Shown: one piece after another, positions 1 through 53,115 of the stretch
Position numbering within the stretch: the first letter of the stretch is position 1
Layout: each line of letters opens with the position of its first letter
DNA from: Ignavibacteriales bacterium
GTDB lineage: Bacteria > Bacteroidota > Ignavibacteria > UBA10030 > UBA8401
DNA length: 53,115 nt
Direction: 5' to 3'
NCBI GenBank assembly: GCA_016182545.1
Contig: JACPGG010000024.1
Span: 9,298-62,412 of the forward strand
Position numbers and translations under genes: made by a program
The notes under the pieces: model-generated
What the model was told of the DNA's origin: nothing
Databases searched by the model: none
The model's input: only the letters and a program-made list of their open reading frames with translations

Positions 1-755
1 AGTGAACGCTGCGGCGTGACTTCTCCCGTTGCAAAATAATGTTTGATGTCGGAGAAGATCCATGGATTGTCGATCGCACCGCGTCCGATCATCACGGCGT
101 CGCACCCTGTTTCATCGAATGTATCTTTGATCTGCTTCGGCTCAGTCAAACTGCCATTGAGGATGATCGGAATTTTCACCGCCTGTTTCACTTTCGGAAT
201 CCACGTGAAATCCGGATCACCGCTGTGTCCCTGCGAGCGCGTGCGTGCATGGATCGTCAATGCAGCAACACCGATCCCTTCCAACATTTTTGCAACTTCT
301 ACAATCTTAATCGACGCCTCGTCCCAGCCGAGACGCGTCTTTACTGTCACCGGAAGTTTGGTCGACTTGATCACGTTTGCAACAAGCCGTTCCATCCGAG
401 GAAGGTCTTTCAATAATCCAGCACCCGCGCCACGTCCCGCAACCTGTTTCACCCAGCATCCGCAATTAATATCAATAAGATCGGGATTGAGAGAGTCCGC
501 CATTTTTGCGGCACCTTCCATTGCATTCTCATCGCCGCCATACAATTGAATGCCGAATGGGCGCTCTTCTTCGGAGAACAACATCTTCCGGAAAGTCTTC
601 TCCGACTTGCGAACGAGTCCGTCTGAATTCACAAATTCCGTGTACATAATATCCGCACCAAGCCGTTTGCAGATCAGACGGAACGGCTGGTCAGTCACAT
701 CTTCCATCGGTGCAAGGATGATGGGTCGATCGATATTTATATTTCCGAGTTTCAT
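1..755 (-). CDS. dusB: tRNA-dihydrouridine synthase DusB family (3' end runs off the window)
   Basis: Not in the ORF track. Translated by hand from ATG at 755: MKLGNINIDRPIILAPMEDVTDQPFRLICKRLGADIMYTEFV...DLIDINCGCWVKQVAGRGAGAGLL. LAPM and DINxGC motifs are typical of Dus enzymes. Confidence 0.92.
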   Translation of the reverse strand, partial: MKLGNINIDRPIILAPMEDVTDQPFRLICKRLGADIMYTEFVNSDGLVRKSEKTFRKMLFSEEERPFGIQLYGGDENAMEGAAKMADSLNPDLIDINCGCWVKQVAGRGAGAGLLKDLPRMERLVANVIKSTKLPVTVKTRLGWDEASIKIVEVAKMLEGIGVAALTIHARTRSQGHSGDPDFTWIPKVKQAVKIPIILNGSLTEPKQIKDTFDETGCDAVMIGRGAIDNPWIFSDIKHYFATGEVTPQRS

Positions 756-763
756 TTGTTTTC

Positions 764-796
764 AACCTTGCGAAGGTTCAAAACCTTCGCAAGGTT
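764..796. repeat. REP-like inverted repeat, family A (AACCTTGCGAAGGTT-caa-AACCTTCGCAAGGTT)
   Basis: Perfect 15-bp inverted repeat; each arm is itself a 6-bp hairpin. A second copy lies at 8000-8033. Confidence 0.85.
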
Positions 797-804
797 TTAA
801 TCTC

Positions 805-1824
805 TCACTTCATTGCTTTAATATCTTCAACAAGAAAATCTGCGAACTGCTTCGTCCCCACTTTTGAATCAGGATTCAGATCCCGCGTCACCTTTTTGGG
901 ATCTTTCAGAATATCCTGTACCGCCTTGTAAATTTTATCGGACGCCTCATTCTCTCCTAAATGATCCAGCATCATTGCGGCGGCAAGTATGATCGCTGAT
1001 GGATTGGCAATATCCTTTCCGGCAATGTCCGGCGCGCTGCCATGCACTGCTTCAAAAATTGCAGCGTTCGTTCCGATATTTGCGCCGGGCGCAAGTCCGA
1101 GTCCGCCGACCAAGCCTGAGCAAAGATCGGACAGAATATCGCCGAACAAATTCGTTGTCACAATCACGTCGTACTGATTCGGATTGAGAACCAATTGCAT
1201 CGCCATATTGTCGATAATAACATCGGTACATTGAATATCCGGAAATTCAGCAGCGACCTTCTTCCCTACTTCAAGAAACAATCCGCCGGTATATTTAAGG
1301 ATATTCGCTTTGTGAACAATCGATACTTTCTTCCGATTATGTTTTCGAGCGTACTCGAATGCAGCGCGGCAAATTCGTTCGGAACCGTACCGAGTGATAA
1401 TGCCGATCGTTTCTGCAGCGCTTTTTTGCGCATCAATGTAATGTTCGATGCCGGAATAAAACTCTTCGATGTTCTCGCGGAACATCACCAGATCGACATC
1501 GCTGTAATGTGAAGGAACACCTTTGAACGATTTTGCCGGACGAAGGTTGATATAGAGATCGAATTCTTTTCTGAGTGCAACATTGACACTTCTGAATCCT
1601 TTTCCGAGTTGCGTCGTTAACGGACCTTTGAGTGCAATTTTATTCTTTTGGATCGATTCGATCGTCTGTTCCGGAATCGGATCTTTGTGTTTATCGATCC
1701 CCGCCATTCCTGCATATTGTTCATCCCATTGGATATCGACACCGGTCGCTTCAATGACGCGAACTGCCGCTTCGGTGATGCTTGGTCCAATGCCGTCACC
1801 GGGGATGAGAGTAATCTTGTACAT
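805..1824 (-). CDS. icd: Isocitrate dehydrogenase (NAD-type, isocitrate/isopropylmalate dehydrogenase family)
   Basis: MYKITLIPGDGIG start with AAGGAG RBS upstream; GFRSVNVALRK, NLFGDILSD and EAVHGSAPDIAG motifs. The ORF-track extension to 1995 overlaps ubiA and is rejected. Confidence 0.88.
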   Translation of the reverse strand: MYKITLIPGDGIGPSITEAAVRVIEATGVDIQWDEQYAGMAGIDKHKDPIPEQTIESIQKNKIALKGPLTTQLGKGFRSVNVALRKEFDLYINLRPAKSFKGVPSHYSDVDLVMFRENIEEFYSGIEHYIDAQKSAAETIGIITRYGSERICRAAFEYARKHNRKKVSIVHKANILKYTGGLFLEVGKKVAAEFPDIQCTDVIIDNMAMQLVLNPNQYDVIVTTNLFGDILSDLCSGLVGGLGLAPGANIGTNAAIFEAVHGSAPDIAGKDIANPSAIILAAAMMLDHLGENEASDKIYKAVQDILKDPKKVTRDLNPDSKVGTKQFADFLVEDIKAMK

Positions 1825-1957
1825 CAGTCTCCTTCGTCTGATTTTATTTAATATACGAAATCTGAAGGGAGTTCCCAAAAATCCCCGTAAAAACGACTTT
1901 GTTAAACGATGATTTTTCGGTACCTTAGTTAATAAATTAACAACAAAAATATCCGAA

Positions 1958-2782
1958 TTGAAAAAGTATCTCAACTTCATCAAAATTGAACACACACTCT
2001 TTTCCCTGCCGATGATCTATAGCGGAGTGTTTCTCGCTTCAAAAGAGCGCCCTTCTATTCTATTACTCATGTTAGTCCTTGCGGCTGCAGTCGGTGCACG
2101 GCTTGTTGCAATGACATTGAATAGAATTATCGACCGCGAAATAGACAAGTACAATCCCCGCACGATCAATCGTGAATTGCCGAGCGGCAAAATGAATCTG
2201 AAGGAAAGTTACGTCGTTTTAATTCTCGGACTTGCACTCTATCTTGTTTCAGCAAAACTGATATCAGATTTTTGCTTTTATCTTTCTCCAATTCCGTTGA
2301 TCATCTTTATAATTTATCCCTATTTAAAAAGATTTACACCGATGGCGCACTTTGGTGTCGGGATGGGATTAGCAATGGGTCCGCTCGGCGGCTTTTTTGC
2401 GGTGACAGGATCGTTCGAACGATTCGGAGAAGCGCTGCTCCTTCCGCTGTTCAATCTTTTTTGGGCGACCGGATTCGACATCATTTATTCGACGCTCGAT
2501 GAAGAGTTCGATAAGAAAGCGGGATTGTTCTCTTTCCCGTCACGGTTCGGAAAAAAACGTGCGCTACAAATTTCCGGGGGACTGCACATACTAGCATTTG
2601 TTACGCTGATCGCGCTCGTCTATTTTTCGTTGCATGCATTGATCGCACTTCCCTCTTTGTTCCTGAGCGGATTTCTGCTGTGGCTTGAGCAGCACAAAGC
2701 GGAGGATGTGGAGTTGGCGTTCTTCAAGATCAATATTGTAGTCGGTTTCTCAATTTTAGTTATGATACTGGTAAGTATTTAA
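1958..2782 (+). CDS. ubiA: UbiA-family polyprenyltransferase of the futalosine menaquinone pathway (MqnP-like)
   Basis: IKIEHTLFSLP, NRIIDREIDKYNPRT and GFDIIYSTLDEEFD motifs; multiple TM helices; first gene of the mqn cluster; TTG start. Confidence 0.92.
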   Translation: MKKYLNFIKIEHTLFSLPMIYSGVFLASKERPSILLLMLVLAAAVGARLVAMTLNRIIDREIDKYNPRTINRELPSGKMNLKESYVVLILGLALYLVSAKLISDFCFYLSPIPLIIFIIYPYLKRFTPMAHFGVGMGLAMGPLGGFFAVTGSFERFGEALLLPLFNLFWATGFDIIYSTLDEEFDKKAGLFSFPSRFGKKRALQISGGLHILAFVTLIALVYFSLHALIALPSLFLSGFLLWLEQHKAEDVELAFFKINIVVGFSILVMILVSI

Positions 2783-2841
2783 CCACGAAAGCACCAAAGC
2801 ACAAAATAAAATTCATTTAATGAGTTTGTGATTTGGTGGTT
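2781..2841. repeat. Short-unit repeat imperfect hairpin (AACCACGAAAGCACCAAAGCACAAA...TTTGTGATTTGGTGGTT)
   Basis: Tandem CACnAAAG-like units on the left arm pair with the right arm; fills the ubiA-ubiX gap. Confidence 0.55.
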
Positions 2842-2848
2842 ACGAAGA

Positions 2849-3400
2849 ATGAAAATTATCGTCGGAATAACAGGAAGTTCTGGTGCAGTCTACGCGCTCG
2901 ATTTCCTTAAAAAATCTCAATCGGAAAAATTTCTCGTCGTCAGTAAATGGGGAAAGACGTTGTTGAAGGACGAATTAGGAATGAACGATTCAGATCTGCT
3001 TCCTTTTGTTAAAAAACAATTTGACGATAAGGATTTGACGGCGCCGATCGCCTCCGGATCGAATCATTTTGATGCATACGTGATCCTACCCTGCTCTACT
3101 TCGACACTTGGTAAGATCGCATCCGGAATAGGCGACTCATTGATTACAAGAACTGCGCAAGTTGCATTGAAAGAGCGTTACAAACTAGTCATTTGTGTGC
3201 GCGAAACGCCAATGTCCACGCTTGCACTGGAACAATGCGCAAAACTTTCGAATTACGGCGCCATTATCATGCCGATCTCGCCGCCTCTTTATTTCGTCCC
3301 AAAATCAGTTGATGAATACATCGGTGCATTCACAGAAAAAGTACTGGGTGTGCTTGGGGAACGAAAAGCAAAAGGGTGGCGGGCAGAAGAAATGGAATAA
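2849..3400 (+). CDS. ubiX: Flavin prenyltransferase UbiX
   Basis: MKIIVGITGSSG, IASGS, PCS..TLGKIA and VRETP motifs; adjacent to ubiD. Confidence 0.95.
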   Translation: MKIIVGITGSSGAVYALDFLKKSQSEKFLVVSKWGKTLLKDELGMNDSDLLPFVKKQFDDKDLTAPIASGSNHFDAYVILPCSTSTLGKIASGIGDSLITRTAQVALKERYKLVICVRETPMSTLALEQCAKLSNYGAIIMPISPPLYFVPKSVDEYIGAFTEKVLGVLGERKAKGWRAEEME

Positions 3401-3451
3401 TGATTTTCAATTTTTATTTGAAAATTGAAGACAATAAATTGGAAATGATGC

Positions 3452-5218
3452 ATGTTCGATAATCTACAGGATTTTGTAAAACATCTCGAAAAGAACGGCG
3501 AACTTCACCGCGTTACGGTCGAAGTCGATCCCGAATTGGAAATTACTGAGATCGCTACACGCTCGTTGGCACTCGGTAAACCTGCGTTATTATTTGAAAA
3601 CGTCAGGGGAGCAGATTTCCCTCTTGTCATCAACATGCTTGCAAGCGAGCGGCGCATCGAACTTGCACTCGGCAAACATCCGGACGAACTCGGCGAAGAG
3701 CTGATCGGTTTTGTTGAAAAATTAATGCCGCCGTCACCGAAATTATTATTCCAGGAATCGGCGATGGTGAAACGATTCATCGCTTCCCGTCCCAAACATG
3801 TCACCGTCGCACGTTCGCAAGCGGTGATTGAAAAACCGAATCTTTCCGCGCTTCCCATTTTAAAAACATGGCCCGAAGATGGCGGACGGTTCATCACGCT
3901 CCCCCAGGTCATCACATATGATCCGAAAACCGGAAAAAGGAACATCGGGATCTATCGCATACAGAAATTCGACGACCAAACCACAGGCATGCACTGGCAG
4001 ATCGGCAAAGGAGGCGGATTCCATTATCACGAAGCGGAGAAATTGAACCAACCGCTCGAAGTTGCACTTATTGTCGGAAGCGACCCCGCGCTTTTGCTCG
4101 CAACGGTTGCTGCTCTCCCCGAAGGAATTGATGAAGCAATGTTCGCCGGTTTCCTGCGCGGCAAAGCGACCGAATTTACAAGCGGACGATCGATCAATGT
4201 GCAGGTTCCGGCAAATGCCGAATTTATTTTTGAAGGGATCGTGAAACCTCACGAACGAAGATTGGAAGGTCCGTTCGGCGACCACTTCGGACATTATTCG
4301 AACGCTGCGGAATTTCCGGTCTTCCATATCCATACGATGACTCGACGAAAGGATCCGATCTATCCGGCAACGATCGTCGGCATTCCGCCGATGGAAGACA
4401 AATATCTCGGTGATGCGACACAGCAAATCCTCGGACCGCTTGCACGGCTGATCCATCACGAAGTAAAAAATGTATGGGCGTATTATGAGGCAGGATTCCA
4501 CAATCTTCTTGTCGTGTCGGTGGAAGAACGGTACCAAAAAGAAGCGATGAAAGCGGCGCTTGGATTGATGGGAACCGGACAATTGTCCCTTACAAAATGC
4601 CTTATGACAGTCTCTGAAAATGTCGATGTCCGTAACTTCAATGAGGTCATGAAAGCGGTACGTGAGAACTTCGATCCGCATTTTGATTTCGTGATGATAC
4701 CGAAAGTCCCGCTCGATACGCTCGACTTCACATCATTTAAAATGAATCTCGGCAGCAAGATGATCATCGATGCGACCGAAAAGAAAAAACCAAAGCAGAA
4801 AATCAATGTGAAGAAATTGAACGAGGTCGTGAAGTCCCTGACATCGTTCGACAGACGGATCATCGATGCGCGATTGGTTGAAGGGGCATTCCTGTTAGTG
4901 AAAGTAAAAAAAGAAGGTGATGCTGTCATTAAAAAAATCGTGAAGCATCCGGATCTCGAAGGTATAAAGATGGCGGCAACGGTGAGCTTCGACGTGGATA
5001 TTAACGAGCAGGAGAGTTATATTTGGGGTGTTTTTACCCGATTCGATTGTGAGCGGGATATTATTTTCACTGAACAAAAAATGATCGGCATCTCTCCTAT
5101 CTATAACGGCATCCTTGGAATCGACGCCACATGGAAGAACGGGTACCCGAATCCATTGACGATGGACGAATCGGTCGTGAAAAAAGTTGATGAGCGGTGG
5201 GACAGTTACTGGCGGTAA
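3452..5218 (+). CDS. ubiD: UbiD-family decarboxylase, menaquinone (futalosine) pathway type
   Basis: VDPELEITEI, WPEDGGRFITLP, EGPFGDHFGHY, PPMED motifs; the C-terminal IDAT-containing module occurs twice (KMIIDAT, LGIDATWK). Confidence 0.95.
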   Translation: MFDNLQDFVKHLEKNGELHRVTVEVDPELEITEIATRSLALGKPALLFENVRGADFPLVINMLASERRIELALGKHPDELGEELIGFVEKLMPPSPKLLFQESAMVKRFIASRPKHVTVARSQAVIEKPNLSALPILKTWPEDGGRFITLPQVITYDPKTGKRNIGIYRIQKFDDQTTGMHWQIGKGGGFHYHEAEKLNQPLEVALIVGSDPALLLATVAALPEGIDEAMFAGFLRGKATEFTSGRSINVQVPANAEFIFEGIVKPHERRLEGPFGDHFGHYSNAAEFPVFHIHTMTRRKDPIYPATIVGIPPMEDKYLGDATQQILGPLARLIHHEVKNVWAYYEAGFHNLLVVSVEERYQKEAMKAALGLMGTGQLSLTKCLMTVSENVDVRNFNEVMKAVRENFDPHFDFVMIPKVPLDTLDFTSFKMNLGSKMIIDATEKKKPKQKINVKKLNEVVKSLTSFDRRIIDARLVEGAFLLVKVKKEGDAVIKKIVKHPDLEGIKMAATVSFDVDINEQESYIWGVFTRFDCERDIIFTEQKMIGISPIYNGILGIDATWKNGYPNPLTMDESVVKKVDERWDSYWR

Positions 5219-5245
5219 TTTTTATTTACTAATGTGAATGTGTAC

Positions 5246-5383
5246 ATGAGTACTTCAATACATTTCAGAGACAAAAATTTATTTACCGTTTGGGACAAGA
5301 TCCAAAAGGGTGAGCGACTTTCGTTACACGACGGGTTGGCGCTGTTCCATTCCAACAGATGGCGCACGCCGTGCAGCAACTGA
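5246..5383 (+). pseudogene. mqnE: Out-of-frame N-terminal fragment of MqnE (MSTSIHFRDKNLFTVWDKIQKGERLSLHDGLALFHSN)
   Basis: Translated by hand. It aligns with the N-terminus of the paralog MqnC (KIRSGKRIDREEGLFVLRNS). The frame shifts at about 5357 relative to the 5359 ORF, and about 6-7 codons appear to be missing. Confidence 0.75.
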
Positions 5384-7089
5384 AGAGTGGCGACGCTGTC
5401 TATTACGTCGTCAATCAAAAGATCGAGCCGACAAATATCTGTGTCCTTTCGTGCAAGTTCTGCGACTTCGCCGTAAAGCAAGGTACGCCTCAGGCGTATG
5501 AGATGACGATCGAGGAGATCCTATCCAAACTCAATTCCGATGTTCATGAGGTTCACATCACCGGCGGCTTGCATCCGGATTGGCCCTGGGAGTATTACGT
5601 CGGGATGGTCCGTGACATTAAAAAAGCATTCCCGCAGATCGATGTGAAAGCGTTCACAGCGGTCGAGATCGATTTTTTCCATAAGAAATTCAAGATGCCC
5701 ATTGAAGAAGTGCTGCGACAATTATATGACGTCGGACTTCGCACAATGCCCGGGGGCGGCGCGGAAGTATTTTCGGAACGAGTTCGCAAACTTCTCTTCA
5801 ACCAAAAGATCGGCGCCAAAACATGGTTTGAAGTTCACAAGACGGCACACAAACTCGGCATCCCGTCGAACTCCACGCTTCTGTACGGTCACGTCGAAAC
5901 GTACGAAGAGCGTGTTATTCACATGATGAAACTGCGCGAAGCACAGGATGAGACCGGCGGGTTTTTGTCATTCATCCCTCTTGCCTTTCAACCGGGCGAA
6001 ACAGGAATAAAACCAAAGAATGAGTTTACATCAGCGATCGAAGATTTGAAGACGATTGCCATCTCCCGCTTGATGCTCGATAATTTCCCCCACATCAAAG
6101 CATACTGGGTAATGCTAACGGAAGAAGTCGCCTCAGTCGCTTTGAATTTTGGCGCAGACGATATGGATGGAACTGTCGGTGGCGAAAAAATTGCGCATGA
6201 TGCCGGCGCGATCAGTCCAATGGCAATGGCAAAGGATAAACTGATCAAGATCATCAACGACGCCGGAAAAATTCCGGTGGAGCGGGATGTCTATTACAAC
6301 GCACTGAATGTCAACACCGATCATGTCATTGGAAAGATCCCGTATCTCAACTCAGTTCCTTTCTACAAATATTTTGAGCAGCGGCAATTCAAAATGCTCC
6401 CCATCGCGCCGCGCAGAATGGGTGTCCTCTCACAAAAGGGACAGATCGATGCAGGACTGTTTTCATTGATGGATTATTTTGCGCAGGAAGAAACATTGGA
6501 AACGATGGACTATTGCATCGCTTCGCGCGACCAGGTGAAAAGCGTTATTCTCTTTTCGAAAGAAGGGTGGCAGGGATTGAACGAGAAAAAGATCGGCATT
6601 ATCGATGATACAGCGACATCCGTCTGGCTGTTGCAGGTGCTGCTCGAAAAAAAATACGGCGTAAAAGCCCAATTCATCCGCATGCACGCCGGCATCAACG
6701 ACTATTCGCAATTCGATGCCGTGCTGTTGATCGGCGATGAAGCATTAAAGGCAAATAAGAGCGGATTTACCGGCTTTGATATCACGTACGACCTTGCAAA
6801 AGAATGGTACGATTGGCAGAAGATACCGTTCGTTTTTGCGGTATGGGCGAACAAAAAGAGTCTTCCCGTAGAACTCAAACTAGAACTTTCAACGATCATT
6901 CAACAATCTCTGGAACGCGGAAAATTAGAATTGGATATAATAGGTACATTACATGCAAAATCACTGCATTTAACATCGGAAGAAGCGGGCGATTTCCTGC
7001 GCGGCTTCAACTATCATTTGGGTGAACGGGAAAAAGAGGCATTGCAGGTGTTCAAAAAACTTATTGAAGAAGTCGAAGTAAGTTTGTAA
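5359..7089 (+). CDS. mqnE: Fusion of aminofutalosine synthase MqnE (radical SAM) and chorismate dehydratase MqnA; true start probably 5246, broken by a frameshift
   Basis: CVLSCKFC radical SAM motif, EVHITGGLHP, PGGGAE, HIKAYW (MqnE). From about 6322: GKIPYLNSVPF, LLIGDEAL, DLAKEWYDWQKIPFVFAVWA (MqnA). Confidence 0.92.
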   Translation: MAHAVQQLKSGDAVYYVVNQKIEPTNICVLSCKFCDFAVKQGTPQAYEMTIEEILSKLNSDVHEVHITGGLHPDWPWEYYVGMVRDIKKAFPQIDVKAFTAVEIDFFHKKFKMPIEEVLRQLYDVGLRTMPGGGAEVFSERVRKLLFNQKIGAKTWFEVHKTAHKLGIPSNSTLLYGHVETYEERVIHMMKLREAQDETGGFLSFIPLAFQPGETGIKPKNEFTSAIEDLKTIAISRLMLDNFPHIKAYWVMLTEEVASVALNFGADDMDGTVGGEKIAHDAGAISPMAMAKDKLIKIINDAGKIPVERDVYYNALNVNTDHVIGKIPYLNSVPFYKYFEQRQFKMLPIAPRRMGVLSQKGQIDAGLFSLMDYFAQEETLETMDYCIASRDQVKSVILFSKEGWQGLNEKKIGIIDDTATSVWLLQVLLEKKYGVKAQFIRMHAGINDYSQFDAVLLIGDEALKANKSGFTGFDITYDLAKEWYDWQKIPFVFAVWANKKSLPVELKLELSTIIQQSLERGKLELDIIGTLHAKSLHLTSEEAGDFLRGFNYHLGEREKEALQVFKKLIEEVEVSL

Positions 7090-7122
7090 ATTAAGAACAA
7101 CTTATCGCACACGACGGAAAAA

Positions 7123-7986
7123 ATGGATCAACAGAACGTTTCAAAACTCCAAGAACTCATTCAGCAAGGCGAAAAATTAGTCCCCGAGGGCGGTCTGGAA
7201 TTTTCAGGTTACAACGCCAAGATGCAGAGCCAGTATTTACTCTGGCGGAAGAACTGCCTTGATGCGTTGTCAAAGATCGGTGAGAAAGCGAATCCGCATC
7301 GCGAAAAAATTACAAAGGATGAGAACGGCGCGTACTTCTATCAGAATTCCGCACAGTTGATTCTTGAAATGATGAAACAGTCTTTGCCGATCGCAGAGAT
7401 CGAAGCGAAAAAGAATTCTACTCCGCCTTCTGCGCCAAAACCTGCACCTGCTCCGGCACCGCCAAAGGCAGAACCGGCTCCAGCTCCTGCTCAACCAAAG
7501 GCGGCACCACAACCTGCACCACCGGCACCTAAACAGGAAGCTGCAAAACCGCAGCCCGCAGCAGTACCGCCCCCTGCTCCTGTAACGCCATCTGCGGCAA
7601 GCAAACAGGTGCTTGTGCTTTCATCGTCTGAGACTGAATTAAAAAATCAGTTGACGAATTTGTTGAAAGAAATGGGTATCGAAGGGATCATGTTCCAACG
7701 AGGTGATGCACCGGATGCAATCGTGGGATTTTTGGAGAAATATCCGACTGTAAAATATGCGTACTATTTGTACAATCCCGAAGACATCAATAGTGCAATG
7801 TTCGAACTTGGTTATCTGATCGGGAAAGTCGGATCGACCAGAGTATGCTGCATCCATAAAAAGGACGATGCACCGCCGAAAGGGGTTCCGGGAATTGTGT
7901 ACAAGGAGATCGTCGTGAAACTGGAAGAGATCAGTTTCGGTCTGATCAAAGATCTAAAAGCAGCGGGATACACAGTAACATTTTAA
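7123..7986 (+). CDS. Helical N-domain + Pro/Ala-rich linker + divergent TIR-like domain (CAP12/Pycsar-type, PF10137-like)
   Basis: The C-terminal ~125 aa match the PF10137 pattern by eye: V.V....E..K..L...L..MG.E, YA..L..P.D, MFELGYLIGKVG..RVC, P....G.VY, L.KDLKAAGY. Confidence 0.72.
   Translation: MDQQNVSKLQELIQQGEKLVPEGGLEFSGYNAKMQSQYLLWRKNCLDALSKIGEKANPHREKITKDENGAYFYQNSAQLILEMMKQSLPIAEIEAKKNSTPPSAPKPAPAPAPPKAEPAPAPAQPKAAPQPAPPAPKQEAAKPQPAAVPPPAPVTPSAASKQVLVLSSSETELKNQLTNLLKEMGIEGIMFQRGDAPDAIVGFLEKYPTVKYAYYLYNPEDINSAMFELGYLIGKVGSTRVCCIHKKDDAPPKGVPGIVYKEIVVKLEEISFGLIKDLKAAGYTVTF
7420..7595 (+). repeat. Low-complexity Pro/Ala-rich linker coding repeat
   Basis: Encodes TPPSAPKPAPAPAPPKAEPAPAPAQPKAAPQPAPPAPKQEAAKPQPAAVPPPAPVTPSA. 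Confidence 0.8.
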
Positions 7987-7999
7987 CTATTCACATTGC

Positions 8000-8033
8000 A
8001 ACCTTGCGAAGGTTCTACAGCCTTCGCAAGGTT
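8000..8033. repeat. REP-like inverted repeat, family A (second copy)
   Basis: AACCTTGCGAAGGTT-ctac-AGCCTTCGCAAGGTT, nearly identical to 764-796. Confidence 0.85.
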
Positions 8034-8042
8034 TTTTATGTT

Positions 8043-9137
8043 ATGACACTCTCAGAAATTTATTCTAAAATACGCAGCGGTAAACGGATCGATCGTGAAG
8101 AAGGATTGTTCGTCCTCCGCAATTCTCAGTTGCTTGATCTTGGCGATCTCGCCAACGAAATTCGTTTTAAAAAAAATCCGGACCCCCGTGTAACATTCGT
8201 TCTTGATTCAAATCCAAATTACACAAACATCTGCAACATCGATTGCATCTTCTGCGCGTTTTACCGCCATCCGGGTGAATCCGGTGAATACACGTACTCG
8301 GTGGATGAGATGATCCGGAAATTCAAAGAGTCGGCTGCCAAAGGAATAACGACGATCTTATTGCAGGGGGGAGTAAACCCTGCGCTCCCCTTCGATTATT
8401 ATGTTGAAATGATCAAACGGACGATCAAAGAAGTTCCGCAGATCCATCCGCATTTCTACTCGACATCGGAGATACTCGAAATGGTCCGTGTGTCCGGATT
8501 GACGCTGCCCGAAGTGCTGCAAAAATTGTGGGACGCAGGATTGCGTACCATCCCCGGCGGAGGTGCAGAGATTCTCTCTGATCGCGTAAAGAAGAAGATC
8601 AGCAGCAAAAAAGGGACATCGGCAGACTGGCTGAGCGTGATGCGTGAAGCGCACAAGATCGGCTACCGGACAACAGCAACGATGATGTACGGACATCTTG
8701 AAAAGGATGAAGATATCGTTGAACATCTGGAGGTGGTCAGGCAATTGCAGGATGAGCATCACGGATTCACCGCATTCGTCCCGTGGAGTTTTAAACCCGG
8801 GAATACTCCGCTGGAAAAGATCATACCGACATACGCAACACCCAAGCGGTACCTTGAAATGATCGCCTTCTCACGCATCTATCTTGATAATTTTGATCAC
8901 ATACAAGCATCGTGGTTCAGCGAAGGGAAAAAGACGGGACAGATCGCACTCCATTTCGGCGCGGATGATTTCGGCGGCACTCTTCTTGAAGAGAATGTCC
9001 ACGCAGCGGCAAACTTCGTCAACAAAACAAACACGGAAGAATGCATCTCACTGATCCATGAATCCGGTTTTGATGCCGGACAGAGGGGAACGCTGTATGA
9101 GATCAAGAGAATCATCCCACGAACAAAAGCGGCGTAA
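8043..9137 (+). CDS. mqnC: Cyclic dehypoxanthine futalosine synthase MqnC (radical SAM)
   Basis: NYTNICNIDCIFCAFYR, LLQGGVNP, PGGGAEILSDRV, HIQASW and GADDFGGTLLEENV motifs. The ATG at 8043 lies just after the REP-like repeat. Confidence 0.93.
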   Translation: MTLSEIYSKIRSGKRIDREEGLFVLRNSQLLDLGDLANEIRFKKNPDPRVTFVLDSNPNYTNICNIDCIFCAFYRHPGESGEYTYSVDEMIRKFKESAAKGITTILLQGGVNPALPFDYYVEMIKRTIKEVPQIHPHFYSTSEILEMVRVSGLTLPEVLQKLWDAGLRTIPGGGAEILSDRVKKKISSKKGTSADWLSVMREAHKIGYRTTATMMYGHLEKDEDIVEHLEVVRQLQDEHHGFTAFVPWSFKPGNTPLEKIIPTYATPKRYLEMIAFSRIYLDNFDHIQASWFSEGKKTGQIALHFGADDFGGTLLEENVHAAANFVNKTNTEECISLIHESGFDAGQRGTLYEIKRIIPRTKAA

Positions 9138-9747
9138 CGGAACTCCGCTTTTTGTTTTCCTCCTTCTTTCGCCTTACATCGTCGGATTCTCATCCCCTGA
9201 CTCATCATACTCATATACAGAATCAATGTACGGTATCGGCGGCGGGCAATATGTGTACCATGATTGTTCCGGTGCGCACAAACGGCCATTTGCTGATGTC
9301 GGATTCTATTCAGGGAAAAAATTTGACGGTCCTTACAGGATCGGCATATCACTGGGTGGAGCCTACGTTGGAGACGGAACAGCTCTACCGTTGATATATC
9401 CCGATCTTGCTCTTGATTGGGAAAATTTTTCGATCGGCACAACCGGGATCCGGTTCGGCTCACAAAATAAATTCTACTTGGAGAGCAAATGGGGAGACCA
9501 ACCACCGTTCCTTTCTGGCAAAGGATTTTTGAGAATGGGCTTCGGCTGGAAACCGGATCCATATTCACCGGGATTTTGGATCGGAACGAACGTATTCCCC
9601 TATACAAATACCGGTCTGGCGTTACAAGTAGAGTTCCCTCTTCAAGAGAACAGATCTATTTTTATCAACGGGAGATACGGGATAGATCGTGAGAGTACAT
9701 TTGATGAATATGGTATTTCGTTCGGAATAAGAATATTGACGTACTAA
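9097..9747 (+). CDS. Hypothetical exported / outer-membrane beta-strand protein (start uncertain, 9058 or 9097)
   Basis: Hydrophobic signal-like stretch (LFVFLLLSPYIVG), Gly/aromatic-rich alternating pattern, ends YGISFGIRILTY. Confidence 0.6.
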   Translation: MRSRESSHEQKRRNGTPLFVFLLLSPYIVGFSSPDSSYSYTESMYGIGGGQYVYHDCSGAHKRPFADVGFYSGKKFDGPYRIGISLGGAYVGDGTALPLIYPDLALDWENFSIGTTGIRFGSQNKFYLESKWGDQPPFLSGKGFLRMGFGWKPDPYSPGFWIGTNVFPYTNTGLALQVEFPLQENRSIFINGRYGIDRESTFDEYGISFGIRILTY

Positions 9748-11180
9748 TACTGGACCAATCTTCTTCCCTCTCTCAACAATCGTTCAACTTCATCTTCACT
9801 CCGCCCTTCTGCATAGATCCGTATCATCGGTTCGGTATGCGACGACCGGATGAGCAGCCACCGTGAATCCCCAAAAGAAAATTTTATTCCGGTAAGCACG
9901 TCGTCGTCATACAGTTTTCGTGTTCTGTGGACAAAAAATTCTTCGAGGTTTTTGGACGGATGAAAAAGCTCGCAGCGATGAAGGATTTCCACTCTATCAC
10001 GATCTCCCATTTCAAGATCAATTCTTTTATAGAATAGGTCCCCCACTTCCATTTTAATCTCATCCCAGATCTCGTATAAGGATTTTCCGCTCTTCGCCAG
10101 CAATTCGCAAAACAATAACCCTGACACAATCCCGTCGCGCTCCGGCAAATGCCCTTGTATGCCGAATCCCCCGCTCTCCTCCACTCCGAACAGAAAGTCT
10201 GTCTTCAGCATGATATCTGTGATATTCTTGTACCCCACATTCACGTCGTAGAACGGAAGATTCCATTTTTCGGCGAACAAGCGGACTTTATCCGTAACCG
10301 GAACGGACTTGACTACTGCACCCTTCATTTTTTTATAATGATAGAGATGCCATTGCAGTATCAGGATCGTTTGCTGCACCGACATCCATCTCCCATCGGG
10401 AAAAACGACCGCACAACGATCAGCATCCCCATCGGTTGCAATGCCGAGAATGCTGTCTGTAACGCTGACATTATACTTCAACGGCTCGACATTTTTTTCG
10501 ATCGGTTCGGGATTGCGGTCGTAGAAATTCTGTTCAGGACTTCCAAATATCGTTTGAGCCCGCCATCCGTGCTGTACAAGAATATCTTCAAGTATCGTCT
10601 GACCTGCGCCTCCCATCGAATCGATAATGACACTTGCTGTATTTCTGGGATCGGCAGCGAACGATTTCAACGAATTGAAATCAATCATTGTGTTTATATG
10701 TGTAAGGTAATCGTCGAGAAAATTCTTTTTCACAATGAATGCATCGTTCTGTTTGTTTTCCAGATCATCCGAAAGGAGCTGCGAAATATGTTTCGTCTCT
10801 TCGCCTGTCAGCGGTCCGCCGTACGTCGCTTTAAACTTGATACCGTTGTACGTCGACGGGTTGTGACTTGCAGTGATCATGATTCCTGCCGAACAGTTGA
10901 GATGTTTCGTCGTGTATGACAATACAGGTGTTGGAATGATCCTGTCGGAAAGGATTACATGAATATTGTTCGCTGAGAGAATGTGGGAGAAGAGTTCGGC
11001 AGATCGTTTTGAATCTACCCTGCCGTCATAGCCGACCGCGACGGTGTGTTCCGATGAAGAGCGGCTGTTGAGATGTTTTGCAAATGCCTCCGCTATTCTC
11101 TGTACGTTGTGCTCATTGAATACATCGCCGACAAGAGCGCGCCAGCCGTCCGTGCCGAGTTTAATGTTATTCTTGGACAT
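9744..11180 (-). CDS. Phosphoglucomutase/phosphomannomutase family protein
   Basis: GTDGWR, ITASHNP (catalytic Ser), DGDADR (metal loop), EESGG, IRSSHTEP. Confidence 0.93.
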   Translation of the reverse strand: MSKNNIKLGTDGWRALVGDVFNEHNVQRIAEAFAKHLNSRSSSEHTVAVGYDGRVDSKRSAELFSHILSANNIHVILSDRIIPTPVLSYTTKHLNCSAGIMITASHNPSTYNGIKFKATYGGPLTGEETKHISQLLSDDLENKQNDAFIVKKNFLDDYLTHINTMIDFNSLKSFAADPRNTASVIIDSMGGAGQTILEDILVQHGWRAQTIFGSPEQNFYDRNPEPIEKNVEPLKYNVSVTDSILGIATDGDADRCAVVFPDGRWMSVQQTILILQWHLYHYKKMKGAVVKSVPVTDKVRLFAEKWNLPFYDVNVGYKNITDIMLKTDFLFGVEESGGFGIQGHLPERDGIVSGLLFCELLAKSGKSLYEIWDEIKMEVGDLFYKRIDLEMGDRDRVEILHRCELFHPSKNLEEFFVHRTRKLYDDDVLTGIKFSFGDSRWLLIRSSHTEPMIRIYAEGRSEDEVERLLREGRRLVQY

Positions 11181-11745
11181 CGCCGGGATGATATTCCAAC
11201 ACTACGGAGAGTGCTTCGAAGTACTGTTCTGTCGGAACAAAAATTTTAACCGGGTATTTGAAGATAGTCCTGCCGAGCGAGTTGTCGATGAATCCGTCGG
11301 CAAGTGTGGCAATGTTGCCGACGTTGCGGGGATTGGTGGAGATGCCGGCATTCTCTAATTTTCCGCGAACGATCTCCGCTTCGATATAATCGCCGGTTTT
11401 AAAGATCACCGCCCATCCTTCCGAAACTTCAACCTCCTTGTGATCGGCACAAAGATAGTTCCCGTTTTTCTTCGTAAGACAATCATTGCAGTATAATTCC
11501 TGGCAAATAACGCAGACTCCGGTTGCAACGGCGATCGGATGTTTGGTGCATGAGTATTGATCCTCGGCGAACAATGTTCCGCAGAAAGGACAAAAATCCG
11601 AATCCAACCCTATGTCGACTCCGCACTCGTCACACACATCCATCGGTTCCGGCTCAGGTAGTTTATCAACAAGTGGAATTCCGCACTCGGCGCACAGATC
11701 CGCTTCGTCGGTATATTCAGTCTTACAGTTCGGGCAGAATTGCAT
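11167..11745 (-). CDS. Hypothetical protein with multiple zinc ribbons and a DUF2007-like C-terminal domain
   Basis: CPNC, CAEC, CDEC, CPFC, C..H, CVIC, CNDC motifs; W..IF......EAEIVRGKLENAGI pattern. Confidence 0.75.
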   Translation of the reverse strand: MQFCPNCKTEYTDEADLCAECGIPLVDKLPEPEPMDVCDECGVDIGLDSDFCPFCGTLFAEDQYSCTKHPIAVATGVCVICQELYCNDCLTKKNGNYLCADHKEVEVSEGWAVIFKTGDYIEAEIVRGKLENAGISTNPRNVGNIATLADGFIDNSLGRTIFKYPVKIFVPTEQYFEALSVVLEYHPGDVQE

Positions 11746-11750
11746 CGCGT

Positions 11751-11885
11751 AAATTCCAAAGTGTCAAGTTCGGAATATCAAATTCCAAAATACAACCTCA
11801 AAATTGTGAACAGATGTTTTACTGTTGGTATTGAAAATTGGATTTGGAATATTATTTGTATTTTGTTATTTGGTGCTTGGAATTT
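11751..11885. repeat. Heptamer-repeat imperfect hairpin (AAATTCCAAA...TTGGTGCTTGGAATTT)
   Basis: CAAATTC-like units on the left arm and TTGGAAT/TTGGTGC-like units on the right arm; fills the gap downstream of ychF. Confidence 0.65.
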
Positions 11886-12979
11886 TATACATTGAATCTA
11901 AAATGACAAATATCTCCATCCTGCATCACGTATTCACGCCCTTCTACGTGAAGCAAGCCATTCTCTTTGACCGCTGCTTCAGTCTTTAAACGGAAGAGAT
12001 CTTCGCATTTCATGATCTCAGCACGGATGAACCCTTTTTCAAAATCGGTATGGATCACTCCCGCAGCTTCCGGTGCGAGTGCACCTTTCCGTAATGTCCA
12101 CGCGTGTGTTTCTTTGGGACCGGCGGTGAAAAATGTTATCAAGCCGAGCAGTTCCATCCCCTCACGTACCACTTGCTGCAAACCGGACTCCTTCAGACCA
12201 AGTCCTTCTAAAAATTCGCCGCGTTCTGCTAAAGGAAGTTCAGCAACTTCTGCTTCAACGGCAGCACTGACAATAACTACTTTGGCTCCTTCTTTTGCGG
12301 CGATCTCCCGGACCTGTTCTACATACTTGTTACCGGCTGTAATTTCCTTTTCGTGAACATTGCATACATACATGACCGGTTTATTTGTCAACAGGTGCAT
12401 GTCGCGGAGCCATACCTTCTCTTCATCATTCTGCACGGCAGCATATCGGGCAAGCCTTCCGGTAGAAAGATGATCCTTCACCTTGATATAAAAATCCGCT
12501 TCAGGTTTCGATTTCTTGTCGCTCTTTGCGCGGCGTTCTGCATCTTGAATTTTCTTGTCGATCGTCTCGAGATCTTTCAGGATCAATTCTGTCTCGATTA
12601 CCTCAATGTCTCGCTTCGGGTTGACGCTCCCGTCGACGTGAATGACATTCGGATCGTCAAAGCACCGAACCACATGCACGATCGCATCAACATCACGAAT
12701 GTGAGAAAGGAACTGGTTGCCGAGTCCTTCTCCTTTGCTCGCCCCTTTAACAAGTCCTGCAATATCCACAAACTCGATCGACGACGGAACGATCTTCACC
12801 GAACTGTAAATCTTTACAAGTTTATCGATCCGCTCATCCTGAACAAGGACAACTCCGACATTCGGCTCGATCGTACAAAACGGATAATTAGCCGCCTCTG
12901 CACCGGCGGCTGTGATTGCATTAAAGAGAGTTGATTTACCAACATTTGGGAGACCGACGATACCGCAATTAAAACCCAT
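11885..12979 (-). CDS. ychF: Redox-regulated ATPase YchF
   Basis: GIVGLPNVGKST, ANYPFCTIEPN, DIAGLVKGASKGEGLGNQFL, TGS-domain C-terminus HFRFNV. Confidence 0.98.
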   Translation of the reverse strand: MGFNCGIVGLPNVGKSTLFNAITAAGAEAANYPFCTIEPNVGVVLVQDERIDKLVKIYSSVKIVPSSIEFVDIAGLVKGASKGEGLGNQFLSHIRDVDAIVHVVRCFDDPNVIHVDGSVNPKRDIEVIETELILKDLETIDKKIQDAERRAKSDKKSKPEADFYIKVKDHLSTGRLARYAAVQNDEEKVWLRDMHLLTNKPVMYVCNVHEKEITAGNKYVEQVREIAAKEGAKVVIVSAAVEAEVAELPLAERGEFLEGLGLKESGLQQVVREGMELLGLITFFTAGPKETHAWTLRKGALAPEAAGVIHTDFEKGFIRAEIMKCEDLFRLKTEAAVKENGLLHVEGREYVMQDGDICHFRFNV

Positions 12980-13115
12980 ATTTCAATTACCAATTTTCAA
13001 TAAACAATTACCAAAGAGAGACTCTCATGGAGTGAATTGCATAAAGATACGGAAAATTTGGGGCGTTCCAAAGTGAAGGATGACAGAGCAGGGGGTAAGA
13101 ATTTTAAATTTTTGA

Positions 13116-13153
13116 ATTGCATAATTATTCATTTGAATGTATATTTATGCAAC
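13116..13153 (+). promoter_or_regulatory. Tandem ArgR operator (two ARG boxes) overlapping the argC promoter
   Basis: atTGCATAATTATTCAtt (13116-13133) and aaTGTATATTTATGCAac (13136-13153), 2-bp spacer. They overlap TTGCAT-17bp-TATATT; argR is in the operon. Confidence 0.85.
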
Positions 13154-14179
13154 ATGAAAAAGAACACATCTATCATTGGCGCATCGGGATATTCAGGAGC
13201 GGAATTGCTTTCCATTTTATTGCGTCATCCTCAGATCAATGTGACAAGAGTTTTTGCCAATTCATCTGCAGGGAAAAAAGTCAGTGAACTGTACCCGCTT
13301 TTCAGATCGACTTATGTGGGAACCTTGACGTACGAGGAATATGCTCTCGACAAAATTCAATCTGATGATATCATCTTCATCGCACTCCCATCGGGCGAGG
13401 CGATGAACTACGTCCCCGCATTAGTGGATGCAGGAAAGAAAGTGATCGATCTCGGCGGCGATTTTAGATTGCAGGATACTACACTCTATCAGAAATATTA
13501 CAAACATGAGCATATGGCAGCAGCATATCTTCCGAAAGCTGTGTATGGGCTACCGGAATGGAATAAGAAAAAAATAATCCCGGCACAACTGATTGCGAAT
13601 CCCGGCTGCTACGTTACAAGTGCATTGCTGCCGTTGCTGCCTCTTGTAAAAGAGAATCTTATCGAGCCGACTGGAATCACCATTAGCTCGATGTCGGGCG
13701 TTTCGGGTGCAGGACGCAAATCGTCAATCGATCTCTCTTTCACAGAAGTCAATGAATCAGTAAAAGCATACAAAGTGGGGACTCATCAACATACGCCTGA
13801 AATCGAGACCGTATTGAGAGATTTCGGAGGGAAGGACTCAACGGTAACGTTCGCACCACATCTCATCCCGATCACACGGGGAATTTATTCCTCAATTTAT
13901 GTTACGCCAAAATCCGGTCTGACAAACGATATACTCGATGCCTCGTACAAAAAATATTATACGTCAGCTCCCTTTGTCCGGCTGATCGGCGATGCGGAAC
14001 CTGAAATAAAGAATGTACAGTACACGAACTATATCGATATCGGCTGGAAAATGTATGAACGGAATAATCAGGTCATCCTCCTCTCAGTGATCGATAATCT
14101 TGTGAAAGGCGCTGCCGGGCAGGCGGTCCAAAATATGAACCTGATGTTCGGATTTGATGAAACAGAAAGTCTTTTATAA
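13154..14179 (+). CDS. argC: N-acetyl-gamma-glutamyl-phosphate reductase
   Basis: IIGASGYSGAEL, IANPGCY, SGVSGAGR, DNLVKGAAGQAVQNMN. Start set at ATG 13154 right after the ARG boxes. Confidence 0.97.
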   Translation: MKKNTSIIGASGYSGAELLSILLRHPQINVTRVFANSSAGKKVSELYPLFRSTYVGTLTYEEYALDKIQSDDIIFIALPSGEAMNYVPALVDAGKKVIDLGGDFRLQDTTLYQKYYKHEHMAAAYLPKAVYGLPEWNKKKIIPAQLIANPGCYVTSALLPLLPLVKENLIEPTGITISSMSGVSGAGRKSSIDLSFTEVNESVKAYKVGTHQHTPEIETVLRDFGGKDSTVTFAPHLIPITRGIYSSIYVTPKSGLTNDILDASYKKYYTSAPFVRLIGDAEPEIKNVQYTNYIDIGWKMYERNNQVILLSVIDNLVKGAAGQAVQNMNLMFGFDETESLL

Positions 14180-14195
14180 TCACTAACTCACGTTT

Positions 14196-15413
14196 ATGAA
14201 GAACCTTAAAATAAAAACGGTGTTCGGTGGCGTCTGTGCGCCGCAGGGCTTTATCGCTTCCGGCGTTCGTGCCGGAATAAAAAAATCGAAGAAAGATATT
14301 ACTTTGATTTATTCCGAAGTACCCGCGCTCGCAACAGGCGTATTTACAAAAAGTGCTACTGTCGCCGCGTGTGTTACGCTCAATCAGAAGCAATTGAAAA
14401 ACTCCAAAACGGCACGGGTAATTCTCGTTAACAGCGGTAACGCGAACGCGTGTACAGGCGAGCGGGGAATGATGAATGCTAAACAGTCTATTTCTACTGT
14501 TTCTTCAGCGCTGAGCATTAAGGAATCCCAGGTGTTGGTTGCCTCCACCGGAGTCATTGGGCAATTTCTGCCGATGGATAAAATGACGCTCGGTATCTAT
14601 GAAGCGGCAAAAATTCTGAGCAAAGACGGGAACGATGACGCCGCCGAAGGGATTTGCACGACCGATACGTTCCCGAAAGAATTCGCGGTGGAAATCGAGA
14701 TCGGCGGAGTTCCTGTGCGGATTGGCGGTATCGCAAAAGGATCCGGCATGATCGCCCCGAACATGGCAACGATGCTGGCATTTGTAACAACAGACGTAAA
14801 AATATCTTATCCCCTGTTAAGAAAAACGTTCAAACAGGCAAATGACAAATCATTCAACCGGATCACGGTTGACGGCGATACGAGTACGAATGACATGGCA
14901 CTTATACTTGCCAACGGAAAAGCTGAGAACAAAGAGATCAAAGAAGGAACGTCGGATTATAAGCTGTTTTCTTCCGCATTGGAACATGTTATGGTTGTTC
15001 TTTCAAAGATGATCGTGAAGGACGGTGAAGGAGCGACCAAATTTGTCGAGGTGACGGTCACCGGCGCAAAGAGTGTCGCCGATGCGGAAATCGCCTGCCG
15101 CACAATCTGCAATTCCCCACTTGTAAAGACGGCGATCCACGGCGAAGATGCGAACTGGGGAAGAATTCTTGCTGCCGTCGGCAGATCGGGAATTAAATTC
15201 AATCCCGCGCACGCTGAAATATTTTTTGACGACATGAGGATTCTCGGGAGGAATTACGAAATCAATTTTTCAGAAGAAAAGGCGAAAGAAATCTTGCAGA
15301 AAAAAGAAGTTACGATCACTGTCGATTTGAACGGCGGAAAACATTCCGCTACGTTCTGGACATGCGATTTATCCGCTGAATATGTTAGAATAAATGCATC
15401 GTATAGAAGTTAA
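14196..15413 (+). CDS. argJ: Bifunctional glutamate N-acetyltransferase / ornithine acetyltransferase
   Basis: [52 protein letters not shown]. Confidence 0.97.
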
Positions 15414-15472
15414 AAGTCAAAAATTAGCAAGTGACTATTTTGATTTTAACTTAACACTTTTGACTTATCATT

Positions 15473-16312
15473 ATGCAATCCAAAGAAGAAATTTTAATTG
15501 AAGCCCTCCCCTACATACAAAAATATGAGGGAAAAACATTTGTTGTAAAGTACGGCGGTGCCGCGCAGACCGAAACGGAACTGAAGCAGCGGTTTGCGAA
15601 GGATGTCACGATACTGAAAAAGATCGGCATCAATATCGTCATCGTCCACGGCGGCGGTAAAGAGATCACCGACACTGCATACAAACTTGGGATCGAGACG
15701 CAGTTTGTCAACGGGCATCGCTTTACCGATCAAAAGATGGTCGATGTCGTGCAAATGGTTCTCGCAGGAAAGATCAATAAAGAGATCGTCAATCTGATCA
15801 ATCAGAACGACGGCGAGGCGGTCGGCATCAGTGGTGTCGACAACACACTTCTCACTGCAGAAAAATATCTCGAAGATGGCGAGGATATCGGTTTGGTCGG
15901 GAAAATTGTCAATGTGAATATTCCGTTCCTCCAAATGCTTCTCACAAATAAATTGATGCCGGTGATCGCGCCGTTCGGAGTCGGGACCGACGGAACGATC
16001 TTTAATGTCAACGCCGATCTTGCTGCTGCAGCAGTCGCCTCCGCATTGAAAGCGGAGAAGCTCGTTTACCTCAGCGATGTCGAAGGTGTCATCGCCAATA
16101 AGCAGTTGGTCTCGACGCTGACCGAACAATATGCACGCGAACTGTTCAGCGACGGCATCATCAGCGGCGGCATGATCCCGAAAATCAAATCGGCATTTTC
16201 CACGCTGCATTCCGGGGTCAAAAAGGTCCATATGATCGACGGACGGAAAAAGCATTCCCTTCTTCTCGAGATATTTACCGATGAAGGAATTGGAACGGAA
16301 CTAGTATTATAA
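15473..16312 (+). CDS. argB: Acetylglutamate kinase
   Basis: EALPYI, VVKYGG, VHGGG, NVNADLAA, GGMIPKI, HSLLLEIFTDEGIGT. Confidence 0.97.
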   Translation: MQSKEEILIEALPYIQKYEGKTFVVKYGGAAQTETELKQRFAKDVTILKKIGINIVIVHGGGKEITDTAYKLGIETQFVNGHRFTDQKMVDVVQMVLAGKINKEIVNLINQNDGEAVGISGVDNTLLTAEKYLEDGEDIGLVGKIVNVNIPFLQMLLTNKLMPVIAPFGVGTDGTIFNVNADLAAAAVASALKAEKLVYLSDVEGVIANKQLVSTLTEQYARELFSDGIISGGMIPKIKSAFSTLHSGVKKVHMIDGRKKHSLLLEIFTDEGIGTELVL

Positions 16313-16385
16313 TTCCAAGATTATCAAGATTGCAGAATTGTCAAAATTAATCCCGCCAGAATAGACCGGGAAAGAATACAAAAAG

Positions 16386-17339
16386 ATGAAGAAAGATTTT
16401 TTATCCATTGCTGATCTGACAAAAGAAGAAGTATTCGAACTTCTTTCCCTTGCCGATTCGCTCAAGACGCAAAAAGAATTGAAACCGCTTGCCGGTAAAA
16501 CGGTGGCGACAATATTTCAAAAACCATCACTGCGGACTCGCGTCTCATTCGAAGTGGGAATTATCCAATTGGGCGGACATGCAATATTCCTGACCGATGA
16601 CGGAGTCGGATTGGGAACGCGTGAATCCGCACTCGATGTTGCGCATGTCCTCTCGCGATTCAACGACGGAATAGTTGCCCGGGTGTTCGATCACCAATTG
16701 CTGCTCGATCTCGCAAAACATGCGACGGTCCCTGTCATCAATGCCCTTTCCGATCTTTCGCATCCGTGTCAAATTCTCGCCGATATCTATACAATACGGC
16801 AGCATAAAAAATTGCGCGACCATGTGAAAATTGCGTACGTAGGTGATGGGAACAACATCCTCAATTCGTGGCTTGAACTTTCTTCCATTATCCCACTCCA
16901 TTTGACCCTTGCAATTCCCCACGGATATGAACCGGATAAAACGCTCTTCGATAAGGCGCAGAGCGCGAAAGTCAGCAAGATCGAGATCATCCGCGACCCA
17001 AAAAACGCAGTGAACAAAGCGGACGTAGTCTATACTGATACGTGGACGAGCATGGGACAGGAGAAAGAAAGAACAAAGCGAATCTACGATTTCTGGGAAT
17101 ATCAGGTGAACACATCATTGATTCGTCACGCAAAAGAAGATGTCCTGGTGATGCACTGCCTCCCCGCTCATCGCGGCGAAGAAATAACAAACGAGGCGCT
17201 CGACGGAAAGAATTCCGTCGTGAACGATCAAGCAGAGAATCGGCTGCACGTACAAAAAGCGATCATGGCAAAGTTGATTGGAAAATATGATGCTCGTTCG
17301 ATCAACTCAAAAGACGATTCGCAGTTCCAAATCATATGA
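16386..17339 (+). CDS. argF: Ornithine carbamoyltransferase
   Basis: PSLRTRVSFE, HPCQ, WTSMGQE, HCLPAHRGEE, QAENRLH. Confidence 0.96.
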   Translation: MKKDFLSIADLTKEEVFELLSLADSLKTQKELKPLAGKTVATIFQKPSLRTRVSFEVGIIQLGGHAIFLTDDGVGLGTRESALDVAHVLSRFNDGIVARVFDHQLLLDLAKHATVPVINALSDLSHPCQILADIYTIRQHKKLRDHVKIAYVGDGNNILNSWLELSSIIPLHLTLAIPHGYEPDKTLFDKAQSAKVSKIEIIRDPKNAVNKADVVYTDTWTSMGQEKERTKRIYDFWEYQVNTSLIRHAKEDVLVMHCLPAHRGEEITNEALDGKNSVVNDQAENRLHVQKAIMAKLIGKYDARSINSKDDSQFQII

Positions 17340-17779
17340 ACAAACTACAACGACATTTTGTAATAAAAGAGATCATTCAAAGTCAGGTCGTCTCAAGTCA
17401 GGAAGAACTCGCCGCGTTGCTGAAGAAGCGGGGATTCGATGTTACGCAAGCTACGCTCTCCCGCGATCTTGCCGAACTCGGCGTTTCAAGGATCCATACC
17501 GAAAAAGGGATGCAGTACACGATCAACGGTCACCATGAAGAAACAAAGATCACTCCTCTTGTAACACGCGAGGTCTCATCTGTCGAACATAATGAAGTAT
17601 TGATCGTCATACGGACACTTCCCGGACGTGCACAGGGTGTCGCGTCGTATCTTGATTCGCTCCGCAATCCGATGATACTCGGTACTGTTGCCGGTGACGA
17701 CACCGTGTTTGTTACGCCTGCATCCGTTAAAAAAATTGCATCAATTGAAAAATATTTAAAAGAACTCTTATTCTCATAA
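17336..17779 (+). CDS. argR: Arginine repressor
   Basis: [23 protein letters not shown]. Confidence 0.97.
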
Positions 17780-17801
17780 AACCATACAAAGGAAACGTAT
17801 T

Positions 17802-19040
17802 GTGAAAAAACCTAAAATAGCAGTCGCATATTCCGGCGGACTTGACACGTCCGTCATCGTTAAGTGGCTTCAGGAAAAATACAATGCCGACGTCATCACC
17901 GTTACAGGAAATCTCGGACAGAAAAAAGAATTGATCGGTGTACCGGAGAAAGCATATAAATCCGGTGCGAAGAAAGTCTTCATGCAGAATCTTGAAAAAG
18001 AATTCGTGTACGATTACATCTTCCCCGCCCTGAAAGCGGGCGCATTGTACGAACATACATATCCGATGGCAACATCACTCGGCAGGCCGCTGCTTGCAAA
18101 AGCATTGGTAGAAGTTGCACAACGGGAAAAATGCACACATGTTGCCCACGGTTGCACAGGCAAAGGGAACGACCAGGTCCGTTTTGAAGTGACCGTGATG
18201 GCGCTGGCACCGGAAATAAAAGTGATTGCACCGCTGCGTGAATGGGAATTCAAATCGCGTGAAGAGGAAGTTGAATATTGCCAGAAACACGGAATCCCTG
18301 TAAAGGCAACAAAAGAAAGCCCGTATTCCATTGATGAAAATATCTGGGGAACGAGCATCGAGTGCGGCATTCTTGAAGATCCGATGGAAGTCGGACCGGA
18401 AGATGCATATACCCGCACTGTCTCTCCACAAAATGCACCCGACAAACCGACGTATGTGACTATTGAATTTAAAGAAGGAATTCCGGTAAGTCTGAACGGG
18501 AAAAAAATGGACGGCGTTTCGCTCATTCACAAACTGAATGAGATAGCCGGTGCGAACGGCGTTGGGCGTCTTGATCTTGTCGAGAACCGTCTCGTCGGCA
18601 TCAAGTCCCGCGAAATTTACGAAGCACCCGCTGCTGTCACGCTGCATTTCGCACACCGTGAATTGGAACGGCTGACACTGGACAAAGAAGTGATGCACTA
18701 CAAGGCAAAACTCTCCAATGACTACGCAGACATCATTTACAACGGAACATGGTTCTCGCCGCTCAAGAAAGCGCTGGATGGATTCATCAACGAAACCCAG
18801 AAAAATGTTACAGGACTCGTCAAATTAAAACTCTATAAAGGAAATGTCGAAATTGCAGGACGCACATCGCCGTACTCCCTTTATGACATGAAACTAGCAA
18901 CATACACTGTTGCAGATCAGTTCGATCATACTGCGGCGGAAGGATTCATCAAGATCTACGGTTTAGGGTTGAAAACTTACAACCGGGTGAATAAAGAGAA
19001 GTTTGCAAAGGTGAAGAAGGCGTTGAAGAGGAAGAAGTAG
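17802..19040 (+). CDS. argG: Argininosuccinate synthase
   Basis: [39 protein letters not shown]. Confidence 0.98.
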
Positions 19041-19061
19041 CCTCGACCTTTATGGTCGAGG
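19037..19061 (+). repeat. GTAG-type REP-like hairpin
   Basis: GTAG followed by CCTCGACC-TTTAT-GGTCGAGG (perfect 8-bp stem). The TAG of GTAG is the argG stop codon. Confidence 0.65.
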
Positions 19062-19089
19062 AAGATTATCAGACATTTAGATGTTAAAC

Positions 19090-19116
19090 AAAACCCGCTC
19101 AATGAGCGGGTTTTTT
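19090..19116 (+). terminator. Intrinsic (probably bidirectional) terminator after argG
   Basis: AAAACCCGCTC-AAT-GAGCGGGTTTTTT. Confidence 0.85.
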
Positions 19117-19125
19117 GTTTTGCTG

Positions 19126-19182
19126 TTCTTCGACAGTTTAACTGTCGAAGAAGATCCTGTGCGAGAGTTAAACTCTCGCACA
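19126..19182. repeat. Composite double-palindrome element, family B
   Basis: TTCTTCGACAGTT-T-AACTGTCGAAGAA (19126-19152) plus TGTGCGAGAGTT-A-AACTCTCGCACA (19158-19182). An inverted copy lies at 46615-46672. Confidence 0.85.
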
Positions 19183-19187
19183 ACGGA

Positions 19188-19217
19188 ATGAAGTAGGCAT
19201 TGAAGAGAAAGAAGTAA
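19188..19217 (+). repeat. Degenerate direct repeat of the last 30 bp of argG
   Basis: ATGAAGTAGGCATTGAAGAGAAAGAAGTAA versus GTGAAGAAGGCGTTGAAGAGGAAGAAGTAG (19011-19040): 25/30 identical. Confidence 0.75.
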
Positions 19218-19265
19218 ACAACAGATTCACAGATTAAAATAAAAAAGCTGGCGTGCGTCCGCTTT

Positions 19266-19556
19266 TTATTTTCGTTCTTGCCAACGTTGTGGGTTACGCT
19301 TAGAATGAAACACACCAAGAACTTTTATATCAGCGTGTTCAATTTCATAAAGAATTGCAAAAGGAAATCTATGAACAATACATCGGTGAATTTGTTTGTT
19401 GATTGTTGGGTATAGGGTTGGATTTTTCTTAATTCGTTCTAGTGCTTCATCAACACACAAAAAAAAATCCGCTCCTAACCCTTTCCGTTGCTGTTCATAC
19501 CAATAAATCGCATCATTAAACTCTCCTTCTGCGTCAGGATGAAAAAGAATATTCAT
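19266..19556 (-). CDS. Type II toxin, RelE/ParE family
   Basis: FHPDAEGEFNDAIYWYEQQRKGLG...HRFPFAILY...VFHSKRNP; directly downstream of an antitoxin. Confidence 0.9.
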   Translation of the reverse strand: MNILFHPDAEGEFNDAIYWYEQQRKGLGADFFLCVDEALERIKKNPTLYPTINKQIHRCIVHRFPFAILYEIEHADIKVLGVFHSKRNPQRWQERK

Positions 19557-19562
19557 TGAATA

Positions 19563-19784
19563 TTATCGGCGTTGCATGAATTCCGATTTAATTTCTTCCC
19601 ACGATCTCCCTAATTGAGGATTTTTCCTGAATGCCTCCGACCTTCGATCAAGTTCATCCTTTTGGGATTGGGTCAATTCAAATGCTCCATTTTCCTTTGC
19701 AATGCTATCCCAAATTTCTTCTACCAAAAGAATACGCTCCGAGATACTGAGATTTTTTATTTCATTTCGAATATTTGCCTGCAT
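19563..19784 (-). CDS. Addiction module antitoxin (TIGR02574 / Unstab_antitox-like)
   Basis: LSISERILLVEEIWDSI...LTQSQKDELDRR......P..GRSWEEIK. Confidence 0.9.
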   Translation of the reverse strand: MQANIRNEIKNLSISERILLVEEIWDSIAKENGAFELTQSQKDELDRRSEAFRKNPQLGRSWEEIKSEFMQRR

Positions 19785-19866
19785 GAACTATCTCCATAAA
19801 TATGTGCTCAAATTACAGAGACCACAAGTTGAAGTCAACGACAATTTTATATTGAACGGTTTCGAT

Positions 19867-20766
19867 TCATTTAATGAACGTCCCGTTCCTCAATTCGGTG
19901 AACGCCTGCCGCAACTCCGCTTCAGTATTCATCACAATCGGACCGCCCCATGCGATCGGCTCATTCAACGGCGCTCCGGAGACGAGAAGAAATCGGATTC
20001 CTTTATCTCCTGCCTGAACTGAAACTTCATCGCCATTATCGAAAAGAACCAGCGAACGATTTCCCGACCATTCGAGCCGTTCGTTGCCGTTCGTATCCAG
20101 CACTTCCCTTCGGACATCTTGCGGCTGCGACGCATCGCGGAAAGTTCCTTCGCCGTCAAAAATATATGCAAAGGCGTGACGGTCAACTTCCACTTTCAAT
20201 TTTTTTCTTTTCCCCGGCGGAACGTACACGTCGAGGTATCTCGGATCGGCAGCAATGCCGTCCACAGGTCCATTCTTTCCCCAGAAGTCACCGATGATGA
20301 TTCGAACTTCCGTTCCGTCATCGTCGGTCACCGTAGGAATTTCATTCGACTTCACATCTTGATACCGCGGTGATGTCATCTTCAGCGACGACGGGAGATT
20401 CGCCCACAATTGAAAGCCGTGCATCCTTCCCTGCTCATCGCCGAACGGCATTTCTTGATGAAGAATTCCTCTGCCTGCTGTCATCCATTGCACATCGCCG
20501 GAACGCAATGCGCCGTTGTTGCCGAGACTGTCGCTGTGTGTGACAGCACCGGCAAGAACGTATGTGATGGTTTCAATACCACGATGTGGATGCCAGGGAA
20601 ATCCTTTTTTATATGCTTCGGGATTATCATTCCTGAAATCATCAAAAAGAAGAAAGGGATCAAAATCACTGGTGTTTCCAAAACCAAATGCCCGACGAAG
20701 GTGAACACCGGCACCTTCCAATGTTGGCTGGGCTTGAACTATTCGTTTTACCGGACGAATCGACAT
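19867..20766 (-). CDS. Pirin family protein
   Basis: DPFLLFDDF, GFPWHPHRGIETITY, VQWMTAGRGILHQEMP, FQLWANLP, WGGPIVMN. Start MSIRPVK at 20766 with AGGAGG RBS. Confidence 0.95.
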   Translation of the reverse strand: MSIRPVKRIVQAQPTLEGAGVHLRRAFGFGNTSDFDPFLLFDDFRNDNPEAYKKGFPWHPHRGIETITYVLAGAVTHSDSLGNNGALRSGDVQWMTAGRGILHQEMPFGDEQGRMHGFQLWANLPSSLKMTSPRYQDVKSNEIPTVTDDDGTEVRIIIGDFWGKNGPVDGIAADPRYLDVYVPPGKRKKLKVEVDRHAFAYIFDGEGTFRDASQPQDVRREVLDTNGNERLEWSGNRSLVLFDNGDEVSVQAGDKGIRFLLVSGAPLNEPIAWGGPIVMNTEAELRQAFTELRNGTFIK

Positions 20767-20929
20767 TACTCCTCCTGATATACCATACAAATCAACATAA
20801 AATTTTTGCTGAATCCAAGTGATTGAACACATTCCGCAGCAATCCGGTTCCAATTTCCTTTCGTTGTATCTATTGATATTTAATCCGTTTTCCTTATTTT
20901 TGACCAGCCCACCACAGGAGGAATTTCGT

Positions 20930-22322
20930 ATGTTTCGCAATATGAGTATTGCAGCCAAATTGTTTCTCACGTTCGTGCCGATCTTTGTCGTCGGTATCGC
21001 TGTCAGCGTGTACCTTAACAACATGTACCAGGAAGAGCAGATGCAGGCGCAGGCACTGGAATCTGCGAGCCAGAAGGCACACATCGTACGTGAATCGCTC
21101 GTCAACATGATGGTTGAAAGCCAGATCGTTGATGACAAGTATCTTGAACGCGTACAGAAAGTAGCGGAGTTGAACGATCTGTATATCCGGATCGATACCG
21201 CCAAACTTCATCTCGCAGAAGATTTTATGGACAGCACAAGGATAGTACGTTTATGGGAGCGTGTCGTCCTTGCACAGCAGAAAGATGAATACGATAATGA
21301 GTACGGCAACGAAGTACTTGCAACCGGGCAACAGAAATGGGTACGCATCGGCGACAATTTCCGTGCAATGATCCCGTTCAAAGCGGAAAAGAAATGCCAG
21401 CGATGTCATGATGTGCAGATAGGAAAACTCTCTCCGCGCAGCATCGATCAGCGGCGGCGTTGCGTTTGTCGTCATCATCATCGGATTTCTTTTCTTCCGC
21501 TCGCTTGTTCAGTCGCCGTTAAAAAAATTGGAGAAAGCAACGCAAGAGATCGGTACGGGAAATATGAGCAGCGACCTCCAACTTCCCGAAGGGAATGATG
21601 AAGTCGGGAAACTTGCGCAGGCATTCGTAACTATGCGGGGCGCCCTTAAACAGAGTCAGGATGCGATGCGTATCTCGACAGTCGGACAGGTTGCCGCGTC
21701 ACTCGTACAAGATTTCAGAGCACCGATAAAGGAGATTGAATCTGCAATCACAGAGATCAAGAGTTCACAACTTGACCCCGCAAAGAAGAATGAACTGCTC
21801 GACGAAGCAAAAGAAGCTGCGCAGCTTGTCAACAGGATGACGCAGGATCTTATCGACTTCACTTCCGGCGATATCAAAGTGGATAAGAAACTTTCAAGCA
21901 TCGGCAAACTTCTCCGCAGCGTCACAGCCAGCGTGAAACCCGATCTTGATAAAGAGAAAATCCAATTCAGCGTAAATCCGAACTACGATTCCTCCGCAGT
22001 GATCGACGCTGAAAGAACGGCGCGGGCATTGGATAATATCATTTCGTACGCTGCGAATTATGTTCCTGCCGGCGGGATGATCAAATTGGAGTCCGATACA
22101 AAAGATAATAAACTCGTTCTCACGATCAGCGACAACGGCAGCGGCATCCCGGATGCATTCAAGGAGAAAATATTCGAACCGTTCGTCAAAGTGGTGCAAA
22201 GCGGAGGTGTTGGTCTTGATCTGGCACTTGCAAAGAAGATCATTGAGAAACAGGGGGGAAAAATCTCGCTGCAATCAGAGGAGGGAAAAGGAACAACGTA
22301 CACTATTATGTTGCCGATGTAG
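20930..22322 (+). pseudogene. Membrane heme-c (CxxCH) sensor + HAMP + HisKA/HATPase-like protein, split by a frameshift at about 21423; catalytic residues degenerate
   Basis: AGGAGG RBS, TM1, periplasmic domain ending CQRCH (21395-21409). The other frame continues ENSLRAASISGGVAFVVIIIGFLFF (TM2), HAMP (PLKKLEKAT...DEVGKLAQAF), HisKA and HATPase (DNGSGI, IFEPF, GKGTT). Corresponds to ORF-track pieces 20819-21598 and 21528-22322. Confidence 0.82.
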
Positions 22323-22356
22323 CGTTAGTTATCAGCAGTCAGTTGACACCAATCAG

Positions 22357-22387
22357 AAAAACCCGCTTGATGAAAGCGGGTTTTTTT
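22357..22387 (+). terminator. Intrinsic terminator
   Basis: AAAAACCCGCTT-GATGA-AAGCGGGTTTTTTT. Confidence 0.85.
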
Positions 22388-22547
22388 ATTTTAAAAGTGC
22401 GTTCTTGACAATGTTTCGTTGCATCTCACGTATAGGTAACACATTTCGATATAATTTTGTTATACAAAGCGGATGAACTTCAATTCACCCAATTGTACGT
22501 TGAAATGTGTCCAACAAATCAATACATTAAATAAACAAAGGGATTCT

Positions 22548-23282
22548 ATGTTTTCTGAAAATATCAACATTCTCACTGCATTCGCATTCGGACTCTTATC
22601 ATTTATTTCGCCGTGTGTGCTTCCGATTATCCCCGGCTATATCTCATTCATCTCCGGAAAATCTTTGCAGGATATGACGGGTGATGATGCCGCAGCGAAG
22701 CGTTCGATGCTCATCAATACTCTTGTTTTTATTGGCGGCTTTACGGTCGTGTTCGTATTGATGGGTGCCGCCGCAACGTCGATCGGTCAATTCTTGAATG
22801 AGAACCTCACCCTCATCAGCAAAATCGCCGGGGGGGTCATCGTCATCTTCGGGCTTCACATGATTGGGATTTTTAAGATCGGTTTTCTTAATTATGAAAA
22901 ACGATTCCATCTACAGGATAAAAAACTCGGCATTTTGGGCTCGTTTGCCGTTGGCTCGGCTTTTGCATTTGGATGGACACCGTGCATCGGTCCGATCCTT
23001 GCAGGAATACTTGCAATTGCCAGTCAGCAAGAGACGGTGTTTCAAGGGATAGTGCTTCTGTTCGTGTACTCGCTGGGGCTTGGCATTCCCTTTTTCCTCA
23101 CAGCGTTGAGCATCAACAAATTTTTCAATGTCTTCGATCGCGTGAAGAAACATTTTCACACGATCGAAGTGGTCGGCGGTGTGATGCTTGTGGCGGTCGG
23201 TGTGTTGATGATAACGAATTATCTGACCATCATCGCAAGTTATCTTTCGCGATGGTTCCCGTTTCTGAATGAGTTGTCGTAA
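22548..23282 (+). CDS. ccdA: Cytochrome c biogenesis / disulfide exchange protein CcdA (DsbD transmembrane domain)
   Basis: GLLSFISPCVLPIIPGY and FAFGWTPCIGPIL motifs; several TM helices. Confidence 0.93.
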   Translation: MFSENINILTAFAFGLLSFISPCVLPIIPGYISFISGKSLQDMTGDDAAAKRSMLINTLVFIGGFTVVFVLMGAAATSIGQFLNENLTLISKIAGGVIVIFGLHMIGIFKIGFLNYEKRFHLQDKKLGILGSFAVGSAFAFGWTPCIGPILAGILAIASQQETVFQGIVLLFVYSLGLGIPFFLTALSINKFFNVFDRVKKHFHTIEVVGGVMLVAVGVLMITNYLTIIASYLSRWFPFLNELS

Positions 23283-23342
23283 TATACTTTCATTAATAAT
23301 GTACACCGAATTGTACATTTCATTTTAACAAAGGCATGAGAT

Positions 23343-25181
23343 ATGGAGAAACAAACACGCACATTGGATGAAGTCACCATCCGTTTTGCAGGCGATTCCG
23401 GAGACGGAATGCAGTTGACCGGAGGACAATTTACAAACACCTCCGCTGCGATGGGAAACGACTTGAGCACGCTTCCCGACTACCCCGCAGAGATCAGAGC
23501 TCCGCGCGATACCACGTACGGCGTCAGCGGATTCCAGATTCATTTTGGCGCAACAGAGATCAACACCCCCGGCGATCATTGTGATGTCCTGGTTGCAATG
23601 AATGCGGCATCATTAAAAGTAAATTTACGATCGTTGATCGACGGCGGAATCATCATCGTCAACACGGACGGTTTCGGCGACAGGAATTTGAAACTTGCAG
23701 GATATGCACAAAGTCCTCTTTCCGACGGATCGCTCTCAAAGTATCAGGTCTTCCAAGTCGATATTACCAAATTGACAAATCTTGCTCTTGCCGACATGAA
23801 TCTCGGACAGAAGATCGTCGATAAAACGAAGAATTTCTTTGCACTGGGAATGATGTATTGGATGTTCAATCGTACCGTTGACGGTACGATACAGTGGATC
23901 AAAGAAAAATTCGAGAAGAAGCCTGAGCTGATCGAAGCGAATACACGAGTGATGAAGGCGGGATGGAATTATGCTGAGACGACAGACATCTTTGCCGTGA
24001 AGTATGAAGTAAAGCCTGCTCAGCTTACTCCCGGAAAGTACCGGAACATCACGGGCAACCAGGCAACTGCACTCGGTTTTGTTACCGCTGCAGAGAAAGC
24101 GAATCTCGATCTTTTCCTCGGTTCATACCCGATCACACCGGCGAGCGATATTCTTCATGAACTTTCGATGTTTAAAAATTACGGCGTGAAGACATTTCAG
24201 GCAGAAGATGAGATCGCGGGAGTTACGAGTGCTATCGGTGCAGCATTCGGCGGCTCGCTTGCGCTCACAACAACAAGCGGTCCCGGAGTCGCATTAAAGA
24301 CCGAAGCGATCGGTCTTGCTGTGATGGTCGAACTGCCGCTTGTCATCGTCAACGTGCAGCGCGGCGGACCGAGCACAGGTCTTCCGACAAAAACAGAACA
24401 GGCAGACTTGCTTCAGGCGGTGTACGGAAGAAATGGCGAAGCGCCGGTTCCCGTCATATCAGCATCGACACCAAGCGATTGTTTCAACACTGCTGTCGAA
24501 GCATCCCGCATTGCACTAAAATATATGACTCCCGTAATGATGTTAACTGACGGATATTTGGCGAACGGTTCGGAACCGTGGCTCCTTCCATCTGTAAAAG
24601 ATATTCCCGAGATAGCCCCGAAATTCCGGACCGATCCTGACGGATACATGCCCTACCGCCGAGATGAGATCACATTATCCCGCGAGTGGGCAATTCCCGG
24701 TACACCCGGACTTGAGCACCGCATTGGCGGATTGGAAAAGCAGGATGTGACCGGCAATGTAAACTATGAACCGGAAAACCACGAACGCATGATTCGATTG
24801 CGCGCTGAAAAGGTTGAACGGATCGCTAACGATATTCCCCTCGCTCAGGTTGAAGGTGACGAAAAAGGAGAATTGCTTGTTGTCGGCTGGGGTGGAACGT
24901 ACGGAACGATCAAGACTGCTGTGGAACGAAAACGGAAAGAAGGGAAATCGGTTTCGCAACTCCATTTAAAGTACATCAACCCTCTTCAAAAGAATGTCGG
25001 TGAGATCCTGTATAACTTCAAGCATATTCTCGTTCCGGAAATTAACATGGGACAGCTGATAAAGATCCTTCGTTCCAAATTCCTTGTCCCCGCAATCGCA
25101 TTGAACAAGGTGCAGGGATTACCGTACCGTTCCATCGAAATAGAAGAAAAAATTGATGAAATTTTAGGAGGAAAATTATAA
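23343..25181 (+). CDS. korA: 2-oxoacid:acceptor oxidoreductase alpha subunit (gamma-alpha fusion)
   Basis: FAGDSGDGMQLTG, YPITPAS, QAEDEIA, TTSGPG, VQRGGPSTGLPTK. Confidence 0.95.
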   Translation: MEKQTRTLDEVTIRFAGDSGDGMQLTGGQFTNTSAAMGNDLSTLPDYPAEIRAPRDTTYGVSGFQIHFGATEINTPGDHCDVLVAMNAASLKVNLRSLIDGGIIIVNTDGFGDRNLKLAGYAQSPLSDGSLSKYQVFQVDITKLTNLALADMNLGQKIVDKTKNFFALGMMYWMFNRTVDGTIQWIKEKFEKKPELIEANTRVMKAGWNYAETTDIFAVKYEVKPAQLTPGKYRNITGNQATALGFVTAAEKANLDLFLGSYPITPASDILHELSMFKNYGVKTFQAEDEIAGVTSAIGAAFGGSLALTTTSGPGVALKTEAIGLAVMVELPLVIVNVQRGGPSTGLPTKTEQADLLQAVYGRNGEAPVPVISASTPSDCFNTAVEASRIALKYMTPVMMLTDGYLANGSEPWLLPSVKDIPEIAPKFRTDPDGYMPYRRDEITLSREWAIPGTPGLEHRIGGLEKQDVTGNVNYEPENHERMIRLRAEKVERIANDIPLAQVEGDEKGELLVVGWGGTYGTIKTAVERKRKEGKSVSQLHLKYINPLQKNVGEILYNFKHILVPEINMGQLIKILRSKFLVPAIALNKVQGLPYRSIEIEEKIDEILGGKL

Positions 25182-26230
25182 TGAGCACGCTTGTTCATGA
25201 CGCAATCAGTCACGATGTGGTTTCAAAAGTGAAATACACGGCAAAAGATTTTTCTTCCGATCAGGATGTCCGCTGGTGTCCCGGCTGCGGTGACTATTCA
25301 ATTCTCGCACAGGTTCAACGCACAATGCCTGAACTCAATGTGCCGAAAGAGAAGGTTGTCTTTGTTTCAGGCATCGGCTGTTCAAGCCGCTTTCCGTATT
25401 ATATGGAGACATACGGTTTTCACAGCATTCACGGACGCGCAACAGCGATCGGTTCGGGATTGAAAATTGCACGGCCTGACCTGAGTGTCTGGATCGTAAC
25501 CGGTGACGGCGACGGACTTTCCATCGGCGGCAATCACATGATCCACCTTCTCCGCCGCAATGTGGATGTAAATGTACTTTTGTTCAACAACCAGATCTAT
25601 GGATTGACGAAAGGACAATATTCACCGACATCGGAGTTCGGAAAAGTAACGAAATCAACACCGTACGGTTCTGTCGATATGCCGTTCAATCCCGCATCGC
25701 TTGCGCTCGGTTCAGGGGGAACTTTCGTAGCACGTTCAATGGACCGCGATCCGAAACATTTACAGGGGATCGTAAAACGCGCTGCCGAACATAAAGGAAC
25801 ATCCTTTGTTGAAGTGTACCAGAATTGCAACGTCTTCAATGACGGCGCATTCTTCCAGTTCACAGAAAAGGAGACGAAGTCCGACAGTGTCGTATTTTTA
25901 GAACATGGAAAGCCGCTTGTCTTCGGAAAAGAAAGCGACAAGGGAATCAAACTTGACGGCTTCTCCCCTGTTGTCGTTTCCTTGAAAGACGGAGTTCATT
26001 CCGCAAATGATCTTCTTATTCACAATGAAAAAGATTCGACGCTTGCATTCATCCTCGCGAACATGACCTATAATCATGATGTACCGAGACCGTTCGGGAT
26101 CTTTCTGGCAATCGATCGTCCGCGGTACGAAGATGAGATTGAAAAGCAGATCGATTCAGCGATCTCGAAACGCGGAAAGGGATCTTTGGAGAAGTTGCTG
26201 AACAGCGGCGATACGTGGGTGATTCAGTAG
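25181..26230 (+). CDS. korB: 2-oxoacid:ferredoxin oxidoreductase beta subunit
   Basis: WCPGCG, SGIGCS, HGR, GDGD TPP motif, NNQIYGLTKGQYSPT. Confidence 0.95.
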   Translation: MSTLVHDAISHDVVSKVKYTAKDFSSDQDVRWCPGCGDYSILAQVQRTMPELNVPKEKVVFVSGIGCSSRFPYYMETYGFHSIHGRATAIGSGLKIARPDLSVWIVTGDGDGLSIGGNHMIHLLRRNVDVNVLLFNNQIYGLTKGQYSPTSEFGKVTKSTPYGSVDMPFNPASLALGSGGTFVARSMDRDPKHLQGIVKRAAEHKGTSFVEVYQNCNVFNDGAFFQFTEKETKSDSVVFLEHGKPLVFGKESDKGIKLDGFSPVVVSLKDGVHSANDLLIHNEKDSTLAFILANMTYNHDVPRPFGIFLAIDRPRYEDEIEKQIDSAISKRGKGSLEKLLNSGDTWVIQ

Positions 26231-26257
26231 ATTTATAGATAATAGATTACAAGATGT

Positions 26258-26297
26258 AATAAAAAAAGGCGTGTTTGACTATACGCCTTTTTTTATT
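26258..26297 (+). terminator. Intrinsic terminator after korB
   Basis: AAAAAAAGGCGT-GTTTGACTAT-ACGCCTTTTTTT with further A/T pairing outside the stem. Confidence 0.85.
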
Positions 26298-26326
26298 ACT
26301 TTTATGGAGTGACCAATGGAGGAACC

Positions 26327-26596
26327 ATGGAAGAAAAAATTCTGCAGGCAATTCTCGAAGAAATCAAAGGTTTAAGAATTGATACAAATAATCGGTTTGA
26401 ATCACTCGAAAATAAATTTGAAGGATTAAAATCTTCAGTGGAAGTCTTACAACTTGGAGTGAATCAAGTTCGATATGAGTTAGTGGGGATTAAAGAAATT
26501 CTTGGAAACAAAGTCATCTGGCAAAATGAAACCGTAACCTTTGAGGTTAAGGACGGTACTAAAATATACGGCGTTATTCACAAAGGCGAGAAATAG
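26327..26596 (+). CDS. Small hypothetical coiled-coil protein
   Basis: GGAGG RBS before ATG 26327; heptad pattern ILQAILEEIKGLR...FESLENKFEGLK. Confidence 0.7.
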   Translation: MEEKILQAILEEIKGLRIDTNNRFESLENKFEGLKSSVEVLQLGVNQVRYELVGIKEILGNKVIWQNETVTFEVKDGTKIYGVIHKGEK

Positions 26597-26619
26597 AACC
26601 ATTGCAAAAAACGCAGTAT

Positions 26620-26642
26620 GAAGCCCGATTTACTCGGGCTTC
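26620..26642. terminator. Hairpin between two convergent small genes, probable terminator
   Basis: GAAGCCCGA-TTTAC-TCGGGCTTC. Confidence 0.55.
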
Positions 26643-26643
26643 T

Positions 26644-26820
26644 TCATTTTAAACTATATTTGTATTTCAATTGATTCAAATATGCTTTCGCGCTCACTTC
26701 GCTGGTAAACCATTTCGTCAATATCTTCTTTTTGAAGGGAAATCCCTTTTTGTAAACAATGATGATCCATGTAGTCGGATCGCTCTTTTCATGCACAATT
26801 TTTGCTGAATATTTTTCCAT
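26644..26820 (-). CDS. Small basic hypothetical protein (58 aa), below the ORF-track cutoff
   Basis: Translated by hand: MEKYSAKIVHEKSDPTTWIIIVYKKGFPFKKKILTKWFTSEVSAKAYLNQLKYKYSLK. GAGGT RBS 7 nt upstream; ends at the shared hairpin. Confidence 0.65.
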   Translation of the reverse strand: MEKYSAKIVHEKSDPTTWIIIVYKKGFPFKKKILTKWFTSEVSAKAYLNQLKYKYSLK

Positions 26821-26912
26821 ACTGATTACCTCTGTATCAATATAGTCAATAAAAAGACCAACTGCGCTACTTCATCCTTTGAAGCCCGAACATTTTTTCA
26901 TAACTTTACACG

Positions 26913-27899
26913 ATGAAAGAAAAAATTAAACAACTGCAAACGATCTTTGAAGCGAAGAAAAAATTCGTACTGACAACCCACATCAATCCGGACGCCGATG
27001 CAGTGGGAAGCGAAGTGGCGCTCGCACGGTACCTTGCCGGGACGGGGAAAACTGTTCATGTGTTAAACCACAGCGAAACGCCGGATAACCTCCTCTTCCT
27101 GAACGAAATATTCCCAATAACCCCCTACGATGCACAGCAGCATACGCAGGCGATTATTGATGCTGACTGCTTCATTGTACTCGATACGAATTCCGTTTCA
27201 CGATTTAAAGCATTGCAGCCGGCGTTTGAACGGTCCAAAGCATACAAGGTCATCATTGACCATCACCTCGACCATGAATCATTTGCCGATCTGAACATCA
27301 TCGACACACACGTACCCGCCACATCAGAATTGCTCTATATCATCCTGAAATCTATCAACGATACTGCGATCACAAAACCGATTGCAGAGGCACTGTACGC
27401 CGGCATTATGACCGACACGGGATCGTTTCGATTCCCGCAAACCGATCCTGAAACGCACATCATCACAGCCGATCTTCTGAAACGGGGCGCCCAACCGTAC
27501 GAGATATTCCAAAAAATTTACGAAAGCGGTCCGATCAACAAACTGCATTTGTTGGGAAAGGCGTTGACCTCCATCGATCTTCACCATAACGGAAAAGTGG
27601 CTGTGATGACCCTCCCCCGTTCGATCTTCGCTGAAACGAAAACAGTAGAATCAGATGTTGATAATCTGACGCAGTACGTGTTAAGCATCGGCGGCGTCGT
27701 TATCGGTATTGTCGTTATGGAATTGGAACACGGGGTGAAATTAAGCTTTCGTTCCAAAGGAGATATTCCGATTAATGAATTAGCAAAGCATTTTGACGGC
27801 GGAGGACATAAAAATGCCGCCGGTGCAAGGGTGAAAGAAGCCACGCTCCAATCAATTATCCCTTTCGTCCTGGAAAAGGCAAAAGAGTTTTTGAAATAA
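26913..27899 (+). CDS. nrnA: DHH-family bifunctional oligoribonuclease / PAP phosphatase
   Basis: HINPDADAVGS, IIDHH, TDTGSF, SFRSK, GGGHKNAAG. Confidence 0.93.
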   Translation: MKEKIKQLQTIFEAKKKFVLTTHINPDADAVGSEVALARYLAGTGKTVHVLNHSETPDNLLFLNEIFPITPYDAQQHTQAIIDADCFIVLDTNSVSRFKALQPAFERSKAYKVIIDHHLDHESFADLNIIDTHVPATSELLYIILKSINDTAITKPIAEALYAGIMTDTGSFRFPQTDPETHIITADLLKRGAQPYEIFQKIYESGPINKLHLLGKALTSIDLHHNGKVAVMTLPRSIFAETKTVESDVDNLTQYVLSIGGVVIGIVVMELEHGVKLSFRSKGDIPINELAKHFDGGGHKNAAGARVKEATLQSIIPFVLEKAKEFLK

Positions 27900-27914
27900 C
27901 ATACAAGGAGAAAT

Positions 27915-29399
27915 GTGAAACTTACCGTCTCAACGAAACCGATTCCTTCCGATCTTGCAGCATTTTTTATCTGTCAGGATGAGCAACTCTTTACTATGTC
28001 GATAAAAAAATTGAAGACAAACTTCCCTGCCGCAGCGGTCGATGTGTTTGCAAATAATGAATTCTCCGGTAAAGAGGGAGAATCGGTTCTCCTCTACACT
28101 AATGACAAGAAATTTCCGCGAGTGCTGCTCGTGGGGATGGGAGAAAACGAGAAATTTACAATTGAGAAATTGCGGCGAGCAACTGCTGCTGCCGCAAAAA
28201 AAGGAAGAGCACTGAAGATCGAATCGATCACAATGCATGCACCGGATGTCAATAAAGGTTCAGCAAAAGAAATTGCTGTTGCCATGAGCGAAGCAATTCT
28301 TCTTTCTCTCTACAAGTTCGACAAATATATCTCTGATGACAAAAACGGAAAGAAAATCAAGAATGTATCGTTCGTTCCGGCAACTCCAAGCGATCTGAAA
28401 GAATTTCAGCAAGGAGTTATCATCGGTGAAATACTTGCCGAAGGAACGATCCATACCCGCGATCTTGCCAATGCACCGGGAAATGAGATCTATCCCGAAA
28501 CACTCGCAAAGGATGCACAGGCACTTGGACACAGACTCGGTTTCTCCGTGAATGTCTTCGATAAAAAGAAGATCCAATCGCTCGGTATGGGAGGTATCAT
28601 CGGCGTCAGCAAAGGAAGCGAGAACGATCCGCGATTCATCATTATGGAATACGGAAAGCAGTTCAAGAAGCAAGGGACAGTCGTGCTCGTCGGGAAAGGA
28701 GTCACATTCGATACCGGCGGAATTTCGATCAAGCCTGCGGCAAGTATGGCAGAAATGAAAATGGATATGAGCGGCGCCGCTGCGGTGATCGGGACATTCC
28801 ATTCGATCGCGAAGTTGAAATTGAAGCGTCACGTGATCGGACTGATCCCCTCCGTCGAAAACATGCCGAGCGGCACTGCGTTCAAGCCGGGAGATATTAT
28901 CCGTCACTACAACGGAAAGACTTCGGAAGTAGACAACACCGATGCAGAAGGACGATTAATACTTGCCGATGCGCTTTCATATGCGTCGCAATACAAACCG
29001 GATGTTGTGATCGATCTAGCAACGCTCACCGGCGCTGTCGTCGTTGCACTCGGACAGCACGCAACGGGAATGATGGGGAACGATCAAGGCGTGATGGATG
29101 CCTTGAGAGATTCGGGAGAAAAAACATACGAACGAGTCTGGCAATTGCCATTGTTCGATGAGTATGAAAAGCAAATCAAAAGCGATGTTGCTGACGTGAA
29201 GAATGTCGGAGGACGTTGGGCGGGTGCGATCACGGCAGGCTGGTTCCTGAAAAAATTCATCGGTGATTACAAATGGGTACATTTGGACATCGCCGGTACC
29301 GCGATACTGGAATCAGACAAGGAATATACTTCCAAAGGTGGATCCGGCGTCGGAGTTCGTTTGTTAACGGAGTTTTTGATTCAATGGAAAAATTCTTAA
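27915..29399 (+). CDS. pepA: Leucyl aminopeptidase (M17)
   Basis: VGKGVTFDTGGISIK, MKMDM, NTDAEGRL, DLATLTG, HLDIAG. Confidence 0.96.
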   Translation: MKLTVSTKPIPSDLAAFFICQDEQLFTMSIKKLKTNFPAAAVDVFANNEFSGKEGESVLLYTNDKKFPRVLLVGMGENEKFTIEKLRRATAAAAKKGRALKIESITMHAPDVNKGSAKEIAVAMSEAILLSLYKFDKYISDDKNGKKIKNVSFVPATPSDLKEFQQGVIIGEILAEGTIHTRDLANAPGNEIYPETLAKDAQALGHRLGFSVNVFDKKKIQSLGMGGIIGVSKGSENDPRFIIMEYGKQFKKQGTVVLVGKGVTFDTGGISIKPAASMAEMKMDMSGAAAVIGTFHSIAKLKLKRHVIGLIPSVENMPSGTAFKPGDIIRHYNGKTSEVDNTDAEGRLILADALSYASQYKPDVVIDLATLTGAVVVALGQHATGMMGNDQGVMDALRDSGEKTYERVWQLPLFDEYEKQIKSDVADVKNVGGRWAGAITAGWFLKKFIGDYKWVHLDIAGTAILESDKEYTSKGGSGVGVRLLTEFLIQWKNS

Positions 29400-29420
29400 C
29401 AATCGTGGATTGATTTTCCC

Positions 29421-29843
29421 ATGCAAAACCAGAAATTGTATGCGAAGTTTGAAACCGAACTGATCGTGCGTCCGGATGATATCGACATGAACAATCATGT
29501 CCATAATTCGAAGTATTTTGATTATGTACTTGCAGCACGCTATGATCAAATGACCCGCTGCTACAAAATGCCGATGGATGAATTCATAGCCCGCGGATTC
29601 GGGTGGGTCGTCAGTGGCTGTACAATGCGTTTCAAACGTCCTATGGCATTGGGAGATGTTGCAATTGTCAAGACTCAAATAAAAGAAATGAAACTAAATG
29701 GGGTTGATGTGCTGTTTGAAATAGTAAGGAAAGAAACGGGCAAGATGTGTGTGGATGGGTTGTTCGAGTACACGATGATCAACCTTAAAACACAGCGGGC
29801 GGAAAAGATCACGCAGGATATCATTGATAAATACAGCATCTAA
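29421..29843 (+). CDS. Acyl-CoA thioesterase (4HBT/hotdog fold)
   Basis: VRPDDIDMNNHVHNSKYFDY motif. Confidence 0.9.
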   Translation: MQNQKLYAKFETELIVRPDDIDMNNHVHNSKYFDYVLAARYDQMTRCYKMPMDEFIARGFGWVVSGCTMRFKRPMALGDVAIVKTQIKEMKLNGVDVLFEIVRKETGKMCVDGLFEYTMINLKTQRAEKITQDIIDKYSI

Positions 29844-29865
29844 CACCAATGTAAGGAGTACGGCA

Positions 29866-30435
29866 ATGAAACGGATCTCAATCACGGCGACTCTTCTTAT
29901 TGTTTCAACGGCACTAATTATCGCCGGAGCACCAGCAAAAATTGAGAATTTCACTCTCAATGACTATACGGGGAAAAAAATATCGTTGACTGATTACAAG
30001 GATTCCAAAGCGATCATCCTGATGTTCATTGCAACCGAATGCCCTGTGTCCAATGCTTACAATGAACGCTACAATCAACTCTACAATGATTACAAAGGAA
30101 AGAAAGTCGCTATTGTCGGAATAAACTCCAACAAAGCTGAATCCGTTGACGACATCAAATCGCATGCAAAAGAACACGGCTTTGAATTCGCTATCCTGAA
30201 GGATGTGAATAATATTATCGCGGATAAACTCGATGCACAAAGAACCCCTGAAGTCTACATTGTCAATCCGTCAACCTGGGAAGTTGTATACCACGGTCGT
30301 ATCGACGATTCACAACGTGAGTCAAATATCAAATCCAAAGATTTGCGTGCTGCTCTGGATGAGGTACTTGCCGGGAAGCCTGTAAGCGTGAAAGATACGA
30401 AAGCATTCGGCTGCACGATCAAGCGGGTACAATAA
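29866..30435 (+). CDS. Exported thioredoxin-fold / AhpC-TSA-like protein
   Basis: AAGGAG RBS, signal peptide, FIATECPVS, GINSN, A.RTPEVY, YHGRIDD, AFGCTIK. Confidence 0.88.
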   Translation: MKRISITATLLIVSTALIIAGAPAKIENFTLNDYTGKKISLTDYKDSKAIILMFIATECPVSNAYNERYNQLYNDYKGKKVAIVGINSNKAESVDDIKSHAKEHGFEFAILKDVNNIIADKLDAQRTPEVYIVNPSTWEVVYHGRIDDSQRESNIKSKDLRAALDEVLAGKPVSVKDTKAFGCTIKRVQ

Positions 30436-30947
30436 TGCCGCAACAATTTTCAATTGAACGCCGAATTCATTTCGGCGTTCTTTTTTTCTTCGTCGTGATG
30501 CTCCCTTTGTCCCTCGCCTCTCAAACAGTCGAACCTATTGACAGGAAGAAACTTCTTTCACTGATATCCGAAAGGAATTCTAAACCACTTCTCCTCAATA
30601 TCTGGGCAACATGGTGCAAGCCATGCGTTGAGGAATTTCCCGATGTTATTCGATTATCGAACGAGCGTACGGAGATCGACGTTGTCGCTATCAGTGCGGA
30701 CTTCCCTGATGAGATTGAAGAGAAGATTCTTCCTTTCTTAAAGAAAATGAATGTGCCATTCAAGCTCTATGTCGCCGATTTTGCCGACCAGGACGAATTC
30801 TTTTCAATGTTCGACCCGCAGTGGGGCGGGGAAATTCCTGTAACATTCATCGATGACCAGAACGGAAAACAAACACACTTCTTACGGGGAAAACATTCCT
30901 TCATGGAATTTCAAAAAGCCGTTGAGGAAGTGATCAGGAAGCGATAA
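30435..30947 (+). CDS. TlpA-family disulfide reductase
   Basis: N-terminal TM/signal; NIWATWCKPCVEEFP. Confidence 0.9.
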   Translation: MPQQFSIERRIHFGVLFFFVVMLPLSLASQTVEPIDRKKLLSLISERNSKPLLLNIWATWCKPCVEEFPDVIRLSNERTEIDVVAISADFPDEIEEKILPFLKKMNVPFKLYVADFADQDEFFSMFDPQWGGEIPVTFIDDQNGKQTHFLRGKHSFMEFQKAVEEVIRKR

Positions 30948-30956
30948 ATTTAATAC

Positions 30957-32327
30957 ATGATCTCATTCCTTCCTCTTGGCGGTGCAAACGATATTGGCGC
31001 TTCGTGTTACTATCTCGATGTCGAGGGGACCGGGATCGTCCTCGACAGCGGCACCCATCCCCGTAAAATAGGACTTGATTCACTTCCTCACTTTGATCTT
31101 ATCCGCGACAAGAATGTCGATGTGGCATTGATTTCCCATGCACATCAGGATCACATCGACTCGCTGCCATATTTGGTGCAGCATCATCCGTACATCCGCA
31201 TTGCAACGACGCCGCAAACGCGAGGAGTCGCGGAGTTGACACTGCACAATACAGTCAATATTCTCGCCGAGCAGTTAAAAGATCATCTTGAATTGCGACC
31301 ATACACGCATGAAGAGATCGACCTGTTAATTCAAAGCATCGAGTGGCACGCTTACACTGAACAATTCACAGTCAATGGATATCGCCACAACAGCCGGGAT
31401 CCGGTTACTGCATCGTTCCATGATGCAGGGCATATTCTAGGTTCAGGGGGGATCCTTGTTGAACACGGCGGGCGGTCAATCTTTTATACAGGTGACATCA
31501 ACCTGGAACAGCAGGCAATTTTTCCCGGAGCGATCCTGCCGAACATGAAGGTCGATGTTCTGATATTAGAATGCACTCACGGTGCAACTGAAGATTCTTT
31601 ATTCCCCTCCCGCGATGAAGAAGAAACACGGCTCACACGTTCGGCGAACAACATTCTTGAAAATAACGGTTCGGTACTTATCCCGGTCTTTGCATTGGGG
31701 AAAGTGCAGGAGATGCTTGCGATCCTATGGAGACAAATGGTGAAAGGATCGCTTGCAAAGGTCGATATCTATACCGGCGGTGTCGGGAAAAAAATTTGCA
31801 AAGTGTACGACAGAAATCGCTTCGTTGTCCCGTACAATGATCCGGAATTTGTCTTGGACGATGTTCCTCAAAAAGATATCTATGATATCGAACAGATCGA
31901 AGATCTTTCCCGCCAGCATTGCATCGTCCTCGCAGGAAGCGGTATGATGATCGAACGTACGATGTCATTCAAACTTGCGCAAAGGTGGCTGCAAGATACC
32001 AAAAGCGCCATCTTCACTGTCGGTTATATGGATCCCGAAACGCCCGGATTCCGCATTCGCCATGCGAACAAAGGTGATCTTATTCAACTTACAAAAACTT
32101 CCGAACCGCAAACCGTCCGATGCAATATCGACAGGTTCAGATTTTCTGCGCACAGCACCCGCGGCGGATTATTATCCATCGTCGAGAGATTAAACCCCGG
32201 TATGATCGTTCTTGTCCACGGTGAGAATACTTCGGTCGATTGGATGGGGTATACGATCCTCAAAAATTTCCCTTATATGAAAGTGCATGGCGCAGAAGTA
32301 GGAAAACAGGTCACTCTTTTCGAATAG
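30957..32327 (+). CDS. MBL-fold beta-CASP metallo-hydrolase (putative RNase)
   Basis: LGGANDIGASC, SHAHQDH, AGHILGS, YTGD, ECTHG, FSAH, LVHGE. Confidence 0.9.
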   Translation: MISFLPLGGANDIGASCYYLDVEGTGIVLDSGTHPRKIGLDSLPHFDLIRDKNVDVALISHAHQDHIDSLPYLVQHHPYIRIATTPQTRGVAELTLHNTVNILAEQLKDHLELRPYTHEEIDLLIQSIEWHAYTEQFTVNGYRHNSRDPVTASFHDAGHILGSGGILVEHGGRSIFYTGDINLEQQAIFPGAILPNMKVDVLILECTHGATEDSLFPSRDEEETRLTRSANNILENNGSVLIPVFALGKVQEMLAILWRQMVKGSLAKVDIYTGGVGKKICKVYDRNRFVVPYNDPEFVLDDVPQKDIYDIEQIEDLSRQHCIVLAGSGMMIERTMSFKLAQRWLQDTKSAIFTVGYMDPETPGFRIRHANKGDLIQLTKTSEPQTVRCNIDRFRFSAHSTRGGLLSIVERLNPGMIVLVHGENTSVDWMGYTILKNFPYMKVHGAEVGKQVTLFE

Positions 32328-32400
32328 TGGTCTGAAGATTCCCTTTCATCCTTTCCCCCGTTTTTGTTATCTTACATCCGAAATGAGGAGCATTCAGAGT

Positions 32401-33708
32401 ATGAAAAAATTATCGTTGTTATTGTGGGGATGTTGTTTTTTTGCCGGTTTTGTACGGGCGCAGGAATCGATCGTGCGCGAGCGGACCAGCGGTGAAGTGA
32501 TTTATGTAGAGGCACACTACATACTTTCGATAGAAGATTCACATACTGTCATCGTCCCCTACCGCATCAGGAATGATTTTTTTGTGTTTACTCGCTCCGC
32601 CAATTCTGCAACAGAATTGTTCAGAGCAAAAGCCGATGCAGTCGCTGAGATTCTTGATTCCACCGGCAATTCGATTGCAAGAAGGATTGAAACAATCGAT
32701 CTCTCTTCAGAGACAAATTCTCCTGCCGAACTGCGCAAGAATTTCAAACAGGGATTCATGTCGTTCAACCTGCCGCAGGGAAAATTCACAATCCTCTTCA
32801 GGGTTGAAGACAAAGAATCGAAACGGATGTCGCCGGATATCAACCGCATGCTGGTGATTCCTGCCTCAAACGATCATATCAATTCATCATTCATCCCTGT
32901 CCTTCGCGATCACAACGGAACTCCGGAATTTACCATGTTCAATCTGAGCGGCGATGTGCTCTTTTCAAAGAATTTTGGATTCCTGTTCGTCTCGGATAGG
33001 AACGACCTTTCAACAGCGCGGTATTCAATACAACAGATCACCGGCGAAGATAAATCTGACCGTGAAAAAATATCTGATACGACTGTCCAATGCATTTCGT
33101 TCAAAGCGTCGAAGCCACATTTCCAAAAACAGAATGGTTCGATTATCGCAGCATTGCACCCGACCGATCAATTGAATGCCTATTTTATTCCCGTCAATGG
33201 GGAACAACTGCGGCAAGGACGATATGAAATATCATTAACCATCAATGACCTTCCTGCGTCGAAGATCTTGTTTGCAACCCGGTGGCTGGATATGCCCGTG
33301 TCGTTGACAGACCTTGACATTGCAACATATCCGCTCCAATATCTGTTGACGGAAGATGATTATTCAACGTTGCGCCGCGGATCGAGAGAGACACGCATCC
33401 AAAAATTTGAAGAGTTCTGGAAAAAGAAGGATCCTACTCCGGCAACAGCAATGAATGAGATGATGACCGAGTTCTACCGCCGCGTCGATCATTCGATCGG
33501 TGCATTCCGAACATTGAAAGAACCGAACGGCTCTCTGACCGACAGAGGGAAGATCTACATCCTGTACGGCAAACCAACTTCGACGGAGCGCTCTCTCTAC
33601 CCGAACAGCACGCCAAAAGAGGTATGGAAATATGAGAATTTAAAAAAGACGTTTGTCTTTGAAGATCAAAGCAAACAAGGGAACTACAAACTCGCAGAAA
33701 GTAAATGA
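32401..33708 (+). CDS. GWxTD domain-containing exported protein (start 32383 or 32401)
   Basis: Signal peptide; FWKKKDPTPAT..NE...EFYRRV..S...F......GSLTDRGKIYILYGKP pattern. Confidence 0.85.
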   Translation: MKKLSLLLWGCCFFAGFVRAQESIVRERTSGEVIYVEAHYILSIEDSHTVIVPYRIRNDFFVFTRSANSATELFRAKADAVAEILDSTGNSIARRIETIDLSSETNSPAELRKNFKQGFMSFNLPQGKFTILFRVEDKESKRMSPDINRMLVIPASNDHINSSFIPVLRDHNGTPEFTMFNLSGDVLFSKNFGFLFVSDRNDLSTARYSIQQITGEDKSDREKISDTTVQCISFKASKPHFQKQNGSIIAALHPTDQLNAYFIPVNGEQLRQGRYEISLTINDLPASKILFATRWLDMPVSLTDLDIATYPLQYLLTEDDYSTLRRGSRETRIQKFEEFWKKKDPTPATAMNEMMTEFYRRVDHSIGAFRTLKEPNGSLTDRGKIYILYGKPTSTERSLYPNSTPKEVWKYENLKKTFVFEDQSKQGNYKLAESK

Positions 33709-34700
33709 AACCCAACATCGCAATCACGATAGGAGATTTTAACGGAGTCGGTCCGGAAATAATTCTTAAAAGCATCACGCATCCCTCGATAAAAAAAGAG
33801 ATCCATCCAGTCCTGATCGGTTCGTACGAAATATTCGAACACTACGCAAAGAAATTGAAGATCGGTATAGAATTCACCAAAGTCGAAAATCAAAAAATAA
33901 AATTCGAAAGCGGCTCAATTCCTGTCATCGATGTTCACAAAGTGACAATCAAACAATTGCAGATCGGACAAACCTCACCCGACGCGGGGGTCTGTGCCGG
34001 CAGCGCCATTGAACGGGCGATCAAATTATGTTTGGAAAAAGAGGTCGATGCGATGGTGACCGCTCCTGTTTCAAAAGAGGCGCTGCATTACGCAGGATAC
34101 AATTTTCCCGGGCAGACCGAGATGCTGGCAATGCTTACCCGTTCGGAGCGAGTCACAATGATGCTGCTGACCAACACAATGCGTGTTGCGCTGGCGACAG
34201 TACATATCCCCATCAAAAAAGTATCGGAAAATATTTTTCTCGACAGGCTTCTGGAGAAACTGGAGACGATCAATGGCTCGTTAAAGAACGATCTTGGGAT
34301 TTCATCTCCTACAATCGCGGTACTCGGATTGAATCCGCACGCCGGCGAGAACGGTGCAATTGGAATGGAAGAAAAGGAAATCATCATTCCCGCAATTAAA
34401 AAGGGGGAAGAAAAAGGAATCAATGTGGTCGGTCCCTTCTCTGCAGACGGATTTTTTGCCTCCGGCGCATACAAAAAATACGACGCGATCTTGGCAATGT
34501 ATCACGATCAGGGATTGATCCCGCTGAAAATGAGCGGGTTCGATGAAGGGGTGAACTATTCTGCGGGATTGAAAATTATTCGCACCTCACCGGATCACGG
34601 CACGGCGTTCGACATTGCCGGAAAGGGGATCGCCAATCCCGGAAGCATGATTGCAGCCATTCAACTCGCATCATCCATTGCACAACGACGGAAAAAATAA
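33705..34700 (+). CDS. pdxA: 4-hydroxythreonine-4-phosphate dehydrogenase
   Basis: GDFNGVGPE, TAPVSKE, GLNPHAGE, AMYHDQGL, RTSPDHGTAFDIAGKG. Confidence 0.96.
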   Translation: MKPNIAITIGDFNGVGPEIILKSITHPSIKKEIHPVLIGSYEIFEHYAKKLKIGIEFTKVENQKIKFESGSIPVIDVHKVTIKQLQIGQTSPDAGVCAGSAIERAIKLCLEKEVDAMVTAPVSKEALHYAGYNFPGQTEMLAMLTRSERVTMMLLTNTMRVALATVHIPIKKVSENIFLDRLLEKLETINGSLKNDLGISSPTIAVLGLNPHAGENGAIGMEEKEIIIPAIKKGEEKGINVVGPFSADGFFASGAYKKYDAILAMYHDQGLIPLKMSGFDEGVNYSAGLKIIRTSPDHGTAFDIAGKGIANPGSMIAAIQLASSIAQRRKK

Positions 34701-35368
34701 TGCTCGTTCATCTCGAAGATGTTTACGTTGCACATGACCATCATACGATACTGATGGGAATCAATTTCATCATCGAACGGGGAGAATTCGTATCGTTGGT
34801 CGGTGAATCGGGAGCCGGCAAAAGCAGCCTGCTCCGATTATTATACATGGATTTGAAACCATCCCGCGGCATCGTCCACATCGGCGACTACACATCAAAG
34901 TCTATTAAATCGAATGAAGTGCCCCTCTTGAGGAGAAAACTCGGCATCGTCTTCCAGGATTTTAAACTTCTCGAGGATAGAAATGTGTATGACAATGTCG
35001 CCTTTGCATTGCATGTTACCGGTGCAACATCGGACGAGATAAAGAAAAAGGTGCTGACGGTGTTGACGCAGGTCGGTTTGGGACACAAAAGGAATGCCAT
35101 GCCGCATCAACTATCCGGCGGTGAACAGCAGCGCGTCTGCATCGCCCGCGCACTTGTCAATGAGCCGTTCTTGATTTTAGCAGACGAACCGACCGGCAAT
35201 CTTGATCCCGGCACATCGCACGAAATCCTCAAACTCCTGCTTGACATCAACCACAAAGGGACTGCCGTGTTGATGACGACGCACAATTACGACCTTGTAC
35301 GCAAGTCACAGGGAAGGATACTGCAGATAAAAGAGAAAAGCGTTCGGGAAGTGCAGTTGAAACAGTAA
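34700..35368 (+). CDS. ftsE: Cell division ATP-binding protein FtsE
   Basis: GESGAGKS, LRRKLGIVFQDFKLL, LSGGEQQR, LADEPTGNLDP. Confidence 0.88.
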   Translation: MLVHLEDVYVAHDHHTILMGINFIIERGEFVSLVGESGAGKSSLLRLLYMDLKPSRGIVHIGDYTSKSIKSNEVPLLRRKLGIVFQDFKLLEDRNVYDNVAFALHVTGATSDEIKKKVLTVLTQVGLGHKRNAMPHQLSGGEQQRVCIARALVNEPFLILADEPTGNLDPGTSHEILKLLLDINHKGTAVLMTTHNYDLVRKSQGRILQIKEKSVREVQLKQ

Positions 35369-35369
35369 A

Positions 35370-35609
35370 TTAGCACAACACCTGTTCCACTCTTTTTATT
35401 TCGGGGATATCGCGCAGAAGACGCCGCTCAACACCGGCGCGTAACGTCATGCGGGACATGGGGCAGCCGACACATGCGCCGGTCAATTTCACTTCGACGA
35501 ATCCGTCGTCGGTGATTCGCACCAATTCAACATCACCCCCATCCGCTTGAAGATAATGACGGATGGAATTAAGAGATGATTGAACCCTGTCTGTGATCGA
35601 TTGTTCCAT
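35370..35609 (-). CDS. NifU-like (Nfu) Fe-S carrier
   Basis: IRHYLQADGGDVEL...LTGACVGCPMS. Confidence 0.92.
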   Translation of the reverse strand: MEQSITDRVQSSLNSIRHYLQADGGDVELVRITDDGFVEVKLTGACVGCPMSRMTLRAGVERRLLRDIPEIKRVEQVLC

Positions 35610-35612
35610 GCA

Positions 35613-36704
35613 TTAATTATTCGTACCGATTGAAATCTCGATCGGCTCCGATTGGGAAGACAAATTGCTGATGCTGATCTGTGCAGCAAGATTCTTGGCA
35701 ATCGTCAAAAATATTTTTGAAGGATCACTCCCCGGCTCCGAATCAACGATCGGTCTGCCGGAATCGCTGCCGATACGTATCTTGGTGTAAATAGGTATTT
35801 CGCCGAGGAACGGTACCTTGAACTGTTCGGCAACTTTCTTTCCGCCCCCGGTATCAAAGATATTTTCTCTTTCGCCGCCCGCACTGACAAAGTAACTCAT
35901 GTTCTCAACGACACCCAGGATCGGCACATTCACTTTTTGGAACATCGCCATCCCTTTTCGCGCATCGGCAAGAGACATCTCCTGCGGCGTTGTCACGATC
36001 ACCGCACCGGTCAACGGGATCTGCTGCACAAGCGTCAATTGGATATCGCCGGTACCCGGGGGAAGATCGAAGATAAGATAATCAAGTTCTCCCCACTCAA
36101 CATCCGTGATGAATTGTTTCACAGCTCCGCTTGCCATCGGTCCGCGCCAGATCACCGCCTGGGATGGATCGACCAGGAAACCGATCGACATTACTTTCAC
36201 TCCGTACTTTTCCAGCGGGACAAGTTTCTGATTGTGCATCATCGGCTTCTCATTGATGTTGAACATCAATGGAATACTCGGTCCGTAAATATCGCAATCG
36301 ATCAAACCGACACGCGCCCCTTCACGCGCAAGCGCGACGGCGAGGTTCACCGCAACCGTCGACTTCCCGACCCCGCCTTTTCCGCTTGCAACTGCGATCG
36401 TATTCCGGACCCCTTTCAAGATCGGCGCCTGTTGAACGCTTGAACGCCGCGTCACGCTCGCTGTCATCGTTACAGTAACATTCTTCGCATCGGGAAATGT
36501 GGACCGAACGATCTGCTCCGCCTGTAATTTCATTTCATCCTTTACAGGACATGCAGGGGTGGTCAATTCGATCGTGAATGCGACGTCCGAACCTTTGATT
36601 GCAACATCTTTGACGAAGTTCAATGTCACAATATCCCTGTGGAGGTCGGGATCTTTTACCGCACGGAGCGCAGTCAGTATGTTTTCAGTGTTTAAGGTTG
36701 CCAT
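35613..36704 (-). CDS. apbC: Mrp/NBP35 (ApbC) Fe-S carrier ATPase with N-terminal DUF59/SufT-like domain
   Basis: V.DPDLHRDIV, LTTPACP, SGKGGVGKST, DIYGPS, WRGPM, DLPPGTGD, GVVENMS. Confidence 0.93.
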   Translation of the reverse strand: MATLNTENILTALRAVKDPDLHRDIVTLNFVKDVAIKGSDVAFTIELTTPACPVKDEMKLQAEQIVRSTFPDAKNVTVTMTASVTRRSSVQQAPILKGVRNTIAVASGKGGVGKSTVAVNLAVALAREGARVGLIDCDIYGPSIPLMFNINEKPMMHNQKLVPLEKYGVKVMSIGFLVDPSQAVIWRGPMASGAVKQFITDVEWGELDYLIFDLPPGTGDIQLTLVQQIPLTGAVIVTTPQEMSLADARKGMAMFQKVNVPILGVVENMSYFVSAGGERENIFDTGGGKKVAEQFKVPFLGEIPIYTKIRIGSDSGRPIVDSEPGSDPSKIFLTIAKNLAAQISISNLSSQSEPIEISIGTNN

Positions 36705-36728
36705 GATCTCTCTTATTAATGTACAAAA

Positions 36729-38582
36729 TTATTGATTCAGATTTTCCCGGCGGAGCCACTCATACACCCACTCAGTTTGCCGCAAAACCTGCGGTACCGC
36801 CACGATCCTGCCGCCAAACCCGATATGACGCCATGTAAACATGCTGCTGGTGGATGTGGATGTTTTGCGAAGATTCGCTTCGTTCAATGTAACACCGTAT
36901 TTCTTCGCAAGGGTTCCGATATACTGATCCAGTGTTTTTTGACGTTTCACGCCCAATAGTTTCTGTTCGATGGTGCGTTTTGTCTCTGCAAAATTCATCC
37001 GTAATGAATCATCGATCACCTTTCGTTCGAGCACTGTAAATATCGTCAAGCCCTCTTTTATTTTCCATGGTCCCTCCACTTCGCCGATCTTTGCTGTTGC
37101 AGCAAACATTCCCAGCTCGCCAAGATTCTTGATATCGGTCAGAACGGACTCCCCGCCATCCTTCGTCCACTCTTTCCGTTTGGAATACTTTCTCGCCAGC
37201 GTCGCAAAATCTTCTCCGCGTTTGAGTTTTTCCTTCAATCCTTTTGCCAATGAGATGCTGTCGACCAATATTTCGCGCAACCGTACCAGCATCGTCGCCC
37301 CAAAGAATGCGGGATCTTTTTGATATTCTTCCTCGATCTCAGTTTCAGAGACTTTGACCGTATCAATGACCTTACGAAGCAGGAGCGCACTGCGCCGATT
37401 ATCCATCCATGTGGAAAGATCGTGGCGCACATTCTCGGACTGTTGAAGATTTTTTCGCAACCCTTCCCGCGTCAGCAGTTCATTTTGAATCACAGTCTTC
37501 ATGTTGTTGTTCAGCACCCATTGCACGTATTCTTTTTGCAGGTTTGGAAAGACGACATAGTTATTGCTCAATCCCAGCAACACTTCTCCGAATGTCATCG
37601 GCGCGCCGGATGCAAAGGTGACAAATTCATTTTGAAGATAGGCGACGAGACGCTTTTGAATATCGTCCAACAAACCGCCCGAAAGCATATATACATTCTT
37701 AGTTCTGTATGCATTGGAATCGAGACTCATCAATGCGTGGATCGTATCCGCCAGCATAAAGAAAAGGTCAGGTTTCGCTTCGGCACGCTGCGATGCGGTC
37801 ACCGAAACGAACGCCTTTGTCGCAAGCGAATCTTCTTTCCTTCCCTTTATGATATTCCGAACTTTGTGCGCCTGATCCTGCCGATTGAATTTTGCATACT
37901 CCGGATTGGTATATTTTTTTAACAATCGCAGCATCACTGTCCCGTAGATTGACGACTCAACAGGTTTAGAGAGGCTGTCTTTATCGATTGTAAATGCCGC
38001 TTCTTCTAACGCCAGATCTGCAGAGCCAAACGACAACTGAACCGTATCGACAGGGATATACAGAGAATCGTAAAACAATTTCAGGATCGTACGTTTGTTT
38101 TTTGCCTGTTTGTATTTTTTAAAGAACAAATCCCCTTCTGCTTTTGAGAGTACGCCGAGGATCTCGACTTCAATTTCATATGCGTACCGGGACAGACCTT
38201 TTTGGATCTCGGCATTCGATATCTCTATCTTCGGCAGCACTTCCCTTTTATAAAATTCATCTCTGACAAAGAGACGCTCAAGATTGTACTGCATGCTTTG
38301 TGTGGCTGAATCAAACCCGATCTGCTGGGCGCTTGCTTCCATTGCCATCAATTTTTCGGCAACGAGTGAGTAGAGGAATTCAAGTTTGGTGTATTCGATC
38401 CTCGATTTTACATCCTTCTGCGGCCACGGCATCAATTCAAACCGTTCCAAAAAATCCTTTGCGGTAATCACCTGCGTGCTGATGCTTGCCAGCGTATCCA
38501 GGGGGAGTTGATTGGTTTGATATCCGAATTGTGACAGCGCGAACTGCGCCAGCAGCACAAATGAAAAAAACAACGCTTTCAT
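36729..38582 (-). CDS. Exported SurA/PrsA-like peptidyl-prolyl isomerase
   Basis: Signal peptide; C-terminal parvulin-like [15 protein letters not shown]......GG motif. Confidence 0.78.
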
Positions 38583-39469
38583 TCTACATGTTTTCCCGTC
38601 AATTGAGATAATGCCTTTTTATACAGCTCCGATGTTTTTGAGATGACCTCTTCGGGCATCATCGGTCCCGGCGGTTTTTTGTTGAAGTTGATTGAGACAA
38701 GATAATCGCGCACAAATTGTTTGTCATAACTGTTCTGTGCCTTCCCCGGTTGGTATGTTTCCTTAGGCCAGAATCGGGATGAATCGGGCGTCAATAATTC
38801 ATCGATAAGCACTAATGAACCGTTGCTCAATCCGAATTCCATTTTCGTGTCTGCGATAATGATTCCTTTTGATTCGGCAATTTCGGCAGCCTTCTCGAAG
38901 ATTGCGATCGCCTTCGATCGGACTTGTTCCGCAATCTCCTTTCCCTCCCTCTTTACCATCTCGTCGAACGAAATATTTTCATCGTGAATGCCGATCTCAG
39001 CTTTTGTCGAAGGGGTAAAGATCGTTTCGGGAAGTTTTTGGCTTTCAACGAGCCCAGCAGGAAGTTTGATGCCGCAGATCGAACCGGTCGATTTATAATC
39101 CTGCCATCCTGATCCCGAAATATATCCGCGAACGATACACTCCACAGAAAGCGGATTTGTCTTTTTGACCAGCATGCTGCGACCACGCAGATCTTCTCTA
39201 TACGGTGTGCATTCGGATGGGAACTCATCAACATTGGTAGACACAACATGATTGCGAATGATCTGTTTTGTCTGCTCGAACCAGAATGCAGAGATTTGTG
39301 TAAGAACTTTTCCTTTGTTAGGAATTCCCTGCGGCATCACCACATCGAATGCTGACAAGCGATCCGTTGCAACGAACAGGAGATGATCACCGACATCGTA
39401 AATATCCCGCACTTTTCCGCGTTTGAGGAATTTCAATGTCGGGAATTTCGTTTCGAGAAGTACTTTCAT
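38579..39469 (-). CDS. purC: SAICAR synthase
   Basis: [50 protein letters not shown]. Confidence 0.97.
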
Positions 39470-39473
39470 GGAG

Positions 39474-40082
39474 TCAGATAAATGTGCATTCCTTTTTTAA
39501 TGCAGAAGTGAGGAATGCAAGATATTCTTGTTTTGATATTTCAATGCAGCCGAGTGTCGCAAGATGTGGGTTGACGTATTGAGCATCCAGCAACGTATAA
39601 CCGCGTTCATTCAATCTTTCAACCAGATGAACCAGTGCTACTTTTGAAGCATCCGTTTTTCGGCTGAACATCGATTCGCCGAAGAACGCGCCGTTGATCG
39701 CCACGCCGTACAATCCGCCGACCAATCTTCCGTCATTCCAGGTTTCAACTGAATGAGCGTACCCCAACCGAAAGAGCCGGAGATAACTTTCGATGATCGA
39801 TTCTGATATCCACACATCCTCTCTCTCCGCACAACGTCTCATCACCCCTTCAAAATCACTGTCGACACGAATCTCAAAAATATTTTTCTTAAGAGTTTGA
39901 CGGAGCGAGCGGGAGATTTTTAATCCATCGAGAGGGATGATCCCTCTCCGTTCCGGTGAGAACCAGTGGATCTCTCCATCTTTCCCGTCCGCCATCGGAA
40001 AAAAGCCGTTGCAGTACGCATTCAACAGAAATTCACTGTCGATGTATTTCTTCCCGTCCGGACTCTTTGCGAAGATTCTCAC
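39474..40082 (-). CDS. aat: Leucyl/phenylalanyl-tRNA--protein transferase
   Basis: [39 protein letters not shown]. Confidence 0.96.
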
Positions 40083-40186
40083 GGTTCAAAATGACTGCAT
40101 TGAAATTTCGTCAGTAAAAAATCAATGCCGAGTCTTTCACAATACGCAAAGAGCCCGGCATCGAAGATTGGTTACAACGCTACAAG

Positions 40187-41287
40187 TTATTCGTCGCCGA
40201 AATTCGTTCCGACATTCCGCGCAGAAGTGATAATTTCGCCGCTGACAGGAACCAAACGCTGTTTCGAGATCGCATCTTTGATCGCAACGCTTGTCACGTG
40301 AACCCCTTTGAGACTTACCATGCGCCCGAATTCACCTTTGACGGCTAGTTCCACCGCCTTTGTGCCGTACCGCGTTGCCAACACACGATCATATGCGGTA
40401 GGACTCCCACCCCGCTGCAAATGTCCAAGAATCGTTGTGCGTGTCTCCAAACCTGTTTCCTGAGTGATGCGACGGCTGATATGTTCGCCGATGCCTCCGA
40501 AACGAATCGGATCAGTTCTCTTAATATCTGTTTCTTTGATAACGATCTCTTCGTCGGCAGCTTTCGCCCCCTCTGCAACACAGACGATGCTGTAGCGGTT
40601 GCCACGCGTACTGCGTTCAATCACGCGCCGCATCACGACATCCCACTTAAATGAAATTTCGGGGATAAGAATGACATCGGCACCCCCTGCAAGACCTGCC
40701 TGCAGTGCGATCCAACCTGCATATCGTCCCATCACTTCAATCACCATCACGCGATGATGCGCGGATGCCGTTGTGTGCAATCGGTCAATTGCTTCGGTCG
40801 CGATCGAAAGAGCTGTATCGAATCCGAATGTTTGATCGGTCGCATCGAGATCATTATCAATGGTTTTCGGAACGCCGATAATATTGATTCCCATCTCGGC
40901 AAGTTTGTTCGATATATGCATCGTTCCGTCGCCGCCGATTGCAATAATGCAATCCAGCCCCCAACCCTTGTAATGTTTTGCAACTCTCGTAGACGCATCG
41001 ACGATCTCGATGCCGTTCAATCCTTCGACAGGATAATGGTATGGGTCCCCTTTGTTGGAAGTACCTAGTATCGTACCACCAAGCCCGATAATTCCTGCAA
41101 TATCGTCACGCGTCAATTCGCGCATACGCCCTTCAACAAATCCTTCAAAGCCGTCTTCAATGCCCACCACCGTCAGACCGTGATCGTTCATCGCCGGTTT
41201 GGCAACACCACGGATAACCGCATTCAATCCGGGACAATCGCCGCCGCCCGTCAGTATTCCAATTCTTTTTACTTTTTTGTTGTTCAT
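40187..41287 (-). CDS. pfkA: 6-phosphofructokinase (group III, probably ATP-dependent)
   Basis: TGGGDCPGLN, GGTILGT, GGDGT (Gly suggests ATP), PKTIDND, EVMGR, LGHLQRGG. Confidence 0.93.
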   Translation of the reverse strand: MNNKKVKRIGILTGGGDCPGLNAVIRGVAKPAMNDHGLTVVGIEDGFEGFVEGRMRELTRDDIAGIIGLGGTILGTSNKGDPYHYPVEGLNGIEIVDASTRVAKHYKGWGLDCIIAIGGDGTMHISNKLAEMGINIIGVPKTIDNDLDATDQTFGFDTALSIATEAIDRLHTTASAHHRVMVIEVMGRYAGWIALQAGLAGGADVILIPEISFKWDVVMRRVIERSTRGNRYSIVCVAEGAKAADEEIVIKETDIKRTDPIRFGGIGEHISRRITQETGLETRTTILGHLQRGGSPTAYDRVLATRYGTKAVELAVKGEFGRMVSLKGVHVTSVAIKDAISKQRLVPVSGEIITSARNVGTNFGDE

Positions 41288-41367
41288 TCTCTTCTTTTAG
41301 TTCATTCTTTGATGAATTACTAATGCGGATGCAATGTAAGAAAAAATGAGAAGTAGTAAAAGCGATT

Positions 41368-42357
41368 TTATACGCTATTTTTGAGGGCTAAATCGAGGAC
41401 TTCCTGATTGTGCAATGCGCTATCTGCAGATACCAATGGCTGAGTATCGTTGAGAATGCAATCGGAGAAATGTGTCACTTCCAATTGGTAAAGGTCGGGA
41501 ACAAATATTTCTTCTTTCTTAACGTCTGAAAGATTTCCCTGCGAGCCGAATTTAATCTCAAGTGTTGTAGGCGTATTGCTCGGCGTAAAATAAAATGCCG
41601 AGAGAGATCCTTTGGTGCCGACAAATTCGATGTACGTTTGCCGGTAGGATGATTCAAAAGAAGAGTACACAGCCGCAAGCGTTCCTTTTGAAAACCGCAG
41701 CGTCATAACATTCGTCTTTTCAACTTTGTTCGCACCGTCGGCATGCCTCATCATGCTCTGCACAGAAGCGACGGTATCGTCCAGAACGCATCGTATCGAA
41801 TCAAGGCAATGGATGCCGATATCGAACAGCGGTCCGCCACCCGCCGCATGTTTGTCCCACAACCAGCCGCGCTGCGACATTCCTGCATCGTAAATAAATT
41901 CGGAACGGGCAAATGAAATTTCGCCGATCATTCCGGACTGGACAATCTCTTTCATCCGACGAATCAACGGCGAAAACCGAAGCATATGTCCAACCATGAA
42001 CTTCACATTTGTACTTTTGCATGCTTCGATCATCTCTTTCCCCTGGGCTGCATTCAACGCCATCGGTTTTTCAACGAGTATATGTTTTTTCGCCTTTGCA
42101 GCAAACAATGTTTCGGGATGATGCTGGCCATTCGCGGAAACAATGAATACAGCGTCAACGTCCGGCGAGGCAACTAATCGATCGACCGAGTCGAAGTACA
42201 ACGGAATGCCATGCTCCTCCGCTTTCCACTTCGCCATATCCAACGACCGCTTTTGAATGGCGACCAGTTCGGAATTTTCACATTTCCTGATCGCCGGCAT
42301 AATTGCGCGTTCTGCAAATGCCCCAAAACCGATGATGCCGTAACGGATCTTGTTCAT
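41368..42357 (-). CDS. Gfo/Idh/MocA family oxidoreductase
   Basis: GIIGFG, LVEKPMA, GGGPLFDIGIH. Confidence 0.92.
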   Translation of the reverse strand: MNKIRYGIIGFGAFAERAIMPAIRKCENSELVAIQKRSLDMAKWKAEEHGIPLYFDSVDRLVASPDVDAVFIVSANGQHHPETLFAAKAKKHILVEKPMALNAAQGKEMIEACKSTNVKFMVGHMLRFSPLIRRMKEIVQSGMIGEISFARSEFIYDAGMSQRGWLWDKHAAGGGPLFDIGIHCLDSIRCVLDDTVASVQSMMRHADGANKVEKTNVMTLRFSKGTLAAVYSSFESSYRQTYIEFVGTKGSLSAFYFTPSNTPTTLEIKFGSQGNLSDVKKEEIFVPDLYQLEVTHFSDCILNDTQPLVSADSALHNQEVLDLALKNSV

Positions 42358-42360
42358 AGA

Positions 42361-42984
42361 CTAAAAATAATATGTGATAACCAAGAATGAACTTTCGAAG
42401 AAAAATTCATTACTCTTGAAATCATTTGGTGGAAGTTGTGCGTCGGTCGCATGCCGATTCGTGATCTCGTAATACACACGTTTCTGGATTTCCAATGAAA
42501 TTTGATCCGTTAAATAATGTTCTGCTCCCATTCCAAATTTGAATCGATGATTTATTGTTCTTTCTTCCACATCAACGTTGTATTGGAAGATCTGCATACG
42601 ACTGATCTCATCGAATTTATAAACACCTTCCGTTCGTATGCTTCTTGACCATTCCCGTTCAACGTCGGTTTGCAAAGTTAAATTTACTTCATCAAATATT
42701 CCGATTGTTCGTTGGTACCCGATCAAAAATGTGTAATTATTCTGTTCACCGTCCGTAGCATAATATGGCTTATCCAATGAATTCCTGAAGACACTCGAAC
42801 CGATTTGGAATTGTGTAATGACACAATCATCTGCAGTGAGTTTATACTTCAAACATAACTTCTCATCAATGTATCCTCTAAATTCAAGGAAAATACCGAA
42901 CGGATGTTTGACCGCTGTACTATCCTGAGAAAAAATACTCTGTGAAATAAAAACCAATGCCGCAAAGATTATTATCTTTTTCAT
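42361..42984 (-). CDS. Hypothetical exported / outer-membrane beta-barrel-like protein
   Basis: Signal peptide MKKIIIFAALVFISQSIFSQ; alternating beta pattern; aromatic C-terminus ITYYF; AT-rich relative to neighbours. Confidence 0.65.
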   Translation of the reverse strand: MKKIIIFAALVFISQSIFSQDSTAVKHPFGIFLEFRGYIDEKLCLKYKLTADDCVITQFQIGSSVFRNSLDKPYYATDGEQNNYTFLIGYQRTIGIFDEVNLTLQTDVEREWSRSIRTEGVYKFDEISRMQIFQYNVDVEERTINHRFKFGMGAEHYLTDQISLEIQKRVYYEITNRHATDAQLPPNDFKSNEFFFESSFLVITYYF

Positions 42985-43025
42985 TTTTTTTGTTTCCGTA
43001 TTGTTGATAACAATCGAATATCAAC

Positions 43026-43056
43026 AAAAAAGCGAGGCTTAGCAAGCCTCGCTTTT
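43026..43056 (-). terminator. Intrinsic terminator after the cytochrome c gene
   Basis: AAAAGCGAGGCTT-AGC-AAGCCTCGCTTTT; U-tract on the minus strand. Confidence 0.8.
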
Positions 43057-43081
43057 AGTGAAAAAGAATTCAGATATAAGA

Positions 43082-44021
43082 CTATTGTTTCGCCGTAAAC
43101 TTTTCCACTTTGTTCGTTACGGGTGGAACGGTCTTCAGATATCGGAAGATCGCTTTGATATCTCCATCTTTCATTCCGGCGTACAACAGCCACGGCATAG
43201 CGGTGTTGAACTCTCCCGCTTTCACAGGTTTATTCCTCCATGATGAATCGCGGTACGCAGTAAATTTTCCAACGAACACTTCCTCTGTCCACAAACCGAT
43301 CCCAGTCTCGTGATCCTGCGTGATGTTTGCAGAGCGGACGACATCGCCGGTGAGGGGCGAACGGAATTCAAATCCTCCTGCGAGATGCATGCCGGGAACC
43401 GGTTCTCCTTTTTCCCGTTTCGTATGGCAATCGCCGCATCCGGAAATTGTAAAAATATACTGACCATACTTCAATGTATCCTCAGAGTCCGGTTTCGCCA
43501 TCGGCGTCGCGTCGTGCGGAATCGTTGGGACGATTAAATTCAACGGGAAATTCAGATCTGCCGCAGGATACGATCCTTCCTTCGGTTCCAACGTGCGAAT
43601 GTATGCAATAATTGATTTCACATCTTCCGGGTCCATATTACTGTACGCAAGGTACGGCATCATCGGAAAGAGTGCTCTCCCGTCTCTCGTGACTCCGGTC
43701 GTAAGTAATATTTTGTGCGTACAATGTTCCGGGCATTCCCGCTGTTTCTTCATCAAACTTGTCCCCGCCTTTTCCTTCGGAACCGGGAACAACCGGTCCG
43801 GCAAATTTTGTCCAATCGCGTGTCGAATGGCAGTCAATGCAACCGGCAACATGGTTCGCAAGGTATTTTCCATGCTCAAGCATTTCCGGTGTTGCGTTGA
43901 TCGTCAGTTCCTGCGGCGGACTGACTTTGGGGAATGCGGTTGTGAGATACAGCAATCCAATCAGCACAAGCACAACAACTCCTCCGACAATGTACGCGAC
44001 AATTTTGAGAGCTTTCTTCAT
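43082..44021 (-). pseudogene. Membrane-anchored diheme c-type cytochrome, split by a frameshifting deletion at about 43704
   Basis: GGAGG RBS, TM anchor, HGKYL....GCIDCH...YAQNIT in one frame. The other frame continues TTGVTRDGRALFPMMPY...GQY....GCGDCH...SANIT..ETGIGLWT...MPW. Confidence 0.85.
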
Positions 44022-44107
44022 TATTCCTCCTTATTGGTGATAAAGTGCGTTACAAAAAAAATAAATTTCGTCTTGATTGTCAAGCCGAATGAGCGGTATC
44101 TTGTAGA

Positions 44108-45499
44108 GTGAAACTGTCGCTGCACATATTAAAGGCACATACCGCCCCATTTATCGGCTCATTTCTCATTTTGATGTTCCTGTTCATCCTTCAATTCATC
44201 ATGAAATTCATGGATCAACTGGTGGGAAAAGGATTGAGCGGTGCAGTGATCGCAGAGTTGATGATGCTCAACCTTGCCTGGATGGTCGTGCTCGCAGTGC
44301 CGATGGCTGTGCTTGTAGCAACATTGATGGCATTCGGAGGCATGGCTTCAACGAATGAGATCACGGCAATGAAAGCAGGCGGAATGAGTCTCGTGAGAAT
44401 GATGGCTCCGGTCATCGCGATGTCGCTGCTGGTGACATACGCAATGATCGAGTTCAACAACAAAGTACTCCCCGAAGCAAACCATCGTTCAAAGACACTC
44501 ACGATCGACATACGACGAAAAAAACCGACGTTGACTCTGATCCCGGGACTCTTCAATCAGGATATGCCCGGCTATAGTATGCTTGTGAGGAAAACGTTCG
44601 AGGAGTCGAACAACTTCGAAGGGGTCACGATCTACAACCATGCAGATCCGAATAAGAATACGGTGATCACTGCAAAACACGGATCGCTCTCGTTTTCCGG
44701 CGACTACCGGAAATTGGTTATGGATCTGTACGACGGTGAAATTCACGAGATCGATCATACCAAACCGAATATGTACCGCATCGTTAAATTCGAACGGCAG
44801 CGATTGACCACCCGCGCAGAAGGATTCGACTTTGAACGATCGGCTATCAATGCTTTTACACGCGGCGACAGAGAATTGAGTTCCGGCGAAATGCGGTACA
44901 TGGTGGACAGCCTTGCCGGATTGATCCGCGAGATACAAAATCGGTTTGACGGGTACACGCAGGGACTCCATGAAAAATTATTCTCCGGTTCCGTTTCTCC
45001 ACAATCATCACAAAAAGATTTTTGGAAAAATGTGGAACAGTATTCAACAATGAGCAGCCAATTGATGTTTTACAGAAACAATATCGATTCGGAAATTTCG
45101 AACCTCGAGTACCAGCAAAAACAGATACGCGAGTATCTGGTTGAGATCCATAAAAAGTATTCGATCCCCGTCGCTTGTTTTGTCTTCATCCTTGTCGGAG
45201 CACCGCTGGGTGTGATGGCGCGTCGCGGCGGTTTCGGTATCGCGGCGTCGCTCAGTCTCGGATTTTTTTTGTTATACTGGTCATCACTCATCGGCGGAGA
45301 AAAACTTGCCGACCGCCAGATCATAGAGCCATGGATCGGAATGTGGATCGCAAACATGTTCATCGGTGTGCTGGGCATATTCCTTACATACAAGATCGGG
45401 AAAGAAAATATCGAATTGAATTTTACCTGGTGGCGCAAATTCATACCGAAAAAACTCCAAACGACGCTCTTCAGCGATTCTGAAACGACGCAGCAGTGA
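44108..45499 (+). CDS. lptF: LPS export ABC transporter permease LptF
   Basis: Three N-terminal TMs, NEITAMKAGG, beta-jellyroll region, EIHKKYSIP..C, three C-terminal TMs; paired with lptG. Confidence 0.88.
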   Translation: MKLSLHILKAHTAPFIGSFLILMFLFILQFIMKFMDQLVGKGLSGAVIAELMMLNLAWMVVLAVPMAVLVATLMAFGGMASTNEITAMKAGGMSLVRMMAPVIAMSLLVTYAMIEFNNKVLPEANHRSKTLTIDIRRKKPTLTLIPGLFNQDMPGYSMLVRKTFEESNNFEGVTIYNHADPNKNTVITAKHGSLSFSGDYRKLVMDLYDGEIHEIDHTKPNMYRIVKFERQRLTTRAEGFDFERSAINAFTRGDRELSSGEMRYMVDSLAGLIREIQNRFDGYTQGLHEKLFSGSVSPQSSQKDFWKNVEQYSTMSSQLMFYRNNIDSEISNLEYQQKQIREYLVEIHKKYSIPVACFVFILVGAPLGVMARRGGFGIAASLSLGFFLLYWSSLIGGEKLADRQIIEPWIGMWIANMFIGVLGIFLTYKIGKENIELNFTWWRKFIPKKLQTTLFSDSETTQQ

Positions 45500-46581
45500 A
45501 AATCCTCGACCGGTACATACTGAAACAGTTTATTCTCACAACGCTCTTCGGCTTGCTTGCATTCACAATGATCTTTGTCATTATCGACCTGATGGAAAAT
45601 CTTGACGATTTCCTCGACAACAATGTTGAGACAGCGATCATCATCCAGTACTATGTTTCTTTTACACCTGAGATCATCAAATTGATGACACCCGTTGCGA
45701 TATTGCTTTCGAGCTTGTTCACCACAGGAAAACTCTCATCGAACAACGAACTGACTGCGATGAAAGCAGGAGGCATGAGTATTTATCGGTACATGATACC
45801 GTTGCTCGGTGTTGCTCTGTTTGTGAGTCTTGTTTCGGTTTACTTTAACGGATGGGTGGTCCCGTATGCAAACCAGCAGAAATTCGGGATCGAACAGAAA
45901 AAAAAAAAAAAAGGGATCGAATCGATTGCCCGTACCAATATTTATCTGCAGGATGGGACTCGCCGCATCATTTATATTTCGTTCTTTGAAGGACAATCAA
46001 ACACCGGCACCCGTGTGTCGGTGCAGGAATTCAGCGACGAACGCTTGCTCACCATTTCGCAACGATGGGACGGTTCATCGATCAATTGGGACAGTACATC
46101 GAAAAAGTGGACGATAAAGAACGGCAAACATCGGATCGTTCACACGAACGGTGAACAGACGATGCCGTTCGCGGAATATACATTCTCCGATCTCACATTC
46201 TCACCGAAGGATATTATCAAGAAGGTCGAAAAACCTGCCGAGATGAATTACACGGAATTGCAGGAGTTCATCGAACGGCAGCAGCAAAGCGGTAACGATG
46301 TAGCGCGATGGATGGTCGATTATCATGGAAAGATAGCATTCCCCTTTGCCAGCGTCATTGTGGTGCTGTTTGGTGTGCCGTTTTCGTTCGGCAAGCGGCG
46401 AAGCGGACTGGCATTGCAATTCGGAATTTCAGTTGCGATCTGTTTCATCTATCTTGCATTTATGAAGATCAGCGAAGTGTTCGGCTACAACGGCGATCTG
46501 AATCCGTTGCTGACTGCGTGGCTGGCGAATATAATTTTCTTTTCGGCGGGTATTGTAAATATTTTCAGGGTGGACAAGTAA
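45496..46581 (+). CDS. lptG: LPS export ABC transporter permease LptG
   Basis: MKILDRYILK, NELTAMKAGG, HGKIAFPF, PLLTAWLAN. Confidence 0.88.
   Translation: MKILDRYILKQFILTTLFGLLAFTMIFVIIDLMENLDDFLDNNVETAIIIQYYVSFTPEIIKLMTPVAILLSSLFTTGKLSSNNELTAMKAGGMSIYRYMIPLLGVALFVSLVSVYFNGWVVPYANQQKFGIEQKKKKKGIESIARTNIYLQDGTRRIIYISFFEGQSNTGTRVSVQEFSDERLLTISQRWDGSSINWDSTSKKWTIKNGKHRIVHTNGEQTMPFAEYTFSDLTFSPKDIIKKVEKPAEMNYTELQEFIERQQQSGNDVARWMVDYHGKIAFPFASVIVVLFGVPFSFGKRRSGLALQFGISVAICFIYLAFMKISEVFGYNGDLNPLLTAWLANIIFFSAGIVNIFRVDK
45898..45912 (+). repeat. A15 homopolymer inside lptG (encodes KKKKK, in frame)
   Basis: 15 consecutive A counted directly. Confidence 0.9.
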
Positions 46582-46614
46582 TTCCCCGTAAAGGGTTTCA
46601 GGTAATTCTCATGT

Positions 46615-46672
46615 TGTCCGAGAGTTGAACGCTCGGACAGGTGCCTTCTTCGACAGTTAAACTGTCGAAGAA
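46615..46672. repeat. Composite double-palindrome element, family B (inverted copy)
   Basis: TGTCCGAGAGTT-G-AACGCTCGGACA plus TTCTTCGACAGTT-A-AACTGTCGAAGAA; reverse-complement homolog of 19126-19182. Confidence 0.85.
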
Positions 46673-46684
46673 CCAAGAATCTCA

Positions 46685-46715
46685 GGTGACCGTCACCTCC
46701 AAGGTGACGGTCACC
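46685..46715. repeat. REP-like nested palindrome, family C
   Basis: GGTGACCGTCACCT-CCA-AGGTGACGGTCACC, a perfect 14-bp inverted repeat with self-palindromic arms. It overlaps the stop of the 46711-47598 gene. Confidence 0.8.
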
Positions 46716-47598
46716 GTAGCACGGATACTTTCAACTCCGACAGCAGTCTCTTCCCTTCGTACGAATCCACAGGTCTTAAACCCAACGTTGCGGAAATTTC
46801 GTTGTTGAATGATTTTGTCGAGACGTAAGCATCCAGCGCACTGAGGACGTGGTTGATAACAATAACGCTGGCGGCAAAACTTGCGGCGTAATAATAATCG
46901 TTGGCTCGAGCTCGTTCAGTTGCATACGCGTTAACCTGATCTTCAGCATCGAAATAGTTGTCGTATTGACCATTATCAGATAACGGTACTTGGTTTGCAT
47001 CCTTCGGATAGTCACTCCATCCGAATTTGAATTGATGATATTTTCCGATCAATTCATAATATTGCTGTTCTCTGAATCGTGGTAATTGATGTGAAAATCC
47101 TTCACTATGTGCTCCTTGCTCCCATTCATTGATCTTTGAAAAATCATAATTGTTTCTGATCGCCGCAAAATCGCTCTCTGTAAAAGTCACGGATGTTGGA
47201 CCATAATCTGCTTTGCCATGGGCTTCGATCCAACGAGCATACCGCTCCGCGCTCCAATGCGCTTCAGCGTATTTTTGAAATTCTTCAGTCTTCTTATCTC
47301 CATTATTCTCACTGATGATCGCATAGGCGATCAACGCAACTTCAGTACCAAGGAAGATCGCTGCCTTGGTATATCGCTCAGAATGATATTGACCGGTACC
47401 GGGTATGACAAGCGAATACAAACTGTTATAGAATGGATTTTGATGCCGTTCATTATATCCGGAGACAACATTACGCTGTACGACCGTGTCCTGAAGAACA
47501 TTCCTCAAATCCCATTCGATATTGCCGGTAATTTTTTTGTCTCCTGCGGATACAAGAGTACACACGCAGAAAAGTATTCCAAACAATTTATTCGCCAT
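46711..47598 (-). CDS. Conserved hypothetical exported/membrane protein
   Basis: Signal peptide, SLVIPGTGQY motif, QQYYELIGKY.QF..GW, NHVLSALDA; last gene of the protease operon. Confidence 0.75.
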   Translation of the reverse strand: MANKLFGILFCVCTLVSAGDKKITGNIEWDLRNVLQDTVVQRNVVSGYNERHQNPFYNSLYSLVIPGTGQYHSERYTKAAIFLGTEVALIAYAIISENNGDKKTEEFQKYAEAHWSAERYARWIEAHGKADYGPTSVTFTESDFAAIRNNYDFSKINEWEQGAHSEGFSHQLPRFREQQYYELIGKYHQFKFGWSDYPKDANQVPLSDNGQYDNYFDAEDQVNAYATERARANDYYYAASFAASVIVINHVLSALDAYVSTKSFNNEISATLGLRPVDSYEGKRLLSELKVSVLR

Positions 47599-50500
47599 TG
47601 GGATCCCTCAACATTCGTGTAATATCGTTGCTGAAATCGAAACCAAAAAGAATTCCGAAATAGAAGCGCCATTCTTTGCCGTACTGTATCGTAGCGCCTC
47701 CTTTCGTAAGAGAAAATTTGTCAAGCCCGTACGTGCCGTTGAAAAAAATACGCGTCGGATAGGCATACCATGAGAACGCTTCCAAGCGTAATTCAAAGCC
47801 GATGTCCTTTTTGAAGTCCCGGATGTTCGGCAGCCCGTTCCACGCATTTCCTATATCGGCATGGAATTCCCCGTATAAGCGATCGAAGTACAATTGAAAA
47901 ATCCTGAAATCGATATTTTCCCAGATGGGATAACGATAAGCAACGTTGAGGGTCGCGATCTCATTTCCGCCAATCGAATAGAACGGATACCCTTTCATTC
48001 CGACCAATCCACCGGCATAGAAATCGAAGAAGTCCGGCACTTGCGGACCGAAGATCGTCCCGCCGCGAAGTGTCAATGAGAGCGTATGCTTCCACGCGGG
48101 GAGTTTGATGTGTTCCGTATATCGCACTTCCAATCGTTGAAAGTTGTACGGAAACAATTTCAGTTTTACACCCGTGCTAGTTATTTCTAATGAATCAGAA
48201 ATACCGTCCGCTGCTCTCCTAATAAAACTATTGAACTCATTATCAAGCCGAACGGAAAATGTCCGCCCGACCGGATTGATCTCCCGTGTCCGCGATGGAA
48301 CAATGAAATCGAATTTCCACTGCAGCGAAACATTTTTCCCGATGAAATAATCTTCGCTTGATGCAGATGCGGCAACCGGTGGATGACTTGCATCTCCCGG
48401 GAGAACAAAAAAATCAAATCCCGAAGAATATTTGCTGTATGTCAAGCCGATTGTCAGAATATCGGATGGTGAAATAACATGGTTCTTGATAAACAGATCA
48501 ACTTCAAAAAGGGAAAGAGTTGTACCGGTCGAAACTGTATCCAGCCCAAGACCGAAGCGGGCTGTACTTTTTCGTGTGATGTTGTACAGTTCGAGTGAAA
48601 ATGTCGGATGAAGTCCGAGATGGTGGAATCCGAGAACCCTGTCGCGATATTCGAAGATCAGGAAGAGATCCCGTTCAAGAATATGGTTGATCGCCGCACC
48701 GCCGAACATATTGAATTTCTCCAGCATGTCGGAGGAGATGAAATACAATCCCGGCTTCAGAAAATCGAGCCCGCTGTTCTTCGTATTGTAATTGTCGATA
48801 CGGAGAAACGGGATCAACGAGACGGAACTGAAGATATTCTTGTATGTCCGGCTTTCGCCGTCGAATACTTTGGTATCGTCATAATTTCTGAGCGCGAGCC
48901 AGTTGAATTGCTCCTTGTCGGTCGATGTTGAATCGGCGTTCAACTCGGGGCGGCGAATGCGCTCCGGCTGCTGATACCGCGCGTATGTGAAATCAAGGAG
49001 TTCAGGTTTCTTGAGAATGTTGATCTTGTATCCCGTTGAAGTGTAGGAAGAGAATACTACATCCCCGGCATTGTTGACCGATGGCATGAACGCCCCGCCG
49101 ACAACATTCGTCAATTGCTCTGCGATCTTCGTCTGAACATTGTACCGGAAGATGTTGAATATCCCGTACACATCCGTTGAAAAATAGATATAGAGGCCGT
49201 CGGCACTGTAGTACGGATTCCGTTCATCCGCTTCCGTATCAAGTACGAACCATGTGCGGCCGCTTTCACTATCAACAAGCGCCACATCCTGCCCATCGTT
49301 CATCGAATATCCGTACGTAATGGTCTTGCCGTACGGCGACCATTTGGGGAGATAGACCTGTTCCCCGCTCTTATATTTTGTGACCTGTCGAACGTTCTTT
49401 CCGAGTGTATCGGAGACTGCAACATTCGTCGTTCCGTCACTCCCGACAACAAAACAGAGCCGTGATCCATCAAATGACAGAGAAGGATTTTGTGCACGCA
49501 GACCAAACGTCAATCGTGTTTCTTCTTTCGATTCCAGATCGACGACATAGAGGTCCGAAATCTGCGAGCCGTTCGGATTTTCATGAGTGATCTTCGAGTA
49601 ATAAATTTTTTTGCCGTCCGGCGACCACGCCAACGACGAACGAACGCCGGCGATGATCTCTTCTTCTTTCTTCGTCGTAATGTCATACACATACAATGAA
49701 GAGACCCCGAAATAGTCTGCCTGTTTATTGGAGGTATAGGCGATCTTCGTACCGTCGGGAGAATATGTCGGATAAAAATTCCCGAATCCAACATCGGCGA
49801 TCGTTTCCCCTTCAACTCTCTGAGTCAGTATCGGAGCAACGCGCCGTTTGTAATCACCGGTAATGTGATCTTTCCATTCATTGTACAGCGCATTCCCATC
49901 CTTGCTGATCGAACGTTCGATCGCCTGATCGATCGTCACCATGTTTAAGCGGGAAAGATTCTTTGCAATGTTCGGAATGGCATCTCGTCCGTACTTTTCA
50001 GAAATGTATCGGGTCAAAGCAAACCCGGCATTGTAGGAAGATTCGTTCCCGAGCGAGGTCTTTCCAAACACACTCATCTCGCTCCACGACAGCATATTGC
50101 TGTCCAACACATACGAACGAAGTATCATATCCCGATGCGAGTCCCAAAAATCGTAGCTCAGTTCAGGACGATTGTATTGCGCGACACCCTCGGCAAACCA
50201 GCTGGGAATCACAAATCCGGACAACGGGTAGGAGACGATCGTATTCGGATAACCATAGAGCACATCCTGCCGCCGTTCTTCCTCGTAATTCAGCCATTGG
50301 AGGTAGAATCCGGGAAAGCGCCTCCCGAATTTCATCGAGGTCTGGATCTGTACGATATGAGTGAATTCGTGTGTGATGACGTTGCGCAGCCAGTTGTGCG
50401 TTCCGCGCAGGTCAAAATCCAGTGCCGGCGCCCAGATCTCGATCTTGTTGTCGTAAAAATACGCCGCGCCGTTGGAGTAATCGTCGTAATCCTTGATGAT

Positions 50501-50860
50501 GAAACTTACTTTATGTTCCGGTTCGTGCTGATAGAGTGTTGTAACGGGACCGTAGATATCTTCGGCGATATTTGCAATGACGCGCGCTGTCCGCTCCGCA
50601 CCGTTATGGAAATGGACGAAGAAATGTTTCGTCTCCAGCGTCTGCCAGTTCAGTTCACCGTGGTTGTAATGATTCTCTTCCTGCGCAAATAATGTGGATG
50701 CGAAAAAAAGAACAAGCACAGTTACAGAGAATAGTTTTTTTGCATCGCTCGATGCTGGATACTTGATACTGGCTATTGGTAACTGGTGACGAAGAACTAA
50801 TAACCAATTACAAATTACCGACCTCCGACTTCTGACTTCTGGCTTCTTGTTTCTATCCAC
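47588..50860 (-). CDS. Outer-membrane protein: zinc peptidase-like (HExxH) domain + TolB/PD40 beta-propeller + C-terminal Omp85-like barrel (start uncertain)
   Basis: VITHEFTH...WFAEG; repeated P..SPDG..I PD40 blades; C-terminal FYAGG..GMKGY and alternating beta strands ending YFGILFGFDF. Confidence 0.8.
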   Translation of the reverse strand: MDRNKKPEVRSRRSVICNWLLVLRHQLPIASIKYPASSDAKKLFSVTVLVLFFASTLFAQEENHYNHGELNWQTLETKHFFVHFHNGAERTARVIANIAEDIYGPVTTLYQHEPEHKVSFIIKDYDDYSNGAAYFYDNKIEIWAPALDFDLRGTHNWLRNVITHEFTHIVQIQTSMKFGRRFPGFYLQWLNYEEERRQDVLYGYPNTIVSYPLSGFVIPSWFAEGVAQYNRPELSYDFWDSHRDMILRSYVLDSNMLSWSEMSVFGKTSLGNESSYNAGFALTRYISEKYGRDAIPNIAKNLSRLNMVTIDQAIERSISKDGNALYNEWKDHITGDYKRRVAPILTQRVEGETIADVGFGNFYPTYSPDGTKIAYTSNKQADYFGVSSLYVYDITTKKEEEIIAGVRSSLAWSPDGKKIYYSKITHENPNGSQISDLYVVDLESKEETRLTFGLRAQNPSLSFDGSRLCFVVGSDGTTNVAVSDTLGKNVRQVTKYKSGEQVYLPKWSPYGKTITYGYSMNDGQDVALVDSESGRTWFVLDTEADERNPYYSADGLYIYFSTDVYGIFNIFRYNVQTKIAEQLTNVVGGAFMPSVNNAGDVVFSSYTSTGYKINILKKPELLDFTYARYQQPERIRRPELNADSTSTDKEQFNWLALRNYDDTKVFDGESRTYKNIFSSVSLIPFLRIDNYNTKNSGLDFLKPGLYFISSDMLEKFNMFGGAAINHILERDLFLIFEYRDRVLGFHHLGLHPTFSLELYNITRKSTARFGLGLDTVSTGTTLSLFEVDLFIKNHVISPSDILTIGLTYSKYSSGFDFFVLPGDASHPPVAASASSEDYFIGKNVSLQWKFDFIVPSRTREINPVGRTFSVRLDNEFNSFIRRAADGISDSLEITSTGVKLKLFPYNFQRLEVRYTEHIKLPAWKHTLSLTLRGGTIFGPQVPDFFDFYAGGLVGMKGYPFYSIGGNEIATLNVAYRYPIWENIDFRIFQLYFDRLYGEFHADIGNAWNGLPNIRDFKKDIGFELRLEAFSWYAYPTRIFFNGTYGLDKFSLTKGGATIQYGKEWRFYFGILFGFDFSNDITRMLRDPNGE
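50751..50848. repeat. Cluster of degenerate heptamer tandem repeats
   Basis: GATGCTG GATACTT GATACTG GCTATTG GTAACTG ... ACTAATA ACCAATT ACAAATT ... ACCTCCG ACTTCTG ACTTCTG GCTTCTT. Confidence 0.75.
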
Positions 50861-53115
50861 TATTTCACCACCGCAATTTTAATGATCTGGCTCTGTTCTC
50901 CGCCATTGCCGCTTGCCGTGATCTGCGCAAAATAAATTCCGCTCTGTATTTTCGAAACATCCCACTGCACTTCATTGTCCAAGCCAACGTAATTTGTTCC
51001 GTTCAATTCATCCACCAATTCTCCCGCCATATTGATGATCTTAATTTTTACTGTTGCCGATTTGCCGAGAAAGTAACGGATGTTAGTTTTATTGTCATAG
51101 ACAGGATTCGGCCAATTGTAGGCGAATGATTTGGGGAGAAGTTCGGAAGATTTTGCCGGAACGCTGGCATTTTTTGATACGACATTATTAGAGTGTCGAA
51201 ATCCACCCAGATAACCAGTCCACTGAAAATATACGTTTGTTGTATCAAATAAATTGCCTGTATCCCAAAAGTATATTGAAGAATCTGAGCTTGCCACCGC
51301 AAGAATATTTCGATTGAAAGATGGTGAGGAATAGATGCCAGAAGTCTGCAGCGGAAATCCGGAGATCATATCGCCCTTTTGGTCGGTTGCATATAAATGC
51401 CCGTTCGAACTTCCAAAAATAATAACGGGTTCTTTTGTTGTATTCAAATTCAATATTACTGGTCCGCCTATTACTTTACCGCCATCTACCGTACTAATAG
51501 GAAAATGATCAAGTATCACACCATTTGAAGTGTATGCAAATATTTTTGTCCCGATCCCAATTACCAAATCAACTTTACCGTCTTTATTGATATCACCAAG
51601 CGCATATGAATTGCTGACACCAGGAGCATGAATTACAATCCGGTCCGTATGGGTAATAAATCCAAATGTATTTTTCTGAGTTTTAATAAATGTGATTTTT
51701 TGATCATCCGTTAACACAATAATATTATCATCATATAATTCCGCTCCGCCGATGACATTGGATTCAAATGAATAGAGCGCTGGTTGATTAAGTAAGACCG
51801 ATCGTTGATTATATACATATAGATCACTGAGAGTCACAATTGGTAACGTCGTCGACATCAAACGATAAGTACTGTCTTTCAGGTTAAATACACTGCCATT
51901 CGATAATCCCAAATTTTTTTCAACATAATCCACATCTTGCATCACTGGTGTAGTGATTTTTGCTGGAAATTGCAATTTGGAAGCAACTATCGTATCAACC
52001 ACACCGTTTTGATTGACATCTCTAAAACTGAAGAAAAAAACTGTACTATCATGAATACCGTATAATGTTGGTAAGACGAATGTTCCAACAGAAGTAATAC
52101 CACCAAAAGAGACTGATGGTGCAAAATCACCACCGATAGAAGTTAAAAGAGCAGTGTTCTCGAAAAAAGGAGTGAAATTATTTTTGAGAATCAGAATAGA
52201 ATCACCGTGAGTAAATAGAATCTCAGGAAAGTAATCCGCATTAAGATCAAGTAAAAGTGGAGAATCCGTTTCACTCATTTTCAATACAGATCTTCGGATG
52301 GTCTTTAGTAATCGTATATTAGTTTCACCTACGTTCGCTTCAAATGTCATCCGCGGCGACGACGAGGAAAAATTCTTGAGCGTAATGTGCGACTTTGCAA
52401 ACGAATTGCTGAGTGAGTTTGGATTCGTTGTTTCTGAGAAGACATTCTTATAGACAGGTGAAATATTTCCCGAGAACCAATAATCGATCGGCGAGCCGTC
52501 TTCACTTCCCGAACCGGGGCTGACAAAATCGTACGTCTGCCCGATATCCTGCGAACCATCCGCTTCCTCCACATCAACTCCCCGTTTCAACGGATCGGCG
52601 TTGATGCTGTTCGATGCAAGATTCTTTTCGACGATGGTCTCATCAATATGCCATACAAGAATACCGCCGCGGTAATTGTTATTGTCATTGATCAAGCCGG
52701 GGAGGCTCCAGTCGAGCTCATCCACATCCAGCACCACGCCGTAGATCGAGTCGATATTCGAGTTGGAGTAAAAATTTTCGTCGCGGGTGAACGTCTTTGA
52801 AATGATCTGACCGTTCCATTTCATTGTTACTTTTTGACTGTCATTTTTTGCATCCCGCTGTCGGTTCTCAACGAGAAAATATTCTTTTGCACTGATCGGG
52901 ATCTTATAGATCGTATCATTGCCCGATTCGTACAAACTCACGGCAGGGAGACTGAGCGTTTTATTCCCGTACACCTCGATCGGCGTTGTCCATCCCATGA
53001 ATGATTTTTCCCATGCACTCGGTTCCGGCGGGCAGATGCCGGAAAAACTAAAAATTGATTGTCCGTCCATCAACCCAAATCGACCAATGGCTGTTCTTCC
53101 CGTTTCCGTATCGAA
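50860..53115 (-). CDS. Secreted M6 (immune inhibitor A)-like metalloprotease with FG-GAP repeats and a T9SS type A sorting domain (5' end outside the window)
   Basis: The frame is open to the window edge: FDTETGRTAIGRFGLMDG...PSAWEK..MGW, EYFLVENRQ, GILVWHID, VDVEEADG; GDINKDGKVDLV repeats; C-terminal YNWPNP...SGIYF......Q.IKIAVVK. Confidence 0.82.
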   Translation of the reverse strand, partial: FDTETGRTAIGRFGLMDGQSIFSFSGICPPEPSAWEKSFMGWTTPIEVYGNKTLSLPAVSLYESGNDTIYKIPISAKEYFLVENRQRDAKNDSQKVTMKWNGQIISKTFTRDENFYSNSNIDSIYGVVLDVDELDWSLPGLINDNNNYRGGILVWHIDETIVEKNLASNSINADPLKRGVDVEEADGSQDIGQTYDFVSPGSGSEDGSPIDYWFSGNISPVYKNVFSETTNPNSLSNSFAKSHITLKNFSSSSPRMTFEANVGETNIRLLKTIRRSVLKMSETDSPLLLDLNADYFPEILFTHGDSILILKNNFTPFFENTALLTSIGGDFAPSVSFGGITSVGTFVLPTLYGIHDSTVFFFSFRDVNQNGVVDTIVASKLQFPAKITTPVMQDVDYVEKNLGLSNGSVFNLKDSTYRLMSTTLPIVTLSDLYVYNQRSVLLNQPALYSFESNVIGGAELYDDNIIVLTDDQKITFIKTQKNTFGFITHTDRIVIHAPGVSNSYALGDINKDGKVDLVIGIGTKIFAYTSNGVILDHFPISTVDGGKVIGGPVILNLNTTKEPVIIFGSSNGHLYATDQKGDMISGFPLQTSGIYSSPSFNRNILAVASSDSSIYFWDTGNLFDTTNVYFQWTGYLGGFRHSNNVVSKNASVPAKSSELLPKSFAYNWPNPVYDNKTNIRYFLGKSATVKIKIINMAGELVDELNGTNYVGLDNEVQWDVSKIQSGIYFAQITASGNGGEQSQIIKIAVVK

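Follow-up and report, generated by a model that had tools for sequence, protein, structure and literature searches.

A degenerate CAP12-type TIR gene in a futalosine operon of two Ignavibacteria-like families: single gain, purifying selection and retention after loss of the pathway

Bacterial TIR proteins are known as patchy, mobile immune effectors. The presence of a gene for such a protein in the middle of a futalosine operon raises the question of what it does there, and in particular of whether it serves the menaquinone pathway encoded around it. The gene considered here lies on a 53,115-nt stretch of DNA from an Ignavibacteriales bacterium, which is referred to below as the window. The initial annotation of this locus had proposed several possibilities, namely a non-orthologous MqnB, a link between NAD+ turnover and quinone synthesis, a domesticated defence-derived fold or an unrelated insertion. 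As discussed below, the gene is probably not the missing enzyme of the pathway, and domestication of a sensor-TIR protein is the reading that is preferred.

The gene and its operon

The features of the locus that are relevant here are the following (window coordinates):

1958..5218, + strand: mqnP (UbiA-type), ubiX and mqnL (UbiD-type), the first half of the operon
5246..7089, + strand: mqnE::mqnA fusion, with its true start at 5246
7123..7986, + strand: TIR-like gene (P0001), 287 aa, single copy and vertically inherited in two families
7123..7413, + strand: N-terminal four-helix domain (residues 1-97), without a Pfam family
7414..7599, + strand: disordered Pro/Ala linker, 62 aa here
7600..7983, + strand: degenerate CAP12/Pycsar-type TIR domain (PF10137), with the long DD...RxNV connector deleted and the alphaC helix kept
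7804..7806, + strand: Glu228 codon, equivalent of the SfSTING catalytic E84
8000..8033, + strand: inverted repeat of 13 bp with a T-run behind it, one of 11 copies of a small repeat found across the genome
8043..9137, + strand: mqnC, with TIGR03699 over the cut-off

The order of the operon is thus mqnP(ubiA)-ubiX-mqnL(ubiD)-mqnE::mqnA-[TIR gene]-mqnC. As initially described, the TIR gene is co-directional with its neighbours, starting 33 bp past the mqnE-mqnA stop codon and ending 56 bp before the mqnC ATG (8043). The start of mqnE looks frameshifted in the window (5246-5358), where the assembly lacks 19 nt near 5356; a contig of a second public run spans the site with the missing bases, a contig of the first run has them as a loose end, and the broken start is an assembly slip.

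A Pfam scan of the 40 other ORFs of the window, the six operon ORFs being scanned separately, gave no cyclase, no STING, SAVED or cNMP sensor, no PNP or MTAN and no MqnD, and there was no defence gene among the scanned ORFs. A SMODS-family CD-NTase was likewise without a match in 5/5 genomes searched. The earlier statement that the window is devoid of a cyclase and of a cNMP or STING sensor is thereby borne out, and so is the absence of mqnB/MTAN; that of mqnD stands for the window only, as MqnD is encoded elsewhere in the same genome, on contig C157. A REP-like repeat directly behind the gene had also been reported; it is indeed an inverted repeat, window positions 764 and 8000-8033 being two of the 11 genomic copies of a small palindromic element, but it is found behind only 5/76 orthologues and was thus rejected as a mark of recent insertion, since it says nothing about the arrival of the gene. 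In close relatives, the spacer between the TIR gene and mqnC carries a different hairpin with a T-run. Further downstream, a 229-aa ORF after mqnC (window 9058-9747) matches no Pfam or NCBIfam family and occurs at this site in some relatives only.

Architecture, ancestry and active site

In the AlphaFold model of the full-length protein (mean pLDDT 73.6, pTM 0.44), a helical N-domain is joined by a disordered linker to an alpha/beta domain with five strands. The N-domain is confidently predicted to form four helices (pLDDT 95). Conservation within the protein is highest here: 26/97 of the N-domain columns are at least 95% conserved, versus 17/128 in the TIR domain, and its conserved patches correspond to P21-N31, in the loop at the end of helix 1, and to an aromatic loop, Y71-F72-Y73. 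The linker had been estimated at about 60 aa and is 62 aa long in the window protein, with 24 Pro and 19 Ala, ranging from 32 to 252 aa across the family. A homodimer prediction for the full-length protein scored 0.20 against a mark of 0.42.

Among solved structures, no sequence match of the N-domain to SpbK or to any PDB chain was detected, and PDB sequence searches with family profiles returned nothing meaningful. Fold searches with the N-domain model gave generic helical bundles only (best Z 8.6; Foldseek best E 0.35), and the ESM Atlas gave unnamed clusters under 0.9. No longer fusion of the N-domain emerged from 7999 scored candidates, the 62 proteins returned all apparently belonging to the TIR-gene family. 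In other bacteria, no fewer than three TIR subtypes are found joined to this unnamed four-helix domain (P0096, P0064, P0097, P0025-P0030).

The C-terminal domain matches PF10137 over residues 162-262 (E 3.8e-8, 33.8 bits versus a cut-off of 24.7) and has both the Glu of the MFELGY motif (E228) and the LKAAGY end, in agreement with what had first been read from the sequence. PF10137 matches 28/28 aligned orthologues at some level, the most divergent members falling below the cut-off. TIR-STING comes top in both fold searches, with a weak E value of 2e-3 in Foldseek and, in VIA, with a Z of 12.3 (rmsd 3.1 over 124 residues) that receiver domains and other TIRs also reach.

A profile search covering 1.84 billion representatives returned 18 clusters at E up to 1e-30, of which 17 belong to the family itself and one is canonical, followed by canonical PF10137 proteins. 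P0025-P0030 combine the same N-domain with an intact TIR, and P0096 combines it with a TIR_2-type domain. The profile-profile match to proteins with the same N-domain extends over both domains, with a probability of 100 and an E value of 1.7e-43, and sequence comparison makes the descent from CAP12-type TIRs clear over both domains. Given the several TIR subtypes to which it is attached, the N-domain has the appearance of a portable sensor module, one for which Pfam has no family.

The protein can be compared with several known systems (general background in PMC11350192 and bioRxiv 10.64898/2026.08.12.744502). Its best PADLOC match is PDC-S35, a candidate phage defence system made of one gene (models PDLC05003-05007), at E 9e-21 over the TIR part only, while canonical relatives with the same N-domain match it at about E 1e-67 to 1e-73, a comparison made on E values; the N-domain alone matches none of the PADLOC models. 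PDC systems are candidates that were defined because they lie within BREX, DISARM or RM loci, and PDC-S35 is not named in the main text that describes them (bioRxiv 10.1101/2024.01.29.577857). PDC-S35 shares with the window protein a stand-alone helical domain followed by a PF10137 TIR in 250-290 aa. In contrast, the window family has neither the HGH, TPDD and RxNV motifs nor the D110 equivalent; it has a long Pro/Ala linker and occupies a fixed site in a housekeeping operon, rather than being patchily distributed near defence loci. The 15 short loci of canonical relatives, mostly recovered through their TIR part, show mixed contexts in a single-protein scan read by eye. With the Cap12 TIR-STING proteins (SfSTING, PDB 7un8; 9lmq) and PycTIR, the family shares the PF10137 subfamily, the catalytic Glu and the alphaC helix, but the window protein lacks a STING, SAVED or cNMP-binding domain and no cyclase lies nearby.

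The likeness to SpbK, encoded by ICEBs1 of Bacillus subtilis, is one of layout, and is to be taken as an analogy. Both proteins have a four-helix N-domain (residues 1-94 in SpbK, 3-97 here), a flexible linker and a C-terminal TIR with a conserved Glu-x-Gly in alphaC, as well as aromatics at nearly the same positions of the alpha3-alpha4 loop. They differ in TIR subtype, SpbK coming only at rank 31 in Foldseek (E 9.5e-3), and in that SpbK, a proven NADase, belongs to a mobile element. The phage portal is recognised by the four-helix domain of SpbK (1-94), which binds it with F69/F71 of the alpha3-alpha4 loop and with the end of helix 1; portal binding clusters the alphaC-linked TIR dimers (PMC12847820). 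As the N-domain is unresolved in the solved SpbK filament (PMC12847820), fold searches could not have found it.

Two further comparisons concern enzymes that cleave N-glycosidic bonds. MqnB and MTAN (PF01048; TIGR03664, TIGR01704) share with the TIR protein only this class of chemistry and the empty place in the pathway; their fold is unrelated, and the TIR gene is not distributed in step with the pathway. The fold of MilB and the nucleoside deoxyribosyltransferases (PF05014/PF15891) is flavodoxin-like and related to that of the TIR, and the same helix bears a Glu (PMC9402430). MilB was recovered as a fold neighbour of the window TIR (Z 10.7), but all 28 aligned members of the family score best with PF10137. 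Weak matches to the nucleoside-deoxyribosyltransferase-like family PF15891 in 6/28 members (best E 0.0039) nonetheless keep a re-specified glycosidase possible.

The active site itself has been remodelled. In SfSTING, the pocket is formed by F6, S10, W33, F37, L47, R78, N80 and E84, together with D110 of the partner subunit, and the alphaC helix is the dimer interface (PMC9402430). The reduction of the DD...RARQNV loop noted at first holds across the family: the connector between D221 and E228 is 6 residues long in 81/82 members and 5 in the remaining one, versus 20-27 residues in 15/15 canonical relatives (this 82-row set leaves out L089, L094 and L097, the latter two being cut by contig ends). 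The loop that bears R78 in SfSTING is thus deleted, and the N80, D110 and F6 equivalents are mostly replaced. Equivalents of R78, N80 and D110 are found in 3/82, 9/82 and 2/82 members, versus 15/15, 15/15 and 14/15 canonical relatives, and the F6 position is Phe in 10/82 members versus 15/15. The E84 equivalent is present in 15/15 canonical relatives and, as Glu228, in 78/82 members, Ala replacing it in one four-genome clade; D221 is conserved in 76/82 members, and Gly230 of alphaC is invariant in the family. Basic residues are conserved as well (K279 in 78/82, K/R261 in 81/82, R193 in at least 95%), while the two families do not have the same residues lining the pocket (S168 in one, E in the other). 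A Ser has been retained at position S10 by members of the window's own family (f1). As there are active TIR NADases whose connector is short, and given this Ser, NADase activity of the family is still conceivable. Glu228 was replaced a single time, and the TIR gene of the clade concerned is a faster-evolving one (dN/dS 0.13-0.29), which suggests that this residue still matters elsewhere.

Distribution and relation to the futalosine pathway

Among 60 related genomes, the TIR gene is present in 33/36 genomes of f1, in 3/3 of a second family (f8) and in 0/21 of seven sister families; in a sample of the phylum (n=400), the corresponding figures are 9/10 for f1, 17/17 for f8 and 0/373 for all others. 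When the contig extends far enough, the TIR gene is immediately preceded by mqnEA in 66/74 loci and immediately followed by mqnC in 69/77. In a tree of MqnEA and MqnC (59 rows), the 39 TIR-bearing operons form one clade against the 20 TIR-less ones (SH-aLRT 99), and the TIR tree, from which L090 and L123 were left out, gives back similar subgroups. The gene was thus gained once, in the ancestor of two Ignavibacteria-like families, and then inherited vertically, as a single copy at one fixed site. It is under purifying selection: outside the Glu-less clade, NG86 estimates of pairwise dN/dS lie at about 0.02-0.12 for each of the two domains in pairs with unsaturated dS (dS being saturated in several others), and frames are intact down to about 35% identity. 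No relative was found in viral contigs or plasmids. The single gain and the selection data speak against the unrelated insertion initially considered as an alternative. In one locus (L089), the TIR frame stops at 103 aa. Another record (L070), labelled Synechococcus, carries an operon with the TIR gene and groups with f1; it is probably mislabelled.

The suggestion that the gene replaces mqnB came in part from the absence of the latter. MTAN and MqnB are the known enzymes of the step in question (PMC13280913), and the parts considered here of two articles on the distribution of the futalosine pathway treat other replacements, with none for MqnB (PMC3914697, PMC4746308). MqnC/MqnE are present in 57 of 61 genomes. 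Across the same 61, no match to MqnB (TIGR03664) exceeds the cut-off and one weak match is seen, while 11/14 control genomes are positive; similarly, MTAN (TIGR01704) is over the cut-off in 0/5 near-complete genomes. The PF01048 matches examined correspond to trimeric-type PNPs, usually two per genome, and to a sporadic third family. The association with mqn genes and the lack of MqnB are both real, but they do not discriminate, since 20 genomes of the TIR-less sister families have the same operon and neither the TIR gene nor MqnB/MTAN. This indicates that the pathway had its hole before the TIR gene arrived, and that the hole is filled without this gene. In these 20 genomes, the gap between mqnEA and mqnC is 0-202 bp long in 15 cases and holds unrelated small genes in 5. 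These passengers (L044, L045, L049, L050, L055) are a Cys-rich protein of about 120 aa and toxin-antitoxin-like pairs, as labelled by eye.

Other fillers of the hole were also considered. PF05014 was matched in 0/5 genomes, and PF01156 in 1/5, then 3/5 genomes, two of these matches being weak. A trimeric-type PNP encoded upstream of ileS (L001:1489-1899, on C34 of the window's own genome; L137:2929-3750) has an Asp where the second paralogue has an Asn, at the base-specificity position, where Asp favours adenine nucleosides. By elimination, this Asp-type PNP is a candidate for aminofutalosine cleavage; it is also retained in genomes without the pathway. In any case, an unrecognised enzyme must release the base across nearly the whole sampled order, and it is not, or not only, the TIR protein.

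The clearest evidence on the relation between the TIR gene and its operon comes from f8, where the usual order is holB-metG-mqnP-ubiX-mqnL-mqnEA-TIR-mqnC-amidohydrolase-mqnD-ubiE. Eight loci instead read (holB-)metG-TIR-amidohydrolase(-ubiE), as far as their contigs reach (L117 begins inside the TIR gene, its upstream side being outside the contig): the mqn blocks on both sides and mqnD are gone. The corresponding 8 genomes have no match to MqnC/MqnE, with 3/3 controls positive, and none to MenB. Each has one weak PF02621 match which, by its score, is a degenerate MqnA paralogue. In the window's own genome, this paralogue lies directly after trmD-rplS (L005:1486-2277, C126), and its persistence in mqn-less f8 genomes makes another role likely for it. 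In a ninth genome, a single chromosome, the intact TIR gene is surrounded by what is left of mqnA, a split mqnC and a menA-like gene (labelled by eye). The 17 near-complete f8 genomes all carry the TIR gene, although 4 of them, from three genera and 99-100% complete, have no MqnC/MqnE and a fifth has a split mqnC only; 3 of these 4 overlap with the set of 8. Altogether, the gene is intact in the 8 pathway-less genomes and in G137, as well as in 2 genomes in which the pathway is decaying. The losses require 4 changes on the tree, at least 2 of which are forced by well-supported branches; the pathway has thus been lost at least twice, and probably four times or more, with the TIR gene retained. 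In the pathway-less genomes, TIR frames are intact and keep the Glu, and pairwise dN/dS is 0.05-0.10 where dS is unsaturated. Maintenance of the TIR gene is independent of the mqn genes, and the proposed link between NAD+ turnover and quinone synthesis is weakened accordingly. Retention would nevertheless be compatible with moonlighting, since a multi-purpose enzyme of the MTAN kind would outlive the pathway too.

The converse situation is found in four genomes of genus g7, three of them rated 100% complete, in which MqnE, A, C and D are kept while Glu228 is replaced by Ala, with no MqnB/MTAN match; a search for nucleoside hydrolases in these four genomes gave weak partial matches in 2 only. 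By contrast, three f1 genomes of 1.7-2.0 Mb (G011, G014, G021) have lost the TIR gene together with the futalosine operon and have the classical men pathway, with MenB over the cut-off, a pattern as compatible with a link to the pathway as with co-deletion in genomes undergoing reduction. At three loci of genomes that are losing the futalosine genes (L121, L209, L215, in G064, G240 and G137), a menA-like prenyltransferase, so labelled by eye, was gained beside the TIR gene, ubiE being kept, and G064 has no MenB match. This gain may reflect a switch to scavenging of naphthoate precursors.

Candidate functions of the TIR protein

Taken together, these data are best explained by a domesticated sensor-TIR protein that is laid out like PDC-S35 and SpbK and would have a non-suicidal, futalosine-independent role; we assign this reading a probability of about 0.58. 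The defence-derived origin envisaged from the start is upheld by the single gain, the vertical descent, the purifying selection and the canonical relatives in PDC-S35. A single-gene ancestor made of a helical sensor and a TIR landed once in the gap between mqnEA and mqnC, which also took unrelated passengers in sister families, and then became a core gene of two families, the operon probably just supplying steady transcription. By analogy with SpbK, the TIR domains may dimerise via the conserved alphaC helix, holding two N-domains on long flexible tethers, and the N-domain may bind an oligomeric protein or ligand through the loop at the end of helix 1 and the Y71-F72-Y73 loop, binding in turn clustering the TIR domains. 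The output would no longer be a bulk, suicidal depletion of NAD+. It could be a weak or re-specified Glu-dependent N-glycosidase step, or else pure scaffolding, the former being slightly favoured because the Glu has changed only once, in the faster-evolving clade.

Several other explanations have to be weighed against domestication. The protein could still act against phages, as a SpbK-like sensor-NADase with an atypical pocket that sees a conserved phage structure and has been fixed as core immunity. The kinship with PDC-S35 candidates, which are the closest relatives, the SpbK-like layout and the independence from the mqn genes would all fit, as would the Glu present in 78/82 members and the conserved K279, K/R261 and R193, which could serve head-to-tail packing. 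We nonetheless regard an anti-phage role as rather unlikely: a single copy inherited at one fixed site contrasts with the scattered contexts of canonical relatives at 15 loci, the R78, N80 and D110 equivalents are lost, and neither defence genes among the scanned window ORFs nor relatives in viral contigs or plasmids were found. At the other extreme, a functionless passenger or a recent mobile insertion might be suggested by the small genes found in the same gap in 5/20 sister genomes and by the repeat that follows the gene here, but this repeat is an exception among orthologues. The selection data refute such a passenger, given the ancient single gain, the low dN/dS, the intact frames and the survival of flanking deletions, so that next to no weight is left for it.

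Enzymatic roles in nucleoside metabolism raise a different issue. A dedicated MqnB replacement would account for the position between mqnEA and mqnC and for the joint loss with the pathway in G011, G014 and G021. It is very improbable, however, as the gene has outlived repeated deletions of the mqn genes that flanked it on both sides and has stayed under purifying selection, is absent from 20 sister genomes that have the pathway and no MqnB, and has lost its Glu in 4 pathway-positive genomes; the initial proposal of a non-orthologous MqnB is thus not sustained. A broad-specificity nucleosidase doing the jobs of MTAN, including clean-up of 5'-deoxyadenosine and MTA as well as aminofutalosine hydrolysis, would explain both the place in the operon and the survival after pathway loss. 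It would also agree with the lack of MqnB/MTAN over the cut-off where MqnC/MqnE are present, with the conserved Glu and D221, and with the shortened connector, which gives the weak PF15891 matches, and the MilB fold neighbour. Against this stand the 20 sister genomes without TIR gene and MqnB/MTAN, which imply that another enzyme covered the step before the TIR gene arrived, the four genomes with Glu replaced by Ala, which keep MqnE, A, C and D and have gained no MqnB/MTAN, and the pocket lining that differs between families, so that we consider this role unlikely. A bolder form of the same idea, which we hold to be just as doubtful, is that an anti-phage TIR NADase was rebuilt as a housekeeping nucleosidase, deletion of the Cap12 loop having opened, in a lineage that lacks MTAN, a pocket for adenine nucleosides such as 5'-deoxyadenosine, MTA and aminofutalosine, and the former phage-sensor domain docking the enzyme on a host complex. 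If true, an immune effector would have turned into a metabolic enzyme, multi-purpose like MTAN and outliving the menaquinone pathway.

In open-access full text, no report was found of this TIR domestication or of the order-wide MqnB/MTAN hole, nor any paper joining TIR with menaquinone and futalosine or describing a non-orthologous MqnB for futalosine in Ignavibacteria. With the domesticated sensor-TIR as the preferred reading, the significance of the locus lies in a TIR that is held as a single-copy core gene in two families, with a rebuilt active site, and that has persisted although the genes flanking it on both sides were repeatedly deleted; it would represent a clean natural case of domestication from defence to housekeeping.
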